Of a stretch of 12,244 nucleotides of DNA, positions 1 to 12,244 are shown one piece after another. Below the pieces are notes generated by a model that saw only the letters and a program-made list of their open reading frames with translations, made no database searches and was not told where the DNA came from. Where the stretch lies: the IMG/VR virus record IMGVR_UViG_2681813321_000010, one strand, 5' to 3'. The translations under genes and the position numbers were made by a program. The DNA is from a virus (lineage: Duplodnaviria > Heunggongvirae > Uroviricota > Caudoviricetes). How positions within the stretch are numbered: the first letter of the stretch is position 1; every line of letters starts with the position of its first letter.

Positions 1-135
1 TGCCTGGTGCCTCCAGGTGACGTTAACCAGTTAACAATTAACGCCGGATACAGAGAATCCACCCATAACACTGTTTTTGGTTTTAACTGTTCCGCGTGCG
101 CTCAGCCGCATTCACCGCATCACAAAATTCACTTT

Positions 136-193
136 AAAAACGGCGGCAGAGCAGTCACGGAGTAAAACTGATACCGCCAAACGTCACCAGAAA
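136..193 (-). ncRNA. dicF: DicF small RNA (cell-division inhibitor sRNA) with intrinsic terminator
   Basis: Minus-strand sequence TTTCTGGTGACGTTTGGCGGTATCAGTTTTACTCCGTGACTGCTCTGCCGCCGTTTTT matches my recollection of E. coli DicF; GGCGG/CCGCC stem followed by a T-run; located downstream of ydfC as in Qin. Confidence 0.8.
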
Positions 194-533
194 ATTGATA
201 ACAGAGGGCGTTGCAGCGGGGTTGTCGCTTAAGCGTATGGTCAACCTGACAACCCGGTGTCCTCAACGGGGAAGGAATAACCCCGCCATACTTACCGCCG
301 CGCCATTTCGCGGAGTGCCACAACCGGAAGCGCACGGTCGACGAAAATTTAACGACAGGCTATCTATGAACCAGCTACCTCGCCGTGCGCTTTCGCGTTA
401 TGGTCTGACTTTTCATGGAAATATCCTTTCAGTAAACTGTCAGTGCCGGATGCTCACCCATGTCCGGCGCACGCACTCCACCTCACCCGTGGAGAACTCC
501 TTAATTACCAACCTTAGCTTCGTTGGTTAGCTA

Positions 534-752
534 TTAACGCGGGTATGTAATCATTCTGGCAATGCTTAATGCCGCTGCTTTTTCCAGCCTGGTGATATCC
601 TGCTCCAGAGCGGACAGATTTTCAGCCTGCTTAGCCCTGGCTTCATTGGCCCATTTCAGATCCTGCGCTGCATTAATTTTCTGGCGCATCCACTCATAAA
701 GTTCATCATCGGTATAGTCTGGCGAGATGATGACGGGTTCTCGTTTCTGCAT
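534..752 (-). CDS. ydfC: YdfC, 72-aa Qin-type prophage protein
   Basis: 72-aa ORF in the track; GAGG ribosome-binding site upstream of the ATG; size and position after ydfB match the dicB operon. Confidence 0.8.
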   Translation of the reverse strand: MQKREPVIISPDYTDDELYEWMRQKINAAQDLKWANEARAKQAENLSALEQDITRLEKAAALSIARMITYPR

Positions 753-781
753 ACTGATTCCTCGCGGTGCTGCTTCGCTTA

Positions 782-910
782 TCAGCCGTTAGATTTTGCC
801 GAGCTGGAAAGCGCCTGTTTAAACTCACTGAAGCTGAGAGCTTCTTCGCCTTCGGCAAGGCCTTCGAAGTATTCTTCGTAAGCCTTTTCCATGATTGTGT
901 CGAAATCCAT
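782..910 (-). CDS. ydfB: YdfB, 42-aa small protein (below the ORF-track size cutoff)
   Basis: Manual translation of the minus strand gives MDFDTIMEKAYEEYFEGLAEGEEALSFSEFKQALSSSAKSNG; its ATG overlaps the ydfA stop (TGATATG); 42 aa matches known YdfB length. Confidence 0.75.
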   Translation of the reverse strand: MDFDTIMEKAYEEYFEGLAEGEEALSFSEFKQALSSSAKSNG

Positions 911-911
911 A

Positions 912-1067
912 TCACTCACCTGAGTTTCTTTCCAGCCAGCGACGGGCACCATTTTCGGTTTTAAACGTTTTGCTTCTGGTATACGTCATCGCGGTAAACG
1001 TGCCGTCCTGGTTGGGAAACACGCCGTACACCAGAGATTCGTTGTTGCCAAGATCGATAGTATCCAT
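912..1067 (-). CDS. ydfA: YdfA, 51-aa small protein
   Basis: Internal ATG of the 69-aa track ORF with a GAGG ribosome-binding site gives MDTIDLGNNESLVYGVFPNQDGTFTAMTYTRSKTFKTENGARRWLERNSGE; 51 aa matches YdfA; first gene after dicA as in Qin. Confidence 0.8.
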   Translation of the reverse strand: MDTIDLGNNESLVYGVFPNQDGTFTAMTYTRSKTFKTENGARRWLERNSGE

Positions 1068-1147
1068 GCTGACCTCATTTCCCCTTAACGCTGGGGTAGC
1101 GGAACTGTTTGCTGAGAACACCGTGCGGTGTGTTGATGCAAATAAGA

Positions 1148-1200
1148 TTAGCCATGGCTAACATATAGGTCAAGTGATTTTGTATGTTATGGCTAACATG
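1148..1200. promoter_or_regulatory. Putative DicA operator pair in the dicA-ydfA intergenic region (dicB-operon promoter region)
   Basis: Perfect palindrome TTAGCCATGGCTAA (1148-1161) and ATGTTA-TGGC-TAACAT (1185-1200) share TTAG/CTAA half-sites with the dicA-dicC intergenic palindromes. Confidence 0.5.
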
Positions 1201-1233
1201 ATTGATGTGGTAAAAGATAACTCATTGATGATG

Positions 1234-1641
1234 TTATCTTTTATTTGTCCGCTGACGGGCTTTTAGTAATTCTTCAAAGAGTTTATTGAAGTTTTTTACT
1301 CGAGCTCGCATTTCGGCGAGCTGGGTATCCTGTTCTGATTCTGGCAGTGCATTAAACAGCTCAAGGAGCTCTAGTTCTTTGGGGGATAAGGCAACTGGCT
1401 TCTCAACAGGTGGTGTTGGTTGCTTGTCTTCATCGCCAAATAGAATCCATGTTGGTGAGCATTGCAATACTTTGCTGAGGGCAAAAAGGTTCTTCCCTGT
1501 AGGTTCACTATCATCCCGTTCCCATTGTGATACAGACACATGGGAGATTTTCAGGGCTTTAGCAAGAGACCTTTGGGTGTGTTTGAGGTTTTTCCGACGA
1601 TACCTAATGCGTTCGCCGATAGTTAAATTTTTTGTTTCCAT
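1234..1641 (-). CDS. dicA: DicA, HTH (Xre-family) repressor of the dicB operon; CI-like immunity repressor
   Basis: 135-aa product METKNLTIGERIRYRRKNLKHTQRSLAKALKISHVSVSQWE... matches my recollection of E. coli K-12 DicA; N-terminal HTH; divergent from dicC. Confidence 0.92.
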   Translation of the reverse strand: METKNLTIGERIRYRRKNLKHTQRSLAKALKISHVSVSQWERDDSEPTGKNLFALSKVLQCSPTWILFGDEDKQPTPPVEKPVALSPKELELLELFNALPESEQDTQLAEMRARVKNFNKLFEELLKARQRTNKR

Positions 1642-1643
1642 AG

Positions 1644-1708
1644 TTAGCTAATGCTAAATCGTATTGACTATGTTTTTGTTAACATCTATTTTGTTAGTTA
1701 TGACTAAC
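1644..1708. promoter_or_regulatory. dicA-dicC divergent control region: two operator palindromes and a candidate rightward promoter
   Basis: TTAGC-TAAT-GCTAA (1644-1657) abuts the dicA start codon; TTGACT (1664-1669), 17-bp spacer, TATTTT (1687-1692); GTTAGT-TATG-ACTAAC (1693-1708) just downstream of the -10. Confidence 0.55.
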
Positions 1709-1724
1709 AATAAAGGTGTTTTAA

Positions 1725-1955
1725 ATGCTTAAAACTGACGCTCTTTTGTATTTCGGTTCAAAAACAAAACTTGCACAAGCAGCAGGTATTCGTTTGGCTT
1801 CGCTTTATAGCTGGAAAGGGGATTTAGTTCCCGAAGGTCGCGCGATGCGTCTACAGGAGGCATCTGGCGGGGAGCTTCAGTATGATCCCAAAGTTTATGA
1901 TGAATATCGTAAGACGAAGCGGGCGGGGCGGTTGAACAATGAAAATCACTCCTGA
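1725..1955 (+). CDS. dicC: DicC, Cro-like regulator
   Basis: 76-aa product MLKTDALLYFGSKTKLAQAAGIRLASLYSWKGDLVPEGRAMRLQEASGGELQYDPKVYDEYRK... matches my recollection of DicC; divergent from dicA. Confidence 0.9.
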   Translation: MLKTDALLYFGSKTKLAQAAGIRLASLYSWKGDLVPEGRAMRLQEASGGELQYDPKVYDEYRKTKRAGRLNNENHS

Positions 1956-2460
1956 ACAGGCTCGTGAGGCTCTGGATGCCTGGATATGTCGACCAGGAAT
2001 GACACAGGAGCAGGCGACGATATTAATCACTGAAGCATTCTGGGCTTTGAAAGAGCGCCCGAACATCGATGTTCAGCGTGTCACAGATGAAGGTGGCGCG
2101 GTTGATCAGCGAGCGCTTGGCGTTAATCGAGTGAAGATATTCGAACGCTGGAAGGCTATCGACACCAGGGATAAGCGTGAAAAGTTCACGGCGCTAGTGC
2201 CTGCGATTATGGAGGCTATCCGGATTAGTGATTTCAGGTTGTATCGTGAGATCAGTGATGGAAAAAGTATTACGTACATGATCGCCGGGTTAAATAAAGA
2301 ATATGGCGATGTGGTGGAATCCGGACTGCTTTTTGCAGATCCTGCCGTTGTAGATCGTGAAACTGACGAACTTATAGAAAAAGCAATTGCTTTCAAGCTT
2401 GCGTATCGACAGCAATACCAACAAAAAGCTGGATGGAATTATGAGTCTTCTTTTTGCTGA
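1939..2460 (+). CDS. YdaT-like protein in the CII position (putative regulator)
   Basis: 173-aa ORF overlapping the dicC 3' end; segment VKIFERWKAIDTRDKREKFTALVPAIMEAI resembles the YdaT-family core as I recall it; family assignment is from memory only. Confidence 0.6.
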   Translation: MKITPEQAREALDAWICRPGMTQEQATILITEAFWALKERPNIDVQRVTDEGGAVDQRALGVNRVKIFERWKAIDTRDKREKFTALVPAIMEAIRISDFRLYREISDGKSITYMIAGLNKEYGDVVESGLLFADPAVVDRETDELIEKAIAFKLAYRQQYQQKAGWNYESSFC

Positions 2461-3406
2461 ACGCCCACTGGTTATAAACACGCAGCTGGCAATGAAAATT
2501 GGCTTAAACGAAGCCATTGTTTTGCAACAACTGCACTACTGGTTGAGAGATACCAACTCCGGCATGGAATGTGATGGTGTTCGCTGGATTTATAACACAA
2601 CGGAACAATGGCTGGAACAGTTCCCATTCTGGTCAGAGTCAACGTTAAAGCGCGCGTTTGCAAGTCTGAAAACGCTGGGGCTTTTGCGTTGTGAAAAGCT
2701 CAATAAATCAAAGCGCGATATGACCAATTTCTACACGATCAACTACGGGAGCGAGCTTTTAGATGGTGGCAAATTGAGCGAATCCATCGGTTTAAAATGC
2801 GCCGCTCCATCAGGTCAAAATGACACGATGGAAGAGGTCAAAATGAAACGCTCCATTGGTTCAAAACGACTCAATGTCATCGGGTCAAAATGGCCTGATG
2901 ATCTTACAGAGAATACAACAGAGATTACTACAGAGAATAAAAAGACTTCTCGTCCGGAAGCTTCGCAACCGGACCCGCAGACGGTTGAACAGGATTTTTT
3001 AACCCGACACCCTGACGCGGTTGTGTTCAGTGCGAAAAAACGCCAGTGGGGCAGCCAGGAAGATTTGGCGTGTGCGCAGTGGATCTGGGGGCGAATCGTG
3101 AGTCTTTACGAGCAGGCCGCCAGCGATGATGGCGAGATTTCGCGACCGAAAGAACCCAACTGGACCGCATGGGCCAACGACGTGCGCACAATGCGGATGC
3201 TGGATGGCAGAACTCACAGACAAATTTGTGAAATGTTTGGTCGGGTGCAGCGGGATCCATTCTGGGTAAAAAATATCATGAGTCCGTCAAAGCTTCGCGA
3301 AAAATGGGATGAACTGGTTATCCGCCTGGGGCGTTCGTCTGTACAGCGTTGTGTGAATCATATTTCTGAGCCGGATACCGAAATTCCGCCGGGCTTCAGG
3401 GGGTAA
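2441..3406 (+). CDS. Replication initiator, lambda O-like (N-terminal DNA-binding domain, TE-rich linker, C-terminal domain)
   Basis: Track ORF begins at TTG 2387; the ATG at 2441 overlaps the upstream stop (ATGAGTCTT...TGA) and is the likelier start; contains iterons plus an AT-rich tract inside the coding sequence, as lambda O does. Confidence 0.75.
   Translation: MSLLFAERPLVINTQLAMKIGLNEAIVLQQLHYWLRDTNSGMECDGVRWIYNTTEQWLEQFPFWSESTLKRAFASLKTLGLLRCEKLNKSKRDMTNFYTINYGSELLDGGKLSESIGLKCAAPSGQNDTMEEVKMKRSIGSKRLNVIGSKWPDDLTENTTEITTENKKTSRPEASQPDPQTVEQDFLTRHPDAVVFSAKKRQWGSQEDLACAQWIWGRIVSLYEQAASDDGEISRPKEPNWTAWANDVRTMRMLDGRTHRQICEMFGRVQRDPFWVKNIMSPSKLREKWDELVIRLGRSSVQRCVNHISEPDTEIPPGFRG
2783..2941 (+). 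repeat. Putative replication origin inside the O-like gene: five iterons followed by three 12-bp A-rich repeats
   Basis: Iterons of consensus about TCCATCGGGTCAAAATG starting at 2783, 2806, 2829, 2852, 2876 (23-24 bp period); then ACAGAGAATACA / ACAGAGATTACT / ACAGAGAATAAA at 2906-2941. Confidence 0.7.
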
Positions 3407-3446
3407 GTGTTAATTTCTGGTCATGAGGTAATTTTCAGGAGGGCTT

Positions 3447-3869
3447 GTGGCAAAAGTTTTTACACAAGAAGAGCGGGAAAAAATTAAAGGGCAGGTTGTT
3501 GAACTCGTACGCCGGAGTGGGCGTGAGACGTTACGGCAACTGGAAGTCAAGACAGGTGCGACAAGATATCTGATGAGCGTTCTCGCAAGAGAGCTGGTTG
3601 CCAGCGGCGATGTATACAACTCTGGTTACGGGTTATTCCCGTCTGAACAGGCGCGTAAGGACTGGCAAAATGCCCGTAAAAAGCTCTCAAGGGCAAAGCT
3701 GAAGGAACCATCTGCGGTTGATCCGGACCTTATCTGGTCATTACCTGACGGAGAAATACGTCGCTACGACAGGCGTCAGAACATAATCTGTCGCGAGTGC
3801 CGGAAGAGTGAAGTTATGCAGCGCATACTAGCATTCTATCAGGGAAATGCTCGATATTTATTGAAGTGA
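3447..3869 (+). CDS. Hypothetical 140-aa protein in the P position after the initiator (C-terminal CxxC)
   Basis: GTG start 4 nt after AGGAGG (3437-3442); the paralog at 7824 has ATG at the same relative position after AGGAGG; conserved between the two modules. Confidence 0.75.
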   Translation: MAKVFTQEEREKIKGQVVELVRRSGRETLRQLEVKTGATRYLMSVLARELVASGDVYNSGYGLFPSEQARKDWQNARKKLSRAKLKEPSAVDPDLIWSLPDGEIRRYDRRQNIICRECRKSEVMQRILAFYQGNARYLLK

Positions 3870-4121
3870 TGAGATTAAAGTTTATTAGTTCAGATATTGA
3901 TTGGCTCTTTTGTGGAGTAGGGTAGAGTTAGTGTGTTTGTCTGCTTGGTGCCAGCAGCGGATATGTTTAACAACAGAAAGCATTCAGCATGGTTAGTGGA
4001 TTTGCAAAGTGGATTAGGATTTGAGAAACTTTGATGAAGTTGTAAAGCTTGTTTCTATAAAAATAGAAATTTAACTAATAGTTAAACACACCTCCAGCTT
4101 CATTGAAAAGGATTATTAGCT

Positions 4122-4547
4122 ATGATTGATCCACTTATTAGAAACTTACAGAGTGATATTGCACTACTCCAGCTTTATATCGCGCAACGCAAACAGGCAG
4201 GCTTTCATGACATGGAAAGAATAATTGAGTCATTGACCATCTTTATGTTTCGCGCGCTGAAAATGGGTGAACTGGTAAACATGAATCAGATTAAAGTTAA
4301 TTTTCCCGCCATTGATTTAGCTGATAATAAAAACATGATAGCAGTTCAAGTTACTACGAATGCAAGTCCAGCAAAAATTAAAAAAACTATCGAATCTTTT
4401 GAGAAAATAAATGAAATAGGAGAGAGTCTGAAAGATAAATACTCTACTTTATATATTTTTGGTTTTAACTGTTCCGCGTGCGCTCAGCCGCATTCACCGC
4501 ATCACAAAATTCACTTTAAAAACGGCGGCAGAGCAGTCACGGAGTAA
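4122..4547 (+). pseudogene. Probable 5' fragment of an AT-rich cargo gene, truncated at the repeat junction (about 4456); the ORF tail runs into the dicF region
   Basis: Strongly AT-rich codons up to 4455, then the last ~30 codons lie in repeat sequence whose copy-1 equivalent (74-165) is preceded by unrelated DNA; ORF end overlaps dicF copy 2 on the opposite strand. Confidence 0.45.
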
Positions 4548-4575
4548 AACTGATACCGCCAAACGTCACCAGAAA
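4518..4575 (-). ncRNA. dicF: DicF small RNA, second copy
   Basis: Identical to 136-193 at offset 4382; in this copy the repeat ends about 60 bp downstream of the terminator, so no dicB can follow. Confidence 0.8.
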
Positions 4576-4915
4576 ATTGATAACAGAGGGCGTTGCAGCG
4601 GGGTTGTCGCTTAAGCGTATGGTCAACCTGACAACCCGGTGTCCTCAACGGGGAAGGAATAACCCCGCCATACTTACCGCCGCGCCATTTCGCGGAGTGC
4701 CACAACCGGAAGCGCACGGTCGACGAAAATTTAACGACAGGCTATCTATGAACCAGCTACCTCGCCGTGCGCTTTCGCGTTATGGTCTGACTTTTCATGG
4801 AAATATCCTTTCAGTAAACTGTCAGTGCCGGATGCTCACCCATGTCCGGCGCACGCACTCCACCTCACCCGTGGAGAACTCCTTAATTACCAACCTTAGC
4901 TTCGTTGGTTAGCTA

Positions 4916-5134
4916 TTAACGCGGGTATGTAATCATTCTGGCAATGCTTAATGCCGCTGCTTTTTCCAGCCTGGTGATATCCTGCTCCAGAGCGGACAGA
5001 TTTTCAGCCTGCTTAGCCCTGGCTTCATTGGCCCATTTCAGATCCTGCGCTGCATTAATTTTCTGGCGCATCCACTCATAAAGTTCATCATCGGTATAGT
5101 CTGGCGAGATGATGACGGGTTCTCGTTTCTGCAT
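4916..5134 (-). CDS. ydfC: YdfC, second copy
   Basis: 72-aa ORF identical in protein to 534-752. Confidence 0.8.
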   Translation of the reverse strand: MQKREPVIISPDYTDDELYEWMRQKINAAQDLKWANEARAKQAENLSALEQDITRLEKAAALSIARMITYPR

Positions 5135-5163
5135 ACTGATTCCTCGCGGTGCTGCTTCGCTTA

Positions 5164-5292
5164 TCAGCCGTTAGATTTTGCCGAGCTGGAAAGCGCCTGT
5201 TTAAACTCACTGAAGCTGAGAGCTTCTTCGCCTTCGGCAAGGCCTTCGAAGTATTCTTCGTAAGCCTTTTCCATGATTGTGTCGAAATCCAT
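5164..5292 (-). CDS. ydfB: YdfB, second copy (42 aa)
   Basis: DNA identical to 782-910 at offset 4382. Confidence 0.75.
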   Translation of the reverse strand: MDFDTIMEKAYEEYFEGLAEGEEALSFSEFKQALSSSAKSNG

Positions 5293-5293
5293 A

Positions 5294-5449
5294 TCACTCA
5301 CCTGAGTTTCTTTCCAGCCAGCGACGGGCACCATTTTCGGTTTTAAACGTTTTGCTTCTGGTATACGTCATCGCGGTAAACGTGCCGTCCTGGTTGGGAA
5401 ACACGCCGCATACCAGAGATTCGTTGTTGCCAAGATCGATAGTATTCAT
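5294..5449 (-). CDS. ydfA: YdfA, second copy (51 aa, two substitutions relative to copy 1)
   Basis: Same internal ATG as copy 1; product MNTIDLGNNESLVCGVFPNQ... Confidence 0.8.
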   Translation of the reverse strand: MNTIDLGNNESLVCGVFPNQDGTFTAMTYTRSKTFKTENGARRWLERNSGE

Positions 5450-5529
5450 GCTGACCTCATTTCCCCTTAACGCCGGGGTAGCGGAACTGTTTGCTGAGAA
5501 CACCGTGCGGTGTCTTGGTGGAGATTAAT

Positions 5530-5579
5530 TTAGAATAACCTAACAAATGTAGCAAGTATTTTTGTTAGATTGGTCTAAC
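5530..5579. promoter_or_regulatory. Putative operator pair downstream of the dicA-like gene (module 2 leftward-operon control region)
   Basis: TTAGAATAACCTAA (5530-5543) and palindrome GTTAGA-TTGG-TCTAAC (5564-5579); same TTAG/CTAA half-site logic as module 1. Confidence 0.45.
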
Positions 5580-5616
5580 AAAAAGAGTGAGGGAATCTAA
5601 GTATCTGAAAGGAGTG

Positions 5617-6024
5617 TTATTTTATTGATTTGTTTTTACGTGCTTTAAGCATTTCTTCGAAGAGTTTATTGAAATTCTCTACTCTTGCGCGCATTTCAGA
5701 CAGTAAGGCTTCCTGCTCGGAGGAGGGAAGAGCATCGAATAATTCGATCAATTCTTTGTGGCTGGGAGTTAACTCGGTTTCCACATGAAGTTCTTGTGCT
5801 GGCACTGGTGCCTTGTCTTCGTCACCAAACATTAGCCATGTAGGCGAGCACTTCAGCGCATCAGCTAAAGCAAATAACCGCTTCCCGACCGGTTGGGTTT
5901 CGTCTCTTTCCCATTGTGAAATTGTGACGTGAGCTACCCCAGCGAGGCGTGCAGCTTCTCGTTGTGTTAGGCGTAATTCTTTTCGTCGTGCCAGAACTCG
6001 CTGGCCTAGGGTTCTTGTATCCAT
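5617..6024 (-). CDS. DicA-like HTH repressor, divergent paralog (CI-like immunity repressor of module 2)
   Basis: 135 aa; C-terminal half nearly identical to DicA (...CSPTW..FGDEDK...EMRARV.NFNKLFEE.LKAR), N-terminal HTH diverged (QREAARLAGVAHVTISQWE). Confidence 0.85.
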   Translation of the reverse strand: MDTRTLGQRVLARRKELRLTQREAARLAGVAHVTISQWERDETQPVGKRLFALADALKCSPTWLMFGDEDKAPVPAQELHVETELTPSHKELIELFDALPSSEQEALLSEMRARVENFNKLFEEMLKARKNKSIK

Positions 6025-6030
6025 AGTTAG

Positions 6031-6090
6031 GTAATTCTAATTTTTCTTGACTTAGGTATCCCGCGCACATTACTGTTAGGAATATCTAAC
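6031..6090. promoter_or_regulatory. Module 2 divergent control region with operator palindromes
   Basis: TTAGGTAATTCTAA (6031-6044) abuts the dicA-like start; TTGACT at 6047-6052; GTTAGGAATATCTAAC (6075-6090) precedes the dicC-like gene. Confidence 0.45.
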
Positions 6091-6104
6091 AAGAGGGGGC
6101 TTTG

Positions 6105-6332
6105 ATGCTTAAAGTTGACGCAATTACTTTTTTTGGCAGCAAAACAAAACTTGCCAATGCCGCAGGAGTGAAACTGGCAAGTGTTGCTGCATGGGGGGAA
6201 CTGGTTCCTGAAGGTCGCGCGATGCGCCTGCAAGAGGCATCCGGCGGGGAACTTCAGTACGACCCCAAAGTTTATGACGAATATCGTAAGGCAAAGCGGG
6301 CGGGGCGGTTGAACAATGAAAATCACCCCTGA
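6105..6332 (+). CDS. DicC-like Cro-type regulator (paralog)
   Basis: Track ORF starts at TTG 6102; ATG at 6105 preceded by GAGGGGG; product about 85% identical to DicC by eye. Confidence 0.85.
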   Translation: MLKVDAITFFGSKTKLANAAGVKLASVAAWGELVPEGRAMRLQEASGGELQYDPKVYDEYRKAKRAGRLNNENHP

Positions 6333-6837
6333 ACAGGTTTGTGAGGCTCTGGATGCCTGGGTATGCCGACCAGGAATGACACAGGAGCAGGCGACGATAT
6401 TAATCACGGAAGCATTCTGGGCTCTGAAAGAACGCCCGAACATCGATGTTCAACGCGTCACGTTTAATGATGGCGAGGTTGATCAACGGGCGTTGGGCGT
6501 TAACCGGGTGAAGATATTCGAACGCTGGAAAGCTATCGACACCAGGGATAAGCGGGAAAAATTCACGGCGCTGATTCCGGCAATTATGGAGGCTATCCGG
6601 ATCAGCGATTTCAGGTTGTATTGTGAAATTACTGACGGAAAAAGCATTACGTACATGATCGCCGGGTTAAACAAAGAATATGGTGATGTGGTGGAGTCCG
6701 GGCTGCTTTTTGCGGATCCATCTGTTGTGGAACGTGAGACTGACGAGCTTATAGAAAAAGCTATTGCTTTCAAGCATGCGTATCGTCAGCAATACCAACA
6801 AAAAGCTGGATGGAATTATGAGCCTTCTTTTTGCTGA
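6316..6837 (+). CDS. YdaT-like protein in the CII position (paralog of 1939-2460)
   Basis: 173 aa, roughly 90% identical by eye to the module 1 copy; same overlap arrangement with neighbouring genes. Confidence 0.6.
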   Translation: MKITPEQVCEALDAWVCRPGMTQEQATILITEAFWALKERPNIDVQRVTFNDGEVDQRALGVNRVKIFERWKAIDTRDKREKFTALIPAIMEAIRISDFRLYCEITDGKSITYMIAGLNKEYGDVVESGLLFADPSVVERETDELIEKAIAFKHAYRQQYQQKAGWNYEPSFC

Positions 6838-7783
6838 ACGCCCACTGGTTATAAACACACAGCTTGCGATGAAGATTGGCTTAAATGAAGCCATTGTGTT
6901 GCAGCAGTTGCATTACTGGTTGAGAGATACCAGTTCCGGTATGGAATGTGACGGGGTTCGCTGGATTTATAACACAACAGAACAATGGCTGGAACAGTTC
7001 CCGTTCTGGTCAGAGTCAACGTTAAAACGCGCATTTGCAAGTCTGAAAACGCTGGGGCTTTTGCGTTGCGAAAAGCTCAACAAATCAAAGCGTGATATGA
7101 CTAATTTTTACACGATTAATTACGAGAGTGAGCTTTTAGATGGTGGCAAAGTGAGCGAATCCATCAGGTCAAAATGCGCCGCTCCATCGGGTCAAAATGA
7201 CACGATGGAAGAGGTCAAAATGGCACGCTCCATTGGTTCAAAACGACCCAATGTCATCGGGTCAAAATGGCCTGATGATCTTACAGAGAATACAACAGAG
7301 ATTACTACAGAGAATAAAAACACTTCTCGTCCGGAAGCTTCGCAACCGGACCCGCAGACGGCTGAACAGGATTTTTTAACCCGACACCCTGACGCGGTTG
7401 TGTTCAGTGCGAAAAAACGCCAGTGGGGAAGTCAGGAAGATTTGGCGTGCGCACAGTGGATCTGGGGACGAATCGTGAGTCTTTACGAGCAGGCTGCCAG
7501 CGATGATGGCGAGATCACGCGACCGAAAGAACCAAACTGGACCGCATGGGCCAATGACGTGCGCACAATGCGGATGCTGGATGGCAGAAGCCACAGACAA
7601 ATTTGCGAAATGTTTGGTCGGGTACAGCGAGATCCATTCTGGGTAAAAAACATCATGAGCCCGTCAAAGCTTCGCGAAAAATGGGACGACCTGGTCATCC
7701 GCCTGGGGCGTTCACCTGTACAGTGTTGTGTGAATCATATTTCTGAACCGGATACCGAAATTCCGCCTGGTTTCAGGGGATAA
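6818..7783 (+). CDS. Replication initiator, lambda O-like (paralog)
   Basis: ATG at 6818 overlaps the upstream stop exactly as in module 1; carries the equivalent iterons. Confidence 0.75.
   Translation: MSLLFAERPLVINTQLAMKIGLNEAIVLQQLHYWLRDTSSGMECDGVRWIYNTTEQWLEQFPFWSESTLKRAFASLKTLGLLRCEKLNKSKRDMTNFYTINYESELLDGGKVSESIRSKCAAPSGQNDTMEEVKMARSIGSKRPNVIGSKWPDDLTENTTEITTENKNTSRPEASQPDPQTAEQDFLTRHPDAVVFSAKKRQWGSQEDLACAQWIWGRIVSLYEQAASDDGEITRPKEPNWTAWANDVRTMRMLDGRSHRQICEMFGRVQRDPFWVKNIMSPSKLREKWDDLVIRLGRSPVQCCVNHISEPDTEIPPGFRG
7160..7318 (+). repeat. Putative replication origin of module 2 (five iterons plus A-rich 12-bp repeats)
   Basis: Iterons begin at 7160, 7183, 7206, 7229, 7253, the same positions as module 1 at offset 4377. 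Confidence 0.7.
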
Positions 7784-7823
7784 GTGGTGATTTTAGGGCA
7801 TAAAGTAATGTTCAGGAGGACTT

Positions 7824-8231
7824 ATGGCAAAAGTATTTACACAGGAAGAGCGGGAAAAAATTAAAGGACAGGTGGTGGAACTCGTGCGCCAGAGCGGTCG
7901 TGAGACGTTACGGCAACTGGAAGCTAAAACAGGTGCGACAAGATATCTGATGAGCGTTCTTGCCAGAGAGCTGGTTGCCAGTGGTGATGTATATCACTCT
8001 GGCTATGGGGTGTTCCCGTCAGAACGGGCTCGTAAGGACTGGCAAAACGCCCGCAAAAAACTCTCGAGGGCAAAGGTGAAGAAACCTGTTGTGGTTGATC
8101 CGGGCCTTATCTGGACATTACCCGACGGAGAAATACGCCGCTACGACAGGCGTATGAACATAATCTGTCGCGAGTGCCGGAAGAGCGAAGTTATGCAGCG
8201 TGTATTGGCGTTCTATCAGGGATATGCCTAG
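7824..8231 (+). CDS. Hypothetical 135-aa protein in the P position (paralog of 3447-3869)
   Basis: ATG 4 nt after AGGAGG; about 90% identical by eye to the module 1 copy. Confidence 0.75.
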   Translation: MAKVFTQEEREKIKGQVVELVRQSGRETLRQLEAKTGATRYLMSVLARELVASGDVYHSGYGVFPSERARKDWQNARKKLSRAKVKKPVVVDPGLIWTLPDGEIRRYDRRMNIICRECRKSEVMQRVLAFYQGYA

Positions 8232-8599
8232 AATTGTCACAGGTAATGAAATTAAAGAGTATTGGTTCGGATATGAATTGACATTTTCGCGGCACAGAGC
8301 TAAAAATAGCCTACTTGTTGGTTTTGTGTGAAAAGCAGACATTTTGAGGCTCAGGATTTGTTATCAAATAAGACCAATACTTATCTATATTAATACACAT
8401 TAAATACTGTGCAATACATTATTGCATTTTATTAGATAAGCGATATTTAGGGAAAAGAAAAGTCATAGAAAACAGGCCGCTATTTGTTGTTGGATTTTAT
8501 AGGCTATATCTAGATTATCTTGCCACTGCGGTCTCTGTTTACCTAACAGCTTGGGCTTCTTTGCATGCAAGTTTGTAATAACAAGAGTAATCAAACGGA

Positions 8600-9631
8600 A
8601 TGTCTATTAATCCTAAACTTAAGCGTATCGCGCGACGCTATCCAGCGTTATTCCAATATGAGTCCCCCTATATGGCAAGAAAATTAATAATATTCGGCAA
8701 CGGTCTCGGTATGGCTTTAGATCCTGCTCACTTCTCCTTAGACAGAGCGTTGGAAGAAATTTGGCATCGCCCCAATTTTTTAAAAGATATCCACAAGCAA
8801 CTTATCGAGCGTTGTCTTCAGCGGCAAGGTCCACCAGAAGGAGAACATGAGTTGGATACCCTTCACCAGGCTGTCACATATTGTAAAGCTCTTGCTCAAA
8901 TTGGAGAGGGGAACGTGCATTGGCTTACTGAAGATGGACTAAACTTCCCCAAAATTACCGCCACTTATATTCACAAAGTTGCAACCAGGTTGCATAATTA
9001 CGATAAAGGTTTGCCACAAAGATTCGAAAATGCGCTTGTGGAGTTTGTAAAGAACACACACTCACATATCGCGACATTAAACTATGACAAATTATTATAC
9101 AATTCATTCATAGATAATGATATATTCAACGGGTATGATGGGGTTTTAGTTGATGGGATGCTAAGCCACGGATTTTCCTCTGCAGCGCTCGAACGGAAAT
9201 ACAATCGTAGGTTTGGTTATTATTTGCACTTGCATGGTTCACCACTATTTATTAATCAGCATGAAAATGTTTTAAAACTTTCACGCTCACAACTTACTCT
9301 TGACATAGATGAACCTAGTGAGCATATAGTGTTAACTCATATAAAAAGAAAACCGTCAGTTATAGCAGCATCTAATGTTCTTTCTACGTACTGGGATTAT
9401 TTGCAGTTTGCATTATTTGAATCAGAAGAAATAATATTGTTTGGTTACTCTGGTCTCGATATTCACCTTAACCTGCTTATTCGACCTTACCTAACCTCTA
9501 AGCCTTTAAGAGTAATTGAGTGGAGCGGTGCTGGTGAACAAAACGCTCGTGAGATATATTGGAAAAACCAGTTGAGACGGGAAGTTACTGTAATTAGGTT
9601 GGATAACATCACTGATTTTATTGATTGGTAG
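8600..9631 (+). CDS. SIR2-like (SIR2_2-type) single-domain protein, candidate NAD-consuming defence or abortive-infection effector
   Basis: 343 aa, AT-rich codon usage; ordered motifs LIIFGNGLG (Rossmann-like), TLNYDKL (sirtuin-type N/D), YLHLHGS (His), ILFGYSGLD, in the same order as SIR2-like domains such as Thoeris ThsA; preceded by about 370 bp of AT-rich DNA. Confidence 0.6.
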   Translation: MSINPKLKRIARRYPALFQYESPYMARKLIIFGNGLGMALDPAHFSLDRALEEIWHRPNFLKDIHKQLIERCLQRQGPPEGEHELDTLHQAVTYCKALAQIGEGNVHWLTEDGLNFPKITATYIHKVATRLHNYDKGLPQRFENALVEFVKNTHSHIATLNYDKLLYNSFIDNDIFNGYDGVLVDGMLSHGFSSAALERKYNRRFGYYLHLHGSPLFINQHENVLKLSRSQLTLDIDEPSEHIVLTHIKRKPSVIAASNVLSTYWDYLQFALFESEEIILFGYSGLDIHLNLLIRPYLTSKPLRVIEWSGAGEQNAREIYWKNQLRREVTVIRLDNITDFIDW

Positions 9632-9701
9632 CGCAATGCGAAGTTAAAGAGGCAGCCTCATATTTATCAGAGCTGGTGTACGTCCAATACAGGAGGTTAT
9701 C

Positions 9702-9791
9702 GTGCTGGTTCTCAAATGCGCGCTGGCTATTGCGGCTGTAGTGGCAATTTATTGTCTTGCTATTGTTCTTATGGATCGCCTTTCTGATTGA
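9702..9791 (+). CDS. Candidate 29-aa hydrophobic single-helix peptide (VLVLKCALAIAAVVAIYCLAIVLMDRLSD)
   Basis: GTG start 5 nt after a perfect AGGAGG (9691-9696); uniformly hydrophobic core of about 20 residues; below the ORF-track size cutoff. Confidence 0.4.
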   Translation: MLVLKCALAIAAVVAIYCLAIVLMDRLSD

Positions 9792-10002
9792 TTTTATATT
9801 GGCGAGGTGACGGGAGTTAAGTAGAATTGCTGCGGGTGCTTGAGGCTGTCTGCCTCGGGCATGCCACCGTAAGGCAGACAGAGAAAAGCCCCAGTTAACA
9901 TTACGCGTCCTGCAAGACGCTTAACATTAATCTGAGGCCCAATCTATGCTTCACAAACGTAGGTTAGCCTCTTACGCGCCGAAAGGCAAGGAGAAGCAGG
10001 CT

Positions 10003-10158
10003 ATGAAGCAGCAAAAGGCGATGTTAATCGCCCTGATCGTCATCTGTTTAACCGTCATAGTGACGGCACTGGTAACGAGGAAAGACCTCTGCGAGGTACG
10101 AATCCGAACCGGCCAGACGGAGGTCGCTGTCTTCACAGCTTACGAACCTGAGGAGTAA
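10003..10158 (+). CDS. hokD: HokD (RelF), Hok/Gef-family type I membrane toxin
   Basis: MKQQKAMLIALIVICLTVIVTALVTRKDLCEVRIRTGQTEVAVFTAYEPEE matches my recollection of HokD and the Hok signature (TRK.LCE.R...G..EVA.F.AYE); the track ORF from 9946 is an in-frame upstream extension. Confidence 0.85.
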   Translation: MKQQKAMLIALIVICLTVIVTALVTRKDLCEVRIRTGQTEVAVFTAYEPEE

Positions 10159-10226
10159 GAGACCAGGCGGGGGAGAAATCCCTCGCCACCGCTGATGTGT
10201 CAGGCATCCTCAACGCACCCGCACTT

Positions 10227-10253
10227 AACCCGCTTCGGCGGGTTTTTGTTTTT
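10227..10253 (+). terminator. Intrinsic terminator after hokD
   Basis: CCCGC-TTCG-GCGGG stem-loop (10229-10242) followed by TTTTTGTTTTT. Confidence 0.8.
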
Positions 10254-10266
10254 ATTTTCAACGCAT

Positions 10267-10296
10267 TTGAAGTTCTGGACGGTGTCGGAATAGAAT
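10267..10296 (+). promoter_or_regulatory. Candidate sigma70 promoter for the 83-aa gene
   Basis: TTGAAG (10267-10272), 18-bp spacer, TAGAAT (10291-10296); lies just after the hokD terminator. Confidence 0.4.
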
Positions 10297-10374
10297 CAAA
10301 AATACTTAAGTAGCGCGCAGGGATAAGAGGGATGGTCCCTTAAAGGGGAGAGCTAATTATCCGGAAGGATTCTG

Positions 10375-10626
10375 ATGATGAACATCGAAGAACTGCGTAA
10401 AATTTTTTGTGAAGATGGCCTCTATGCTGTGTGCGTTGAAAATGGAAATATTGTTAGTCATTACCGCATTGTGTGTTTGCGAAAGAATGGGGCTGCGTTA
10501 ATTAATTTTGTGGATGGTCGAGTGACAGACGGATTTATCTTGCGCGAAGGTGAGTTTGTCACTTCATTACAGGCACTGAAAGAGATCGGAATAAAAGCTG
10601 GCTTTTCTGCTTTTTCAGAAGAATAA
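10375..10626 (+). CDS. 83-aa hypothetical prophage protein, possibly the Rem homolog
   Basis: GGAAGG 6 nt upstream of the ATG; same size as Rem (83 aa) and same position between hokD and the ydfU-like gene as in Qin; I cannot recall the Rem sequence to confirm. Confidence 0.65.
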   Translation: MMNIEELRKIFCEDGLYAVCVENGNIVSHYRIVCLRKNGAALINFVDGRVTDGFILREGEFVTSLQALKEIGIKAGFSAFSEE

Positions 10627-10692
10627 ACTCATCTACAATCTTGCGCGGGGCTGAACTCCCGCTGAGTAACACCGTGCCGCCGGAGGAAACCG

Positions 10693-10971
10693 ATGGCACG
10701 CAACGCAAAATATTACAATCATGATAATTCGACCGTTCTTGCCCACACGCACGAGCGGTATTCTCACGCATTTAAGTCAGACTGGTACCAGCATCCCCCA
10801 TGCACTGAAGAACAGGCCGAATGGCTCATTCAGTGTTACCGCAGGCGCGGATGCGAGGTTAAAAAAGCCCTTAGCCTCGACTACCGTCACTGGATAATCT
10901 CCGTCGGGCTTCCTTACTCCGAACGCCCACCGCGTCTGTCCCGCACATTCCAGCAACGCATCTGGAGGTAA
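10693..10971 (+). CDS. 92-aa hypothetical protein
   Basis: GGAGG 7 nt upstream of the ATG; stop immediately precedes the next gene's start. Confidence 0.6.
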   Translation: MARNAKYYNHDNSTVLAHTHERYSHAFKSDWYQHPPCTEEQAEWLIQCYRRRGCEVKKALSLDYRHWIISVGLPYSERPPRLSRTFQQRIWR

Positions 10972-10972
10972 C

Positions 10973-12022
10973 GTGCGGGTATTACTTCGACCTGTTCTGG
11001 TACCGGAACTCGGGCTGGTGGTCCTTAAGCCCGGTCGCGAATCACTGCCGGTTTTTCATTGCGGCAGGGTGCTGGTGGAGCCGGAACCGAAAAGCATGCG
11101 CGGTCTGCCGTCCGGAGTCGTCCCTGCCGTTCGCCAGCCGCTGGCGGAGGATAAATCATTACTGCCATTTTTCAGCGATGAGCGTGTGATTCGTGCTGCT
11201 GGCGGCGCTGGCGCACTGTCTGACTGGCTCCTGCGTCATGTCAAATCCTGCCAGTGGCCTCATGGTGACTACCATCACAGTGAAACCGTCATACATCGTT
11301 ATGGTACCGGCGCAATGGTGTTGTGCTGGCACTGCGACAACCAGCTGCGCGACCAGACCTCCGAATCACTCGGGCAACTTGCTCACCAAAACCTGTCTGC
11401 ATGGATGATTGACGTCATACGCCATGCAATGAATGGCTCGCAGGAACGGGAATTATCGCTGGCTGAATTATCCTGGTGGGCGATCCGCAATCAGGTGGCG
11501 GACGCGCTACCGGAAGCGGTATTACGTCGTTCGCTGGGGTTGCGTGCGGAAAAAATCCGCTCAATGTACCGTGAAAGCGACATCGTACCGGGAGAGCAGA
11601 CCGCCACCAGCATACTGAAACAGCGCACAAAAAATCTTGCGCCGCTGCCTCACGCCCACCAGCAACAGAACCCGCCACAGGAAAAGACGGTGGTCAGCAT
11701 TGCTGTTGATCCGGAGTCTCCGGAATCTTTAATGAAGCGACCTAAACGTCGCCGTTGGGTAAATGAGAAATATACGCGCTGGGTAAAGACACAGCCGTGT
11801 GCGTGTTGTGGTAAGCCAGCCGACGATCCCCATCACCTGATTGGTCATGGTCAGGGCGGAATAGGGACAAAAGCCCACGATATTTTCACGCTACCGTTGT
11901 GCCGGGAGCATCACAACGAACTTCATGCTGATCCGCTGGCATTTGAAGAAAAGCATGGTTCCCAGATTGATTTAATTTTTCGTTTTCTTGATCGCGCCTT
12001 TGCAACCGGCGTGCTCGGGTAA
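10973..12022 (+). CDS. DUF968-family prophage protein (YdfU-like) with a C-terminal HNH-like Cys/His motif
   Basis: 349 aa; GTG start after GGAGG; C-terminus CACCGKPADDPHHLIGHG...LPLCREHHNELHA resembles HNH/zinc-binding nuclease motifs; size and synteny match Qin ydfU. Confidence 0.7.
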   Translation: MRVLLRPVLVPELGLVVLKPGRESLPVFHCGRVLVEPEPKSMRGLPSGVVPAVRQPLAEDKSLLPFFSDERVIRAAGGAGALSDWLLRHVKSCQWPHGDYHHSETVIHRYGTGAMVLCWHCDNQLRDQTSESLGQLAHQNLSAWMIDVIRHAMNGSQERELSLAELSWWAIRNQVADALPEAVLRRSLGLRAEKIRSMYRESDIVPGEQTATSILKQRTKNLAPLPHAHQQQNPPQEKTVVSIAVDPESPESLMKRPKRRRWVNEKYTRWVKTQPCACCGKPADDPHHLIGHGQGGIGTKAHDIFTLPLCREHHNELHADPLAFEEKHGSQIDLIFRFLDRAFATGVLG

Positions 12023-12034
12023 AAGAGGTTACTG

Positions 12035-12244
12035 ATGCGTATAGAGTTTGTTTTGCCTTACCCGCCGACGGTGAACACCTACTGGCGACGTCGTGGCAGC
12101 ACATATTTTGTGTCAAAAGCCGGTGAGCGTTATCGCCGGGATGTGGCACTTATTGTTCGCCAGCAGCGGCTGAAATTAAACCTGTCCGGAAGGCTGGCGA
12201 TAAAGATTATTGCAGAGCCACCGGATAAGCGCCGCCGCGACCTG
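12035..12244 (+). CDS. rusA: RusA-family Holliday-junction resolvase, 5' partial (runs off the window end)
   Basis: MRIEFVLPYPPTVNTYWRRRG...YRRDVALIV...IKIIAEPPDKRRRDL matches the RusA N-terminal pattern (P..N.Y....G......YR..VA.I......I.I....PD.RRRDLDN); AGAGG ribosome-binding site. Confidence 0.8.
   Translation, partial: MRIEFVLPYPPTVNTYWRRRGSTYFVSKAGERYRRDVALIVRQQRLKLNLSGRLAIKIIAEPPDKRRRDL

Follow-up and report, generated by a model that had tools for sequence, protein, structure and literature searches.

Tandem early regions in a Caudoviricetes record, probably drawn from two co-resident Qin/DicF-type prophages of Escherichia coli

Gene content of the two modules

The window, by which we mean the whole stretch of DNA analysed, is a 12,244-nt sequence given as one strand (IMG/VR record IMGVR_UViG_2681813321_000010, Caudoviricetes). 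It contains two modules in tandem, each of them a full Qin/DicF-type early region with DicF, ydfCBA, a DicA-like repressor, Cro/DicC, a cII-like YdaT protein, an O-like initiator with five iterons, and DUF977.

Module 1 begins beside a piece of the dicF-dicB spacer (1-73, minus strand) that lies to the left of this copy only and aligns to positions 8001-8073 and 6401-6473 of the reference prophages L001 and L002; in the reference prophages, dicB starts about 35 bp past the window edge (dicB end, L001 7966). The DicF sRNA gene (141-192, minus strand; Rfam RF00039, 72.5 bits against a gathering score of 48, E 9e-15) ends in a GGCGG...CCGCC hairpin with a U-run after it. The genes ydfC (534-752), ydfB (782-910) and ydfA/DUF1391 (912-1067), all on the minus strand, take their coordinates from the RefSeq annotation of L002. 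Two operator-like sites of the TGTTAG-N6-CTAACA type (1146-1198) occupy the leftward promoter region between ydfA and dicA (1234-1641, minus strand; Pfam HTH_3, E 1e-15), which encodes a 135-aa HTH repressor and is identical to the gene named DicA by RefSeq in L002, L003 and L005. The dicA-dicC intergenic region holds, by pattern, an Oc-type operator (1692-1709, TGTTAGTTATGACTAACA); the K-12 Oc reads TTGTTAGTCATAACTAACAA (PMC3441716). Rightward, on the plus strand, follow dicC (1725-1955; Cro-like, 76 aa; Pfam P22_Cro, E 2e-11), a YdaT-family/cII-like gene (1939-2460; Pfam YdaT_toxin; phrog_163 CII-like, E 2e-40), an O-like replication initiator (2441-3406; phrog_391, E 4.5e-95) with five 23-bp iterons of family D1 (2771-2900), and a DUF977/Ren-like gene (3447-3869; Pfam DUF977, E 2e-30; phrog_142). 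Next comes a truncated SMEK-domain gene (4122-4547, plus strand): the intact gene in the parental prophages encodes 299 aa (L002 10523-11422), and in the window it is cut at codon 115 and continued by 26 unrelated codons from the repeat, with Pfam SMEK_N matching residues 9-114 over profile positions 2-102 of 140.

In module 2, DicF (4523-4574, minus strand; RF00039, 72.5 bits) has no dicB downstream: on the minus strand it is followed by 67 nt of spacer and then by antisense SMEK sequence. The RefSeq annotation of L001 supplies ydfC (4916-5134), ydfB (5164-5292) and ydfA/DUF1391 (5294-5449), all on the minus strand. A pattern search placed two operator-like sites (5528-5580) at the counterpart position of those in module 1; in all, the operator pattern matched six times in the window, against 0.47 expected. 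A second 135-aa HTH repressor (5617-6024, minus strand; Pfam HTH_3, E 1e-14) is separated by an operator, again assigned by pattern (6074-6091, TGTTAGGAATATCTAACA), from a 75-aa Cro-like protein (6105-6332, plus strand; Pfam P22_Cro, E 2e-13). The YdaT/cII-like gene (6316-6837), the O-like initiator (6818-7783, iterons at 7162-7277) and DUF977 (7824-8231) follow on the plus strand, as annotated by RefSeq in L001. A SIR2-family gene (8672-9631, plus strand; Pfam SIR2_2, E 9e-6; PADLOC Aga_SIR2, E 3e-6; RefSeq) marks the right limit of the duplicated homology; in the A-type prophage described below, its cargo slot is filled by SMEK and a methyltransferase. Downstream of module 2 lies a single copy of rem (10375-10626, plus strand; 'protein Rem' in L001, RefSeq), the gene for a DicA antirepressor (PMC10448788).

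Self-BLAST returned a sole off-diagonal match, 74-3903 against 4456-8280 (87.1% over 3,858 columns), and a repeat finder gave the same register, with a module period of 4,382 bp. The earlier, sequence-only reading of this DNA had described two complete immunity-replication modules in tandem, and that description stands; the extent it gave, 74-5513, is right at its start and falls short at its end, since the duplicated modules reach 8280. Its near-identical 1.06-kb direct repeats proved on alignment to be gap-free and identical at 1,054 of 1,058 positions (74-1131 against 4456-5513, four mismatches). Within them, 74-1026 equals 4456-5408 exactly over 953 bp, and the first differences fall at 1027, 1029, 1064 and 1092. 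Identity then drops to 49-67% in the repressor zone (about 1132-1857: operators, repressor gene and 5' half of cro) and returns to 84-98% over 1858-3857, the homology ending near 3903/8280. Gene by gene, YdfC and YdfB are each 100% identical in amino acids and nucleotides, and YdfA is identical at 49 of 51 residues (98.1% of nucleotides). The repressors had been called strongly diverged, and they are, at 55.5% amino acid and 59.6% nucleotide identity. The values for the remaining pairs, in the same order, are 91.9% and 89.5% for the YdaT-like proteins, 95.6% and 93.2% for the O-like initiators, 85.7% and 84.2% for DUF977, and 81.6% and 77.5% for Cro/DicC; the by-eye estimates were close for the replication genes and somewhat high for dicC (about 85%). 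The junction that had been placed at 4456 is real and sharp: the sequences flanking the left edges of the two copies, 1-73 and 4383-4455, are mutually unrelated.

Parentage and the two joins

Both parts of the window have close counterparts in E. coli genomes. Positions 4456-12244 are identical, at 7,789 of 7,789 bases, to a prophage at yccA (prophage B) in strain 12A (E. coli O111:H2). Positions 1027-4466 are identical, at 3,440 of 3,440 bases, to a prophage beside tRNA-Ser/mtfA (prophage A), the carrier of true DicA/DicC immunity, in FDAARGOS_1059 and six other genomes, and differ by one base from prophage A of 12A. Strains 12A and FDAARGOS_1059 harbour both prophages at these sites, in opposite orientation and about 1.2 Mb apart. 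Across 1818-3897, the two copies in the window differ by 200 mismatches (90.11% identity), exactly as A and B differ within 12A, which indicates that there has been no drift since the recombination event. Strict duplication was rejected as an explanation, the two modules deriving from two different prophages that are co-resident in related genomes.

The left join appears in the allele table as a homologous switch from B to A within 1003-1026. At each of the 26 diagnostic sites within 117-1002, copy 1 of the direct repeat (the dicF-ydfC-ydfB-ydfA block, 74-1131) has the B allele, and from 1027 on it has the A allele, whereas copy 2 of the same block (4456-5513) is B throughout. The block in which this join falls is common to A and B at about 97% identity; positions 1-116 are identical in both, and are neutral as to which left arm is attached. 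The right join, in contrast, is an illegitimate junction at an 11-bp microhomology, TTTTTGGTTTT (4456-4466, equivalent to window 74-84), which is common to the SMEK gene and the dicF-dicB spacer and is readable in all three sequences: A-type identity ends at 4466 and B-type identity begins at 4456.

We conclude that the window is probably a recent recombinant of two related, co-resident Qin/DicF-type lambdoid prophages from one E. coli lineage, to which prophage B appears to have contributed 1-1026 and 4456-12244, and prophage A 1027-4466. The B-type region occurs at ≥99% in only 3 of 5,426 complete E. coli genomes, and two of these three also carry A, so that an origin inside one genome is the natural reading. 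In the sequence as it stands, one prophage holds two each of the repressor/Cro switch, the cII-like gene, the O-like initiator with its iteron origin, and the DicF gene.

Routes to the tandem

The allele pattern suggests, as the most economical route, a double template switch or break-induced copying. A strand of B that ended inside the shared block would have switched within 1003-1026 and copied about 3.4 kb of A, and would then have returned to B at TTTTTGGTTTT, 953 bp behind its point of departure; this second, illegitimate step would link codon 115 of the A SMEK-domain gene to the B dicF-dicB spacer. The net result would be 3.4 kb of A inserted in B with B 74-1026 duplicated, which would yield the identical 953-bp copies with no need of later gene conversion.

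The junction was found neither in the 5,426 complete E. coli genomes nor among 50,697 phage and 72,556 plasmid records, and a 50-mer and a 29-mer over it had no match in viral, metagenome and species-representative collections. The SMEK fusion ORF is not on record, no homologue of the 141-aa fusion was found, and none of these collections gave independent confirmation of the tandem inside a cell. The recombinant is best read as private to the window, a one-off product or an assembly chimera built from well-known parts; these component parts are ordinary, and the interest is modest.

An assembly or library artefact is unlikely, and still deserves serious weight: separate A and B loci of one genome may have been joined in vitro, through a PCR or MDA template jump for instance, or in silico, as when a scaffolder merges contigs that share a short overlap; a chimeric long read could have the same effect, and in each case the tandem would be absent from the cell. 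Such a chimera would look like the base-perfect copies, seen in both parts, of loci that co-exist in related genomes; a gene is disrupted at the junction, and the junction and hybrid copy 1 are in no other record searched. However, it requires two separate switches, one from B to A within 24 bp and one from A back to B at an 11-bp overlap, and both switch points, the 11-bp overlap among them, should be too short for a graph edge at the usual de Bruijn k-mers. A repeat-guided mis-join predicts one hybrid module rather than a tandem, and the error signature is missing, the 11.2 kb compared with the parents being free of indels; assembly collapse of the repeats has clearly not happened. Ligation chimeras of long-read libraries have no reason for microhomology, which also counts against this explanation.

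It is also possible, if doubtful, that the structure is real and arose by a single illegitimate exchange joining the left part of A (int ... dicA ... SMEK') to the right part of B (dicF ... late genes), either through a terminus-symmetric chromosomal inversion between oppositely oriented prophages or in a cross of replicating phage genomes. The orientation and spacing of A and B in 12A and FDAARGOS_1059 suit the first course, prophage-prophage inversions are documented (PMC8112680), and breaks in SMEK and the spacer followed by inversion would be expected to give exactly this A-left|B-right junction; positions 1-116 are compatible with either left arm. Gene conversion would then have made the copy 1 ydfABC-dicF block match copy 2, or the A block would have been B-like already. 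The first demands a further conversion tract, extending over all 26 sites in 117-1002 yet ending short of 1027, and for the second no A-type prophage with the hybrid block was found among complete genomes (best match to 1-1700, 99.3%). The reciprocal dicB|'SMEK junction was likewise found in 0 of the 5,426 genomes.

We regard as improbable a lambda-dv-like circle from prophage A (74-4455, closed at SMEK'|spacer) that entered B through one Campbell-type crossover within the shared block. The 4,382-bp unit has all that a lambda-dv replicon needs (repressor/Cro switch, cII-like gene, and O-like initiator with iterons), and Campbell insertion naturally leaves direct repeats around the insert; but after a crossover at 1003-1026, copy 2 should carry A alleles at 117-1002, where B is seen at 26 of 26 sites, so that this model needs a further conversion event or an already B-like donor block.

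Very improbable is integrase-mediated tandem integration or prophage-in-prophage insertion with later partial deletion of the intervening region: such arrangements are common in EPEC and STEC (PMC8112680) and tandem PPompW/Stx2 records are among the phage matches, but the B sequence at the junction begins in the dicF-dicB spacer and not at attP, the space between the modules lacks B int, xis, exo and dicB, which take up about 4.3 kb in L001, the A side lies within an ORF without a known att core, and the interval between modules is just 4,382 bp. The sequence-only reading had named both lambdoid mosaicism and tandem or partial prophage integration. Mosaicism holds in the broad sense; integration does not fit a 4.38-kb interval without integrase, att site or structural genes, or a junction inside the SMEK-domain ORF and dicF-dicB spacer at an 11-bp microhomology.

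If the window is a recombinant of A and B, as we favour, dicB and the left arm would be expected under the module 1 promoter and the right arm (SIR2, hok/sok, rem, DUF968 and the genes beyond) under that of module 2, so that full induction should need both repressors lifted. As the sequence-only reading proposed, repeats this long and perfect should be open to RecA-dependent deletion or amplification. At 953 bp, they should destabilise the structure in recA+ cells, where a crossover within them would remove 4,382 bp and restore prophage B exactly.

Comparison with known systems

The window resembles the tandem duplications and lambda-dv derivatives of phage lambda, and the illegitimate recombination at short homology by which lambda bio transducing phages form, in its novel joint at about 10 bp of homology, its repeated immunity and replication unit, and its long direct repeats, which should make it recA-unstable. 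Its units, however, come from two prophages and are 87% identical overall, not copies of one another; autonomous replication, as in lambda-dv, is only hypothetical for the window unit, and the allele pattern contradicts a circle inserted by a simple Campbell event.

The two modules resemble the early region of the Qin prophage of E. coli K-12 and its functional relative mEp460_ev081, which is among the best phage matches of the window: dicF-ydfC-ydfB-ydfA run leftward, a DicA-type repressor diverges from a Cro-like DicC, and there are an Oc-type operator (TGTTAG-N6-CTAACA) and an Rfam-recognised DicF, with the rem antirepressor downstream (PMC3441716; PMC10448788). Unlike these, the window has the module twice in 8.2 kb; in the second copy the repressor reaches only 55.5% identity with DicA, and DicF is not followed by dicB. 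The cII-like, O-like and DUF977 genes are retained in both copies, in contrast to K-12 Qin.

The combination of a homologous switch with one at a microhomology that leads back to a point behind the start, and a duplication with foreign sequence between its copies, is like the template-switch rearrangements of microhomology-mediated break-induced replication, a model proposed for eukaryotic copy-number variants (PMC2621351). That it may have operated here too, outside that eukaryotic setting, is suggested by the pattern of alleles and by the sequence at the join.

Recombination between prophages is documented in E. coli (PMC2669165, PMC8112680, PMC3945230). As in the hybrids, terminus-symmetric inversions and clusters formed by co-resident lambdoid prophages of EHEC and EPEC, two related prophages of one chromosome would here have exchanged sequence. 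The cases described are homologous or att-mediated, whereas the second join of the window is illegitimate, at an 11-bp microhomology inside a gene, and the outcome is not a swapped arm but a local tandem of two early regions.

Repeat geometry and gene content of the two modules

Comparison of the window with itself gave a single off-diagonal alignment, pairing positions 74-3903 with 4456-8280 at 87.1% identity and a period of 4,382 bp. Along this alignment the left early region (copy 1, from 74) and the right early region (copy 2, from 4456) are alike at every base for the first 953 bp (74-1026 and 4456-5408), differ at four positions (1027, 1029, 1064 and 1092) up to 1131/5513, fall to 49-67% identity over ∼1132-1857, and return to 84-98% over 1858-3857, before similarity stops near 3903/8280. 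Positions 1-73 and 4383-4455 are unrelated, so the left edge of the repeat is sharp. The extent of the alignment and this identity profile bear out what the sequence-only reading had described, namely near-identical direct repeats of 1.06 kb and a junction at 4456; the interpretation that it drew from them held up only in part.

Both units are complete early regions of Qin/DicF-type lambdoid prophages. Each carries, on the (-) strand, the DicF sRNA gene (141-192 and 4523-4574; Rfam RF00039, 72.5 bits each) downstream of the ydfA, ydfB and ydfC open reading frames, together with a 135-aa repressor (Pfam HTH_3). Divergent from the repressor, on the (+) strand, lie a Cro-like gene (Pfam P22_Cro in both modules), a gene for a YdaT-family protein (cII-like according to PHROGs), an O-like replication initiator (phrog_391, E 4.5e-95) and a DUF977/Ren-like gene. 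The amino-acid identity between paired products is 100% for YdfC and YdfB, 49/51 for YdfA, 55.5% for the repressors, 81.6% for Cro, 91.9% for the cII-like proteins, 95.6% for the O-like proteins and 85.7% for DUF977. In neither copy does dicB directly follow dicF within the window: antisense sequence of a gene encoding a SMEK domain begins 67 nt past DicF in copy 2, where dicB is expected, and in copy 1 dicB is expected just beyond the window edge, its end lying 35 bp before window position 1 in the reference prophage loci L001 and L002. Each O-like gene contains five 23-bp iterons (2771-2900 and 7162-7277; core GGTCAAAATG), with two TACAGAGAATAnAA repeats behind them. These elements mark two putative origins, almost identical and 4.4 kb apart.

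A scan for promoters and terminators gave nothing above the shuffled expectation, and in folding of DicF with its flank (z = 0.13) the known terminal hairpin alone was noteworthy. The E. coli DicF region also has matches in phages of odd hosts: 130 bp of Aeromonas phage AP1 (254 kb; MT713136.1 249906-250035) are 99.2% identical to window 74-203, and 70 bp of Actinobacillus phage vB_Apl-pPE4 match at 95.7%, which suggests either contamination or a conserved short element.

A pattern search of the window for operator-like TGTTAG-N6-CTAACA sites found six, against 0.47 expected, at equivalent positions in the two modules: 1146, 1181 and 1692 in module 1, and 5528, 5563 and 6074 in module 2. In each module two sites lie at the leftward promoter (1146-1198 and 5528-5580) and the third (1692-1709 and 6074-6091) lies between repressor and cro. 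All follow the pattern of Oc, the K-12 DicA operator (TTGTTAGTCATAACTAACAA), for which loss of binding was reported upon one change within the CTAACA half-site (PMC3441716); the outer half-sites TGTTAG and CTAACA are the same in all six, as in Oc. The recognition-helix stretch is almost kept between the repressors (SHVSVSQWERD and AHVTISQWERD). Because the repressors have diverged and yet the outer half-sites are the same in both modules, heteroimmunity is not established: judged from these motifs, each repressor may recognize the operators of the other module, and the two immunities may overlap.

Parentage and the two joints

Each module can be assigned to a prophage of its own. Positions 4456-12244 are identical (7,789/7,789) to a prophage adjoining yccA in E. 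coli O111:H2 strain 12A, here called prophage B; the FDAARGOS_1059 copy of B departs from them at one base. Only 3 of the 5,426 complete E. coli genomes (12A, FDAARGOS_1059 and 602687) hold this region at ≥99%; the next best matches show ∼91-93% identity at 85-88% query coverage. Positions 1027-4466 are identical (3,440/3,440) to prophage A, which adjoins tRNA-Ser/mtfA in FDAARGOS_1059 and 12A; the 12A copy differs from the window by one base, at position 1710, and six further genomes carry this sequence at 100%. The two prophages are oppositely oriented in both reference genomes and separated by ∼1.2 Mb. The integrase of A is annotated as frameshifted in 12A and FDAARGOS_1059 (2114-3164 and 687-1737 of the A-type reference loci L002 and L005) and B, at yccA, has an intact one; the A parent was probably grounded and unable to excise.

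The repressor gene of prophage A carries the RefSeq name dicA. Below DUF977, A has an intact 299-aa SMEK-domain gene followed by a methyltransferase, and B has a SIR2-family gene in the same slot. Similarity between A and B ends at this slot (window 3870-4466 and 8232-9631; L002 10523-13098) and the cargo differs: in A the SMEK-domain gene, which matches the PADLOC Aga_REase-PNTD model (E 1e-20), is accompanied by a SAM methyltransferase and a hypothetical gene, and B has the SIR2-family gene, with a weak PADLOC Aga_SIR2 match (E 3e-6). It may be a variable cargo slot, perhaps with defence genes. Between the SIR2 gene and rem lies a type I toxin-antitoxin pair, sok/hokD, in which the sok antisense RNA (Rfam RF01794, 116 bits; window 9834-10158) overlaps the start of hokD.

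At the left joint a single clean switch by homology took place within 1003-1026. A and B do not differ over 1-116, which is therefore uninformative on the parent, and 26 sites differ between them over 117-1002. Copy 1 carries the B allele at 26/26 of these and the A allele from 1027 on, which places a single switch in the intervening 24 bp; copy 2 is B-type throughout. This clean change of alleles within a shared block is that of homologous or homeologous exchange between prophages. The DicF Rfam match has its 3'-terminal base at position 141 (4523 in copy 2); this base is G in the A type and C in the B type, and both DicF copies of the window have the B-type base.

The right joint is of a different kind. 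A-type identity runs up to 4466 and B-type identity starts at 4456, leaving an 11-bp overlap, TTTTTGGTTTT, that is common to the intact SMEK gene (L002 10857-10867) and the dicF-dicB spacer (window 74-84); directly past 4466 the window departs from the intact gene. The flanks are unrelated, as at illegitimate, microhomology-type joints, where unrelated parents overlap by a few to ∼15 bases with no flanking similarity. SMEK is interrupted after codon 115, which leaves a 141-aa fusion ORF (4122-4547) with a truncated SMEK_N domain.

Outside the identical block, the two copies are separated by the same differences as A and B in strain 12A (200 mismatches, 90.11% identity, over 1818-3897); the sequence has not changed since the event.

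Origin of the tandem arrangement

The order of alleles, B (up to 1026), A (1027-4466) and B again (from 74), needs two switches: a homologous one in a block that is ∼97% identical, and a second one at the 11-bp microhomology, returning to B 953 bp behind where it was left. Most simply, this would arise by template switching or break-induced copying, by which prophage B would gain 3.4 kb of A and duplicate its own 74-1026. On this route the 953-bp repeats would be perfectly identical with no need for later conversion.

A second route, no less real, is a single illegitimate exchange joining the left part of A to the right part of B, for example a terminus-symmetric inversion between the inverted prophages, followed by gene conversion of the shared block. 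This route needs one more step than copying. Its reciprocal dicB|'SMEK junction, searched as an 800-bp synthetic junction at coverage ≥80%, occurs in 0/5,426 genomes, and we found no A-type prophage with a hybrid block, the best match to 1-1700 reaching 99.3% and none 100%.

Either route presupposes that the structure exists in the genome, and we think it rather likely that it does. A chimeric contig seems rather unlikely to us. It would explain why the joint was found nowhere else, though a recent, private rearrangement that is unstable would do so equally well: the junction is present in 0/5,426 complete E. coli genomes and in no phage or plasmid record searched, and neither a 50-mer nor a 29-mer across it occurs in the viral, metagenome or species-representative collections. 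No record of the exact fusion protein was found, its homologues being only ordinary or contig-truncated SMEK proteins, none of 141 aa. Among phage genomes, all 52 records holding the ydfABC-dicF block have it in single copy. Absence of the junction from all the collections searched neither proves nor excludes an artefact. Indirect arguments speak against one: the k-mers usual in assembly are longer than either switch point (24 bp and 11 bp), a mis-join guided by repeats would yield one hybrid module and not a tandem, ligation chimeras are not expected to show microhomology, and the sequence has no indel errors relative to its parents. For genome curation, the site is flagged for an assembly check against reads.

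The remaining candidates are rejected. Insertion of an A-type circle by a simple Campbell crossover suits the gene content of the unit, which is that of a lambda-dv-like replicon; however, it predicts A alleles in copy 2, which is B at 26/26 sites. Tandem or partial prophage integration, offered by the sequence-only reading, and prophage-in-prophage insertion (PMC8112680) are excluded in their att-mediated form: the joint is SMEK codon 115 against the dicF-dicB spacer and not an att site with an integrase end, the 4,382-bp interval holds no int, xis or att, the int-xis-exo-dicB arm of B is absent, and the 4.38-kb unit contains nothing but early genes and is not a (once-)whole prophage genome. 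Simple tandem duplication is rejected, the copies being 87% identical overall and each 100% identical to a different prophage.

Consequences and relation to known systems

If the structure is real, the DicF gene is doubled, the SMEK-domain gene is inactivated, and the left and right arms of the prophage are under two different repressors. DicF would be present twice and dicB would lie behind copy 1 only; the transcript of copy 2 would end at the terminal hairpin of DicF or run antisense into the truncated SMEK gene and module 1. The promoter of module 1 would drive the left arm, with dicB and, outside the window, ydfD-like, exo, xis and int; that of module 2 would drive the right arm, with SIR2, hok/sok (9834-10158), rem, DUF968 and the genes beyond. 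The 953-bp perfect repeat should delete at high frequency: a RecA crossover within it would remove 4,382 bp and regenerate prophage B exactly, and one in the zone of 84-98% identity would leave a hybrid with DicA immunity.

The window has a single rem gene (10375-10626), whose product is a known antirepressor of DicA (PMC10448788). We regard it as very improbable that the tandem is a maintained, working double switch and not a transient accident, with cross-regulating repressors, one Rem serving both, a doubled DicF dosage and RecA-dependent loop-out of a 4,382-bp lambda-dv-like circle. Such a circle would carry a repressor/Cro switch, an O-like initiator and an iteron origin.

Phage mosaicism has been debated as the outcome of homologous versus illegitimate recombination (PMC3945230); the present case, if real, used both in a single product. 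It would also show with unusual clarity how lambdoid mosaics come about: sister genomes contain both parents at 100% identity, homology made one joint and an 11-bp microhomology the other, and no drift has followed. Read-level confirmation is needed. All the components are known. The arrangement adds a new case of recombination between prophages, set apart mainly by the clarity with which the two parents and the two joints are legible.

Follow-up and report, generated by a model that had tools for sequence, protein, structure and literature searches.

Two identical DicF genes, one of them without dicB, in an apparent mosaic of two Qin-like prophages

The two DicF genes described in this paper are real, identical to each other, and ordinary in sequence. 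They lie in a stretch of 12,244 nucleotides (which we call the window, meaning that whole stretch at its full length) from a virus of the class Caudoviricetes, IMG/VR record IMGVR_UViG_2681813321_000010. Judged by its sequence, the window is a mosaic—in the order Y / X / Y—of two Qin-like prophages and not a simple duplication, and we think it probable that the two genes have come together from the early regions of X and Y, joined by a template switch or by recombination equivalent to it. DicF and DicB are normally cotranscribed, and both inhibit cell division. How, then, might a dicF gene come to stand without its dicB, and what would such a gene still be able to do?

Results

The identity of the two genes is the simplest part of the story. 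Searched in full against Rfam with gathering thresholds applied, the window gave three hits: DicF twice and sok once (9834-10008). The DicF family, RF00039, matches the minus strand at 192..141 and at 4574..4523, in each case with 72.5 bits (E = 9.2e-15, against a gathering score of 48) and with model positions 1-52 of 52 covered; between the two copies, there is no difference, and the initial annotation, which had called two identical copies of dicF, was right on this point. We take the gene ends as the Rfam span plus the extra 5' U of the K-12 annotation, which gives two genes of 53 nt on the minus strand, copy 1 at 141..193 (terminator U-tract, 136-140) and copy 2 at 4523..4575 (U-tract, 4518-4522); the intervals 136-193 and 4518-4575 that had been reported earlier are these genes plus the five-U terminator tail. 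K-12 dicF is identical to each window copy at 52/53 positions, the sole change being the last, unpaired base (G for C), and the single-stranded 5' part and the loop that serve in target pairing are the same as those of K-12 DicF in both copies. Both the Rfam alignment and the folds show the 3' stem, GGCGGUA...UGCCGCC followed by UUUUU; a generic terminator scan left it uncalled because the loop limit of that scan is 8 nt. As for the third hit, sok (RF01794, 116 bits at 9834-10008) is part of a hok/sok type I toxin-antitoxin locus at 9834-10158 on the plus strand; hokD is annotated in an identical relative, and its ORF ends at 10158.

When the window is compared with itself, the two genes turn out to lie in a direct repeat with a period of 4,382 bp (about 4,380). 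The repeat unit is 1,062 bp long, and its left (74..1135) and right (4456..5517) instances are 99.5% identical, with 5 mismatches that all fall at 1027-1132. Each holds dicF, ydfC (534-752 and 4916-5134), ydfB (782-910 and 5164-5292), and ydfA (912-1067 and 5294-5449); the three ydf names are those of the RefSeq annotation of identical DNA, and Pfam assigns ydfA to DUF1391. A second repeated block (1818-3897 vs. 6195-8274) is 90% identical, and the blocks that intervene between the two repeats (1136-1817 vs. 5518-6194) are essentially unrelated DNA, with a match limited to a 60-nt patch. Both units have a YdaT_toxin-family gene at the cII position (1939-2460 and 6316-6837, plus strand), followed at the replication-initiator position by a 339-aa protein with no Pfam match.

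Where did such a repeat come from? Among 5,426 complete Escherichia coli genomes, the best match was that of the O111:H2 strain 12A, and its longest matching span (7,862 bp) is one unit. Strain 12A holds two separate complete Qin-like lambdoid prophages, about 1.2 Mb apart, which we call X and Y. Prophage X adjoins tRNA-Ser/mtfA and carries a K-12-type dicA and dicC followed by SMEK-domain and methyltransferase genes; prophage Y adjoins yccA and carries an HTH repressor, a SIR2-family gene, hokD, rem, and a DUF968 gene; and in both, ydfA, ydfB, and ydfC lie upstream of the dicF position and dicB lies downstream. Compared base by base with strain 12A, window positions 1-1026 are Y with zero mismatches, positions 1003-4466 are X with one mismatch (at 1710), and positions 4456-12244 are Y once more, with zero mismatches over 7,789 bp. 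FDAARGOS_1059 and several further genomes match the X-type segment at 100%. The initial annotation had missed this mosaic origin; in related strains, each of the two prophages comes complete with dicF, dicB, and a repressor of its own that governs them.

Two features of X and Y are recorded here for their own sake. At position 1710, the window departs from prophage X of strain 12A by one base (A/G), directly beside an OR-type palindrome, TGTTAGTTATGACTAACA, between dicA and dicC; FDAARGOS_1059 and others carry the allele of the window. Between the DUF977 gene and hokD (window 8600-9631, plus strand; L002 9273-11080), the gene content varies, with a SIR2-like gene in Y and SMEK-domain and class I methyltransferase genes in X, and this slot looks like a prophage hot spot for defense-type cargo.

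The two passages between Y-type and X-type sequence are of different kinds. One is a homologous crossover from Y to X inside ydfA, at 1003..1026, bounded by the last X mismatch (1002) and the first Y mismatch (1027). The other is an illegitimate junction at 4456..4466, an 11-bp microhomology, TTTTTGGTTTT, common to the SMEK gene of X and the dicF-dicB spacer of Y. The junction has left a truncated SMEK gene (4122..4547, plus strand; Pfam SMEK_N, 1.1e-22) in place of the intact 299-codon gene of prophage X, an ORF made of about 111 native codons and about 30 more that are read antisense to the region of dicF copy 2. Having crossed the junction, this ORF comes to its stop within DicF copy 2, which is on the other strand; an active SMEK promoter would give a transcript antisense to that copy.

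Has anyone else seen this junction? No complete E. coli genome covers both of its sides (megablast with 3850-4650; n = 5,426), and the exact junction 38-mer had no match in IMG/VR viral contigs, GTDB representative genomes, or JGI metagenomes. The whole window, searched against the E. coli genomes and 50,697 phage records, found no record with both immunity regions in tandem, and the fused SMEK protein was unmatched in an exact-protein/gene-position index. Since the junction is in none of the collections searched, it is either a recent private rearrangement or an artifact; a junction that is unique, between parts that are 100% identical to prophages of one lineage, fits a very recent event and a chimera alike. 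Three of the phage records (LC567818, LC567820, and LC567824, about 90 kb each and named as Stx2a-converting phage) have two matching places and include a second phage, PPompW. These are whole prophages integrated in tandem, a doubling different from that of the window.

The setting of copy 1 is familiar. The minus-strand order is dicA, PL, ydfA, ydfB, ydfC, a structured spacer of 340 nt, DicF, and the dicF-dicB spacer. The repressor gene (1234..1641, minus strand; Pfam HTH_3) derives from X and is of the K-12 type, its product being identical to K-12 DicA at 134/135 residues, and dicBp and the DicA operators lie directly downstream of it: a PL-type promoter (TTGACC-17 nt-TAATCT; 1145..1173, minus strand) that aligns with K-12 dicBp with few changes and, in the sequence, operator-like palindromes at 1148-1161 and 1185-1198. 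Past DicF, the window holds the first 140 nt (1..140, minus strand) of a dicF-dicB spacer of 174 nt (about 175), colinear with K-12 Qin, X, and Y. That dicB lies just outside the window beside this copy, as had been suggested, is supported: the spacer is conserved to the very edge, and in the 100%-identical Y sequence dicB follows, with its ATG 35 nt beyond window base 1 and its own GAGGA 8 nt upstream. The GGAGG at 10-14 that had been put forward as the dicB Shine-Dalgarno sequence had to be rejected as its ribosome-binding site, lying as it does about 45 nt upstream of that ATG in the Y sequence.

Copy 2 retains a putative promoter, ydfABC, the processing region, and the terminator, all in the same layout as copy 1. 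Its second DicA-like repressor (5617..6024, minus strand; Pfam HTH_3) derives from Y and is 58% identical to the X repressor. A putative PL-type promoter (TTGCTA-17 nt-TAAATT; 5527..5555, minus strand) would be the positional homologue of dicBp with diverged operators, and operator-like palindromes appear in the sequence at 5530-5543 and 5562-5581. (Neither PL promoter was called by a generic promoter scan at its threshold, which we attribute to the limits of its consensus rule and not to absence.) After the copy, the spacer is kept for 67 nt, and then comes the antisense SMEK fragment. That is, where a complete Qin-type dicBF operon has dicB after the spacer, here the spacer breaks off at 67 nt. 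A search of the whole window found no DicB homologue, the best tblastn match having E = 0.35 and lying away from copy 2, and the minus strand in 3800-4525, after the copy, has no ORF >32 aa, only ORFs of 25-32 aa without ribosome-binding sites; on these two grounds, a dicB analogue after copy 2 was rejected. The initial annotation had held that copy 2 ends at the boundary of the repeat and is not followed by dicB. The second half of that statement stands, but the first does not, because a further 67 nt of repeat, down to 4456, follow the 3' end of DicF.

Each copy, as had also been proposed, stands under a different repressor; each also lies downstream of a PL-type promoter of its own, a putative one in the case of copy 2. 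The differences between the X and Y repressors are concentrated in the HTH region and include recognition-helix residues, and over the C-terminal 45 or so residues, the two proteins resemble each other much more closely than in the DNA-binding helices. Their operators differ in parallel in the inner bases, with TTAG followed by a pyrimidine in the X sites and by a purine in the Y sites; the outer half-sites, TGTTAG/CTAACA, occur in both. In K-12, dicBp is repressed by DicA, and Rem derepresses it 165-fold by antagonizing DicA (PMC10448788). The window has a gene for this DicA antirepressor (rem; 10375..10626, plus strand), 95% identical to K-12 Rem, and the mosaic unites in one element what strain 12A keeps apart: rem on Y and the K-12-type dicA on X. 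The two repressors may answer to the same antirepressor. A change in regulatory logic is, thus, unproven because Rem may act on both repressors, and if it does, then the copies would be co-induced, and only the dose would change.

What RNAs might the two copies make? The K-12 operon is transcribed from dicBp and from no other promoter, giving two transcripts: one of 1,146 nt (ydfABC-dicF) that ends at DicF and one of 1,608 nt that extends across dicB and ydfD. Two nucleases set the 5' ends, RNase III that of a 190-nt precursor and RNase E that of the 53-nt DicF (PMC10448788). At the 3' side, Rho-independent termination accounts for the end of the 53-nt form, and RNase III gives rise to a form of 72 nt (PMC5069750). 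The sequence from upstream of DicF through the terminator is identical in the two copies (the mismatches of the repeat all lie at 1027-1132), and in a fold from ydfC to dicB, there is a long helix about 137 nt upstream of DicF that fits the 190-nt cut.

Downstream of DicF, the copies part. A long-range duplex of 24 bp is predicted between GUUUUUAAAGUGAAUUUUGUGAUG, immediately past DicF, and CAUCACAAAAUUCAUUGUUGAGGAC, within which the dicB Shine-Dalgarno sequence lies. The proximal arm is at 118..141 (minus strand) for copy 1, with its partner in the dicB leader outside the window, and at 4500..4523 (minus strand) for copy 2, where the partner is missing; the motif of the distal arm is absent from the whole window. 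The Y-sequence fold with the duplex has z = -5.07, and the duplex persists in a fold of 591 nt; the fold of the copy 2 context has z = 0.05. The predicted duplex (118-141, minus strand, with L001 5973-5997, minus strand) buries the dicB Shine-Dalgarno sequence and is invariant in K-12, X, and Y. By this structural prediction, the duplex could couple RNase III cleavage to dicB translation. It is also the likely RNase III site for the 72-nt form, a suggestion drawn only from the published length of that species, since a 72-nt 3' end (53 + 19) falls inside the proximal arm (PMC5069750). Copy 2 should lack the 72-nt form because its proximal arm has no partner in the window; derepression of PL-Y would let it make the 190- and 53-nt species, and transcripts that read through its terminator would run antisense into the X replication genes.

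Finally, dicF in several copies is anything but rare. The 96-nt dicF region occurs at 6,698 places in 3,973 of the 5,426 complete E. coli genomes (a collection of all pathotypes), with 1-7 places per positive genome; dicB occurs at 7,044 places (a total, not a count of loci where it is linked to dicF). The dicF-ydfC region (window 1-700) matches 60 phage records, Stx2 phages among them. Several dicF copies under different prophage repressors are common and published, and so are multicopy dicF and partial dicBF loci in E. coli (PMC5069750; PMC7873438). The significance that had been attached to two copies under two repressors was, therefore, overstated: this is the ordinary state, and in the parent-like strains, X and Y already provide it. 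Particular to this sequence are only two things, namely two units 4.4 kb apart in one early region and one unit without dicB.

Discussion

How might the window have arisen? We propose that a strain carried two coresident Qin-like prophages, X with the K-12-type DicA/DicC immunity and Y with a second immunity, and that their early regions were joined. On the minus strand, the early-left operon of Y (PL-Y, ydfA, ydfB, ydfC, and dicF) would stop at the junction, 67 nt past DicF. Past that point would come X sequence—the truncated SMEK gene, the X replication genes, dicC, dicA, and PL-X—and then a return to Y by homologous crossover in ydfA, on through ydfB, ydfC, and dicF to the dicB that should lie outside the window. 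A replication template switch (microhomology-mediated break-induced replication), or an equivalent combination of illegitimate and homologous recombination, would give this product.

The obvious objection is that nothing of the kind happened in a cell and that a chimeric molecule or a misjoin put together X and Y from one strain, each DicF really belonging to its own complete dicBF operon. We consider this unlikely but take it seriously. Every segment is identical, or identical but for one base, to prophages that sit 1.2 Mb apart in strain 12A; one of the switch points lies in a 97%-identical repeat, just where assemblers do switch; the junction was found nowhere else in the searched collections; and amplification chimeras are possible in any case. 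The second junction, however, shares only 11 bp, an overlap far below those (or the k-mers) that assemblers use, too short for an assembler to join and typical of biological template switching, and 11 shared bases are not what one would expect of arbitrary concatenation. The product, moreover, is colinear: one homologous switch and one microhomology switch in a single orientation are what a single event of replicative template switching would give. For these reasons, we favor a real event, and with fair assurance. A direct repeat with a 4,382-bp period, near-identical in its left part and 90% identical in its right part, also speaks for another history, in which a single prophage's immunity region was simply duplicated in tandem not long ago and then diverged or underwent gene conversion, but we give this reading almost no credence and have rejected it. 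The repressor/operator block is too different for it (58% protein identity and, in the DNA, the 60-nt patch alone), and the units match two different, separately integrated prophages at 100%. Tandem integration of two whole prophages was rejected too, with the joins lying inside early regions and not at attachment sites, and the halves matching different prophages.

Suppose, then, that the join took place in nature. Did it change anything but the amount of DicF? It may not have; both PL promoters could be switched by the same signal, either through Rem acting on both repressors or through cross-binding, and the only effect would then be one extra dose of DicF, added to that from the other prophages of the strain, under an unchanged logic. 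We judge this a minority possibility, although a good deal less far-fetched than a duplication and rather easier to entertain than an artifact. It draws on the closeness of the window's Rem to that of K-12, on the likeness of the C-terminal parts of the repressors, on the outer half-sites common to the two operator sets, on Gifsy-type antirepressors that are reported, in work as it is cited in PMC10448788, to act across prophages, and on the several copies already present in most dicF-positive genomes of prophage-rich lineages. Set against it are the coexistence of X and Y in the same strains, as is usually seen with heteroimmune phages, and the systematic differences in the inner operator bases and the recognition-helix residues.

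If the real join that we favor is granted, each copy would have a new address. Copy 1 would now sit in a complete dicBF operon, behind a K-12-type dicBp that should be DicA-repressed and Rem-inducible; the dicB of the Y side would have moved to the control of DicA-X, and PL-Y would be left with only ydfABC and dicF. Copy 2 would belong to that shortened ydfABC-dicF operon, with PL-Y under the Y repressor. It should be able to yield the 53-nt DicF, much as the 1,146-nt ydfABC-dicF transcript does in K-12, because it keeps its own intrinsic terminator and the upstream RNase III/RNase E region; it should not be able to yield DicB. The mature DicF of either copy would presumably act as it does in K-12, pairing with the ftsZ mRNA and others in an Hfq-dependent manner. 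One can go further and imagine that the template switch made a prophage with two immunity regions in which the stand-alone ydfABC-dicF unit supplies DicF, without the more toxic DicB, at the command of the second repressor; that both dicB-linked operons answer to the K-12-type DicA and to Rem; and that the SMEK transcript (4122-4547, plus strand) is an antisense RNA against DicF that could titrate away the product of every copy. This picture, taken as a whole, we regard as improbable—more so than the artifact.

What would all of this mean? A real join would amount to a natural experiment in which DicF has been parted from DicB, and two immunity modules in one prophage would mean that full induction needs both repressors to be lifted. 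The reach is small: the DicF RNA is the usual one, E. coli is already known to have extra dicF copies and partial dicBF loci, and the arrangement occurs in this one sequence only. The value of the check is that the repeat has been shown to be a mosaic of two known prophages and that the junction has been flagged for verification at the level of reads.

The closest known system is the dicBF operon of K-12 Qin (dicA/dicC, dicBp, ydfABC, dicF, dicB, and ydfD), whose gene order and spacing are repeated here. The likeness extends to DicF (52/53), the colinear dicF-dicB spacer, the near-identical promoter region of copy 1, DicA (134/135), and the place of rem and hokD downstream of the replication genes. 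Unlike Qin, the window has two ydfABC-dicF units in one element, the second of them under a 58%-identical repressor and without dicB, ydfD, or the distal arm of the duplex, and it has the replication genes that are deleted in Qin. Enterohemorrhagic E. coli (EHEC) resembles the window in having several DicF genes per genome, each in a lambdoid early-left operon with its own immunity region, and in having partial dicBF loci, but the EHEC copies are on separately integrated prophages, whereas here, because of the illegitimate join, they are 4.4 kb apart in one early region. As to the repressors, they are like those of the Gifsy-type systems with short repressors (GfoR/GfoA; DicA/Rem): both are of 135 aa with an N-terminal HTH and no peptidase domain (a Pfam search of the two matched only HTH models), and a Rem homologue is encoded in the same element, just as in those systems.

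Follow-up and report, generated by a model that had tools for sequence, protein, structure and literature searches.

Two adjacent DicA-family repressor modules with related but distinguishable operators: probable own-module control, with Rem as the likeliest route of cross-talk

Two divergent repressor/Cro modules lie side by side in a 12244-bp stretch of viral DNA (the window, i.e. the whole of the sequence analysed here). On balance, we think that they are probably two allelic DicA/DicC lambdoid switches, in which each repressor mainly controls its own module and cross-talk runs chiefly via the antirepressor Rem. That the window holds two DicA-type repressors with separate modules had been proposed in the original prediction, and this is borne out: tested at full length against the DicA family model (NCBIfam NF007257 / PRK09706, cut-off 101 bits), repressor 1 (DicA) and repressor 2 (hereafter Rep2) score 236 and 224 bits, respectively. 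Both modules have the layout of a lambdoid immunity region, with a divergent Cro-family gene across an operator-bearing intergenic region and a second operator set at the leftward promoter; the operator regions span 1641-1710 and 1145-1199 in module 1, and 6024-6092 and 5527-5581 in module 2. In each module the repressor gene stands directly upstream of ydfA-ydfB-ydfC-DicF (Table 1). The first copy of these genes, together with DicF, forms the leftward 'dicB operon' with its promoter region at 1122-1233; as for dicB itself, that of copy 1 falls beyond the window and that of copy 2 has been removed by the junction.

Module 1 is the dicA-dicC switch of the K-12 Qin prophage. Its immunity region is 98.3% identical in nucleotide sequence to that of MG1655 dicA; the Oc operator is identical, and the dicC promoter and the ydfABC-DicF operon are shared as well. 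Module 2 shares gene order and operator positions with K-12 Qin, but Rep2 is only 58% identical to DicA over its length, and the module 2 operators carry a purine rather than a pyrimidine just inside the GTTAG core. A second allele of the DicA family, module 2 also occupies the Qin site of E. coli B; the repressor of the prophage at that site is 99% identical to Rep2. The rspB-adjacent Qin site holds the DicA type in K-12 and the Rep2 type in E. coli B, with near-identical Rem in both. Among 5426 complete E. coli genomes, 566 have the Rep2 immunity region. The DicC/Cro-like protein of module 2, with its start codon taken from the FDAARGOS_1059 annotation, is 83% identical to DicC of module 1. 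The replication region, which has been lost from K-12 Qin, is intact in both modules of the window. Many E. coli genomes have more than one Qin-like early region (median 2 places per genome, maximum 12); in enterohaemorrhagic E. coli, where it is present in several copies, DicF also influences the regulation of virulence.

Table 1. Features of the two modules and of the flanking regions, with positions in the window
Feature	Position	Strand	Evidence
DicF sRNA, copy 1	141-192	-	Rfam RF00039, 72.5 bits (gathering score 48)
ydfC, copy 1	534-752	-	ORF; matching gene annotation in FDAARGOS_1059 and K-12
ydfB, copy 1	782-910	-	ORF; matching gene annotation in FDAARGOS_1059 and K-12
ydfA/DUF1391, copy 1	912-1067	-	ORF; matching gene annotation in FDAARGOS_1059 and K-12
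Module 1 leftward-promoter operator, promoter-proximal, AGATTAGCCATGGCTAACAT, pyrimidine type	1145-1164		25.0 bits DicA-type matrix, 9.5 bits Rep2-type
Module 1 distal left operator, degenerate, single good half-site, GGCTAACAT	1180-1199		16.1 bits DicA-type matrix, 3.5 bits Rep2-type
Repressor 1, DicA of K-12 type, 135 aa	1234-1641	-	NF007257, 235.6 bits
Module 1 operator adjoining repressor start, 'Oa' position (-16), TAGTTAGCTAATGCTAAATC	1641-1660		Exact motif match
dicC promoter-like site (TTGACT, 17-nt spacer, TATTTT)	1664-1692	+	Matches putative dicC -35/-10 of PMC3441716
Module 1 operator Oc, TTGTTAGTTATGACTAACAA	1691-1710		Reverse complement of published K-12 Oc, TTGTTAGTCATAACTAACAA
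DicC (Cro-like), module 1	1725-1955	+	NF007282, 159.5 bits (cut-off 130); Pfam P22_Cro
Junction between modules, 11-bp microhomology TTTTTGGTTTT	4456-4466		Truncated SMEK-domain gene (4122-4466) joined to module 2 dicB-dicF spacer
DicF sRNA, copy 2	4523-4574	-	Rfam RF00039, 72.5 bits
Module 2 leftward-promoter operator, promoter-proximal, AATTTAGAATAACCTAACAA, purine type	5527-5546		24.9 bits Rep2-type matrix, 10.4 bits DicA-type
Module 2 distal left operator, TTGTTAGATTGGTCTAACAA, purine type	5562-5581		20.7 bits Rep2-type matrix, 11.5 bits DicA-type
Repressor 2 (Rep2), DicA-family allele, 135 aa	5617-6024	-	NF007257, 224 bits
Module 2 operator adjoining repressor start, TAGTTAGGTAATTCTAATTT	6024-6043		24.1 bits Rep2-type matrix, 12.6 bits DicA-type
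Module 2 Oc-equivalent operator before cro gene, CTGTTAGGAATATCTAACAA	6073-6092		23.6 bits Rep2-type matrix, 12.6 bits DicA-type
DicC/Cro-like protein, module 2	6105-6332	+	Passes DicC and P22_Cro models
Rem, antirepressor of DicA	10375-10626	+	95% identical to K-12 Rem

Both repressors are 135 aa long, HTH families are their sole profile matches and there is no S24 peptidase domain; they fit the DicA/Gifsy class of short, non-cleavable repressors. The N-terminal domain is a five-helix HTH of the XRE/P22-c2 type (Pfam HTH_3; phmmer to P22 c2, E = 8e-20), and in the AlphaFold2 (AF2) model it superimposes on 3jxb with a Foldseek TM of 0.96 and an rmsd of 0.7 Å; the C-terminal domain, which follows a disordered linker, is modelled as a helix (87-97) and a long helix (101-133). 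Identity between the two proteins is 50% in the N-terminal domain, 33% in the linker and 63% in the C-terminal domain. Hence the earlier description of the C-terminal halves as 'almost identical' was overstated, though this part is indeed more conserved than the N-terminal domain, and the claim that the proteins differ across the HTH applies to the domain as a whole but not to the recognition helix, which is nearly the same (SHVSVSQWER in repressor 1, AHVTISQWER in repressor 2). The H, V, S, Q, W, E and R of this helix are invariant in 20 diverse members of the DicA family.

The P22 c2 N-terminal domain (PDB 2r1j, 3jxb) has the same fold, ~50% identity and a Val at the equivalent recognition-helix position; it has an Asn where the DicA family has His. 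By our own alignment, a distance of 10 bp separates the TpA steps of the two half-sites in the operators of both, TTAAG-N4-CTTAA in P22 and TTAG-N6-CTAA here. The C-terminal domains differ: that of P22 undergoes RecA-stimulated self-cleavage, whereas the DicA family has a ~45-residue helical hairpin with no cleavage site (PMC10448788). SinR-SinI and the arbitrium phage repressors with AimX (1b0n, 9sf2, 9iaq) likewise combine an XRE HTH with a short C-terminal helical oligomerisation domain and a small antagonist protein; these entries are among the full-length Foldseek matches, but with rmsd >9 Å and ~20-25% identity we treat them as an analogy and claim no homology.

The TTAG-N6-CTAA palindromes expected in the control regions are there: the window has seven exact matches (at 1148, 1644, 1694, 5530, 5565, 6027 and 6076) against a chance expectation of 0.14, none of 200 shuffles reaches seven, and all seven are confined to the four intergenic control regions, which make up ~385 of the 12244 bp. 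Searching for GTTAG-N6-CTAAC with up to one mismatch recovers the same seven sites. The proposed three equivalent places per module are correct as well, and across the family the conserved positions number four, two relative to the repressor ATG (-65 and -16) and two beyond the stop codon of the gene (+39..43 and +73..79). The degenerate site of module 1 has an intact counterpart at +39..43 in other genera. On the minus strand, the promoter-proximal left operator of module 1 falls between the TTGACC -35 and the -10 region of a dicBp-like promoter, a placement read from the sequence, while Oc overlaps the predicted dicC -10. A sigma-70 consensus scan of module 2 gave no match, and promoter placements there are likewise a reading of the sequence.

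For one of the palindromes, Oc, a role as DicA operator had already been established by experiment, a point that the original prediction had overlooked. DicA binds Oc in vivo in K-12 and a single A-to-C change abolishes binding, while K-12 Oa and Om are reportedly unbound by DicA in vivo, as stated in the source with data not shown (PMC3441716). Since only Oc is bound in vivo in K-12, it is possible that not every palindrome works as a repressor site.

We surveyed operators at ~35 loci from more than 10 genera. TTAG-N6-CTAA stands at the fixed offsets in loci of Escherichia, Citrobacter, Buttiauxella, Enterobacter, Pantoea, Erwinia, Serratia, Rosenbergiella, Rahnella, Yersinia, Rouxiella, Cronobacter, Klebsiella and Salmonella, and it is absent at those surveyed loci whose repressors have the same C-terminal domain but other recognition helices. 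The shared GTTAG core, which appears to reflect the invariance of the recognition helix across the family, is a family-wide trait, nothing peculiar to this pair of repressors. Similar half-sites are not equivalent half-sites: the core is common, as had been noted, but the base just inside it is not. In the window, all three perfect sites of module 1 read TTAG-Y...R-CTAA and all four of module 2 read TTAG-R...Y-CTAA. Among the surveyed loci this inner base is a pyrimidine in 24/24 DicA-type half-sites and a purine in 62/68 Rep2-type half-sites (consensus operators GTTAGCCATGGCTAAC and GTTAGRWWWWYCTAAC, respectively); the Fisher p for the split, 7e-17, is not corrected for phylogeny and overstates the evidence, because the pyrimidine class amounts to about two independent lineages, the DicA clade and the Arsenophonus locus L038. 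A further set of 80 IMG/VR loci consisted nearly entirely of repressors 99-100% identical to repressor 2 and added no operator diversity.

The two operator classes are told apart by no more than three protein columns, among them Ser36/Thr34 in the recognition helix; the inner-base split tracks Ser versus Thr at this position. Two other candidate determinants were rejected. The Arg/Asn position in GK[NR]LF, which in our own alignment corresponds to Arg43 of the 434 repressor, fails since the Asn repressors of Rosenbergiella, Rahnella and Yersinia keep purine-type sites, and Asp/Glu at the position of P22 Glu42 was ruled out on the same grounds. Repressor, cro and operators travel together as a unit, and it could therefore be Cro, not the repressor, that reads the inner base.

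Weight matrices were trained on the other genera, with Escherichia left out. Sites of a matrix's own type score 20.7-26.3 bits and those of the other type 3.5-19.8 bits, and the next-best sites in the window for each matrix are the operators of the other module, at 10-20 bits against a 99.9th percentile of the background of at most 3.3 bits. The earlier claim of overlapping specificity is therefore plausible in part, since the next-best sites of each matrix belong to the other module; the systematic difference at the inner base sets a limit to it and indicates distinct rather than common immunity. Discrimination is not absolute, because 6 of the 68 Rep2-type half-sites carry a pyrimidine, and on the Rep2-type matrix DicA's Oc almost equals a genuine Rep2 site.

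Could the two repressors nevertheless be homoimmune, both reading only the GTTAG/CTAAC core, with the inner base left to neutral drift or affinity tuning? Such full cross-recognition would agree with the identical outer arms, TTGTTAG/CTAACAA, in Oc, 5562-5581 and 6073-6092, with the base-facing recognition-helix residues being the same in both proteins, and with P22 c2, which recognises its operator mainly through Val33 in the TTAA cleft and leaves the central bases uncontacted (PMC5175364). We nonetheless consider it unlikely. The inner base is kept per subtype across many genera, which argues for constraint, and the closest characterised pair, GfoR/GfhR, is heteroimmune (PMC3121763). By sequence alone, the two modules are not a homoimmune pair in the sense of interchangeable operators that follow one consensus at all constrained positions. 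The two types do occur in one genome less often than expected (23 observed, 88.8 expected), as mutual exclusion by shared immunity would have it, but they do coexist in these 23 genomes and the deficit at least partly reflects allelism at the rspB-adjacent Qin site. We rejected the deficit as decisive evidence for homoimmunity, given that the types are allelic at one attachment site and that K-12 laboratory strains are over-sampled.

Building on the sequences, positions, family-wide conservation, covariation and family membership established here, we favour mainly own-module control and propose the following mechanism. Each repressor, a short non-cleavable XRE-type protein in which a flexible linker joins the P22-c2-like N-terminal domain to a helical hairpin at the C terminus, would bind 20-bp inverted repeats built on TTGTTAG-N6-CTAACAA. 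Sitting at the Oc-type site over the rightward dicC/cro -10, it would keep dicC, the ydaT-like gene and the replication genes off (in K-12 the repressor's own gene is also activated from this site); one or two further operators probably overlap the leftward promoter of ydfA-ydfB-ydfC-DicF. We infer that Rep2 binds its own sites and that discrimination lies at the inner base; because this base differs between the subtypes, each repressor is predicted to control mainly its own module. Cross-binding at the DNA level would be weak and lopsided, with Rep2 on DicA's Oc, the only site of module 1 that looks bindable by Rep2, as the likeliest case.

The two repressors could also meet as proteins. If the conserved C-terminal hairpin supported mixed DicA/Rep2 dimers, these would deplete the homodimers or bind hybrid sites, and with a cell containing only ~20-25 copies of DicA (PMC7567609), such losses would matter. 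Conservation outside the recognition helix is highest in the C-terminal domain, where DicA and Rep2 agree at the hydrophobic positions; the AF2 model places helices at 87-97 and 101-133 in this domain, and GfoR runs as a dimer (PMC3121763). However, the domain is equally conserved in proteins with quite different recognition helices, which fits a shared partner, e.g. an antirepressor, equally well, and the window has no hybrid (Y/R) operator. Mixed dimers through this putative interface are possible, but cross-talk by this route strikes us as improbable.

Cross-talk via Rem, by analogy with Gifsy-1/Gifsy-3, appears the likeliest route, and it is one that the original prediction had overlooked. 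It is the best supported because Rem, 95% identical to the K-12 inactivator of DicA, is linked to the Rep2 module: the window has one rem gene, located downstream of module 2, and the near-identical protein occurs in linkage with DicA in K-12, and with Rep2 in FDAARGOS_1059, E. coli B and the window itself. K-12 Rem derepresses dicBp 165-fold (PMC10448788). From the linkage we infer that Rem may act on Rep2 too, in which case a single Rem would act on both repressors. The precedent comes from GfoR and GfhR, which have been placed in the same group as DicA and which, by their published description, resemble DicA and Rep2 in being ~135 aa long, uncleaved on induction, mutually related (66% similar) and present in one cell (PMC3121763). 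These repressors are heteroimmune, with different operators, but have in common the small antirepressors that inactivate them, GfoA and GfhA; the dimeric state of GfoR was seen by gel filtration (PMC3121763). A search of the phage collection with a Salmonella homologue matched no Gifsy record. The Gifsy antirepressors are LexA-controlled, whereas Rem of the window has no good LexA box: a CTGT-N8-ACAG scan of the window returned only one-mismatch matches at chance level, none of them upstream of rem.

Are the modules truly side by side? The tandem layout is absent from K-12 Qin, and the junction was not found in the 5426 complete E. coli genomes, GTDB representatives, JGI metagenomes or IMG/VR, nor the chimeric junction ORF in the gene index. 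In FDAARGOS_1059 both parts are present at separate loci, one 99.99% identical to the window and the other mismatch-free beyond window position 1002. All this is what an assembly or cloning chimera of two prophages from one genome would leave behind, and in that event any cross-talk would be in trans only, the modules coming from separate prophages. The structure of the joints speaks for a genuine recombinant: one crossover lies in the homologous ydfA (between 1002 and 1027) and the other at the 11-bp microhomology, the expected signature of homology-facilitated illegitimate recombination, and a k-mer assembler would not be led astray by so short an overlap as 11 bp. We regard a chimera as a serious possibility, albeit not as the probable explanation.

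A more far-reaching version of the two-switch scheme would have two switches in series in a real tandem, the inner base being read by Ser versus Thr at helix position 4, Rep2 on Oc creating a one-way hierarchy, and the hairpin coupling both repressors to Rem, possibly with mixed dimers; taken as a whole, this is the least likely of the readings considered here. Any advance would be an incremental one, extending the Gifsy picture of cross-talk to Escherichia and overturning nothing. One candidate specificity residue and one candidate operator base emerge from the analysis, and whether the switches are insulated or coupled would decide whether the induction signal of one prophage frees the others.

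Two tandem Qin-like lambdoid early regions lie in the window at a spacing of 4382 bp. Each carries DicF, ydfC, ydfB, ydfA and a 135-aa repressor on the minus strand and a Cro-like gene (75-76 aa), a YdaT-family gene, a replication gene and a DUF977 gene on the plus strand. The immunity region of module 1 (repressor 1, i.e. DicA, with dicC) is 98.3% identical to dicA-dicC of K-12 MG1655. Of 5426 complete E. coli genomes, 851 contain this region and 566 contain that of module 2 (Rep2 with its cro). In related prophages different genes (tabulated) fill the interval from the DUF977 gene to hokD, apparently a hotspot for accessory or defence functions.

Coordinates of the features discussed (in the window unless a locus is named)
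Feature	Position	Detail
DicF	141-192 and 4523-4574	Rfam
Module 1 immunity region	1122-1724	
Degenerate palindrome, module 1	1180-1199	additional to the TTAG-N6-CTAA sites
Repressor 1 (DicA)	1234-1641 (-)	
CTAACT before repressor start codons	1642-1660, 6025-6043	at -16 in loci L004-L151
Predicted dicC promoter	1664-1692	TTGACT, 17 nt, TATTTT
Oc operator	1691-1710, other strand	
dicC	1725-1955 (+)	
SMEK-domain gene	4122-4466	
Module 2 immunity region	5504-6101	
Rep2	5617-6024 (-)	
cro	6105-6332 (+)	
SIR2-family gene, hok/sok, rem, DUF968 gene		all downstream of module 2
hok/sok type I toxin-antitoxin locus	9834-10158	sok by Rfam, 116 bits; HokD-like ORF ends at 10158
rem	10375-10626 (+)	antirepressor
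Accessory slot, window	8600-9631	SIR2-family gene
Accessory slot, FDAARGOS_1059 prophage A	L001 6423-8230	SMEK-domain gene and methyltransferase
Accessory slot, E. coli B	L152 11741-12693	QueH
Accessory slot, K-12	L003 8217-9608	flxA/ydfV/relBE
E. coli B Rep2-type locus (L152)	NZ_CP117044.1 1614474-1633072	

The tandem arrangement was compared with strain FDAARGOS_1059, which carries both types in separate prophages (A and B) 1.16 Mb apart. Window positions 1 to ~1002 are prophage-B sequence, identical to copy 2; after a crossover inside ydfA, between 1002 and 1027, the segment 1027-4466 matches prophage A with zero mismatches, and 4456-12244 matches prophage B with one. The block on the left of module 1 is of the prophage-B type, and the DicF-ydfC-ydfB-ydfA blocks at 74-1026 and 4456-5408 are 100% identical to each other, while between the two separate prophages the matching blocks reach only 97%. 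At the second join, an 11-bp microhomology at 4456-4466 (TTTTTGGTTTT) within the SMEK-domain gene, this gene is cut after ~115 codons and fused to the dicB-DicF spacer of module 2; because the join falls in this spacer, the second module lacks dicB. The tandem layout is possibly a chimera, since neither the junction nor the chimeric ORF has a match in any collection searched, but homology-facilitated illegitimate recombination would leave such a pair of crossovers, one homologous and one at a microhomology. The regulatory question stands in either case because both modules coexist in trans in real genomes.

Genomes with both types are scarce: a combined query found either type in 1394 genomes and both in 23, against 88.8 expected (hypergeometric P = 4e-20). 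This deficit is poor evidence for exclusion. E. coli B has a Rep2-type repressor (99% identical protein) in a prophage at the rspB-adjacent Qin site that has DicA in K-12, which makes the two types largely allelic.

The palindromes noted in both control regions proved genuine: TTAG-N6-CTAA occurs at 7 sites in the window against 0.14 expected, a count reached in 0 of 200 shuffles, and GTTAG-N6-CTAAC with at most one mismatch retrieves the same 7 sites, confined to four intergenic control regions. One of them, overlapped by the predicted dicC promoter, matches the 20-bp K-12 operator Oc exactly (TTGTTAGTCATAACTAACAA). In vivo work by Yun et al. showed DicA binding to Oc and its loss on a single A-to-C change in CTAACAA, as well as repression of dicC and activation of dicA by Oc-bound DicA; Om and Oa, the other two sequence-predicted sites, were reported as unbound (data not shown; PMC3441716). 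Ragunathan et al. (PMC10448788) showed that DicA also represses dicBp, the promoter ahead of ydfA, and that Rem, a Qin protein, relieves this repression 165-fold. Given the Oc match and this K-12 work, module 1 is the already known DicA system; module 2 is a common but uncharacterised allele of it. Ahead of the repressor start codon there is a conserved CTAACT but no Shine-Dalgarno sequence, and in many genera only 3 nt separate the end of the 'Oa' operator from the ATG. These features suggest that the repressor mRNA is leaderless or poorly translated, or else that the repressor gene is autoregulated at the Oa position.

The two repressors share 58% overall identity (NTD 50%, linker 33%, CTD 63%), so that the 'almost identical' C-terminal halves of the original prediction were an overstatement; the HTH, across which the proteins were said to differ, retains a nearly unchanged recognition helix (SHVSVSQWER in repressor 1, AHVTISQWER in Rep2). 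The curated DicA model recognises both repressors, and the DicC and P22_Cro models recognise both Cro-like proteins. The repressor NTD is closely related to the DNA-binding domain of P22 c2 (E = 8e-20), and superposition of the AF2 model on the c2-operator complex gives TM 0.96 and rmsd 0.7 Å; in the model, a low-confidence linker (67-86) is followed by a short (87-97) and a long (101-133) helix. DicA-family homologues have a wide distribution in Enterobacterales; 20 diverse members, when aligned, all share Q21, H32, V33, S36, Q37, W38, E39 and R40 and most of the C-terminal hairpin. Loci L014, L019-L023, L027, L028 and L030 combine the same hairpin with other recognition helices and are devoid of TTAG-N6-CTAA, and it appears that the DNA-binding and C-terminal modules follow separate evolutionary paths. 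Repressor gene copies L040, L042 and L055 (the recent E. coli / Shigella flexneri assemblies ECMA0423, SFBU1023 and SFBU0723) are full of frameshifts, being either decayed pseudogenes or products of error-rich assemblies.

The operator survey took 57 loci from genomes that serve as species representatives and a further 11 from the gene index. In at least 12 genera TTAG-N6-CTAA sits at the same four places, two of them -65/-66 and -16 relative to the repressor ATG and two +39..43 and +73..79 past the stop; it is absent from surveyed loci with the same CTD but the helix HATISLW, GSSISLW, DSSISLW, YASISLW, SSVSVFKW or HVTIFKW. The shared half-site is thus a family trait accompanying the invariant helix and no peculiarity of this pair of modules.

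What distinguishes the two types is the base just inside the arms. Among unique perfect-arm sites, the base after TTAG is a pyrimidine in 24/24 half-sites of DicA-type loci (helix HVSV) and a purine in 62/68 of Rep2-type loci (HVTI); the window conforms, with Y...R in all three module-1 and R...Y in all four module-2 sites. This split by subtype (Fisher p = 7e-17, uncorrected for phylogeny) rests on few independent lineages, the divergent Arsenophonus repressor (IAHVSISQWE; half-sites mostly pyrimidine-type) being the only second one that backs the helix/inner-base link. Only three alignment columns separate the operator classes (DicA L30, I32 and S36), and S36, Thr in Rep2, sits within the recognition helix. 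When TpA steps are matched in our own alignment, the inner base aligns with the conserved G/C of P22 TTAAG (P22 operator, PMC5175364). Since repressor, cro and operators are inherited together as a unit, Cro could be the reader of the inner base instead of the repressor.

With weight matrices trained on non-Escherichia loci only (99.9th percentile of window background ≤3.3 bits), each module's sites score 20.7-26.3 bits on the own-type matrix. Module-2 sites reach 10.4-12.6 bits on the DicA-type matrix and module-1 sites 3.5-19.8 bits on the Rep2-type matrix, the highest being Oc. Look-alike operators had been taken to suggest overlapping specificity; the shared half-site upholds the likeness, whereas the consistently different inner base speaks for a partial overlap at most. 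On our reading of these sequences DicA and Rep2 would have related but distinct specificities, with residual cross-recognition possible, most plausibly by Rep2 on DicA's Oc. The consistency of the inner-base difference argues for separate immunities, in which cross-binding would be at most partial and lopsided.

The most credible link between the two switches is coupling via Rem. The single Rem of the window is 95% identical to K-12 Rem, as is that of E. coli B, and this near-same protein accompanies DicA in K-12 and Rep2 in E. coli B, FDAARGOS_1059 prophage B and the window, which suggests that it acts on both repressors via some common feature. Such coupling would mirror Gifsy-1/Gifsy-3, where GfoR and GfhR are heteroimmune with different operators, yet each is inactivated by both antirepressors (PMC3121763); GfoR is dimeric and forms a complex of apparent A2B2 composition (PMC3121763). 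Mixed DicA-Rep2 dimers are also possible: the two repressors have the same residues at the hydrophobic positions of the C-terminal hairpin, and DicA is scarce (~20-25 copies per cell; PMC7567609). However, the hairpin is equally conserved alongside unrelated recognition helices, and a shared partner explains this at least as well as dimerisation does. Prophage A of FDAARGOS_1059 (DicA-type; L001 9741-11796) has no rem after hokD and in its place encodes a 216-aa hypothetical protein and a 367-aa HTH protein. If the DicA of prophage A is inducible by an antirepressor, that protein may need to be supplied by the other prophage. K-12 and E. coli B offer a ready-made laboratory strain pair for testing cross-immunity.

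Follow-up and report, generated by a model that had tools for sequence, protein, structure and literature searches.

A defence-rich cargo slot in Qin/Rac-like lambdoid prophages and the candidate recombination sites at its ends

Two modules of a tailed-phage sequence of 12,244 nt (the window, by which we mean the whole stretch analysed) resemble each other to a point just past the same gene and then continue into unrelated genes, which raises the question of whether this point is a fixed site of gene exchange and, if so, what marks its ends and how the exchange takes place. The resemblance belongs to an internal repeat (1818-3897 and 6195-8274, 90.1% identical, offset 4377) that reaches 28 nt beyond the module 1 stop codon. 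The genes concerned, at 3447-3869 in module 1 and 7824-8231 (135 aa) in module 2, both on the + strand, encode DUF977 proteins (Pfam, 2e-30 and 1.7e-29, respectively); the first matches PHROG 142, 'Ren-like exclusion protein', at 3.4e-46, and is named LygF in phage records. 'P-position gene', as the preliminary description calls it, is a positional name for this gene, which corresponds to the position of lambda ren.

A cargo slot between a Ren-like gene and hokD

We find that a family of Qin/Rac-like lambdoid prophages has a cargo slot that runs from the DUF977/Ren-like gene, its left neighbour, to hokD, its right neighbour; these flanking genes are conserved, and the slot has 38 distinct, unrelated occupants among 120 related loci (24 among 74 in a smaller set). 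Listing the slot genes across related prophages yields many occupants, hence not one and the same gene, and strongly supports the earlier proposal that unrelated accessory genes are swapped at a fixed site. Pfam and PADLOC searches show the cargo to be rich in known or candidate anti-phage systems, including CBASS (cyclase plus 2TM effector, 4.7e-144), PD-T7-1 (7e-157), homologues of which have been experimentally validated by others, AbiH, Lit, NsnABC, Tmn-like, PDC-S15, PDC-S33 and PDC-M68B families; the SMEK and SIR2 cargos of the window are further occupants. Most cargo is read here as putative defence genes that would benefit the lysogen; QueH, a BCCT transporter and a NUDIX+HAD pair are non-defence occupants. 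The slot flank is carried by more than 1600 genomes, and neither a fused left-plus-right flank query nor a gapped pattern finds an empty slot in 5426 E. coli genomes, the nearest thing being a single 224-bp remnant left by deletion of an AbiH cargo. A wider search for distant DUF977 backbones, made for a covariation test, returns only eight loci, all Escherichia/Shigella-like. The cargo has the deviating GC content of a moron, but scans detect no promoter or terminator in 3800-4200 and no terminator in 8180-8680, and relatives show no empty site in the genomes searched; we set that reading aside. No description of the slot was found in the searchable open-access literature.

The homology that follows the 140-aa gene is real, although its register and extent differ from those first given. 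Pairing 3872-3915 with 8241-8284 yields 27% identity, which is chance level, whereas 3870-3915 aligns with 8247-8292 at 34 of 46 positions (74%). The conserved stretch measures ~95 bp (3870-3964) rather than 45-50 bp, and its module 2 partner is 8247-8342 rather than 8241-8288; it extends to 3964/8342 (55% identity between modules), beyond which identity drops to 30%. The local score of this pair of flanks, 33, exceeds all 1000 shuffles (maximum 32) and would on its own be only modest, and the homology is secure because a family alignment of 24 cargo types backs it. That alignment delimits a phage-backbone intergenic stretch, conserved irrespective of cargo, at 3870-3938 in module 1, with its counterpart at 8247-8316 in module 2; the module 1 stretch is absent from plasmid and island copies of the cassettes. 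The swap boundary, placed earlier 45-50 bp past the gene, falls within a 24-bp site at 3939-3962, 70-93 nt past the stop codon. A scan of 3800-4200 detects no promoter-like site and no terminator, and a weak promoter-like pair read by eye (TTGGCT 3901-3906, 16 nt, TAGAGT 3923-3928) lies below the scan threshold. In module 2 a weak promoter-like pair (TTGACA 8278-8283, 18 nt, AAAAAT 8302-8307) is the sole one adjoining a site, and no terminator is found in 8180-8680.

The two cargos of the window and their junction

The two modules do carry different cargos, and both are AT-rich, as first described (GC 0.30-0.46, compared to ~0.47-0.55 in the flanks); the open reading frame of module 1 (4122-4547) is, however, a fusion and no intact cargo gene. 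This frame, which begins MIDPLIRNLQ, consists of the first 115 codons (4122-4466, + strand) of a SMEK-domain gene with an Mrr-like nuclease fold, followed by 26 codons in which the frame reads on into the left arm of module 2. The full gene, of 299 aa, is found in strain 12A (locus L001, 7723-8622), where its cassette also includes a methyltransferase and a membrane protein, while the window copy stops after codon 115 and holds an incomplete SMEK_N domain (Pfam, 1.1e-22, model positions 2-102 of 140) that is also similar to the Mrr domain of an Mrr-APAZ protein (7e-8); as cargo, module 1 carries a dead remnant. Between the boundary site and this gene lies the AT-rich 5' leader of the SMEK cassette (3963-4121, + strand), which contains both palindromes of the preliminary description, the first at 4052-4058/4063-4069 and the second, one base longer on each side than given there, at 4070-4077/4079-4086. 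Dinucleotide shuffles produce two inverted repeats of this kind in 1.6% of cases and one in 12%, so that the pair is mildly unusual, yet in the 84%-identical cassette copy of another phage (L178) palindrome 1 is lost and palindrome 2 is split by a 14-nt insertion. The suggestion that they are regulatory sites thus lacks support from conservation, and we set it aside.

The SIR2 cargo of module 2 (8341-9648, + strand) has a longest open reading frame of 343 aa at 8600-9631, with the RefSeq start at 8672. Its SIR2 domain is borderline (Pfam SIR2_2, 1e-05, 26.1 bits against a cut-off of 24.5), with GNGLG and HLHGS motifs recognised by inspection, weak PADLOC matches to Aga_SIR2, PDC-S21 and SIR2, and the RefSeq name 'SIR2 family protein'; a search by sequence finds no solved relative. 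It is present in 46 of the 5426 genomes. The right flank picks up again at 9649 with the conserved hok/sok locus (9649-10158, + strand; sok RNA 9834-10008, Rfam 116 bits; annotated hokD 10003-10158), which is 94.5% identical to that of L001. Rfam matches in the window are confined to DicF, twice, and sok, with nothing at the slot boundaries.

The modules derive from two different prophages joined by recombination. One prophage of strain 12A (at 3.37 Mb) matches 4456-12244 with 100% identity, and another prophage of that strain (at 2.13 Mb) is identical to 1027-4466 save for position 1710, the identity of the SMEK part ending at 4466. The two meet in an 11-bp microhomology, TTTTTGGTTTT (4456-4466), at which the SMEK gene gives way to the region between dicB and dicF of the second prophage type. 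That both parts match separate prophages of one strain, and that the junction has no match in 5426 complete E. coli genomes, GTDB representatives, metagenome contigs, IMG/VR and a gene catalogue/exact-protein index, would fit an assembly or cloning chimera rather than a true tandem. We regard this as somewhat unlikely, as 11 bp is too short a microhomology to mislead k-mer assemblers and the junction is paired in the window with a clean homologous crossover (1003-1026), a combination of the kind that unequal exchange between co-resident prophages would leave. The hotspot conclusion is independent of this junction because it is built on separate loci.

Paired 24-bp sites and a candidate recombinase

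The slot ends in 24-bp sites of 9-6-9 layout, with inverted arms (GTCCGCTYT/ANAGCGGAC) around an asymmetric core that reads GTGCCA in the left site (L) and TCGCTC in the right site (R). This is the layout of a tyrosine-recombinase core site, namely two inverted arms and an asymmetric core of 6-8 bp; since the L and R cores differ, L and R should not recombine together. The consensus sequences are GTCCGCTTT GTGCCA AAAGCGGAC for L and GTCCGCTCC TCGCTC AAAGCGGAC for R. L lies 69 nt past the DUF977 stop codon in 21 cargo types, and in 18 an R or R-like site, in some cases degenerate, precedes hokD by exactly 504 nt; GTGCCA is the core in 19 of 22 types and TCGCTC in 14 of 18. Aligned to the reverse complement of R, L gives local scores of 22-34 at the four loci compared, and at three of these the score beats all shuffles (mean 13, maxima 23-29). 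Related prophage DNA amounting to 2.3 Mb contains 56 strict L matches and 42 strict R matches, all on one strand, and shuffled sequence contains none. Arrays in L014/L171 (L171 from strain WCHEC115106) show the alternating order L,R,L,R,L,R, and an R-18 nt-L doublet forms a 66-bp imperfect palindrome. In module 1, L has an intact core and is the true left cargo boundary (3939-3962, + strand; GTCTGCTTG GTGCCA GCAGCGGAT), and its module 2 equivalent (8317-8340, + strand; GTTGGTTTT GTGTGA AAAGCAGAC) is degenerate, with two mismatches in the core; an 87%-identical SIR2 cargo (L177) has a similarly eroded L. The SIR2 cargo runs over the canonical R position (9499) and so lacks an R site. About 14 of the 38 occupant types sit in a variant backbone without recognisable L or R sites. 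The site sequences were not found in the searchable open-access literature.

Conservation falls off within the sites. In position-anchored sets, it runs from backbone to cargo at 0.85 (arm), 0.87 (core), 0.61 (arm) and 0.38 (beyond) for L, and from cargo to backbone at 0.35 (beyond), 0.59 (arm), 0.93 (core) and 0.91 (arm) for R, and in thousands of genomes flank homology ends at the last base of L and resumes at the first base of R. The SMEK cassette also occurs in a second phage backbone (L178), and homology between that phage and the window begins inside the L core, at GCCA; the joints thus lie within the site, which combines an arm of either parent with a core that both have in common. Cassettes are moreover shared across replicons: 3697 bp of a prophage (L015, 6630-10326) are 99.84% identical to an IncF plasmid of strain 222 (L176, 5310-9006), and part of a second prophage (L010, 8824-9864) is 99.4% identical to 8975-10015 of the same plasmid, with cassette ends falling at sites, except for one end 9 nt outside. 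Gene modules flanked by these sites are also present on islands and plasmids and in other Gammaproteobacteria. Two other roles for the boundary motifs were considered and rejected. An RNA or DNA hairpin function would call for stable folding, and folding energies are no better than those of shuffles (z -0.3 to -1.0); a hairpin in a circular cassette, in which the left 3' arm pairs with the right 5' arm, finds no covariation of the cargo-side arms (P=0.33).

A gene for a ~200-aa tyrosine recombinase (for example WP_001305361.1) is flanked by L/R-type sites in E. coli, Proteus, Idiomarina and marine contigs. The protein matches Pfam Phage_integrase at 2e-17, carries R, H-x-x-R, H and Y motifs by inspection, passes no named NCBIfam family, and is 77-95% identical across Gammaproteobacteria, spanning orders. 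Its module is bounded by one R and one L site in prophage, island and plasmid alike; an L-class site follows the recombinase stop codon by 18-20 nt in every genus examined, and a 6.9-kb module of Idiomarina ends in an R site with perfect arms. Of 5426 E. coli genomes, 894 encode the recombinase, which is found neither in the window nor in most slot-bearing prophages. Read from these genomes, the connection between recombinase and sites across genera is one of association, that is, genetic linkage.

We propose, with a probability of roughly 0.6, that the slot is bounded by tyrosine-recombinase-type sites at which cassettes are exchanged site-specifically by a recombinase acting in trans. The ~200-aa enzyme, encoded outside the window, would join L with L and R with R, so that whole L-to-R modules could be swapped among prophages, genomic islands and plasmids, either by double exchange or by a route in which an excised circle integrates and a deletion follows, although no such circle was observed. 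Catalysis by this recombinase is what we infer from the hotspot, the sites, the breakpoints, the shared cassettes and the linkage, all of which are read directly. Module 1 has retained its L core, and its SMEK cassette was later cut at 4456-4466 by the unrelated microhomology junction. The SIR2 cargo, with L eroded and R missing, is probably no longer exchangeable by the L/R route, and at least some cargos must thus arrive or persist in other ways.

Such cargos bring in homologous recombination, by RecA or a phage RecE/RecT-type system, as the sole means of exchange through the ~95-bp left and ~500-bp right flanks, the 24-bp motifs then being passive backbone elements (regulatory hairpins or protein-binding sites) that mark where variation is tolerated. 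Among phages the flanks share 90-97% identity, and their length is sufficient; a large exonuclease gene adjoins the early-left genes of such prophages, and SIR2, QueH and the variant-backbone cargos do without sites; the window itself encodes no recombinase and holds the homologous crossover at 1003-1026. We nevertheless judge this account improbable, in that it leaves unexplained the breaks within a 6-bp core, the strictly alternating arrays, the recurrence of the same two core classes beside the recombinase in Idiomarina and Proteus, and the cassettes that recur in identical form on an IncF plasmid and on islands with no phage flanks, their ends no more than 9 nt from the 24-mers.

The sites could also be genuine recombination sites served by another enzyme, host XerC/XerD or a phage integrase, with the small recombinase a mere passenger; its gene is itself a module between R and L sites, and most slot-bearing genomes may lack it (894 genomes, compared to more than 1600 with the slot flank). 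Plasmid dif modules, discussed below, provide a host-enzyme precedent. The sites of dif modules alternate in orientation. E. coli dif is an 11-6-11 site, GGTGCGCATAA TGTATA TTATGTTAAAT, and by inspection against this sequence the slot sites are unlike it. The L-class site at 18-20 nt from the recombinase gene in genus after genus and the unusual conservation of the enzyme across orders, which would be expected if it co-evolves with fixed sites, also argue against a passenger, and we consider this possibility very unlikely. Returning to site-specific exchange in trans, we suggest more tentatively, and at slightly less than even odds, that the slot is among the docking points of a cassette-exchange system that is widespread in Gammaproteobacteria and apparently undescribed, composed of the recombinase and two incompatible 24-bp sites.

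Relation to known systems and significance

The slot resembles the P2/P4 hotspots (PMC9122126; Vassallo et al. 2022, PMC9519451) in that many unrelated anti-phage systems of atypical composition, including some of the same named systems such as PD-T7-1, occupy a fixed position in otherwise similar prophages. It differs in lying in a lambdoid Qin/Rac-like family, from a ren-like gene to hokD, and in having defined recombinase-type sites; the route of exchange at P2/P4 hotspots was left open, with cos-end recombination suggested (PMC9122126). The PeSL cassettes of T4-type phages (Arbiol et al. 2010, PMC2839356) and lambdoid morons likewise have motifs that flank variable, non-essential genes of foreign composition and coincide with recombination breakpoints. 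A PeSL is, however, a promoter plus terminator stem-loop that works by homologous exchange (PMC2839356), whereas the slot has no detected terminator and its motifs also occur outside phages, beside a recombinase.

Integrons share with the L/R system cassette arrays parted by imperfect palindromic sites beside a tyrosine recombinase gene, and the R-18 nt-L doublet resembles attC. Integron-integrase models score the recombinase at 17-18 bits against cut-offs of 265-435, and it is thus not IntI; unlike integrons, the system has no attI/Pc platform, uses two site classes rather than one, and carries cassettes in both orientations, each with its own leader. The small recombinase is like FimB/FimE in its size of ~200 aa, its catalytic domain only and its short inverted-repeat sites, but invertase models are weak (27.5 bits against a cut-off of 222) and no cargo is present in both orientations between L and R in the 120 loci. 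In architecture and behaviour the sites are analogous to those of Acinetobacter plasmid dif modules (PMC13141974, PMC9455709), which are bounded by short recombinase core-type sites and shuffled between replicons, with dif-like 28-bp XerC/XerD sites, host Xer enzymes and plasmids of one genus. We set aside an Xer-dependent dif module as an identity for the slot, whose sites are 24 bp and unrelated in sequence to dif, fall into two fixed core classes, are tied to a ~200-aa recombinase of their own, and are found across several orders on prophages and islands as well as plasmids.

Anti-phage hotspots in prophages and islands are well documented, and the fast and precise exchange of their contents is an acknowledged open question; in a survey of E. 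coli islands the mode of mobilisation could not be determined. Sites that bracket the same cassettes in prophage, plasmid and island suggest how such hotspots refill. Modules at these sites carry anti-phage systems, metal resistance, an EptA-type lipid A modification module and transporters, and a system of the kind proposed would move them among lambdoid prophages, CP4-like islands, ICE-like elements and IncF plasmids, a natural counterpart to laboratory recombinase-mediated cassette exchange. If this is correct, the sites would allow cargo slots, and hence new defence genes, to be located by sequence alone, and a single route would tie phage defence to metal resistance and possibly to plasmid modules of the polymyxin-resistance type.

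Two early regions joined in tandem

Two early regions of Qin/Rac-type lambdoid prophages, modules 1 and 2, lie in tandem in the 12,244-bp window and share one gene order: small leftward genes and DicF, a DicA-family repressor, a Cro-like gene, a YdaT/CII-like gene, an O-like replication gene and a DUF977 gene (135-140 aa). Rfam detects a DicF antisense sRNA on the minus strand of each module (141-192 and 4523-4574, both at 72.5 bits) and, ahead of hokD, a sok antitoxin RNA (9834-10008, plus strand, 116 bits). Two internal repeats are present, 74-1135 = 4456-5517 (99.5% identity) and 1818-3897 = 6195-8274 (90.1%, offset 4377), and the immunity genes located between them differ in the two modules.

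E. coli O111:H2 strain 12A carries both halves of the window, each in a prophage of its own: 4456-12244 shows 100% identity to the one at 3.37 Mb (L002), 1027-4466 matches that at 2.13 Mb (L001) with a single mismatch at position 1710, and 1-1002 is of the L002 type. Because its segments match two different strain 12A prophages, in the order L002 type, L001, L002, the window reads as a recombinant in three parts, built from two prophage types that occur apart in that strain. Crossover 1 is homologous and lies between 1003 and 1026; crossover 2 is illegitimate, at an 11-bp microhomology, TTTTTGGTTTT (4456-4466), and the joins place two different DicA-family immunity regions one behind the other in a single prophage segment. 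The 4456-4466 junction has no match in 5426 complete E. coli genomes, species-representative genomes, metagenome contigs, IMG/VR or an exact-protein index. That it is a chimera and not a real rearrangement is somewhat unlikely; the microhomology join is paired with a homologous crossover, which favours a real recombination event behind it.

The DUF977-hokD slot and its occupants

The gene previously called the 'P-position gene' is DUF977, PHROG 142 'Ren-like exclusion protein' (LygF in phage records), and the slot that follows it therefore corresponds in position to the ren/nin boundary of lambda. Extracting and clustering the interval between the DUF977 stop codon and hokD, in loci with close DUF977 relatives, gives 24 unrelated occupants of 1.1-6.0 kb in 74 loci, and 38 occupants in 120 loci. 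The core interpretation of the preliminary description, that unrelated genes are swapped at a fixed site, is correct, since many unrelated occupants fill this one interval, and the cargo is indeed AT-rich (GC 0.30-0.46, versus ~0.47-0.55 in the backbone). Some occupants match known defence systems (a CBASS cyclase with a 2TM effector, AbiH, Lit, PD-T7-1), others fall in further PADLOC families (Tmn-like, NsnABC, Hp1-3, PDC-S15, PDC-S33, PDC-M68B), and RES/HEPN-type domains also occur among occupant proteins; non-defence occupants are QueH, a BCCT transporter with DUF2254, and NUDIX with HAD. No empty slot is found in 5426 genomes. The shortest interval holds a 224-bp AbiH cargo remnant (L083 1623-1845, E. 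coli strain A20), evidently an internal deletion and not an unoccupied site, as both ends of the AbiH cargo remain. The CBASS cassette of another locus (L038) carries a fragment matching tRNA-Pro (~6444-6626) and a RefSeq-annotated 'recombinase', which hints that this cargo derives from a tRNA-integrating island.

The homology 3' of the 140-aa gene reported in both modules is real, with 34/46 positions identical between 3870-3915 and 8247-8292; the original module 2 register was ~6 nt off, and the pairing it gave is at chance level (27% identity). A family alignment of 24 cargo types extends the conserved flank further than first noted, to ~95 nt beyond the stop codon (3964/8342), past which the modules are 30% identical. 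The 'MIDPLIRNLQ...' ORF, originally taken as the module 1 cargo gene, is not intact: after codons 1-115 of a SMEK-domain protein, 299 aa when whole, the reading frame crosses the junction and runs on for 26 codons through intergenic sequence. An Mrr-APAZ protein has an Mrr nuclease domain to which the SMEK N-domain shows a match. The whole cargo, present in 153 genomes, comprises three genes in intact relatives, encoding SMEK, a class I SAM methyltransferase and a membrane protein. Two palindromes proposed as regulatory sites are both present, within the SMEK cassette leader, and two such inverted repeats occur in 1.6% of shuffles. Neither stays intact in the diverged cassette of L178, where the first is lost and the second is broken by a 14-nt insertion, so a conserved regulatory role is not supported by this comparison, though they may have one in this allele.

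The match of the module 2 gene to SIR2_2 is borderline but consistent, and this cargo is present in 46 genomes; its longest ORF starts at 8600 (343 aa), versus a RefSeq start at 8672 (319 aa).

Sites at the slot edges

The left flank of the slot ends with a 24-mer, GTCCGCTTTGTGCCAAnAGCGGAC (the L site), whose first base lies 69 nt past the stop codon (21 cargo types), and GTCCGCTCTTCGCTCAAAGCGGAC, or a degenerate form of it, opens the right flank exactly 504 nt upstream of hokD (the R site; 18 types). Each 24-mer has a 6-nt core, GTGCCA in L and TCGCTC in R, between 9-nt inverted arms, a recombinase-type layout, and L is similar to the reverse complement of R (local score 22-34 in four loci, above all shuffles in three of the four; shuffle maxima 23-29). 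Across thousands of genomes, flank homology ends at the last base of L and begins at the first base of R. Identity was computed pairwise among cargo types in sets anchored on the adjoining backbone sequence, and hence unselected for the site. From backbone to cargo, L gives 0.85 in the backbone arm, 0.87 in the core, 0.61 in the cargo-side arm and 0.38 beyond; from cargo to backbone, R gives 0.35 beyond the site, 0.59 in the cargo-side arm, 0.93 in the core and 0.91 in the backbone arm. This pattern is as expected if strand exchange occurred at the core, the inner arm being supplied by each cargo. Strict sites number 56 L and 42 R in 2.3 Mb of related prophage DNA, all on one strand, with 0 matches in shuffled sequence; a looser scan of the first 82 loci gives matches at the slot only, bar one weak 24-mer ~5 kb downstream of it in three loci. 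Hairpin stability, terminators, arm covariation and cargo inversion were each tested for, with negative results.

The module 1 L site (3939-3962) is the only one in the window with an intact core, and that of module 2 (8317-8340) is eroded. The SIR2 cargo probably arrived or became fixed by another route, because it extends past the canonical R position (9499). A 24-mer with an exact L-class core and poor arms (8/12), TTTCGCGGA GTGCCA CAACCGGAA, lies at 306-329 and 4688-4711 and, in most related prophages, is conserved some 4 kb to the left of the slot; either a third, degenerate site or a chance resemblance would account for it. In most loci an unannotated, conserved cysteine-rich ORF of ~96 aa (...GVFKEVLVVTGCC...) lies ~500 nt upstream of hokD, in the backbone stretch that separates hok from the R site (e.g., L023 11246-11533).

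A small recombinase and its proposed role in exchange between replicons

In composite cargos the sites alternate strictly, L,R,L,R,L,R (L014/L171), and an R-to-L interval encodes a ~200-aa tyrosine recombinase (L014 9378-9986; L171-L176; Pfam Phage_integrase, 2e-17) with the catalytic motifs R, H-x-x-R, H and Y present by inspection. It passes none of the named NCBIfam families, the nearest models, Xer-like and FimB/E-like invertases, scoring far under their cut-offs. Its module is bounded by an R site before the gene and an L site 18-20 nt past the stop codon in all contexts (L014; L171-L176). The gene occurs in 894 of 5426 complete E. coli genomes, in 42 places on plasmids; its settings include CP4-like islands, a second kind of island and an IncF plasmid (L176), in each of which the neighbouring genes are bracketed by L/R sites. 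Relatives 77-95% identical extend through Enterobacterales, Proteus/Providencia, Pantoea, Idiomarina, Pseudoalteromonas and marine metagenomes, and in Proteus, Idiomarina and marine ICE-like contigs the gene's stop codon is followed by an L-class site.

In Idiomarina sp. X4 (CP025000.1), an L site on one side and a perfect-arm R site on the other enclose a 6.9-kb module beside the recombinase (L179 8631-15534); the genes of this module (PhoQ-like kinase, response regulator, EptA-type phosphoethanolamine transferase, PAP2, diacylglycerol kinase) are reminiscent of mobile colistin-resistance contexts. In ICE-like marine contigs (L184-L186; metagenome, MAG) the recombinase has arsenic-resistance genes on one side and copper/cus genes on the other; in Proteus mirabilis (L181-L183) it neighbours SIR2-STAND, AbiJ-like and Mrr-STAND genes near icd. 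A match of only ~75 nt in 558 Klebsiella plasmids, comprising half an R-class site, the leader and the first recombinase codons, suggests a widespread truncated remnant.

Different replicons have cassettes in common. The BCCT + DUF2254 cassette of a prophage (L015 6630-10326) recurs on the IncF plasmid (L176 5310-9006) at 99.84% identity over 3697 bp, from L site to next L site; a second (prophage L010 8824-9864 = L176 8975-10015, 99.4%) runs from 9 nt before an L site to the R-site end. The R-18 nt-L doublet of L014 is found again in an island with different genes either side, and the window's SMEK cassette recurs, 84% identical, in the unrelated phage backbone of L178, homology starting within the L core.

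The likeliest mechanism, at a probability of roughly 0.6, is that L and R would be mutually incompatible core sites of the small recombinase, and that L-to-R modules would pass from one replicon to another when L recombines with L and R with R, either by double exchange or through an excised circle that integrates, with a deletion afterwards; intermediates of the latter route are what the R-18 nt-L doublets and arrays resemble. The main rival, an unlikely one, is ordinary homologous recombination in the flanks, the motifs being passive; it suits some cargos (SIR2, QueH, a variant backbone without sites) but fails for cassettes common to plasmids or islands without flank homology. For the recombinase-linked, site-bounded arrangement the nearest known architectures are Acinetobacter dif modules and integrons and, more loosely, the PeSL cassettes of T4-type phages; their defining features, respectively dif-like sites, IntI with attC, and a promoter-terminator motif, are absent here. 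The open-access literature searched, incomplete in coverage, holds no description of the L/R sites or of the recombinase family's role. The slot itself is of the same kind as the P2/P4 hotspots: it is another defence hotspot, and a previously unlisted member of that type.

Follow-up and report, generated by a model that had tools for sequence, protein, structure and literature searches.

A probable truncated SMEK-domain gene remnant at a microhomology junction between two lambdoid prophage modules

Introduction

Chimeric lambdoid prophages arise in Escherichia coli by recombination between prophages, for example in O157 lineages. Neighbouring prophages commonly undergo deletion at microhomologies, where amplification chimeras also form. 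The locus described here resembles the chimeric lambdoid prophages of E. coli in that co-resident prophages have apparently exchanged DNA in early-region blocks, here the 97%-identical ydfABC-dicF block. It differs from them in that the second junction is illegitimate, falling in an 11-nt microhomology, and in that the immunity and replication module is duplicated rather than swapped.

The gene cut at this second junction belongs to the SMEK family. According to the SPARDA preprint, the Mrr-like effectors of clade S2B short Argonaute (pAgo) systems are those "annotated as SMEK" (bioRxiv 10.1101/2023.06.08.544223). The SMEK family shares with the Mrr-APAZ short pAgo effectors a homologous N-terminal Mrr/SMEK nuclease domain, whereas an unrelated bundle of helices makes up its C-terminal half. 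A literature search returned nothing relevant on SMEK_N (PF21941, NF033859) or "SPARMA".

The DNA analyzed here, referred to as the window, is a stretch of 12,244 nt from a virus record of IMG/VR (IMGVR_UViG_2681813321_000010), with module 1 on its left and module 2 on its right. Two prophages of E. coli O111:H2 12A represent the parents: prophage A (L003), which bears the SMEK gene and lies at 2.13 Mb on the + strand, and prophage B (L004), which bears a SIR2 gene and lies at 3.37 Mb on the - strand. Both parental sequences are present at 100% identity in each of the genomes 12A and FDAARGOS_1059.

Identity of the ORF at 4122-4547

A 141-aa ORF with an ATG start and the C-terminal tail NCSACAQPHSPHHKIHFKNGGRAVTE was identified at 4122-4547 on the + strand. 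The following features belong to it:

3870-4121, + strand: leader of the SMEK gene, AT-rich and intergenic, native to prophage A (34.5% G+C)
4108-4112: Shine-Dalgarno sequence AAGGA of the SMEK fragment, 9 nt before the ATG
4122-4466, + strand: native 5' fragment of the SMEK gene, codons 1-115 of 299, defined by nucleotide identity and SMEK_N matches
4467-4547, + strand: non-native tail, codons 116-141 and the TAA stop, antisense of the DicF 3' flank and DicF

The initial annotation described the ORF as AT-rich up to about 4455 and then running on through repeat sequence, and the composition agrees with this. The G+C content is 33.8% over 4122-4455 (334 nt) vs 52.1% over 4456-4760, and the repeat begins at 4456. 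The same annotation held that no family could be assigned from sequence alone. The ORF, however, matches SMEK_N above the curated cut-offs of both Pfam (27 bits) and NCBIfam (30 bits). The Pfam model is matched with 80.8 bits (residues 9-114, profile positions 2-102 of 140) and the NCBIfam model with 107.9 bits (residues 5-96, profile positions 3-94 of 97). The shorter NCBIfam model is almost wholly covered, and the Pfam domain is incomplete, ending at profile position 102.

The first 345 nt of the ORF (115 codons) are 100% identical to the gene of WP_000566848.1 (L001:6253-7152), a 900-nt gene of DicA/Qin-type lambdoid prophages, present for example in E. coli C7 and O111:H2 12A, whose 299-aa product is annotated as "SMEK domain-containing protein". 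The leader is also 100% identical to the DNA upstream of the intact gene in these two genomes, and the start codon and the position after a DUF977 gene are the same. The window copy differs in that codons 116-299 are missing and 26 unrelated codons stand in their place. Past ...STLYIFGF the intact gene continues with CKASRYLT..., and the ORF with NCSACAQP.... The last three to four of the 115 native residues are encoded by the 11-nt microhomology, which is common to both parents. The native part had been taken for the N-terminal region of a larger protein, with a length of 112 residues; the larger protein exists (299 aa), and the native part is 115 residues long. The tail at 4467-4547 is 100% identical to prophage B and unlike the intact SMEK gene.

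We conclude that the ORF is very probably a remnant, the promoter-proximal 345 nt of a prophage accessory gene, followed by a meaningless tail. The identity of the fragment, its breakpoint, its parents and the parts lost are all demonstrated here. Its correct label is a truncated chimeric SMEK-domain gene fragment (pseudogene), not a 141-aa protein. Truncation by recombination is an ordinary and known kind of event, and here it matters mainly for correct annotation.

The open frame and the proper stop codon are what one would expect of an intact short gene with its true C-terminus in the repeat, but this reading is refuted. Homologue searches found no protein that has both a length of about 140 aa and the tail, the GC3 shifts from 0.30 in the native part to 0.56 in the tail, and the tail is prophage B spacer DNA without SMEK context. 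The initial annotation was also right to regard the tail as probably fortuitous, since it is identical to that spacer and no homologue combines a SMEK part with it.

The intact SMEK gene and its distribution

The intact gene lies straight after the DUF977 gene in a DicA/DicC-type lambdoid prophage. It is followed on its 3' side by a convergent pair encoding a methyltransferase and a hypothetical protein, then by hokD, a DUF968 gene, rusA and Q. The pair, located at L003:8339-9700 (- strand) in prophage A, consists of a class I SAM-methyltransferase (weak PADLOC mad2 match, E = 8e-5) and a 231-aa protein without matches. This pair, which is missing from the window, could represent a second unit of cargo. 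Comparison with related genomes, which had been proposed as a check, shows that the gene diverges exactly at the repeat boundary.

The SMEK gene is carried in this slot of DicA-type lambdoid prophages by 151 of the 5426 complete E. coli genomes, with at least 80% of the gene present in all 151. The chimeric ORF as query yielded only fragments and tail-only spurious ORFs, and the homologue set was therefore built with the intact gene. This query retrieved more than 100 homologues, nearly all of about 293-301 aa with 96-100% of the query aligned, from Proteobacteria including Enterobacterales, Pseudomonas, Vibrio, Xanthomonas, Burkholderiales and others. The homologues thus reach well beyond 112 aa, as had been anticipated, with the identical E. 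coli gene at 299 aa. The window ORF shares the N-terminal region and the genomic slot of this SMEK plus helical-bundle family and lacks its conserved C-terminal domain; residues 116-141 are unrelated to it. Among deposited phage records, searched at the megablast level, only the DicF side was matched and no phage with this SMEK gene was found.

Two E. coli alleles annotated as "SMEK domain-containing protein" (P0001 and P0002, 119-120 aa) also end just after ...YIFGF, at the same T-rich site as the window ORF. Unlike the latter, they are not recombination products: a 1-nt deletion in a T5 run gives the end VKPQDT*, which was reproduced in silico. Gene copies of 899 nt, such as that in NZ_CP043217, provide a further example of this frameshift (...YIFGFVKPQDT*). 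The T-rich site GGTTTTTG (window 4456-4466; L001:6592-6599) is both the breakpoint and the frameshift site, and it looks like a small mutational hotspot.

The repeat, the junction and the parental prophages

The window contains a direct repeat of 953 nt. The features of the repeat and of the two junctions are as follows:

74-1026: repeat copy 1, pure B type, with all 26 B-specific differences from A (117-1002)
4456-5408: repeat copy 2, pure B type, with the DicF flank, dicF, ydfC, ydfB and part of a ydfA-like gene; 100% identical to 74-1026 and to L004
141-192, - strand: DicF sRNA, copy 1 (Rfam RF00039, 72.5 bits)
4523-4574, - strand: DicF sRNA, copy 2, complete (Rfam RF00039, 72.5 bits, model positions 1-52 of 52)
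1003-1026: homologous B-to-A switch interval, between the last A-discordant site (1002) and the first B-discordant site (1027)
4456-4466: crossover point in the 11-nt microhomology TTTTTGGTTTT, located by comparing the window with prophages A and B

The 73 nt ahead of copy 1 match those ahead of copy 2 at about 19 of 73 positions, which is the random level, and the earlier statement that the copy-1 counterpart of the tail follows unrelated DNA is correct. The string TTTTTGGTTTT occurs in the SMEK gene and, in prophage B, in the spacer 57-67 nt downstream of DicF; there it ends 57 nt downstream of the DicF 3' end, ahead of dicB. Around the breakpoint, prophage A reads ...TATATA-TTTTTGGTTTT-TGTAAAGCC, prophage B reads ...ACACTG-TTTTTGGTTTT-AACTGTTCC, and the window reads ...TATATA-TTTTTGGTTTT-AACTGTTCC. 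The switch therefore took place inside the microhomology at 4456-4466. The string that marks the rearrangement is CTACTTTATATATTTTTGGTTTTAACTGTTCCGCG.

Window positions 1-1026 are 100% prophage B, with 26 differences from A between sites 117 and 1002. Positions 1027-4466 are of A type apart from one SNP at 1710, and positions 4456-12244 are again 100% B. As judged from these alignments, the window represents a prophage B of the E. coli O111:H2 12A type with a 4382-bp insertion, not two independent prophages. The insertion is composed of the A segment 1027-4455 and a second copy of the 953-bp dicF-ydfCBA block of B, and its borders are a homologous junction at 1003-1026 and a microhomology junction at 4456-4466. 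The A segment contains dicA, dicC, a ydaT-like gene, a replication gene, the DUF977 gene and the truncated SMEK gene. Module 1 is a B/A hybrid whose left arm has all 26 B-type SNPs. Two CI/DicA-type repressors, unrelated in DNA and with cro-like partners, are encoded at 1234-1641 (- strand) and 5617-6024 (- strand).

The rearrangement is a singleton in the collections searched. A megablast search of 3870-4760 against the 5426 complete E. coli genomes gave no match spanning the whole query; it gave 100% matches to 3870-4466 under SMEK genes and separate DicF-side matches. In the same genomes, no locus covers both sides of the junction or of the predicted reciprocal junction (BLAST). Neither the junction nor its reciprocal is present in the GTDB representative genomes or in the viral and metagenome contigs, and the exact 141-aa product is absent from the protein collection.

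These absences, together with the separate and inverted positions of the parents in the closest genomes and the tendency of amplification chimeras to form at microhomologies, speak for an assembly or library artefact. Two prophages 1.2 Mb apart would then have been joined in a chimeric long read or by a template switch during amplification, and in the source genome the SMEK gene would be intact and prophage B normal. We consider such an artefact improbable because the two junctions, the homologous one and the microhomology one, form one coherent recombination product. It would also need both junctions and two perfect 953-nt repeat copies that were kept resolved. The private SNP at 1710 shows only that the source strain differs from 12A.

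Proposed route of the rearrangement

Taking the junction as real, illegitimate recombination or a template switch at TTTTTGGTTTT would have joined the SMEK fragment to the dicF-downstream spacer of a second lambdoid prophage. Beyond the junction the reading frame is open by chance over 26 codons, which read the DicF flank and DicF in antisense. We infer as the most economical route a single copy-choice or break-induced-replication event, which would change from B to A in the ydf region, where the two are 97% identical, and then return to B at the microhomology. The window starts only 73 nt left of the repeat, and the route cannot be fixed from the window alone. Homologous exchange between the inverted A and B prophages, giving a simple inversion, was rejected: it predicts A-type SNPs in the second ydf-dicF copy, and both copies are pure B.

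The same truncation could have come about through a deletion between adjacent or tandem prophages, an A with a B-like left arm followed by B, in which the late genes of A and the int-to-dicB region of B were removed through the 11-nt microhomology. This course of events is possible but rather unlikely. Such deletions between neighbouring prophages are common, and the window alone cannot show the DNA to the left of position 1. The DicB and DUF1482 proteins are identical between A and B in 12A, so the left arms exchange readily. The deletion, however, requires that A had already acquired all 26 B-type SNPs up to 1002 in a separate event, and among complete genomes no A prophage with such a left arm was found (best match, 99.6%). 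The prophages are also not adjacent in 12A or FDAARGOS_1059.

With the single-event route preferred, the window would be a clean example of co-resident lambdoid prophages being reshuffled by a homologous switch and an 11-nt microhomology switch. The two switches would together have yielded a prophage in which DicF and the immunity/replication module are each present twice and an accessory gene is cut short. Provided that it is real, this single contiguous element has dual immunity, with replication modules and DicF genes in two copies each.

Predicted structure and the parts removed by the cut

An AlphaFold2 model of the intact 299-aa protein was built from an alignment of 47 sequences (mean pLDDT 86). 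In this model, the N-terminal alpha/beta domain has helices at residues 2-25, 31-45, 83-94, 132-142 and 145-156 and strands at 66-68, 73-81, 109-118 and 127-130, and a helical C-terminal domain is predicted at 169-299. The alpha-beta-beta-beta-alpha-beta core resembles that of known nucleases with the PD-(D/E)xK (restriction-endonuclease-like) fold. The cut at residue 115 falls inside the modelled strand 109-118. Strand 127-130, the helices at 132-156 and the whole C-terminal domain lie beyond the cut and are lost.

A total of 26 alignment columns are invariant in the family, and 13 of them follow residue 115. Invariant residues of the C-terminal domain (about 160-299) include P166, D169, R182, E192, G193, K221 and K274. 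The nuclease-core invariants E36, D65, Q76, T78 and K85 are all retained in the fragment, and from their conservation they are candidate catalytic residues. For the chimeric 141-aa product, the model retains the native core with a pLDDT of 77-90, and the values over residues 111-141 fall from 68 down to 30 (tail 56, 42, 30).

The 141-aa product is most likely non-functional because the end of the nuclease domain, the C-terminal domain and half of the invariants are lost. The start codon, the Shine-Dalgarno sequence, the leader and the core invariants are kept, and some residual activity of the fragment is possible. These intact features and the well-modelled core also speak for a functional product, a deregulated stand-alone Mrr-like nuclease domain, or for a functional transcript that modulates both DicF copies by antisense. 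A function of either kind is nevertheless very unlikely. The C-terminal domain is kept in every one of the more than 100 homologues, and the fold of the fragment is incomplete because the Mrr-domain homology extends to residue 139. The arrangement of a SMEK fragment next to DicF recurs in no database searched.

Overlap with DicF and loss of dicB

Both DicF copies exceed the RF00039 gathering score of 48 over the full length of the model (1-52 of 52). The 3' end of the ORF overlaps DicF copy 2 on the opposite strand, as the initial annotation had stated, by 25 nt (4523-4547); the tail codons are an antisense reading of the DicF flank and DicF.

No protein that joins the SMEK part to the tail was found in the homologue search with the chimeric ORF. 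The proteins sharing the tail are only "hypothetical protein" calls of 79-200 aa, antisense to dicB-dicF and without the SMEK part. The strand antisense to dicB-dicF is open over long stretches (window 7-165 on the + strand and 4389-4547; P0012-P0019, e.g., "ybl82"). The hypothetical calls ending in the tail residues, which come from some older annotations, are probably spurious. RefSeq has no annotation on this antisense region.

Module 2 has kept ydfA, ydfB, ydfC and DicF and has lost dicB and everything beyond it. dicB and ydfD (L004:3705-3893) are missing to the left of window position 4456 because the junction falls between DicF and dicB. In module 1, the start of dicB is expected about 35 nt beyond the left end of the window.

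A scan for signals scored no sigma-70 consensus site in the leader 3870-4121, and neither the DNA ahead of the ORF nor that separating it from DicF gave a convincing promoter or terminator signal. With no terminator-like site scored before DicF, a read-through transcript of the SMEK fragment would therefore be antisense to DicF. This arrangement and the 25-nt overlap are the features that would favour an antisense role of the transcript. A regulatory effect of such read-through on DicF is speculative and highly improbable. Equally remote is the idea that the rearrangement made a new functional unit, a promoter-bearing and regulator-less Mrr-like fragment that serves as a sponge or antisense regulator of both DicF copies or as a constitutive mini-nuclease. 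If true, it would be a new unit inside a prophage with two different immunity modules.

Family relations and possible role of the intact protein

The SMEK family profile matches the Mrr domain of the Kordia jejudonensis Mrr-APAZ pAgo protein (PDB 26bh) with E = 4e-13 over positions 20-139, including the motif NFPAIDLAD...QVTS...K. The PADLOC Aga_REase model (PDLC02399) also gives a match, with E = 1.3e-20, in its N-terminal ~140 positions only (9-143 of 463). Even the intact 299-aa protein is accordingly not an APAZ fusion. No Argonaute (PIWI) gene was found next to the SMEK gene in E. coli prophage loci or in the Pseudomonas, Vibrio and Enterobacter neighbourhoods. Because an APAZ domain and a PIWI neighbour are both lacking, the SMEK plus helical-bundle family is not a member of the pAgo systems.

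The intact family is a single-gene module found both as prophage cargo and in islands that carry an integrase or a resolvase, in surroundings reminiscent of defence islands, and no conserved partner gene was found in the neighbourhoods examined. Abi_alpha, SLATT_5, SymE or AAA_13 genes are its neighbours. The most plausible role of the intact SMEK protein would be that of a defence or abortive-infection nuclease regulated through its C-terminal bundle. The earlier suggestion that the gene is possibly defence-related is reasonable in view of the homology of the N-terminal domain to the Mrr nuclease effector of short-Argonaute systems and the SIR2 gene in the corresponding slot of module 2. The intact 299-aa family is a candidate anti-phage gene, which is the sole point with real follow-up value.

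In module 2, the slot equivalent to that of the SMEK gene is occupied by a SIR2-family gene at 8600-9631 (+ strand; RefSeq start at 8672). The assignment is based on Pfam SIR2_2 and on weak matches to PADLOC Aga_SIR2, PDC-S21 and SIR2, and the gene is likely defence cargo. Downstream of it are a sok antisense RNA (Rfam, 116 bits) and a hokD-type toxin ORF, at 9834-10008 (+ strand) and 9946-10158 (+ strand). Such a hok/sok module is usual in these prophages.

Follow-up and report, generated by a model that had tools for sequence, protein, structure and literature searches.

Can a SIR2-like gene that stands alone in the cargo slot of a prophage act as a complete anti-phage system? The question is raised by a locus in a stretch of DNA of 12,244 nucleotides (hereafter the window). 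An initial annotation, made from the sequence alone, proposed that the gene is an undescribed single-gene defence or abortive-infection module. Such a proposal is in keeping with what specialists would expect, as a SIR2 gene in a prophage hotspot is usually taken to be defensive. Here, the gene, its predicted product, its insertion site, and its homologues are described, and the possible functions are weighed against each other.

The SIR2-like gene and its start codon

According to the open reading frame list of the window, an ORF of 343 aa is located on the + strand at 8600-9631. Along this ORF, the motifs FGNGLG, TLNYD, HLHG, and FGYSGLD follow each other in this order. The identical gene is present in RefSeq as WP_000101550.1 and is annotated "SIR2 family protein". 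RefSeq places its start at the internal Met25 (window position 8672), which yields a protein of 319 aa. Nearly all of the 794 database homologues start at the equivalent of Met25, with M-x-RKLIIFGNGLGM. The N-terminal extension that distinguishes the longer form is missing or interrupted in most of the family. In the closest subclade, which comprises homologues of 71-99% identity, it is exactly 24 codons long and carries an LRYPxLF motif. As the extension is conserved as an open frame in this subclade, the start at 8600 is retained for a possible long form, alongside the core start of the family at 8672. The features of the locus are listed in Table 1.

Table 1. Features of the SIR2-like locus in window coordinates; motif residues are numbered on the 319-aa form
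Feature	Position	Strand	Remarks
Core CDS of stand-alone SIR2-like (SIRim-type) protein	8672..9631	+	319 aa plus stop
Optional N-terminal extension (343-aa form) or conserved leader	8600..8671	+	24 codons, frame open in window
SIR2-specific cargo insert, one gene plus upstream non-coding region	8281..9648	.	1,368 bp, AT-rich
AT-rich upstream region, presumed own promoter	8281..8599	+	~35% GC, promoter-like sites
FGNGLG, glycine-rich NAD-binding loop after strand beta-1	8693..8710	+	G9, N10, G11, G13 at least 90% conserved in 57 homologues
TLNYD, predicted catalytic Asn137	9074..9088	+	T135, L136, N137, Y138, D139 invariant in 57 homologues
HLHG, predicted catalytic His188	9227..9238	+	H186 to F193 invariant in 57 homologues
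HIVLTH, family-specific invariant motif	9323..9340	+	H218, V220, L221, T222, H223, K227 invariant in 57 homologues
FGYSGLD, C-terminal Rossmann motif of SIR2_2-type proteins	9440..9460	+	G258, Y259, G261, D263 invariant
Hydrophobic mini-ORF, 29 aa	9702-9791	+	AGGAGG ahead of start
hok/sok regulatory region of hokD, complete	9834-10008	+	Rfam RF01794, 116 bits

Sequence motifs and family models

The Pfam model SIR2_2 (PF13289) matches the protein with 26.1 bits, above the gathering score of 24.5 (E 1e-5). The match spans residues 156-302 of the 343-aa form, and the FGYSGLD motif falls inside it. Because the score lies above the gathering score, the ordered motifs are not a chance pattern. The SIR2-like NAD-binding motif set recognised in the initial annotation was borne out by this match, as well as by the structure model and the structural comparison presented below.

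Conservation was evaluated in a set of 57 homologues of 57-89% identity. Besides the residues of the glycine-rich loop and the predicted active site, two family-specific motifs are invariant in this set, namely HIVLTH and IHKVAT. In the structure model, HIVLTH lies past the His motif and ahead of helix 227-233, in a loop or strand. The protein contains only two cysteines (48 and 71) and no CxxC. Hence, the zinc module (Cys4 zinc-ribbon) of canonical sirtuins is lacking. The predicted catalytic role of Asn137 and His188 is assigned by likeness to N112 and H152 of ThsA and to N163 and H206 of FAM118B. FAM118B cannot process NAD without this Asn/His pair, and it has to form filaments to be active (PMC12700824).

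In PADLOC, the matches of the protein are to SIR2 models throughout, but they are weak (E 1e-5 to 1e-8). With these SIR2 models, E values of 5e-5 for the window protein and 4e-8 for the best family member were obtained. No family-level model in PADLOC v2 or NCBIfam fits the protein. A search of NCBIfam gave no match, and a search of PHROGs gave E 0.3 at best. Searches of PDB sequences with phmmer and profiles returned a spurious HmuT match alone (E 0.11). The matches to Aga_SIR2 are weak and partial (E 3e-6). DUF4917 (PF16263) does not match the window protein at E<=1, and precomputed PF16263 matches are present in many homologues, some of them marked weak.

Predicted structure

The structure model shows a single domain that ends at residue 319. 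The SIR2 fold begins at residue 4 with strand beta-1 (residues 4-8), which lies ahead of the FGNGLG loop. A helical insertion of ~110 residues (~20-130) comes next, followed by the remaining Rossmann sheet, which carries TLNYD (Asn137), HLHG (His188), and FGYSGLD. The closest solved structures by far are the SIR2 subunits of SIR2-HerA/Nezha (PDB 8w9l, 8yhx, 8j4u, 8sub), and the likeness includes the helical insertion. With these subunits, 267-276 of the 319 residues are aligned at structure comparison figures of 17.9-19.7. Lower figures were obtained with ThsA (14.7), KomC (14.4), canonical sirtuins (about 13), Avs5 (12.5), and FAM118B (11.2). From this ranking, it follows that the protein belongs to the immune-type ("SIRim") branch of Bonhomme et al. 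Judged by the model, the Rossmann-type SIR2 fold is nearer to the defence SIR2s than to canonical sirtuins. The sequence identity to the SIR2 subunits of SIR2-HerA is just 14-16%. A Foldseek search of the viral structures in BFVD gave no match to the protein.

The prophage cargo slot

A lambdoid early region is present twice in the window, as tandem copies (74-3903 and 4456-8280) that have diverged to 87% identity. Both copies begin near a DicF gene and continue with repressor, cro-like, YdaT-like, and O-like genes up to a DUF977 gene. The host element is a defective lambdoid (Qin/Rac-like) prophage. The neighbours of the SIR2-like gene are the DUF977 gene on one side and the mini-ORF and hokD on the other. 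On the left, homology to the first copy (module 1) and to a SMEK-carrying prophage (L008) ends at 8280, 49 nt past the DUF977 stop. On the right, the hokD-upstream block common to SIR2-less prophages starts at 9649-9659. Between these edges, the GC content is 38.1%, compared to 48.3% in the rest of the window. This confirms the AT-rich island that had been placed about 50 bp past the replication-module gene. The insert includes about 390 nt of non-coding DNA upstream of the gene. A promoter-like site, TTGACA-18-AAAAAT, is found at 8278-8307 (10/12 matches), and the cargo gene is presumed, from its sequence, to be driven by its own promoter in 8281-8599. No terminator-like site was found on the + strand between 8231 and 8600.

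Elsewhere in E. coli, the content of the DUF977-hokD slot differs between prophages: some carry QueH together with a methyltransferase remnant, others a SMEK-domain protein, an alpha/beta hydrolase, or hypothetical genes. In module 1, the slot holds a truncated SMEK_N gene, related to pAgo-associated effectors. This SMEK-domain remnant is of a defence-associated type. As the flanks are the same, the contents varied, and the composition deviant, the slot can be regarded as a variable prophage cargo (moron) site. The initial annotation had come to the same view from the different cargo gene in module 1. The SIR2-like gene with both junctions is present in 46 of 5,426 complete E. coli genomes. 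This patchy group of carriers includes the pathotypes O55:H7, O111:H2, and pig ETEC.

Size and distribution of the family

Among 1.84 billion representative proteins, a profile search found 362 clusters, 200 of them at E<=1e-30. Nearly all clusters have a length of 310-365 aa and are matched end to end. The SIR2-like family is thus compact, discrete, and single-domain. The 80 loci collected in a one-genome-per-species scan come from Gamma-, Beta-, and Alphaproteobacteria and a few other phyla. Across genera, identity is high (57-82%). Sensors that evolve fast are not usually conserved to this degree. A tblastn search of 50,697 phage genomes did not find the gene. Of 72,556 plasmids, a single one carries a match, which is distant (Marinobacter).

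To look for a conserved partner gene, the ORFs that surround the gene up to a distance of 6 kb were all grouped into families for 87 loci. A given neighbour family recurs at 5 loci at most, and HerA-like families are absent. The hypothesis of a conserved partner was rejected on these grounds. The observation that the protein is shorter than the multi-domain defence sirtuins and lacks a visible partner gene, first made for the window, consequently extends to the 87 loci. Additions to the gene are confined to some lineages. Some Vibrio homologues possess a fast-evolving N-terminal extension domain, and in some Alphaproteobacteria a 200-aa ORF is translationally coupled upstream of the gene. Neither Pfam nor PADLOC matches these Vibrio extensions or the alphaproteobacterial ORF, and the two are not detectably similar to each other.

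Genomic contexts of the homologues

The homologues inspected closely share 67-82% identity with the window protein. In Vibrio parahaemolyticus, the ORF of a homologue with 75% identity corresponds to exactly one integron cassette. At this locus (L094), attC-like imperfect palindromes of ~122 nt at 7851-7973 and 8971-9092 bracket the ORF at 8001-8960. Nine such ~122-nt repeats make up the array, and an IntI-like integrase gene (5773-6735) as well as CcdAB and Mrr cassettes are adjacent. The gene is therefore mobile as a single unit at the one locus where a cassette was seen. In the literature on integron-cassette defence, no SIR2 of this family was found.

Several other close homologues reside in mobile or defence islands. 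For instance, Citrobacter farmeri carries the gene in an island bounded by an integrase, with a type II RM system (REase E 6e-222) on one side of it and Hachiman on the other. The Serratia plymuthica gene is flanked by a PDC-M36A-like gene and by SoFic, and that of S. rubidaea shares an island with SMC-like, MComp1, and CTD1 genes as well as an IS fragment. The Pantoea gene adjoins P2-type Ogr and DinI, and the Chromobacterium gene is near a Bro-N gene. In Klebsiella and Aeromonas, the gene is a solitary islet with housekeeping genes on both sides. A bulk scan of 80 further loci gave 145 immediate neighbours, which are, in raw family counts, a mixture of defence, integrase, and metabolic genes. 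PbeA, MADS, AriA, type I RM specificity subunits, and DISARM/BREX-type helicases are among the defence families, and HerA is not one of the top families in these counts. Housekeeping genes such as those for PFOR, MetRS, ThiC, and GatB flank many homologues.

A distinct context was found in four genera of Rhodobacteraceae (38-43% identity). There, the gene is located 44 nt downstream of pncB in conserved synteny, and an ArfB-like gene is next, on the opposite strand. The product of pncB is NAPRTase, an enzyme of NAD salvage. Judging from the gene order, the Rhodobacteraceae copies look resident and are possibly housekeeping genes. The linkage to pncB hints at a role in NAD metabolism or its regulation, at least in that branch.

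Comparison with known SIR2 systems

The window protein most resembles the SIR2 effectors of SIR2-HerA, Thoeris, DSR, and Avs5, without the defining architecture of any of them. SIR2-HerA is its best structural match. However, the SIR2 subunit of that system is ~340-400 aa long, compared to the 319 aa of the window protein, and an adjacent HerA ATPase is part of the system, whereas HerA is found neither in the window nor in the 87 loci. [quoted passage not shown] DSR1 and DSR2 have ~1,000 aa with a large sensor region, while the window protein has 319 or 343 aa. Avs5 contains a STAND sensor, which the window protein lacks. The SIR2-APAZ/pAgo system (SPARSA) consists of an APAZ fusion and a short pAgo gene, and again neither is found here. 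The human proteins FAM118B and FAM118A (SIRal) are likewise single-domain SIR2_2 proteins. Nevertheless, they form a vertebrate-specific clade, two paralogues are needed, and they are far more distant from the window protein than the SIR2 of SIR2-HerA. The DUF4917 proteins PD-T7-2A and SliP belong to the same Pfam clan as the window protein. PD-T7-2A is an E. coli defence SIR2 in the two-gene system PD-T7-2, together with a HerA-like ATPase.

Two single-gene cases have to be considered. The first one is sole-Sir2, a single small SIR2-like protein with NADase activity in vitro (bioRxiv 10.1101/2024.12.27.630466). It is a stand-alone, CRISPR-supervised system, one homologue of which confers protection from T2 and T4 on E. 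coli (bioRxiv 10.1101/2024.12.27.630466). Sole-Sir2 is a single-gene system of the same kind as proposed for the window gene. It differs in its length of ~440 aa, with an N-terminal extra substructure and a C-terminal DSR2-like SIR2 domain. By this description, it is set apart from the SIR2-HerA-like window protein of 319 aa. The second one is the PADLOC candidate PDC-S21 (336-position profile), which is also a single-gene defence candidate and similar in length to the window protein. Its profile matches 47 of the 57 family members (best E 3.5e-9). The match covers residues 4-209 alone, i.e., the N-terminal two-thirds, and is far below family-level scores. Since the match is partial and low-scoring, the two are remote homologues. 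A literature search for PDC-S21 came up empty.

The description of the gene as undescribed can consequently be upheld in part. No family model exists for it in PADLOC v2 or NCBIfam. On the other hand, stand-alone SIR2 defence is already known from the report on sole-Sir2, and the protein already carries the RefSeq name "SIR2 family protein". What appears to be new, from sequence and structure model, is a distinct minimal SIR2-HerA-like SIR2 family without a partner.

Proposed function

With moderate confidence, the SIR2-like gene is proposed to be a one-gene abortive-infection defence that acts as an NADase. The protein would be a minimal SIR2-type enzyme, composed of a Rossmann NAD-binding core and the helical insertion of ~110 residues, and nothing more. 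The gene was inserted into the variable DUF977-hokD slot as a lone cargo gene, along with an AT-rich upstream region of its own. In the lysogen, the SIR2-like protein would be made from its own promoter and held inactive. Activation would follow a cue from the infecting phage and would probably involve a change in the oligomeric state, as in SIR2-HerA, ThsA, Avs5, and FAM118B. Once activated, the protein would hydrolyse NAD+, and growth of the infected cell and replication of the phage would stop.

The defence reading is favoured because of the stand-alone architecture, the single-gene mobility, the homologues in mobile or defence islands, the patchy spread in E. coli, the defence-associated SMEK remnant in the module 1 slot, and the precedent of sole-Sir2. 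Several observations speak against it. The gene is absent from phages and BFVD, is nearly absent from plasmids, and has housekeeping flanks at many loci. The pncB synteny, the high conservation, and the lack of an evident sensor domain point in the same direction. In addition, the nearest structural relatives depend on HerA to become active, and the purified Sir2 alone from one such (type III) system was inactive in vitro (PMC13434337). The anti-phage role put forward in the initial annotation is thus supported by the defence and mobile contexts of the close homologues and called into question by the distant members in pncB housekeeping synteny.

A bolder version of the defence reading can be put forward only tentatively. 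The protein might be the smallest self-sufficient SIR2 immune protein, a 319-aa sensor-effector that requires no partner. The insertion would sense a phage cue and trigger an oligomerisation-dependent NADase. The add-ons in Vibrio and Alphaproteobacteria would be later specificity modules, and the pncB-linked copies would have been domesticated. This version assigns sensing to the helical insertion (~20-130), with the invariant IHKVAT and HIVLTH motifs.

Alternative explanations

A non-defence NAD-dependent enzyme is rather unlikely, yet it is the alternative to be taken most seriously. The protein could be a deacylase, an ADP-ribosyltransferase, or a regulator of NAD turnover, carried as a fitness or virulence moron. 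Like SliP or resident sirtuins, such an enzyme would have its substrate in the bacterium or in a host cell. Some homologues have PF16263 (DUF4917) matches, and SliP of Campylobacter jejuni, a DUF4917 protein, was reported to be a secreted deacetylase (PMC10421069). The Rhodobacteraceae subclade with its conserved position right after pncB, the many loci amid housekeeping genes, and the high conservation between genera fit this explanation as well. The same applies to the carriers among E. coli pathotypes (O55:H7, O111:H2, pig ETEC).

It is improbable that the gene is an orphaned SIR2 subunit of a SIR2-HerA-type system, either inert or dependent on a HerA-like ATPase from another place in the genome. 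In structure, the SIR2 subunits of SIR2-HerA come closest, helical insertion included. Furthermore, the type III Sir2 alone has no NADase activity (PMC13434337), and PD-T7-2A, a DUF4917/SIR2_2 protein, requires its HerA-like partner. However, HerA or another conserved ATPase was found beside the gene in 0 of 87 loci from many genera, and the gene moves as a single integron cassette. The full-length family with its invariant catalytic motifs argues against decay. The identity to the SIR2 of SIR2-HerA is low, and the PADLOC SIR2 models match weakly.

Cargo slots of prophages carry defence as well as anti-defence genes. The gene could accordingly serve the prophage itself, as a counter-defence or interference decoy, or as a lysis or lysogeny gene expressed by read-through from the early operon. 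As a decoy, it would disturb host SIR2-based complexes or consume NAD-derived immune signals. The gene follows the replication genes immediately and in the same orientation, with no terminator-like site on the + strand in 8231-8600, which is compatible with this. Still, the absence from phage genomes and BFVD, the location of most homologues outside prophages altogether, and the invariant catalytic residues, which are needless in a pure decoy, make such a factor very improbable.

A single toxin-type operon of the SIR2-like gene, the 29-aa mini-ORF, and hokD, considered since the three are closely spaced on one strand with no more than a weak terminator-like hairpin (9726-9745) between them, is essentially refuted: the mini-ORF and hokD block (from ~9649) is also found, at 92-93% identity, in prophages that have QueH or SMEK in place of SIR2, hokD has an intact hok/sok region and its own promoter-like site (9799-9827), and no hok neighbour is found beside homologues from other genera. 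The link with the mini-ORF and hokD raised in the initial annotation is not supported for this reason. Co-transcription with both is possible, but it is neither needed nor SIR2-specific.

Significance

NAD+ depletion by SIR2 proteins is a major theme in bacterial immunity and, via FAM118B, also in vertebrate immunity. Nearly every characterised SIR2 system pairs the effector with a separate sensor domain or partner. A family that consists of a bare SIR2 fold and is widely transferred would offer a simple model to study what keeps an NADase inactive and what activates it. Its bare architecture, together with the integron cassette, makes it a clean test case for infection sensing without a sensor. 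Should the protein turn out to be a non-defence NAD-linked enzyme, its association with pncB in Rhodobacteraceae would suggest that NAD metabolism or its regulation has a branch not recognised so far. If the proposed function is correct, pathogenic E. coli (O55:H7, O111, pig ETEC) would have one more defence gene in their Qin/Rac-like defective prophages, and this may have a bearing on host range in phage therapy.

Tandem modules and their cargo

The lambdoid immunity and replication module occurs twice in tandem in the window, as diverged copies sharing 87% identity (74-3903 and 4456-8280). Each copy has a DicF sRNA gene at its beginning, and the two genes score equally. The junction of the modules cuts the cargo gene of module 1, a SMEK-domain gene, and fuses the remaining 5' fragment to the second DicF-proximal block. 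The gene is broken off past about residue 115. The fragment still matches the PADLOC model Aga_REase-PNTD1-PNTD2 (E 1e-20), and in strain PC-NDM34 the same slot is occupied by a full-length version of 299 aa. The junction itself was absent from all complete E. coli genomes searched (0 of 5,426). Strain FDAARGOS_1059 has both modules, each in a prophage of its own, with over 1 Mb between them. Either the source strain really has a recombinant or tandem prophage, or the arrangement is a chimera produced by assembly.

Features accompanying the SIR2-like gene in the window and at loci of its homologues in other genomes (L-numbers, own coordinates)
Feature	Location	Strand	Remarks
DicF sRNA gene, first copy	window 141-192	-	Rfam RF00039, 72.5 bits
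DicF sRNA gene, second copy	window 4523-4574	-	Rfam RF00039, 72.5 bits
5' fragment of SMEK-domain gene	window 4122-4547	+	Pfam SMEK_N, E 1e-22
Module junction	window ~4455-4466		truncates the SMEK gene
24-codon N-terminal extension of SIR2-like gene	window 8600-8671	+	conserved LRYPxLF motif
Mini-ORF, 29 aa, very hydrophobic	window 9702-9791	+	VLVLKCALAIAAVVAIYCLAIVLMDRLSD; strong AGGAGG Shine-Dalgarno
isrK-like match	window 10162-10248	+	sub-threshold: 24.9 bits (gathering score, 50)
376-aa protein	L092:6613-7743		Citrobacter farmeri, integrase-bounded island
Conserved ~200-aa ORF, four Alphaproteobacteria	L058:9342-10001, L070:9388-9993, L079:9402-10004, L084:6362-6976	same as SIR2-like gene
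pncB, 44-nt gap, SIR2-like gene, ArfB-like gene	L078, L086, L088, L090, ~8665-11630	ArfB-like gene opposite to SIR2-like gene	four genera of Rhodobacteraceae; pncB, nicotinate phosphoribosyltransferase

Surroundings of the SIR2-like gene

The extension of the SIR2-like gene is in frame only in the closest homologues. These codons may encode a genuine N-terminal peptide; alternatively, they may act as a leader or regulatory element that has been conserved. Downstream, the mini-ORF and the hokD block are conserved together in prophages that have no SIR2-like gene. The mini-ORF has no RefSeq annotation, Pfam and PADLOC searches gave no match, and it may encode a small membrane peptide or toxin. 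The isrK-like stretch terminates in a strong hairpin resembling an intrinsic terminator (10227-10244), immediately 3' of hokD.

Homologues in other genomes

In Citrobacter farmeri, the 376-aa protein lies between a type II RM system on one side and the SIR2-like gene with Hachiman on the other. This protein, without a match in Pfam and PADLOC searches, is a further uncharacterised defence-island gene. The alphaproteobacterial ORF touches or overlaps the beginning of the SIR2-like gene and likewise found no match in Pfam or PADLOC; a two-gene form of the system is possible in these four genomes.

Two Vibrio homologues, P0042 (506 aa) and P0044 (541 aa), possess an additional N-terminal domain of 190-220 aa, for which the Pfam search returned no match. 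These domains are mutually homologous, yet only 30% identical (E 8e-12), whereas the SIR2 cores are each 67-68% identical to the window protein. This difference in sequence conservation marks the extra domain as a rapidly evolving addition, and as a candidate for a sensor.

As for the Rhodobacteraceae, the order of pncB, the SIR2-like gene and the ArfB-like gene, which encodes an RF-1 domain, is conserved across four genera. This synteny suggests that the Rhodobacteraceae copies form a resident branch of the SIR2-like family, linked to NAD salvage.

Follow-up and report, generated by a model that had tools for sequence, protein, structure and literature searches.

KdpF, CydX, CydH/YnhF, AcrZ, MgtS, MgrB and PmrR are small inner-membrane proteins of E. 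coli, each a single helix, whose binding partners are larger membrane proteins. The peptide considered here is encoded in a 12,244-nucleotide stretch of viral DNA, which as a whole we call the window. Compared from established knowledge, it resembles the KdpF/CydX/AcrZ class in its length of about 29 residues, its one helix, its charged ends, its ordinary exposed Shine-Dalgarno sequence and its lack of an antitoxin. It differs from that class in being borne by prophages and not by the core genome, and in having no conserved neighbouring membrane-protein gene across 102 loci; neither Pfam nor NCBIfam returned any similarity to the class.

The type I toxins (Hok/Gef, Ldr/Fst, TisB, Ibs, ShoB, DinQ and ZorO) are also alike in hydrophobicity and of comparable length, and the small open reading frame (ORF) lies beside hok/sok in a mobile element. 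It is unlike the type I toxins in having no conserved antisense promoter, no leader that hides the ribosome-binding site, no match to a toxin family and no detectable homology to Hok. The genomic setting has its own precedent in the "moron" or cargo slots of lambdoid phages, which lie between the replication genes and nin/Q; depending on the phage, the slot at this locus carries restriction enzymes, transporters, SIR2 proteins or further accessory genes. Unlike the exchangeable cargo of such slots, the small ORF is a constant flank.

The nearest entry in the published record is cluster Escherichia_98807 of Fesenko, Sahakyan, Shabalina and Koonin 2024 (PMC11188072, Table S4), which is the same gene family; its BL21 orthologue, VLVLKCTLAIVAVMAIYCLVIVLMDHLSD, is 83% identical to the peptide of the window and sits in the same position, upstream of hokD. 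The orthologue is listed at NC_012971.2 1591437-1591524 (-), in a cluster of 389 members, with a dN/dS of 0.46 and in the class Entero67K, a purifying-selection set (PMC11188072, Table S4). For translation, the same table counts 13 reads at the retapamulin initiation site and 38 footprint reads, the latter spread over 0.90 of the ORF, figures that come from a third-party reanalysis of one strain, BL21, carrying an allele other than the window's; for scale, cydX has 3481 initiation reads there (PMC11188072). The preliminary description had named ribosome profiling as a way of proving expression, and this weak published signal goes part of the way, for a different allele. The catalogue entry is a single table row without description, context or function, and the main text of that paper does not discuss the cluster or mention hok or prophages (PMC11188072). 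The family is thus already catalogued and present in scattered annotations, and its kind, small hydrophobic membrane proteins, is well known. What is newly worked out here is its location in the prophage backbone, its role as the border of a slot, its promoter-like site, its independence of the SIR2 gene, its copy on Shigella plasmids and its divergent homologues.

Position of the small ORF and its place in existing annotation

From 4456 to 12244 the window is 99.99% identical to a lambdoid prophage lying beside yccA in E. coli FDAARGOS_1059. The first part of that prophage reads integrase ... dicB, DicF, repressor/Cro, YdaT, a 339-residue protein and DUF977; after DUF977 follow SIR2, the small ORF, hokD, rem, DUF968 (ydfU), rusA and Q. 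The small ORF is oriented like the early-right operon (cro to Q) and is flanked by the stop codon of the SIR2-family gene and by hokD (Table 1). A 29-residue ORF preceded by AGGAGG between these two genes is what the preliminary description had reported, and it was found there. The junction between the SIR2 cargo and the conserved module that contains the small ORF falls at about 9649. The hok leader and sok region begin downstream of the small ORF (Table 1), which is therefore not part of the hok/sok transcript.

Table 1. Coordinates of features around the small ORF in the window.
Feature	Position	Strand	Remark
SIR2_2-family cargo gene, outside the small-ORF module	8600-9631	+	RefSeq start at 8672
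-35 position of the small ORF, reading ATGCGA (family TTGAAT/TTGAAG)	9636-9641	+	ATGCGA only in 4 window-type loci
Conserved small-ORF module as retained in the window	9649-9800	+	homology to ~1850 E. coli genomes
-10-like hexamer CATATT of the putative sigma-70-like promoter of the small ORF	9659-9664	+	128/133 loci
Shine-Dalgarno sequence AGGAGG of the small ORF	9691-9696	+	spacer to GTG of 5 nt
Small ORF, GTG start, 29 sense codons and TGA	9702-9791	+	encodes MLVLKCALAIAAVVAIYCLAIVLMDRLSD
hok promoter TTGGCG-17-TAGAAT	9799-9827	+	starts 8 nt past the small-ORF stop; conserved across related loci
hok mRNA leader and sok region	9834-10008	+	Rfam RF01794, 116 bits
mok-like frame overlapping hokD	starts 9946	+	
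hokD coding sequence	10003-10158	+	name from RefSeq
Terminator after hokD	10227-10244	+	

The Shine-Dalgarno sequence had been singled out as perfect. The AGGAGG hexamer is indeed present, but chance alone could yield it: the expectation for AGGAGG-N4-9-start motifs is 1.2, the window contains three, and three or more turned up in 21 of 200 shuffled sequences. The remaining two motifs precede real DUF977 genes.

The small ORF had also been described as unannotated, which holds for RefSeq insofar as no annotation lies beneath the small-ORF block among the matches listed, and fails for the databases more broadly. In GenBank the identical peptide and near variants, found in part with a 42-residue, N-terminally extended database variant as query, are entered as "membrane protein" or "hypothetical protein", REL606 ACT39199.1 being one example, and one variant is a RefSeq MULTISPECIES protein found on 650 contigs. 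A full-text search of the literature for the peptide sequence returned 0 papers, and the peptide was not matched in the supplements of the Sakai small-gene paper.

Evidence for a coding gene

Given that the Shine-Dalgarno sequence is statistically unremarkable by itself, the status of the gene was decided by comparison with related sequences. Among related loci, 134 of 136 preserve the small ORF intact, a fraction that is biased upward because most loci were retrieved by a pattern needing an intact C-terminal half, and for this reason we report codons 2-16, which lie outside the search pattern, separately. Ten diverse loci found by BLAST, in which start, frame and stop (9789-9791) are all kept, and four loci that came from other routes were intact without exception. 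The 27 distinct intact nucleotide versions share an invariant start and stop and contain no indels. Frameshifts and stops running through homologous loci had been held to speak against the ORF, and only the two remaining loci are broken; these have a 2-nt deletion in common and have lost the Shine-Dalgarno sequence (AGGAGG to AGAAAG), as would be expected of a decayed gene.

The pattern of substitution is that of a protein-coding frame, and the constraint that the preliminary description had proposed looking for was seen. Variable columns are distributed over the three codon positions as 9/7/20, and as 6/4/14 in codons 2-16. The Nei-Gojobori pN/pS is 0.29 overall and 0.17 in codons 2-16, the lowest among the six frames. 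Changes between alleles are synonymous in 22 cases and nonsynonymous in 18, when 30% would be expected to be synonymous (p = 8e-4, and p = 3e-3 in codons 2-16), and none creates a stop; the other frames have no significant synonymous excess, the one exception being the antisense frame with which the small ORF has its wobble position in common. The replacements themselves are conservative (V/M/I, I/V, A/V/T, D/E and R/H).

The divergent homologues carry the same signature to greater distance. Compared pairwise with one another and with the window they give dN/dS values of 0.17-0.28 at dS of 1-1.6. One of them, MLAALKGFVAILAVVAIYCLVVVLMDRLSD (L141), has an in-frame insertion of one codon; another, MSDDISLAMEGALAVVAVVGVYCLVVFLMDRLGN, has an ATG start and an AGGAGG of its own; and in a third, MLALTCVLAIVAVLVIYCLVVAFMERFSDWRGRGS (L137), an 11-nt deletion has removed the stop and added six codons. 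The exchange of the GTG start for ATG has occurred twice in independent contexts, and in both the new start has a Shine-Dalgarno sequence of its own.

An alternative would be that the region is no gene at all and is conserved as a DNA or RNA element, for instance a regulatory part of hok or a recombination anchor of the cargo slot, in which the open frame is incidental. It is in keeping with such an element that positions 9649-9830 are conserved throughout, non-coding flanks included, that recombination breakpoints adjoin the small ORF, and that a 210-nt block upstream has some consensus structure (z = -3.4). Against it, the excess of third-position and synonymous change is specific to the frame of the small ORF, dN/dS stays near 0.2 at saturated dS, one homologue has gained a codon in frame, and start codons have been replaced while the Shine-Dalgarno sequence stayed. 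The ORF is also conserved above its flanks (column identity 0.91-0.99 versus 0.84-0.94) and has no conserved RNA structure on either strand (alignment-fold z = 0.12 and 1.75); the fold of the single sequence is ordinary (z = -0.27). Ribosome-profiling reads have moreover been reported for the BL21 allele (PMC11188072). We consider a non-coding element very improbable and are confident that the small ORF is a real, translated coding gene.

Two other frames of the region were considered and set aside. The consensus upstream region contains an overlapping Cys-rich frame that stays open over about 75 codons; 13 of 43 sequences have indels in it, its variable columns are 9/12/13, with no bias by codon position, and its pN/pS is 0.86-1.59. 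The minus-strand ORF annotated in phage HannyBb has a pN/pS of 0.84 and internal stops in 5 of the 27 versions.

The cargo slot and its neighbours

The block containing the small ORF (9649-9800) occurs at 80-100% identity in about 1850 of 5426 complete E. coli genomes. Among the same 5426 genomes, the SIR2 gene of the window is found at 99% identity in 30, a relative of it 89% identical in 16, and the end of the SIR2 gene joined to the small ORF, at a query coverage of at least 80%, in 30. In E. coli K-12 the small ORF is missing, Qin relBE abutting hokD and the homology with the window starting 14 nt before hokD; this absence would be consistent with the small ORF not being known among the characterised small proteins of K-12. 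On Shigella pINV plasmids an intact small ORF, at 220153-220242 in pWR501, lies about 290 nt upstream of icsP; the hok coding sequence is gone, and a remnant of the hok promoter is left.

A degenerate-pattern search of genome and viral collections supplied 102 loci with sufficient flanking sequence. The 670 nt to the left of the small ORF fall into 43 unrelated sequence groups in these loci; to the right there are two groups only, hok in 90 of the 102 and a convergent DUF1971 gene in 12. Annotated examples of left-hand neighbours are a restriction endonuclease, an MFS transporter with a gamma-glutamylcyclotransferase, QueH, an IS1 with a DUF4209 gene, a trio of adenosine deaminase, NTP pyrophosphatase and SIR2 deacylase, an acetyltransferase, a 444-residue hypothetical protein and a truncated DUF977. 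Upstream homology breaks off some 200-225 nt before the start codon in 75 of the 102 loci and nearer to it in the others, among them the window (9649); downstream, the breakpoints of the 12 DUF1971 loci lie about 10 nt past the stop. Forty-three groups on one side against two on the other make the small ORF the constant right border of the slot and no companion of SIR2. The slot itself is hypervariable; the replication genes (DUF977) lie on its left, the hok/sok-nin region on its right, and the small ORF at its right edge. In Escherichia and Shigella the small ORF belongs to the backbone of lambdoid prophages of the Qin/mEp460 type.

An exhaustive profile search of 1.84 billion representative proteins returned only 17 relatives at E <= 0.001; those for which an organism is given, the two most divergent (L139 and L141) not being among them, are all from Escherichia or Shigella. 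Searched with tblastn, phage genomes yielded the same four Escherichia phages only.

The preliminary description had suggested that the peptide might serve the SIR2-like protein as a membrane partner or as an effector; here the idea was weighed as that of a two-gene defence system. The small ORF does begin 70 nt past the SIR2 stop, on the same strand and with no terminator in between, and the SIR2 gene or its 89% relative occupies this slot in 46 of 46 genomes, the small ORF having been checked for in the 30 close matches and in one of the 16 relatives. These points are outweighed by the distribution: of the roughly 1850 genomes with the small-ORF block only those 46 have the SIR2 gene or its relative, the left-hand cargo belongs to 43 unrelated groups, and the module stands alone upstream of icsP on the Shigella plasmids. 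Furthermore, the SIR2 junction in the window removes the -35 element of the small ORF, and PADLOC contains no model that pairs a SIR2 protein with such a peptide. Homology of the common block starts at 9649, and the SIR2 gene therefore reads as an insertion into a pre-existing slot. The proposed partnership did not survive this comparison and is, in our judgement, exceedingly improbable; the small ORF is almost certainly not SIR2-specific. The tempting inference that a SIR2 gene beside a membrane peptide makes a two-gene defence system is thereby removed.

A tie to hok has more in its favour. The peptide might partner or modulate Hok, or transcription of the small ORF might tune hok by occlusion or by a 5'-extended hok mRNA. 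In 90 of the 102 loci hok lies directly downstream, the adjacency is kept in homologues with dS above 1, and no terminator-like site separates the stop of the small ORF from the hok promoter. The link is weakened by the 12 loci in which the ORF is intact and a convergent DUF1971 gene replaces hok, and by the Shigella plasmids, where the ORF is likewise intact and the hok coding sequence has been lost; a purely transcriptional role would require no constraint at the level of the protein, and the peptide has no sequence similarity to Hok. Pfam (PF01848) reported nothing at E <= 10, BLASTP against the HokD of the window produced no alignment, and a profile comparison by hhalign, with a Hok set made up of HokD and further Hok sequences, gave a probability of 1.9%. 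We regard a function tied to hok as quite improbable, and yet adjacency at synonymous saturation makes the link, though not obligatory, worth keeping in mind.

A leader peptide was a further candidate and was rejected, the downstream neighbour not being fixed: it may be hok with a promoter of its own, the convergent DUF1971 gene, or icsP some 290 nt away.

Expression signals, topology and possible function

In 109 of 133 loci TTGAAT or TTGAAG stands exactly 17 nt before the CATATT hexamer (Table 1), forming a promoter-like site that matches 8 of 12 consensus positions. The consensus loci then have a leader of about 30 nt after CATATT and a Shine-Dalgarno sequence of the GGAGG type, whose core (GGAGG, GGAGA or GGGGG) is kept in all but 3 of the 133 loci, two of these three being the frameshifted copies; the ORF that follows has 29-35 codons. 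Phages Tritos and mEp460 are examples with the consensus promoter, and FDAARGOS_1059 and O55:H7 CB9615 are strains with the allele of the window. The -35 element is absent from the window because about 100 nt have been lost relative to the N1420-type SIR2 locus, and the window copy may for that reason be poorly expressed; its expression probably relies on read-through, either from the SIR2 gene or from the phage early transcript. On the plus strand between 9400 and 10400 one terminator-like site lies inside the small ORF (9726-9745) and the next is that after hokD; since none lies between the small ORF and the hok promoter, transcripts should continue into hok. In the consensus context no intrinsic terminator was found upstream of the small ORF, and inspection by eye revealed no LexA box. 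The alignment fold had offered a pairing of the anti-Shine-Dalgarno type with a GCCTC upstream of the -10, which was dismissed: by eye it is absent from the divergent leaders, and it would fall outside a transcript from the small ORF's own promoter.

The peptide itself is predicted to form a single transmembrane helix from about C6 to M24, and residues 6-24 have a mean Kyte-Doolittle hydropathy of 2.84. AlphaFold2 models it as one helix with a pLDDT of 93. Across all variants A9, V13, Y17 and L19 never change and L2, L8, I10, A12, I16, C18, L23 and M24 hardly ever do; the tail conforms to M-D/E-R/H-L/F-S-D. The variable positions (7, 11, 14, 18, 20-22 and 25) show a marginal 100-degree periodicity (permutation p = 0.05-0.11), which we do not use as evidence. 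That the ORF is a gene for a small hydrophobic membrane peptide, as first described, is borne out by its 29 residues, the predicted helix, the coding signature and the conserved start and Shine-Dalgarno sequence.

Given its charge distribution and the positive-inside rule, the N terminus is expected inside and the tail outside. The peptide would then insert as a single helix, with K5 in the cytoplasm and the acidic DRLSD tail on the outer side. It might act through helix-helix contacts made by the conserved core (L8-A9-I10, A12-V13, I16-Y17-C18-L19 and M24) together with the tail, and these contacts could be those of self-association or of binding to a membrane partner. Taken as a whole, the best explanation of the locus is probably that the small ORF is a prophage backbone gene for a 29-residue single-pass microprotein of the inner membrane.

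Whether such a protein would act as a modulator or as a toxin is a separate question. The preliminary description had raised the possibility of an independent small toxin, and a membrane-damaging type I toxin, repressed by an unrecognised antisense RNA or a trans-acting small RNA, would be like the peptide in size, in its hydrophobic helix and in its short charged tail. The small ORF has hok/sok, itself a type I system, as a neighbour; very little initiation signal is seen in BL21; and the window has on its minus strand a promoter-like TTAACT-18-TAAAAT (9820 to 9791) whose RNA would be antisense to the entire ORF.

This minus-strand site does not hold up across the family. Its -10 reads TAAAAT in only 38 of 133 loci; in 79 others it is TGAAAT, without the important A in second place, and in the remaining 16 TGTAAT. 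Its -35 position in the DUF1971-type loci is GTAACA or GCAAAC. Where the -35 is conserved, its overlap with the hok -10 region could account for the conservation. No promoter-like site on the minus strand within the ORF faces the start region, the Shine-Dalgarno sequence is unsequestered, with an alignment-fold z of -1.35 for leader plus ORF, and RNA structure is unconserved on both strands. Rfam contains no match for an antisense RNA in the homologous region of one related locus (L003), nor at the gathering threshold in the window. The peptide has no match in Pfam, NCBIfam or PHROGs (E <= 10), in PADLOC (E <= 1) or among PDB sequences. With neither a conserved antisense promoter nor conserved RNA structure nor a toxin-family match, the toxin proposal found no support, and we judge it unlikely.

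The exposed Shine-Dalgarno sequence and the predicted promoter of the small ORF suggest, as read from sequence, that expression is tolerated. A strong and exposed Shine-Dalgarno sequence, a promoter-like site of its own and no antitoxin-like feature favour a modulator over a Hok-type toxin. We therefore tentatively place the microprotein, at somewhat less than even chances, among modulators of the kind that E. coli has in its small regulatory proteins of the membrane.

The immediate value of these results lies in better annotation and in a clean candidate for small-protein study; they reveal no new mechanism. It is rather improbable that the microprotein is an unrecognised component of prophage hok loci, either as a partner or counteractor of Hok or as a second, differently regulated membrane toxin. 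If it were, a promoter of its own would feed into the hok promoter 8 nt downstream, and the hok loci of chromosomes and prophages, as well as the hok-derived region upstream of icsP in Shigella, would gain an extra layer of control. More broadly, a 29-codon ORF that RefSeq misses in the genomes nearest the window is, in all likelihood, a real and widespread prophage gene, which about one in three complete E. coli genomes contain and which also occurs on the virulence plasmids of Shigella. As the constant border of a slot for defence and accessory cargo, it provides a practical anchor for locating such cargo.

The repeated early region and cargo of the window

The lambdoid early region is present as two tandem copies within positions 1-8274 of the window, with 99.5% identity between the copies for one segment and 90% for another. 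The repressor genes of the copies are unlike (1234-1641 in the one, 5617-6024 and 6027-6443 in the other), and the nearly identical prophage of E. coli FDAARGOS_1059 carries the second copy only. The doubled region looks like tandem or recombined prophages.

Feature coordinates in the window and in related loci
Feature	Sequence	Coordinates	Strand	Remarks
Early-region repeat pair	window	74-1135 = 4456-5517		
Early-region repeat pair	window	1818-3897 ~ 6195-8274		
DicF RNA, two copies	window	141-192; 4523-4574	-	
ORF with SMEK_N domain	window	4122-4547	+	in cargo slot after first copy's DUF977 gene
Promoter-like site TTAACT-18-TAAAAT	window	9820->9791	-	back-to-back with hok promoter
Conserved non-coding block	related loci (consensus)	e.g. 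2290-2560 in L003		~210 nt upstream of small ORF
Microprotein gene (L142)	Shigella flexneri pWR501, NC_002698.1	220153-220242		intact, unannotated

The ORF with the SMEK_N domain is a further accessory gene in a slot of the same type as that bordered by the small ORF, and because it crosses position 4456, where the second repeat copy starts, it may be cut there. The SIR2_2-domain protein (8600-9631) gave weak PADLOC matches, with E values of about 1e-5 to 1e-6, to the models Aga_SIR2 and PDC-S21, and since no partner gene was evident for it, its gene may be single-gene cargo with a putative role in defence.

Allelic variation around the small ORF

A second SIR2 allele, 89% identical to that of the window and found in 16 genomes, occupies the same slot, as seen when 3500-3900 of the E. 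coli N1420 locus (L137) is compared with window positions 9631-9660. Relative to the window this locus has ~100 nt extra, by which the -35 of the small ORF is preserved. Among the E. coli chromosomal versions of the small ORF, the one at this locus diverges most; an 11-nt deletion has also removed its stop, so that it encodes 35 residues.

The conserved block upstream of the small ORF is missing from the window left of 9649. In related loci it opens with the hairpin GTCCGCTT-N8-AAGCGGAC, and its consensus structure exceeds column shuffles (z = -3.4, + strand); neither a terminator-like T run nor a coding signature was found in the block in these loci. Judged from its sequence, the minus-strand promoter-like site would give transcription antisense through the small ORF; it is good-looking in the window allele, and not in most alleles.

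The Qin prophage of E. coli K-12 MG1655 (1645119-1645346) lacks the small ORF, together with the hok promoter and nearly the whole hok leader; there, 71 nt separate the end of relE from hokD, and similarity to the window begins 14 nt before the hokD ATG.

The region upstream of icsP on Shigella virulence plasmids

The microprotein gene is also carried on Shigella virulence plasmids, in pWR501 and in 124 Shigella plasmid records, where icsP, the gene of an omptin protease, follows ~290 nt downstream of it. This copy has an ATG start, an AGGAGG and a promoter-like site, TTGAGT-17-CATATT, and encodes the peptide MLVLKGTLAIAAVMTIYCLIVVLMERFSD. Downstream of it is a remnant of a decayed hok promoter and leader; the promoter sequence, TTGGCG-18-TAGAAT, stops 254 nt short of the icsP ATG, and the hok coding sequence itself is gone. 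The region upstream of icsP is well studied, and given the intact microprotein gene and the hok remnant within it, part of that region is therefore the debris of a prophage hok locus.

Follow-up and report, generated by a model that had tools for sequence, protein, structure and literature searches.

The segment at about positions 9799–10254 of the window, the 12,244-nt stretch of viral DNA analyzed here, is very probably a complete hok/mok/sok type I toxin-antitoxin cassette, controlled in the same manner as hok/sok of plasmid R1 and hokW-sokW. It represents a hokD allele with its native leader, sited inside a lambda-like prophage. Homology to known loci, the cis elements of the family, two alternative predicted folds of the mRNA and covariation among related loci are all observed for this copy. 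The cassette is of an already known kind, an ordinary copy of hok/sok, and its sequence points to solely allelic differences from the characterized hokW-sokW system.

The coding sequence is readily assigned. The 51-residue product matches the Pfam family PF01848 (HOK_GEF) with 82.9 bits (cut-off 22) and PHROG 251 ("MokW-like host killing"), and it is 100% identical in amino acid sequence to HokD of Escherichia coli K-12. The leader, which the initial annotation had described as structured, matched the Rfam model RF01794 over the full model length (positions 9834–10008, plus strand; 116.2 bits, gathering score 59, E = 1.8e-26). Although this model is named "sok", it was built on the hok-sense strand; its consensus starts with GGGUGCUUGAGG / GGGUGCUUGA and finishes at the hok AUG. 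What it models is therefore the leader of hok mRNAs, and the match identifies the sequence upstream of hokD as a canonical hok leader. We located the following features in and around it, with the elements (tac, fbi, ucb, dcb, mok, Sok) named as in PMC9841398:

9799–9827, plus strand: predicted hok mRNA promoter from a consensus scan; -35 hexamer TTGGCG (9799–9804), 17-nt spacer, -10 hexamer TAGAAT (9822–9827).
9834–9845, plus strand: tac (translational activator element), GGGUGCUUGAGG; 5'-terminal element of the hok mRNA.
9846–9881, plus strand: 5' hairpin adjoining tac, with a 10-bp perfect inverted repeat (9846–9855 with 9872–9881).
9886–9892, plus strand: ucb (upstream complementary box, anti-Shine-Dalgarno), AAGCCCC; invariant in 38 aligned loci.
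About 9954 to 9884, minus strand: predicted Sok RNA of about 71 nt; the coordinates map onto the annotated sokW misc_RNA of phage 933W.
9934–9937, plus strand: mok Shine-Dalgarno sequence GAGG, 8 nt before the ATG at 9946; invariant in the 38 loci.
9946–10158, plus strand: mok frame of 70 codons, ending at the hok stop codon (10156–10158).
9961–9971, plus strand: dcb (downstream complementary box); AGGUU pairs with AAUCU (9941–9945) and GCCUC with GAGGC (9934–9938).
9961–9989, minus strand: Sok promoter; -35 hexamer TTGCCT (complement of 9984–9989), 17-nt spacer, -10 hexamer TAACCT (complement of 9961–9966), start at about 9954.
10003–10158, plus strand: hokD toxin gene, 51 amino acids plus stop; Shine-Dalgarno sequence GGAG at 9990–9993.
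10166–10187, plus strand: 3' stem-loop GGCGGGGGA-GAAA-UCCCUCGCC, present in the full-length and truncated folds and 95–98% paired across the 38 loci.
10208–10220, plus strand: fbi (fold-back inhibitory element), CCUCAA-C-GCACCC, which pairs with tac; the two are seen as inverted repeats.
10227–10254, plus strand: intrinsic terminator of the hok mRNA; stem at 10227–10244, then a T-run.

Transcription of hok probably starts at about 9831–9834. Of the predicted promoter, the -10 hexamer and everything 3' of it are kept in phage 933W. The perfect inverted repeat seen by eye in the initial annotation is genuine: CTGTCTGCCT and AGGCAGACAG are exact reverse complements, and they lie within a longer, imperfect 21-nt repeat (9835–9855 with 9872–9892). 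Relative to 933W, the 9848/9879 pair of this hairpin shows a compensatory change from G-C to A-U.

Translation from the ATG at 9946 would run in the same frame as hok, whose own ATG lies 57 nt (19 codons) further downstream, at 10003. The proposal that this in-frame extension could act as a mok-like coupling frame fits well with what we found, as it is the counterpart of the annotated mokW of 933W. An ATG is kept at this site in 36 of the 38 aligned loci, while the frame that it opens varies, being in phase with hok in most loci, shifted by +1 in Kluyvera-type loci and reduced to a 19-codon ORF in two. Conservation of the start codon with a varying frame supports a role of mok in translational coupling rather than a role of the Mok peptide.

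The initial annotation had advised folding the leader in search of fbi, tac and ucb pairings, and tac/fbi, ucb/Shine-Dalgarno and tac/ucb pairings all appeared in the predicted folds. In the minimum-energy fold of the full-length RNA (419 nt, 9834–10252; z = -6.0 against shuffles), tac pairs with fbi over 12 bp, and residues in and next to ucb pair with the mok Shine-Dalgarno region (9888–9890 with 9936–9938, 9892–9894 with 9932–9934), so that the mok Shine-Dalgarno sequence is sequestered. When the 3' end was removed up to the stem-loop at 10166–10187 (361 nt; z = -5.0), tac paired instead with ucb in the minimum-energy fold. As modeled, this exchange of tac/fbi for tac/ucb is the full-length/truncated switch that defines hok mRNAs. 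Once truncated, the RNA pairs its mok Shine-Dalgarno sequence with 9948–9953 instead of with dcb in the minimum-energy fold, although the Shine-Dalgarno/dcb complementarity exists and is invariant; the corresponding helix is part of the Rfam consensus structure, and its GAGGC/GCCUC pairs are unchanged in the 38 loci. By analogy with the model for plasmid R1 (PMC9841398), the stem-loop at 10166–10187 would be the point at which 3' exonucleolytic trimming halts, and thus the end of the truncated mRNA.

One question that could not be decided by eye was whether the locus encodes a Sok-like antisense RNA. As far as sequence can tell, the answer is yes: the region aligns with sokW, carries the same promoter hexamers and folds on the minus strand into a 5' tail, a hairpin and a U-tail. 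The predicted Sok RNA comprises a single-stranded 5' tail of about 14 nt over the mok start, a long hairpin and a GGGGCUUUU (CUCU) tail, with a folding energy of -29.2 kcal/mol (z = -5.2 against shuffles). The same interval, 9884–9954, read on the plus strand is the Sok target on the mRNA. Its hairpin is about 10 kcal/mol more stable on the minus strand (-26.6 kcal/mol) than on the plus strand, that is, in the mRNA (-16.8 kcal/mol), because two G.U pairs of the minus strand become C.A mismatches on the plus strand. The direct repeat around a GCGTC/GACGC palindrome, placed by the initial annotation at about 9895–9932, falls into this interval, with TTAACATTA at 9895–9903 and 9921–9929 on either side of CGCGTC (9904–9909) and GACGC (9916–9920). 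In the predicted structures, the Sok hairpin and its target are built from these repeats and the palindrome. Of the 38 aligned loci, 24 lack the GCGTC/GACGC apex of about 20 nt.

A generic promoter scan did not find the Sok promoter, because TAACCT fits just three of the six consensus positions; we located it by alignment to sokW and with the help of published mutagenesis primers. Both hexamers are identical to those of sokW in 933W and Sp5, and all 38 loci keep the 17-nt spacer between them. The -10 hexamer overlaps dcb. Primers YO-421 and YO-422 replace exactly TAACCTA, yielding the sokW "pro-less" construct, in which antitoxin activity is lost (PMC8621323).

To compare the leader across species, 53 hok loci were gathered from species-representative genomes, and the 38 distinct loci that carry a leader, from five genera (Escherichia, Kluyvera, Photorhabdus, Pantoea and Citrobacter), were aligned with MAFFT. 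For the full-length structure, 90.4% of cells pair, as opposed to 42–47% with the partners slid. Fourteen pairs change on both sides, among them the one at tac position 4, which forms U-A with fbi in 23 loci and C-G in 11. Four of the 13 pairs of the 5' hairpin likewise change on both sides, and pairs at the base of the Sok/target hairpin covary (AU in 25 loci and GC in 13; GC in 21 and AU in 13). In the distal half of tac/fbi (columns 8–12), the alignment inflates the count of positions scored as not paired, since Photorhabdus lacks the bulged C and its distal stem is shifted by one column; pairing was recomputed for each locus with RNAduplex. A 12-bp tac/fbi duplex was thereby recovered at a fixed site in the 3' UTR, 45–56 nt past the hok stop codon, in 36 of the 38 loci, with matched variants GAGG/CCUC, GAGA/UCUC and GAAG/CUUC. 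The two exceptions are visibly damaged: in one (L016) the 3' UTR diverges right past the 3' hairpin, and in the other (L048, from Shigella) the hok frame is corrupted. As a control, the energies of shuffled 3' UTRs carry little weight here, since these regions are G+C-rich and some shuffles come near the observed value; the argument rests on the fixed position and the compensatory changes. No covariation was found for tac/ucb or Shine-Dalgarno/dcb in the 38 loci; as the positions concerned are invariant, covariation speaks neither for nor against these two helices. Such constancy is consistent with bases that need to be able to pair with either of two partners.

Taking the plasmid R1 paradigm and hokW-sokW as a guide, both RNAs of the present copy would be transcribed, the mRNA would be processed at its 3' end and the duplex cut by RNase III, and the toxin would be active and have a biological role. 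The promoter at 9799–9827 would give rise to a hok mRNA of about 417–420 nt, which, locked by tac-fbi and ucb-mok Shine-Dalgarno pairing, would be neither translated nor bound by Sok. Slow trimming from the 3' end to the stem-loop at 10166–10187 would remove fbi, upon which tac would pair with ucb and free the mok Shine-Dalgarno sequence. Ribosomes translating mok from 9946 would then pass through the hok start and make Hok synthesis possible. Sok, presumed to be short, unstable and constitutively transcribed from the minus-strand TTGCCT-17-TAACCT promoter (from about 9954 to 9884), would pair with the mok start region, thereby blocking translation of mok, and hence of hok, and marking the duplex for RNase III. 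Once Sok transcription stops, upon loss or induction of the prophage, the stable pool of mRNA would yield Hok, which would damage the inner membrane. Sok instability, stability and 3' trimming of the hok mRNA, and duplex cleavage by RNase III have been shown for R1 (PMC9841398); the same behavior of the RNAs has in part been shown for hokW (PMC8621323). By analogy, the cassette could serve prophage retention, help lysis as reported for hokW, or act in abortive infection.

A structurally intact cassette could also be a physiologically inert relic that neither kills upon loss nor affects phage biology. We consider this unlikely, even though several observations lend it some plausibility. The -10 hexamers of both the hok and the Sok promoter are weak. 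In addition, the chromosomal hokA, hokB and hokC loci are reported to be unable to mediate post-segregational killing, as cited in a preprint (bioRxiv 10.1101/2025.08.07.668861). Codon 47 of the present HokD specifies Tyr, and RNA-edited Cys at this position is linked to toxicity; according to the same preprint, full toxicity may depend on A-to-I editing that turns Tyr47 into Cys. On the other hand, the HokD coding sequence has been described as toxic in the literature, and the 93%-identical hokW-sokW is active in its native prophage (PMC8621323). All elements are intact in the window copy, and the tac/fbi covariation across genera implies continuing selection. Moreover, damaged copies are easily recognized, as in the two exceptions above (L016, L048) and in the leader loss of K-12, and the window copy is not among them.

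The genes upstream of the cassette bear on a second alternative. As the initial annotation had it, the neighbors are a SIR2-like gene, whose 343-aa product weakly matches SIR2_2 (26.1 bits, cut-off 24.5), and a mini-ORF of 29 codons (9702–9791). It is highly improbable that hokD is expressed only as the last gene of a read-through operon from these two genes, in the manner of relB-relE-hokD, with the leader repeats serving as an attenuator or terminator. The genes do share one orientation with short gaps between them, and hokD of K-12 lacks a leader of its own. Yet conservation sets in at about 9814 irrespective of the upstream gene, be it SIR2-like, DUF2326, SMEK with a methyltransferase or Ren-like, and we therefore regard the cassette as an autonomous module with its own -10 hexamer. 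The repeats, furthermore, fit the hok leader family at 116 bits, and no T-run follows the 5' hairpin.

That the leader repeats arose by chance, or are generic palindromes without any role in regulation, is hardly conceivable: short repeats are common, and several other 8–10-nt repeats in the window are probably due to chance, but the fold z-scores of -5 to -6, the Rfam E-value of 1.8e-26, the compensatory change relative to 933W and the covariation in the 38 loci effectively refute this reading for the leader.

The mini-ORF encodes a conserved, hydrophobic and unannotated product and ends 8 nt before the hok -35 hexamer; searches of Pfam, NCBIfam, PHROGs and PADLOC returned nothing for its 29 residues. 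It might specify a small membrane peptide that acts together with the hok cassette, and the two could likewise form the constant downstream boundary of a slot in which prophages swap accessory or defense genes, but both ideas are tentative and we rate them as rather doubtful. Candidate contents of such a slot are SIR2-like, DUF2326, SMEK with a methyltransferase, and relBE.

As stated in the initial annotation, relBE is missing here: a tblastn search found neither relB nor relE anywhere in the window (best E-value 2.6). The setting thus differs from the relBEF type, in which relB and relE lie directly upstream of a leaderless hokD; in the window the full leader is present. The initial annotation's statement that hokD follows relB-relE in the Qin prophage of K-12 was borne out by the MG1655 gene order, relB-relE-hokD-rem-ydfU. 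K-12 does not resemble the window until about 9989, 14 nt short of the hok ATG, and has the end of relE upstream; from there on, hokD, fbi, the terminator and rem are nearly the same in the two. We conclude that relBE replaced the leader of hokD in K-12.

The initial annotation had implied that a hokD with a leader and no relBE is an oddity, and on this point the survey contradicts it. Of 5426 complete E. coli genomes, 4260 carried the 155-nt leader (at least 80% coverage), at a median of two and up to eight copies, while the relE-hokD junction occurred in 1173. The arrangement with the intact leader is therefore the norm, and relBE-hokD of K-12 is a derived minority arrangement. In a search with the whole window, no record among the 5426 genomes carried its tandem 3.8-kb repeat as such.

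Since the 1980s, the hok/sok family has served as a paradigm of antisense RNA control. Its phage-borne member hokW-sokW, nearly identical to the copy in the window, is annotated in the 933W record and has been characterized experimentally (PMC8621323), and the present cassette is accordingly of little discovery value. The useful points concern annotation. At such loci, RefSeq labels only the hokD coding sequence and nothing over the leader, so that the mok frame and the Sok RNA are invisible to users of the annotation and the arrangement looks unfamiliar. In addition, K-12, the usual reference, has the truncated, Sok-less form, which makes intact copies look unusual even though they are the majority.

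Among known systems, the closest is hokW/mokW/sokW of the Stx2 phages 933W (AF125520) and Sp5 (VT2-Sakai), with 92.8% nucleotide identity to 933W over 9814–10230. 933W is also a lambda-like phage; its hokW locus has the same order of elements, mok is the same 19-codon in-frame extension, and its record annotates the SokW antisense RNA. The extended Sok hairpin of the window is likewise shared with sokW of 933W and Sp5. Differences are confined to four residues at the Hok C-terminus (TAYEPEE in the window, VDYESEK in HokW), about five positions within the 5' tail of Sok and the corresponding target, the sequence past fbi, where the window has a K-12-type terminator and 933W has other sequence in its place, and the location, as hokW occupies another position in the phage genome with other neighboring genes. 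None of the elements carries a difference that would disable it, and one of the stem differences is compensatory. For the Sp5 copy, Takada et al. 2021 (PMC8621323) found that HokW is toxic, that sokW expressed from its own promoter neutralizes it, that mutation of the sokW -10 hexamer ends protection, and that hokW-sokW is active in the native prophage context, with earlier lysis on induction shown for hokW.

relB-relE-hokD (relF) of the K-12 Qin prophage shares an identical hokD coding sequence with the window and is almost the same in the 3' UTR, with fbi and terminator, and in the downstream rem gene. K-12 hokD, however, has no hok promoter, tac, ucb, Sok target, mok start or Sok promoter, which leaves its fbi without a partner.

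The hokC (gef)/mokC/sokC-type chromosomal loci show about 82% Hok amino acid identity. They have the same tac and fbi and an in-frame mok, but their Sok hairpin is short, their Sok promoter has another -10 hexamer, and the distal part of the tac/fbi stem contains G.U pairs where the window has G-C. Finally, hok/sok (parB) of plasmid R1 belongs to the same Rfam and Pfam families and has the same elements and the same predicted full-length/truncated switch, but resides on a plasmid rather than in a prophage, and its Sok hairpin lacks the roughly 20 nt that the GCGTC/GACGC apex adds in the window. The R1 mok frame is out of frame with hok, whereas that of the window is in frame. In sequence the R1 system is distant, HokW and R1 Hok being 44% identical in amino acids (PMC8621323).

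Within an alignment of 38 distinct leader-carrying hok loci (MAFFT alignment A3), the GCGTC/GACGC apex (positions 9904–9920; A3 columns 73–92) represents an extension of about 20 nt at the hairpin formed by the Sok antisense RNA and by its mRNA target. Among the aligned loci, this apex is restricted to those of the hokD/hokW type and some from Kluyvera. As it is present in some loci and missing from 24 of the 38, Sok RNAs come in two forms, one with a short and one with a long hairpin.

In a bioRxiv preprint, hokD mRNA was described as A-to-I edited at codon 46, yielding Cys (10.1101/2025.08.07.668861). The only hokD Tyr codon near the reported position is the following:

10141–10144, plus strand: hokD Tyr47 codon, UAC, which with the next G reads UACG

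In the predicted full-length fold, this UACG is unpaired. A second UACG in the hokD gene of the window, at 10097, falls on a Val codon, for which the counterpart in the Stx2 phage 933W reads GUG.

Upstream of the predicted hok/mok/sok cassette, the window contains the following features:

74–3903 and 4456–8280: prophage early/immunity module, two tandem direct copies
141–192 and 4523–4574, minus strand: DicF sRNA genes, one per module copy (72.5 bits each)
8600–9631, plus strand: gene for a 343-residue, SIR2-like protein (weak SIR2_2 match)
9702–9791, plus strand: hydrophobic mini-ORF of 29 codons with a GTG start, preceded by a Shine-Dalgarno sequence, AGGAGG, at 9692–9697

The mini-ORF, whose predicted product is MLVLKCALAIAAVVAIYCLAIVLMDRLSD, stops 8 nt short of the −35 hexamer of the hok cassette, and mini-ORF and cassette co-occur in approximately 1600 genomes. 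The mini-ORF's frame is conserved in phage HannyBb and in E. coli SA31-1, with changes that are synonymous or conservative. The peptide found no match in Pfam, NCBIfam, PHROGs or PADLOC, and RefSeq and the four phage records examined carry no annotation for the mini-ORF on its strand.

RefSeq labels the 343-residue protein a “SIR2 family protein”; it scored 26.1 bits against SIR2_2 (cut-off 24.5) and gave weak PADLOC matches to SIR2 and PDC-S21. In other prophages, the position 5′ of the hok cassette is occupied by DUF2326, by SMEK and a methyltransferase, by a Ren-like gene or by relBE. This exchange of genes at the same position suggests that the slot is a variable site for accessory or defence genes.

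The two copies of the early/immunity module are 87% identical over 3.86 kb. Besides its DicF gene, each one has genes for a DicA-like repressor and for YdaT, along with a replication gene and a DUF977 gene. The duplicated arrangement was absent from all 5426 complete E. coli genomes searched; in the best matches among them, it was collapsed to a single copy.

Cassettes of the hokD type, with 88–99% identity, are also found on E. coli plasmids of about 90–140 kb (matches H87–H103), which are for the most part non-mobilizable. In addition, hokD with 96–100% identity is present on short contigs assigned to Acinetobacter idrijaensis (L018, 275 bp) and Xanthomonas pisi (L023, 431 bp), where it probably represents E. 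coli or phage DNA contaminating these non-enterobacterial assemblies.

A relE-hok junction of the K-12 type was found at the following loci:

L028: Kluyvera sp. CHPC 1.2972
L007 and L044: E. coli

In the Kluyvera locus, the relE-end sequence upstream of hok is nearly identical to that of K-12, and the adjoining hok is only 70% identical to HokD. Leader replacement by relBE therefore extends beyond the hokD allele of K-12.
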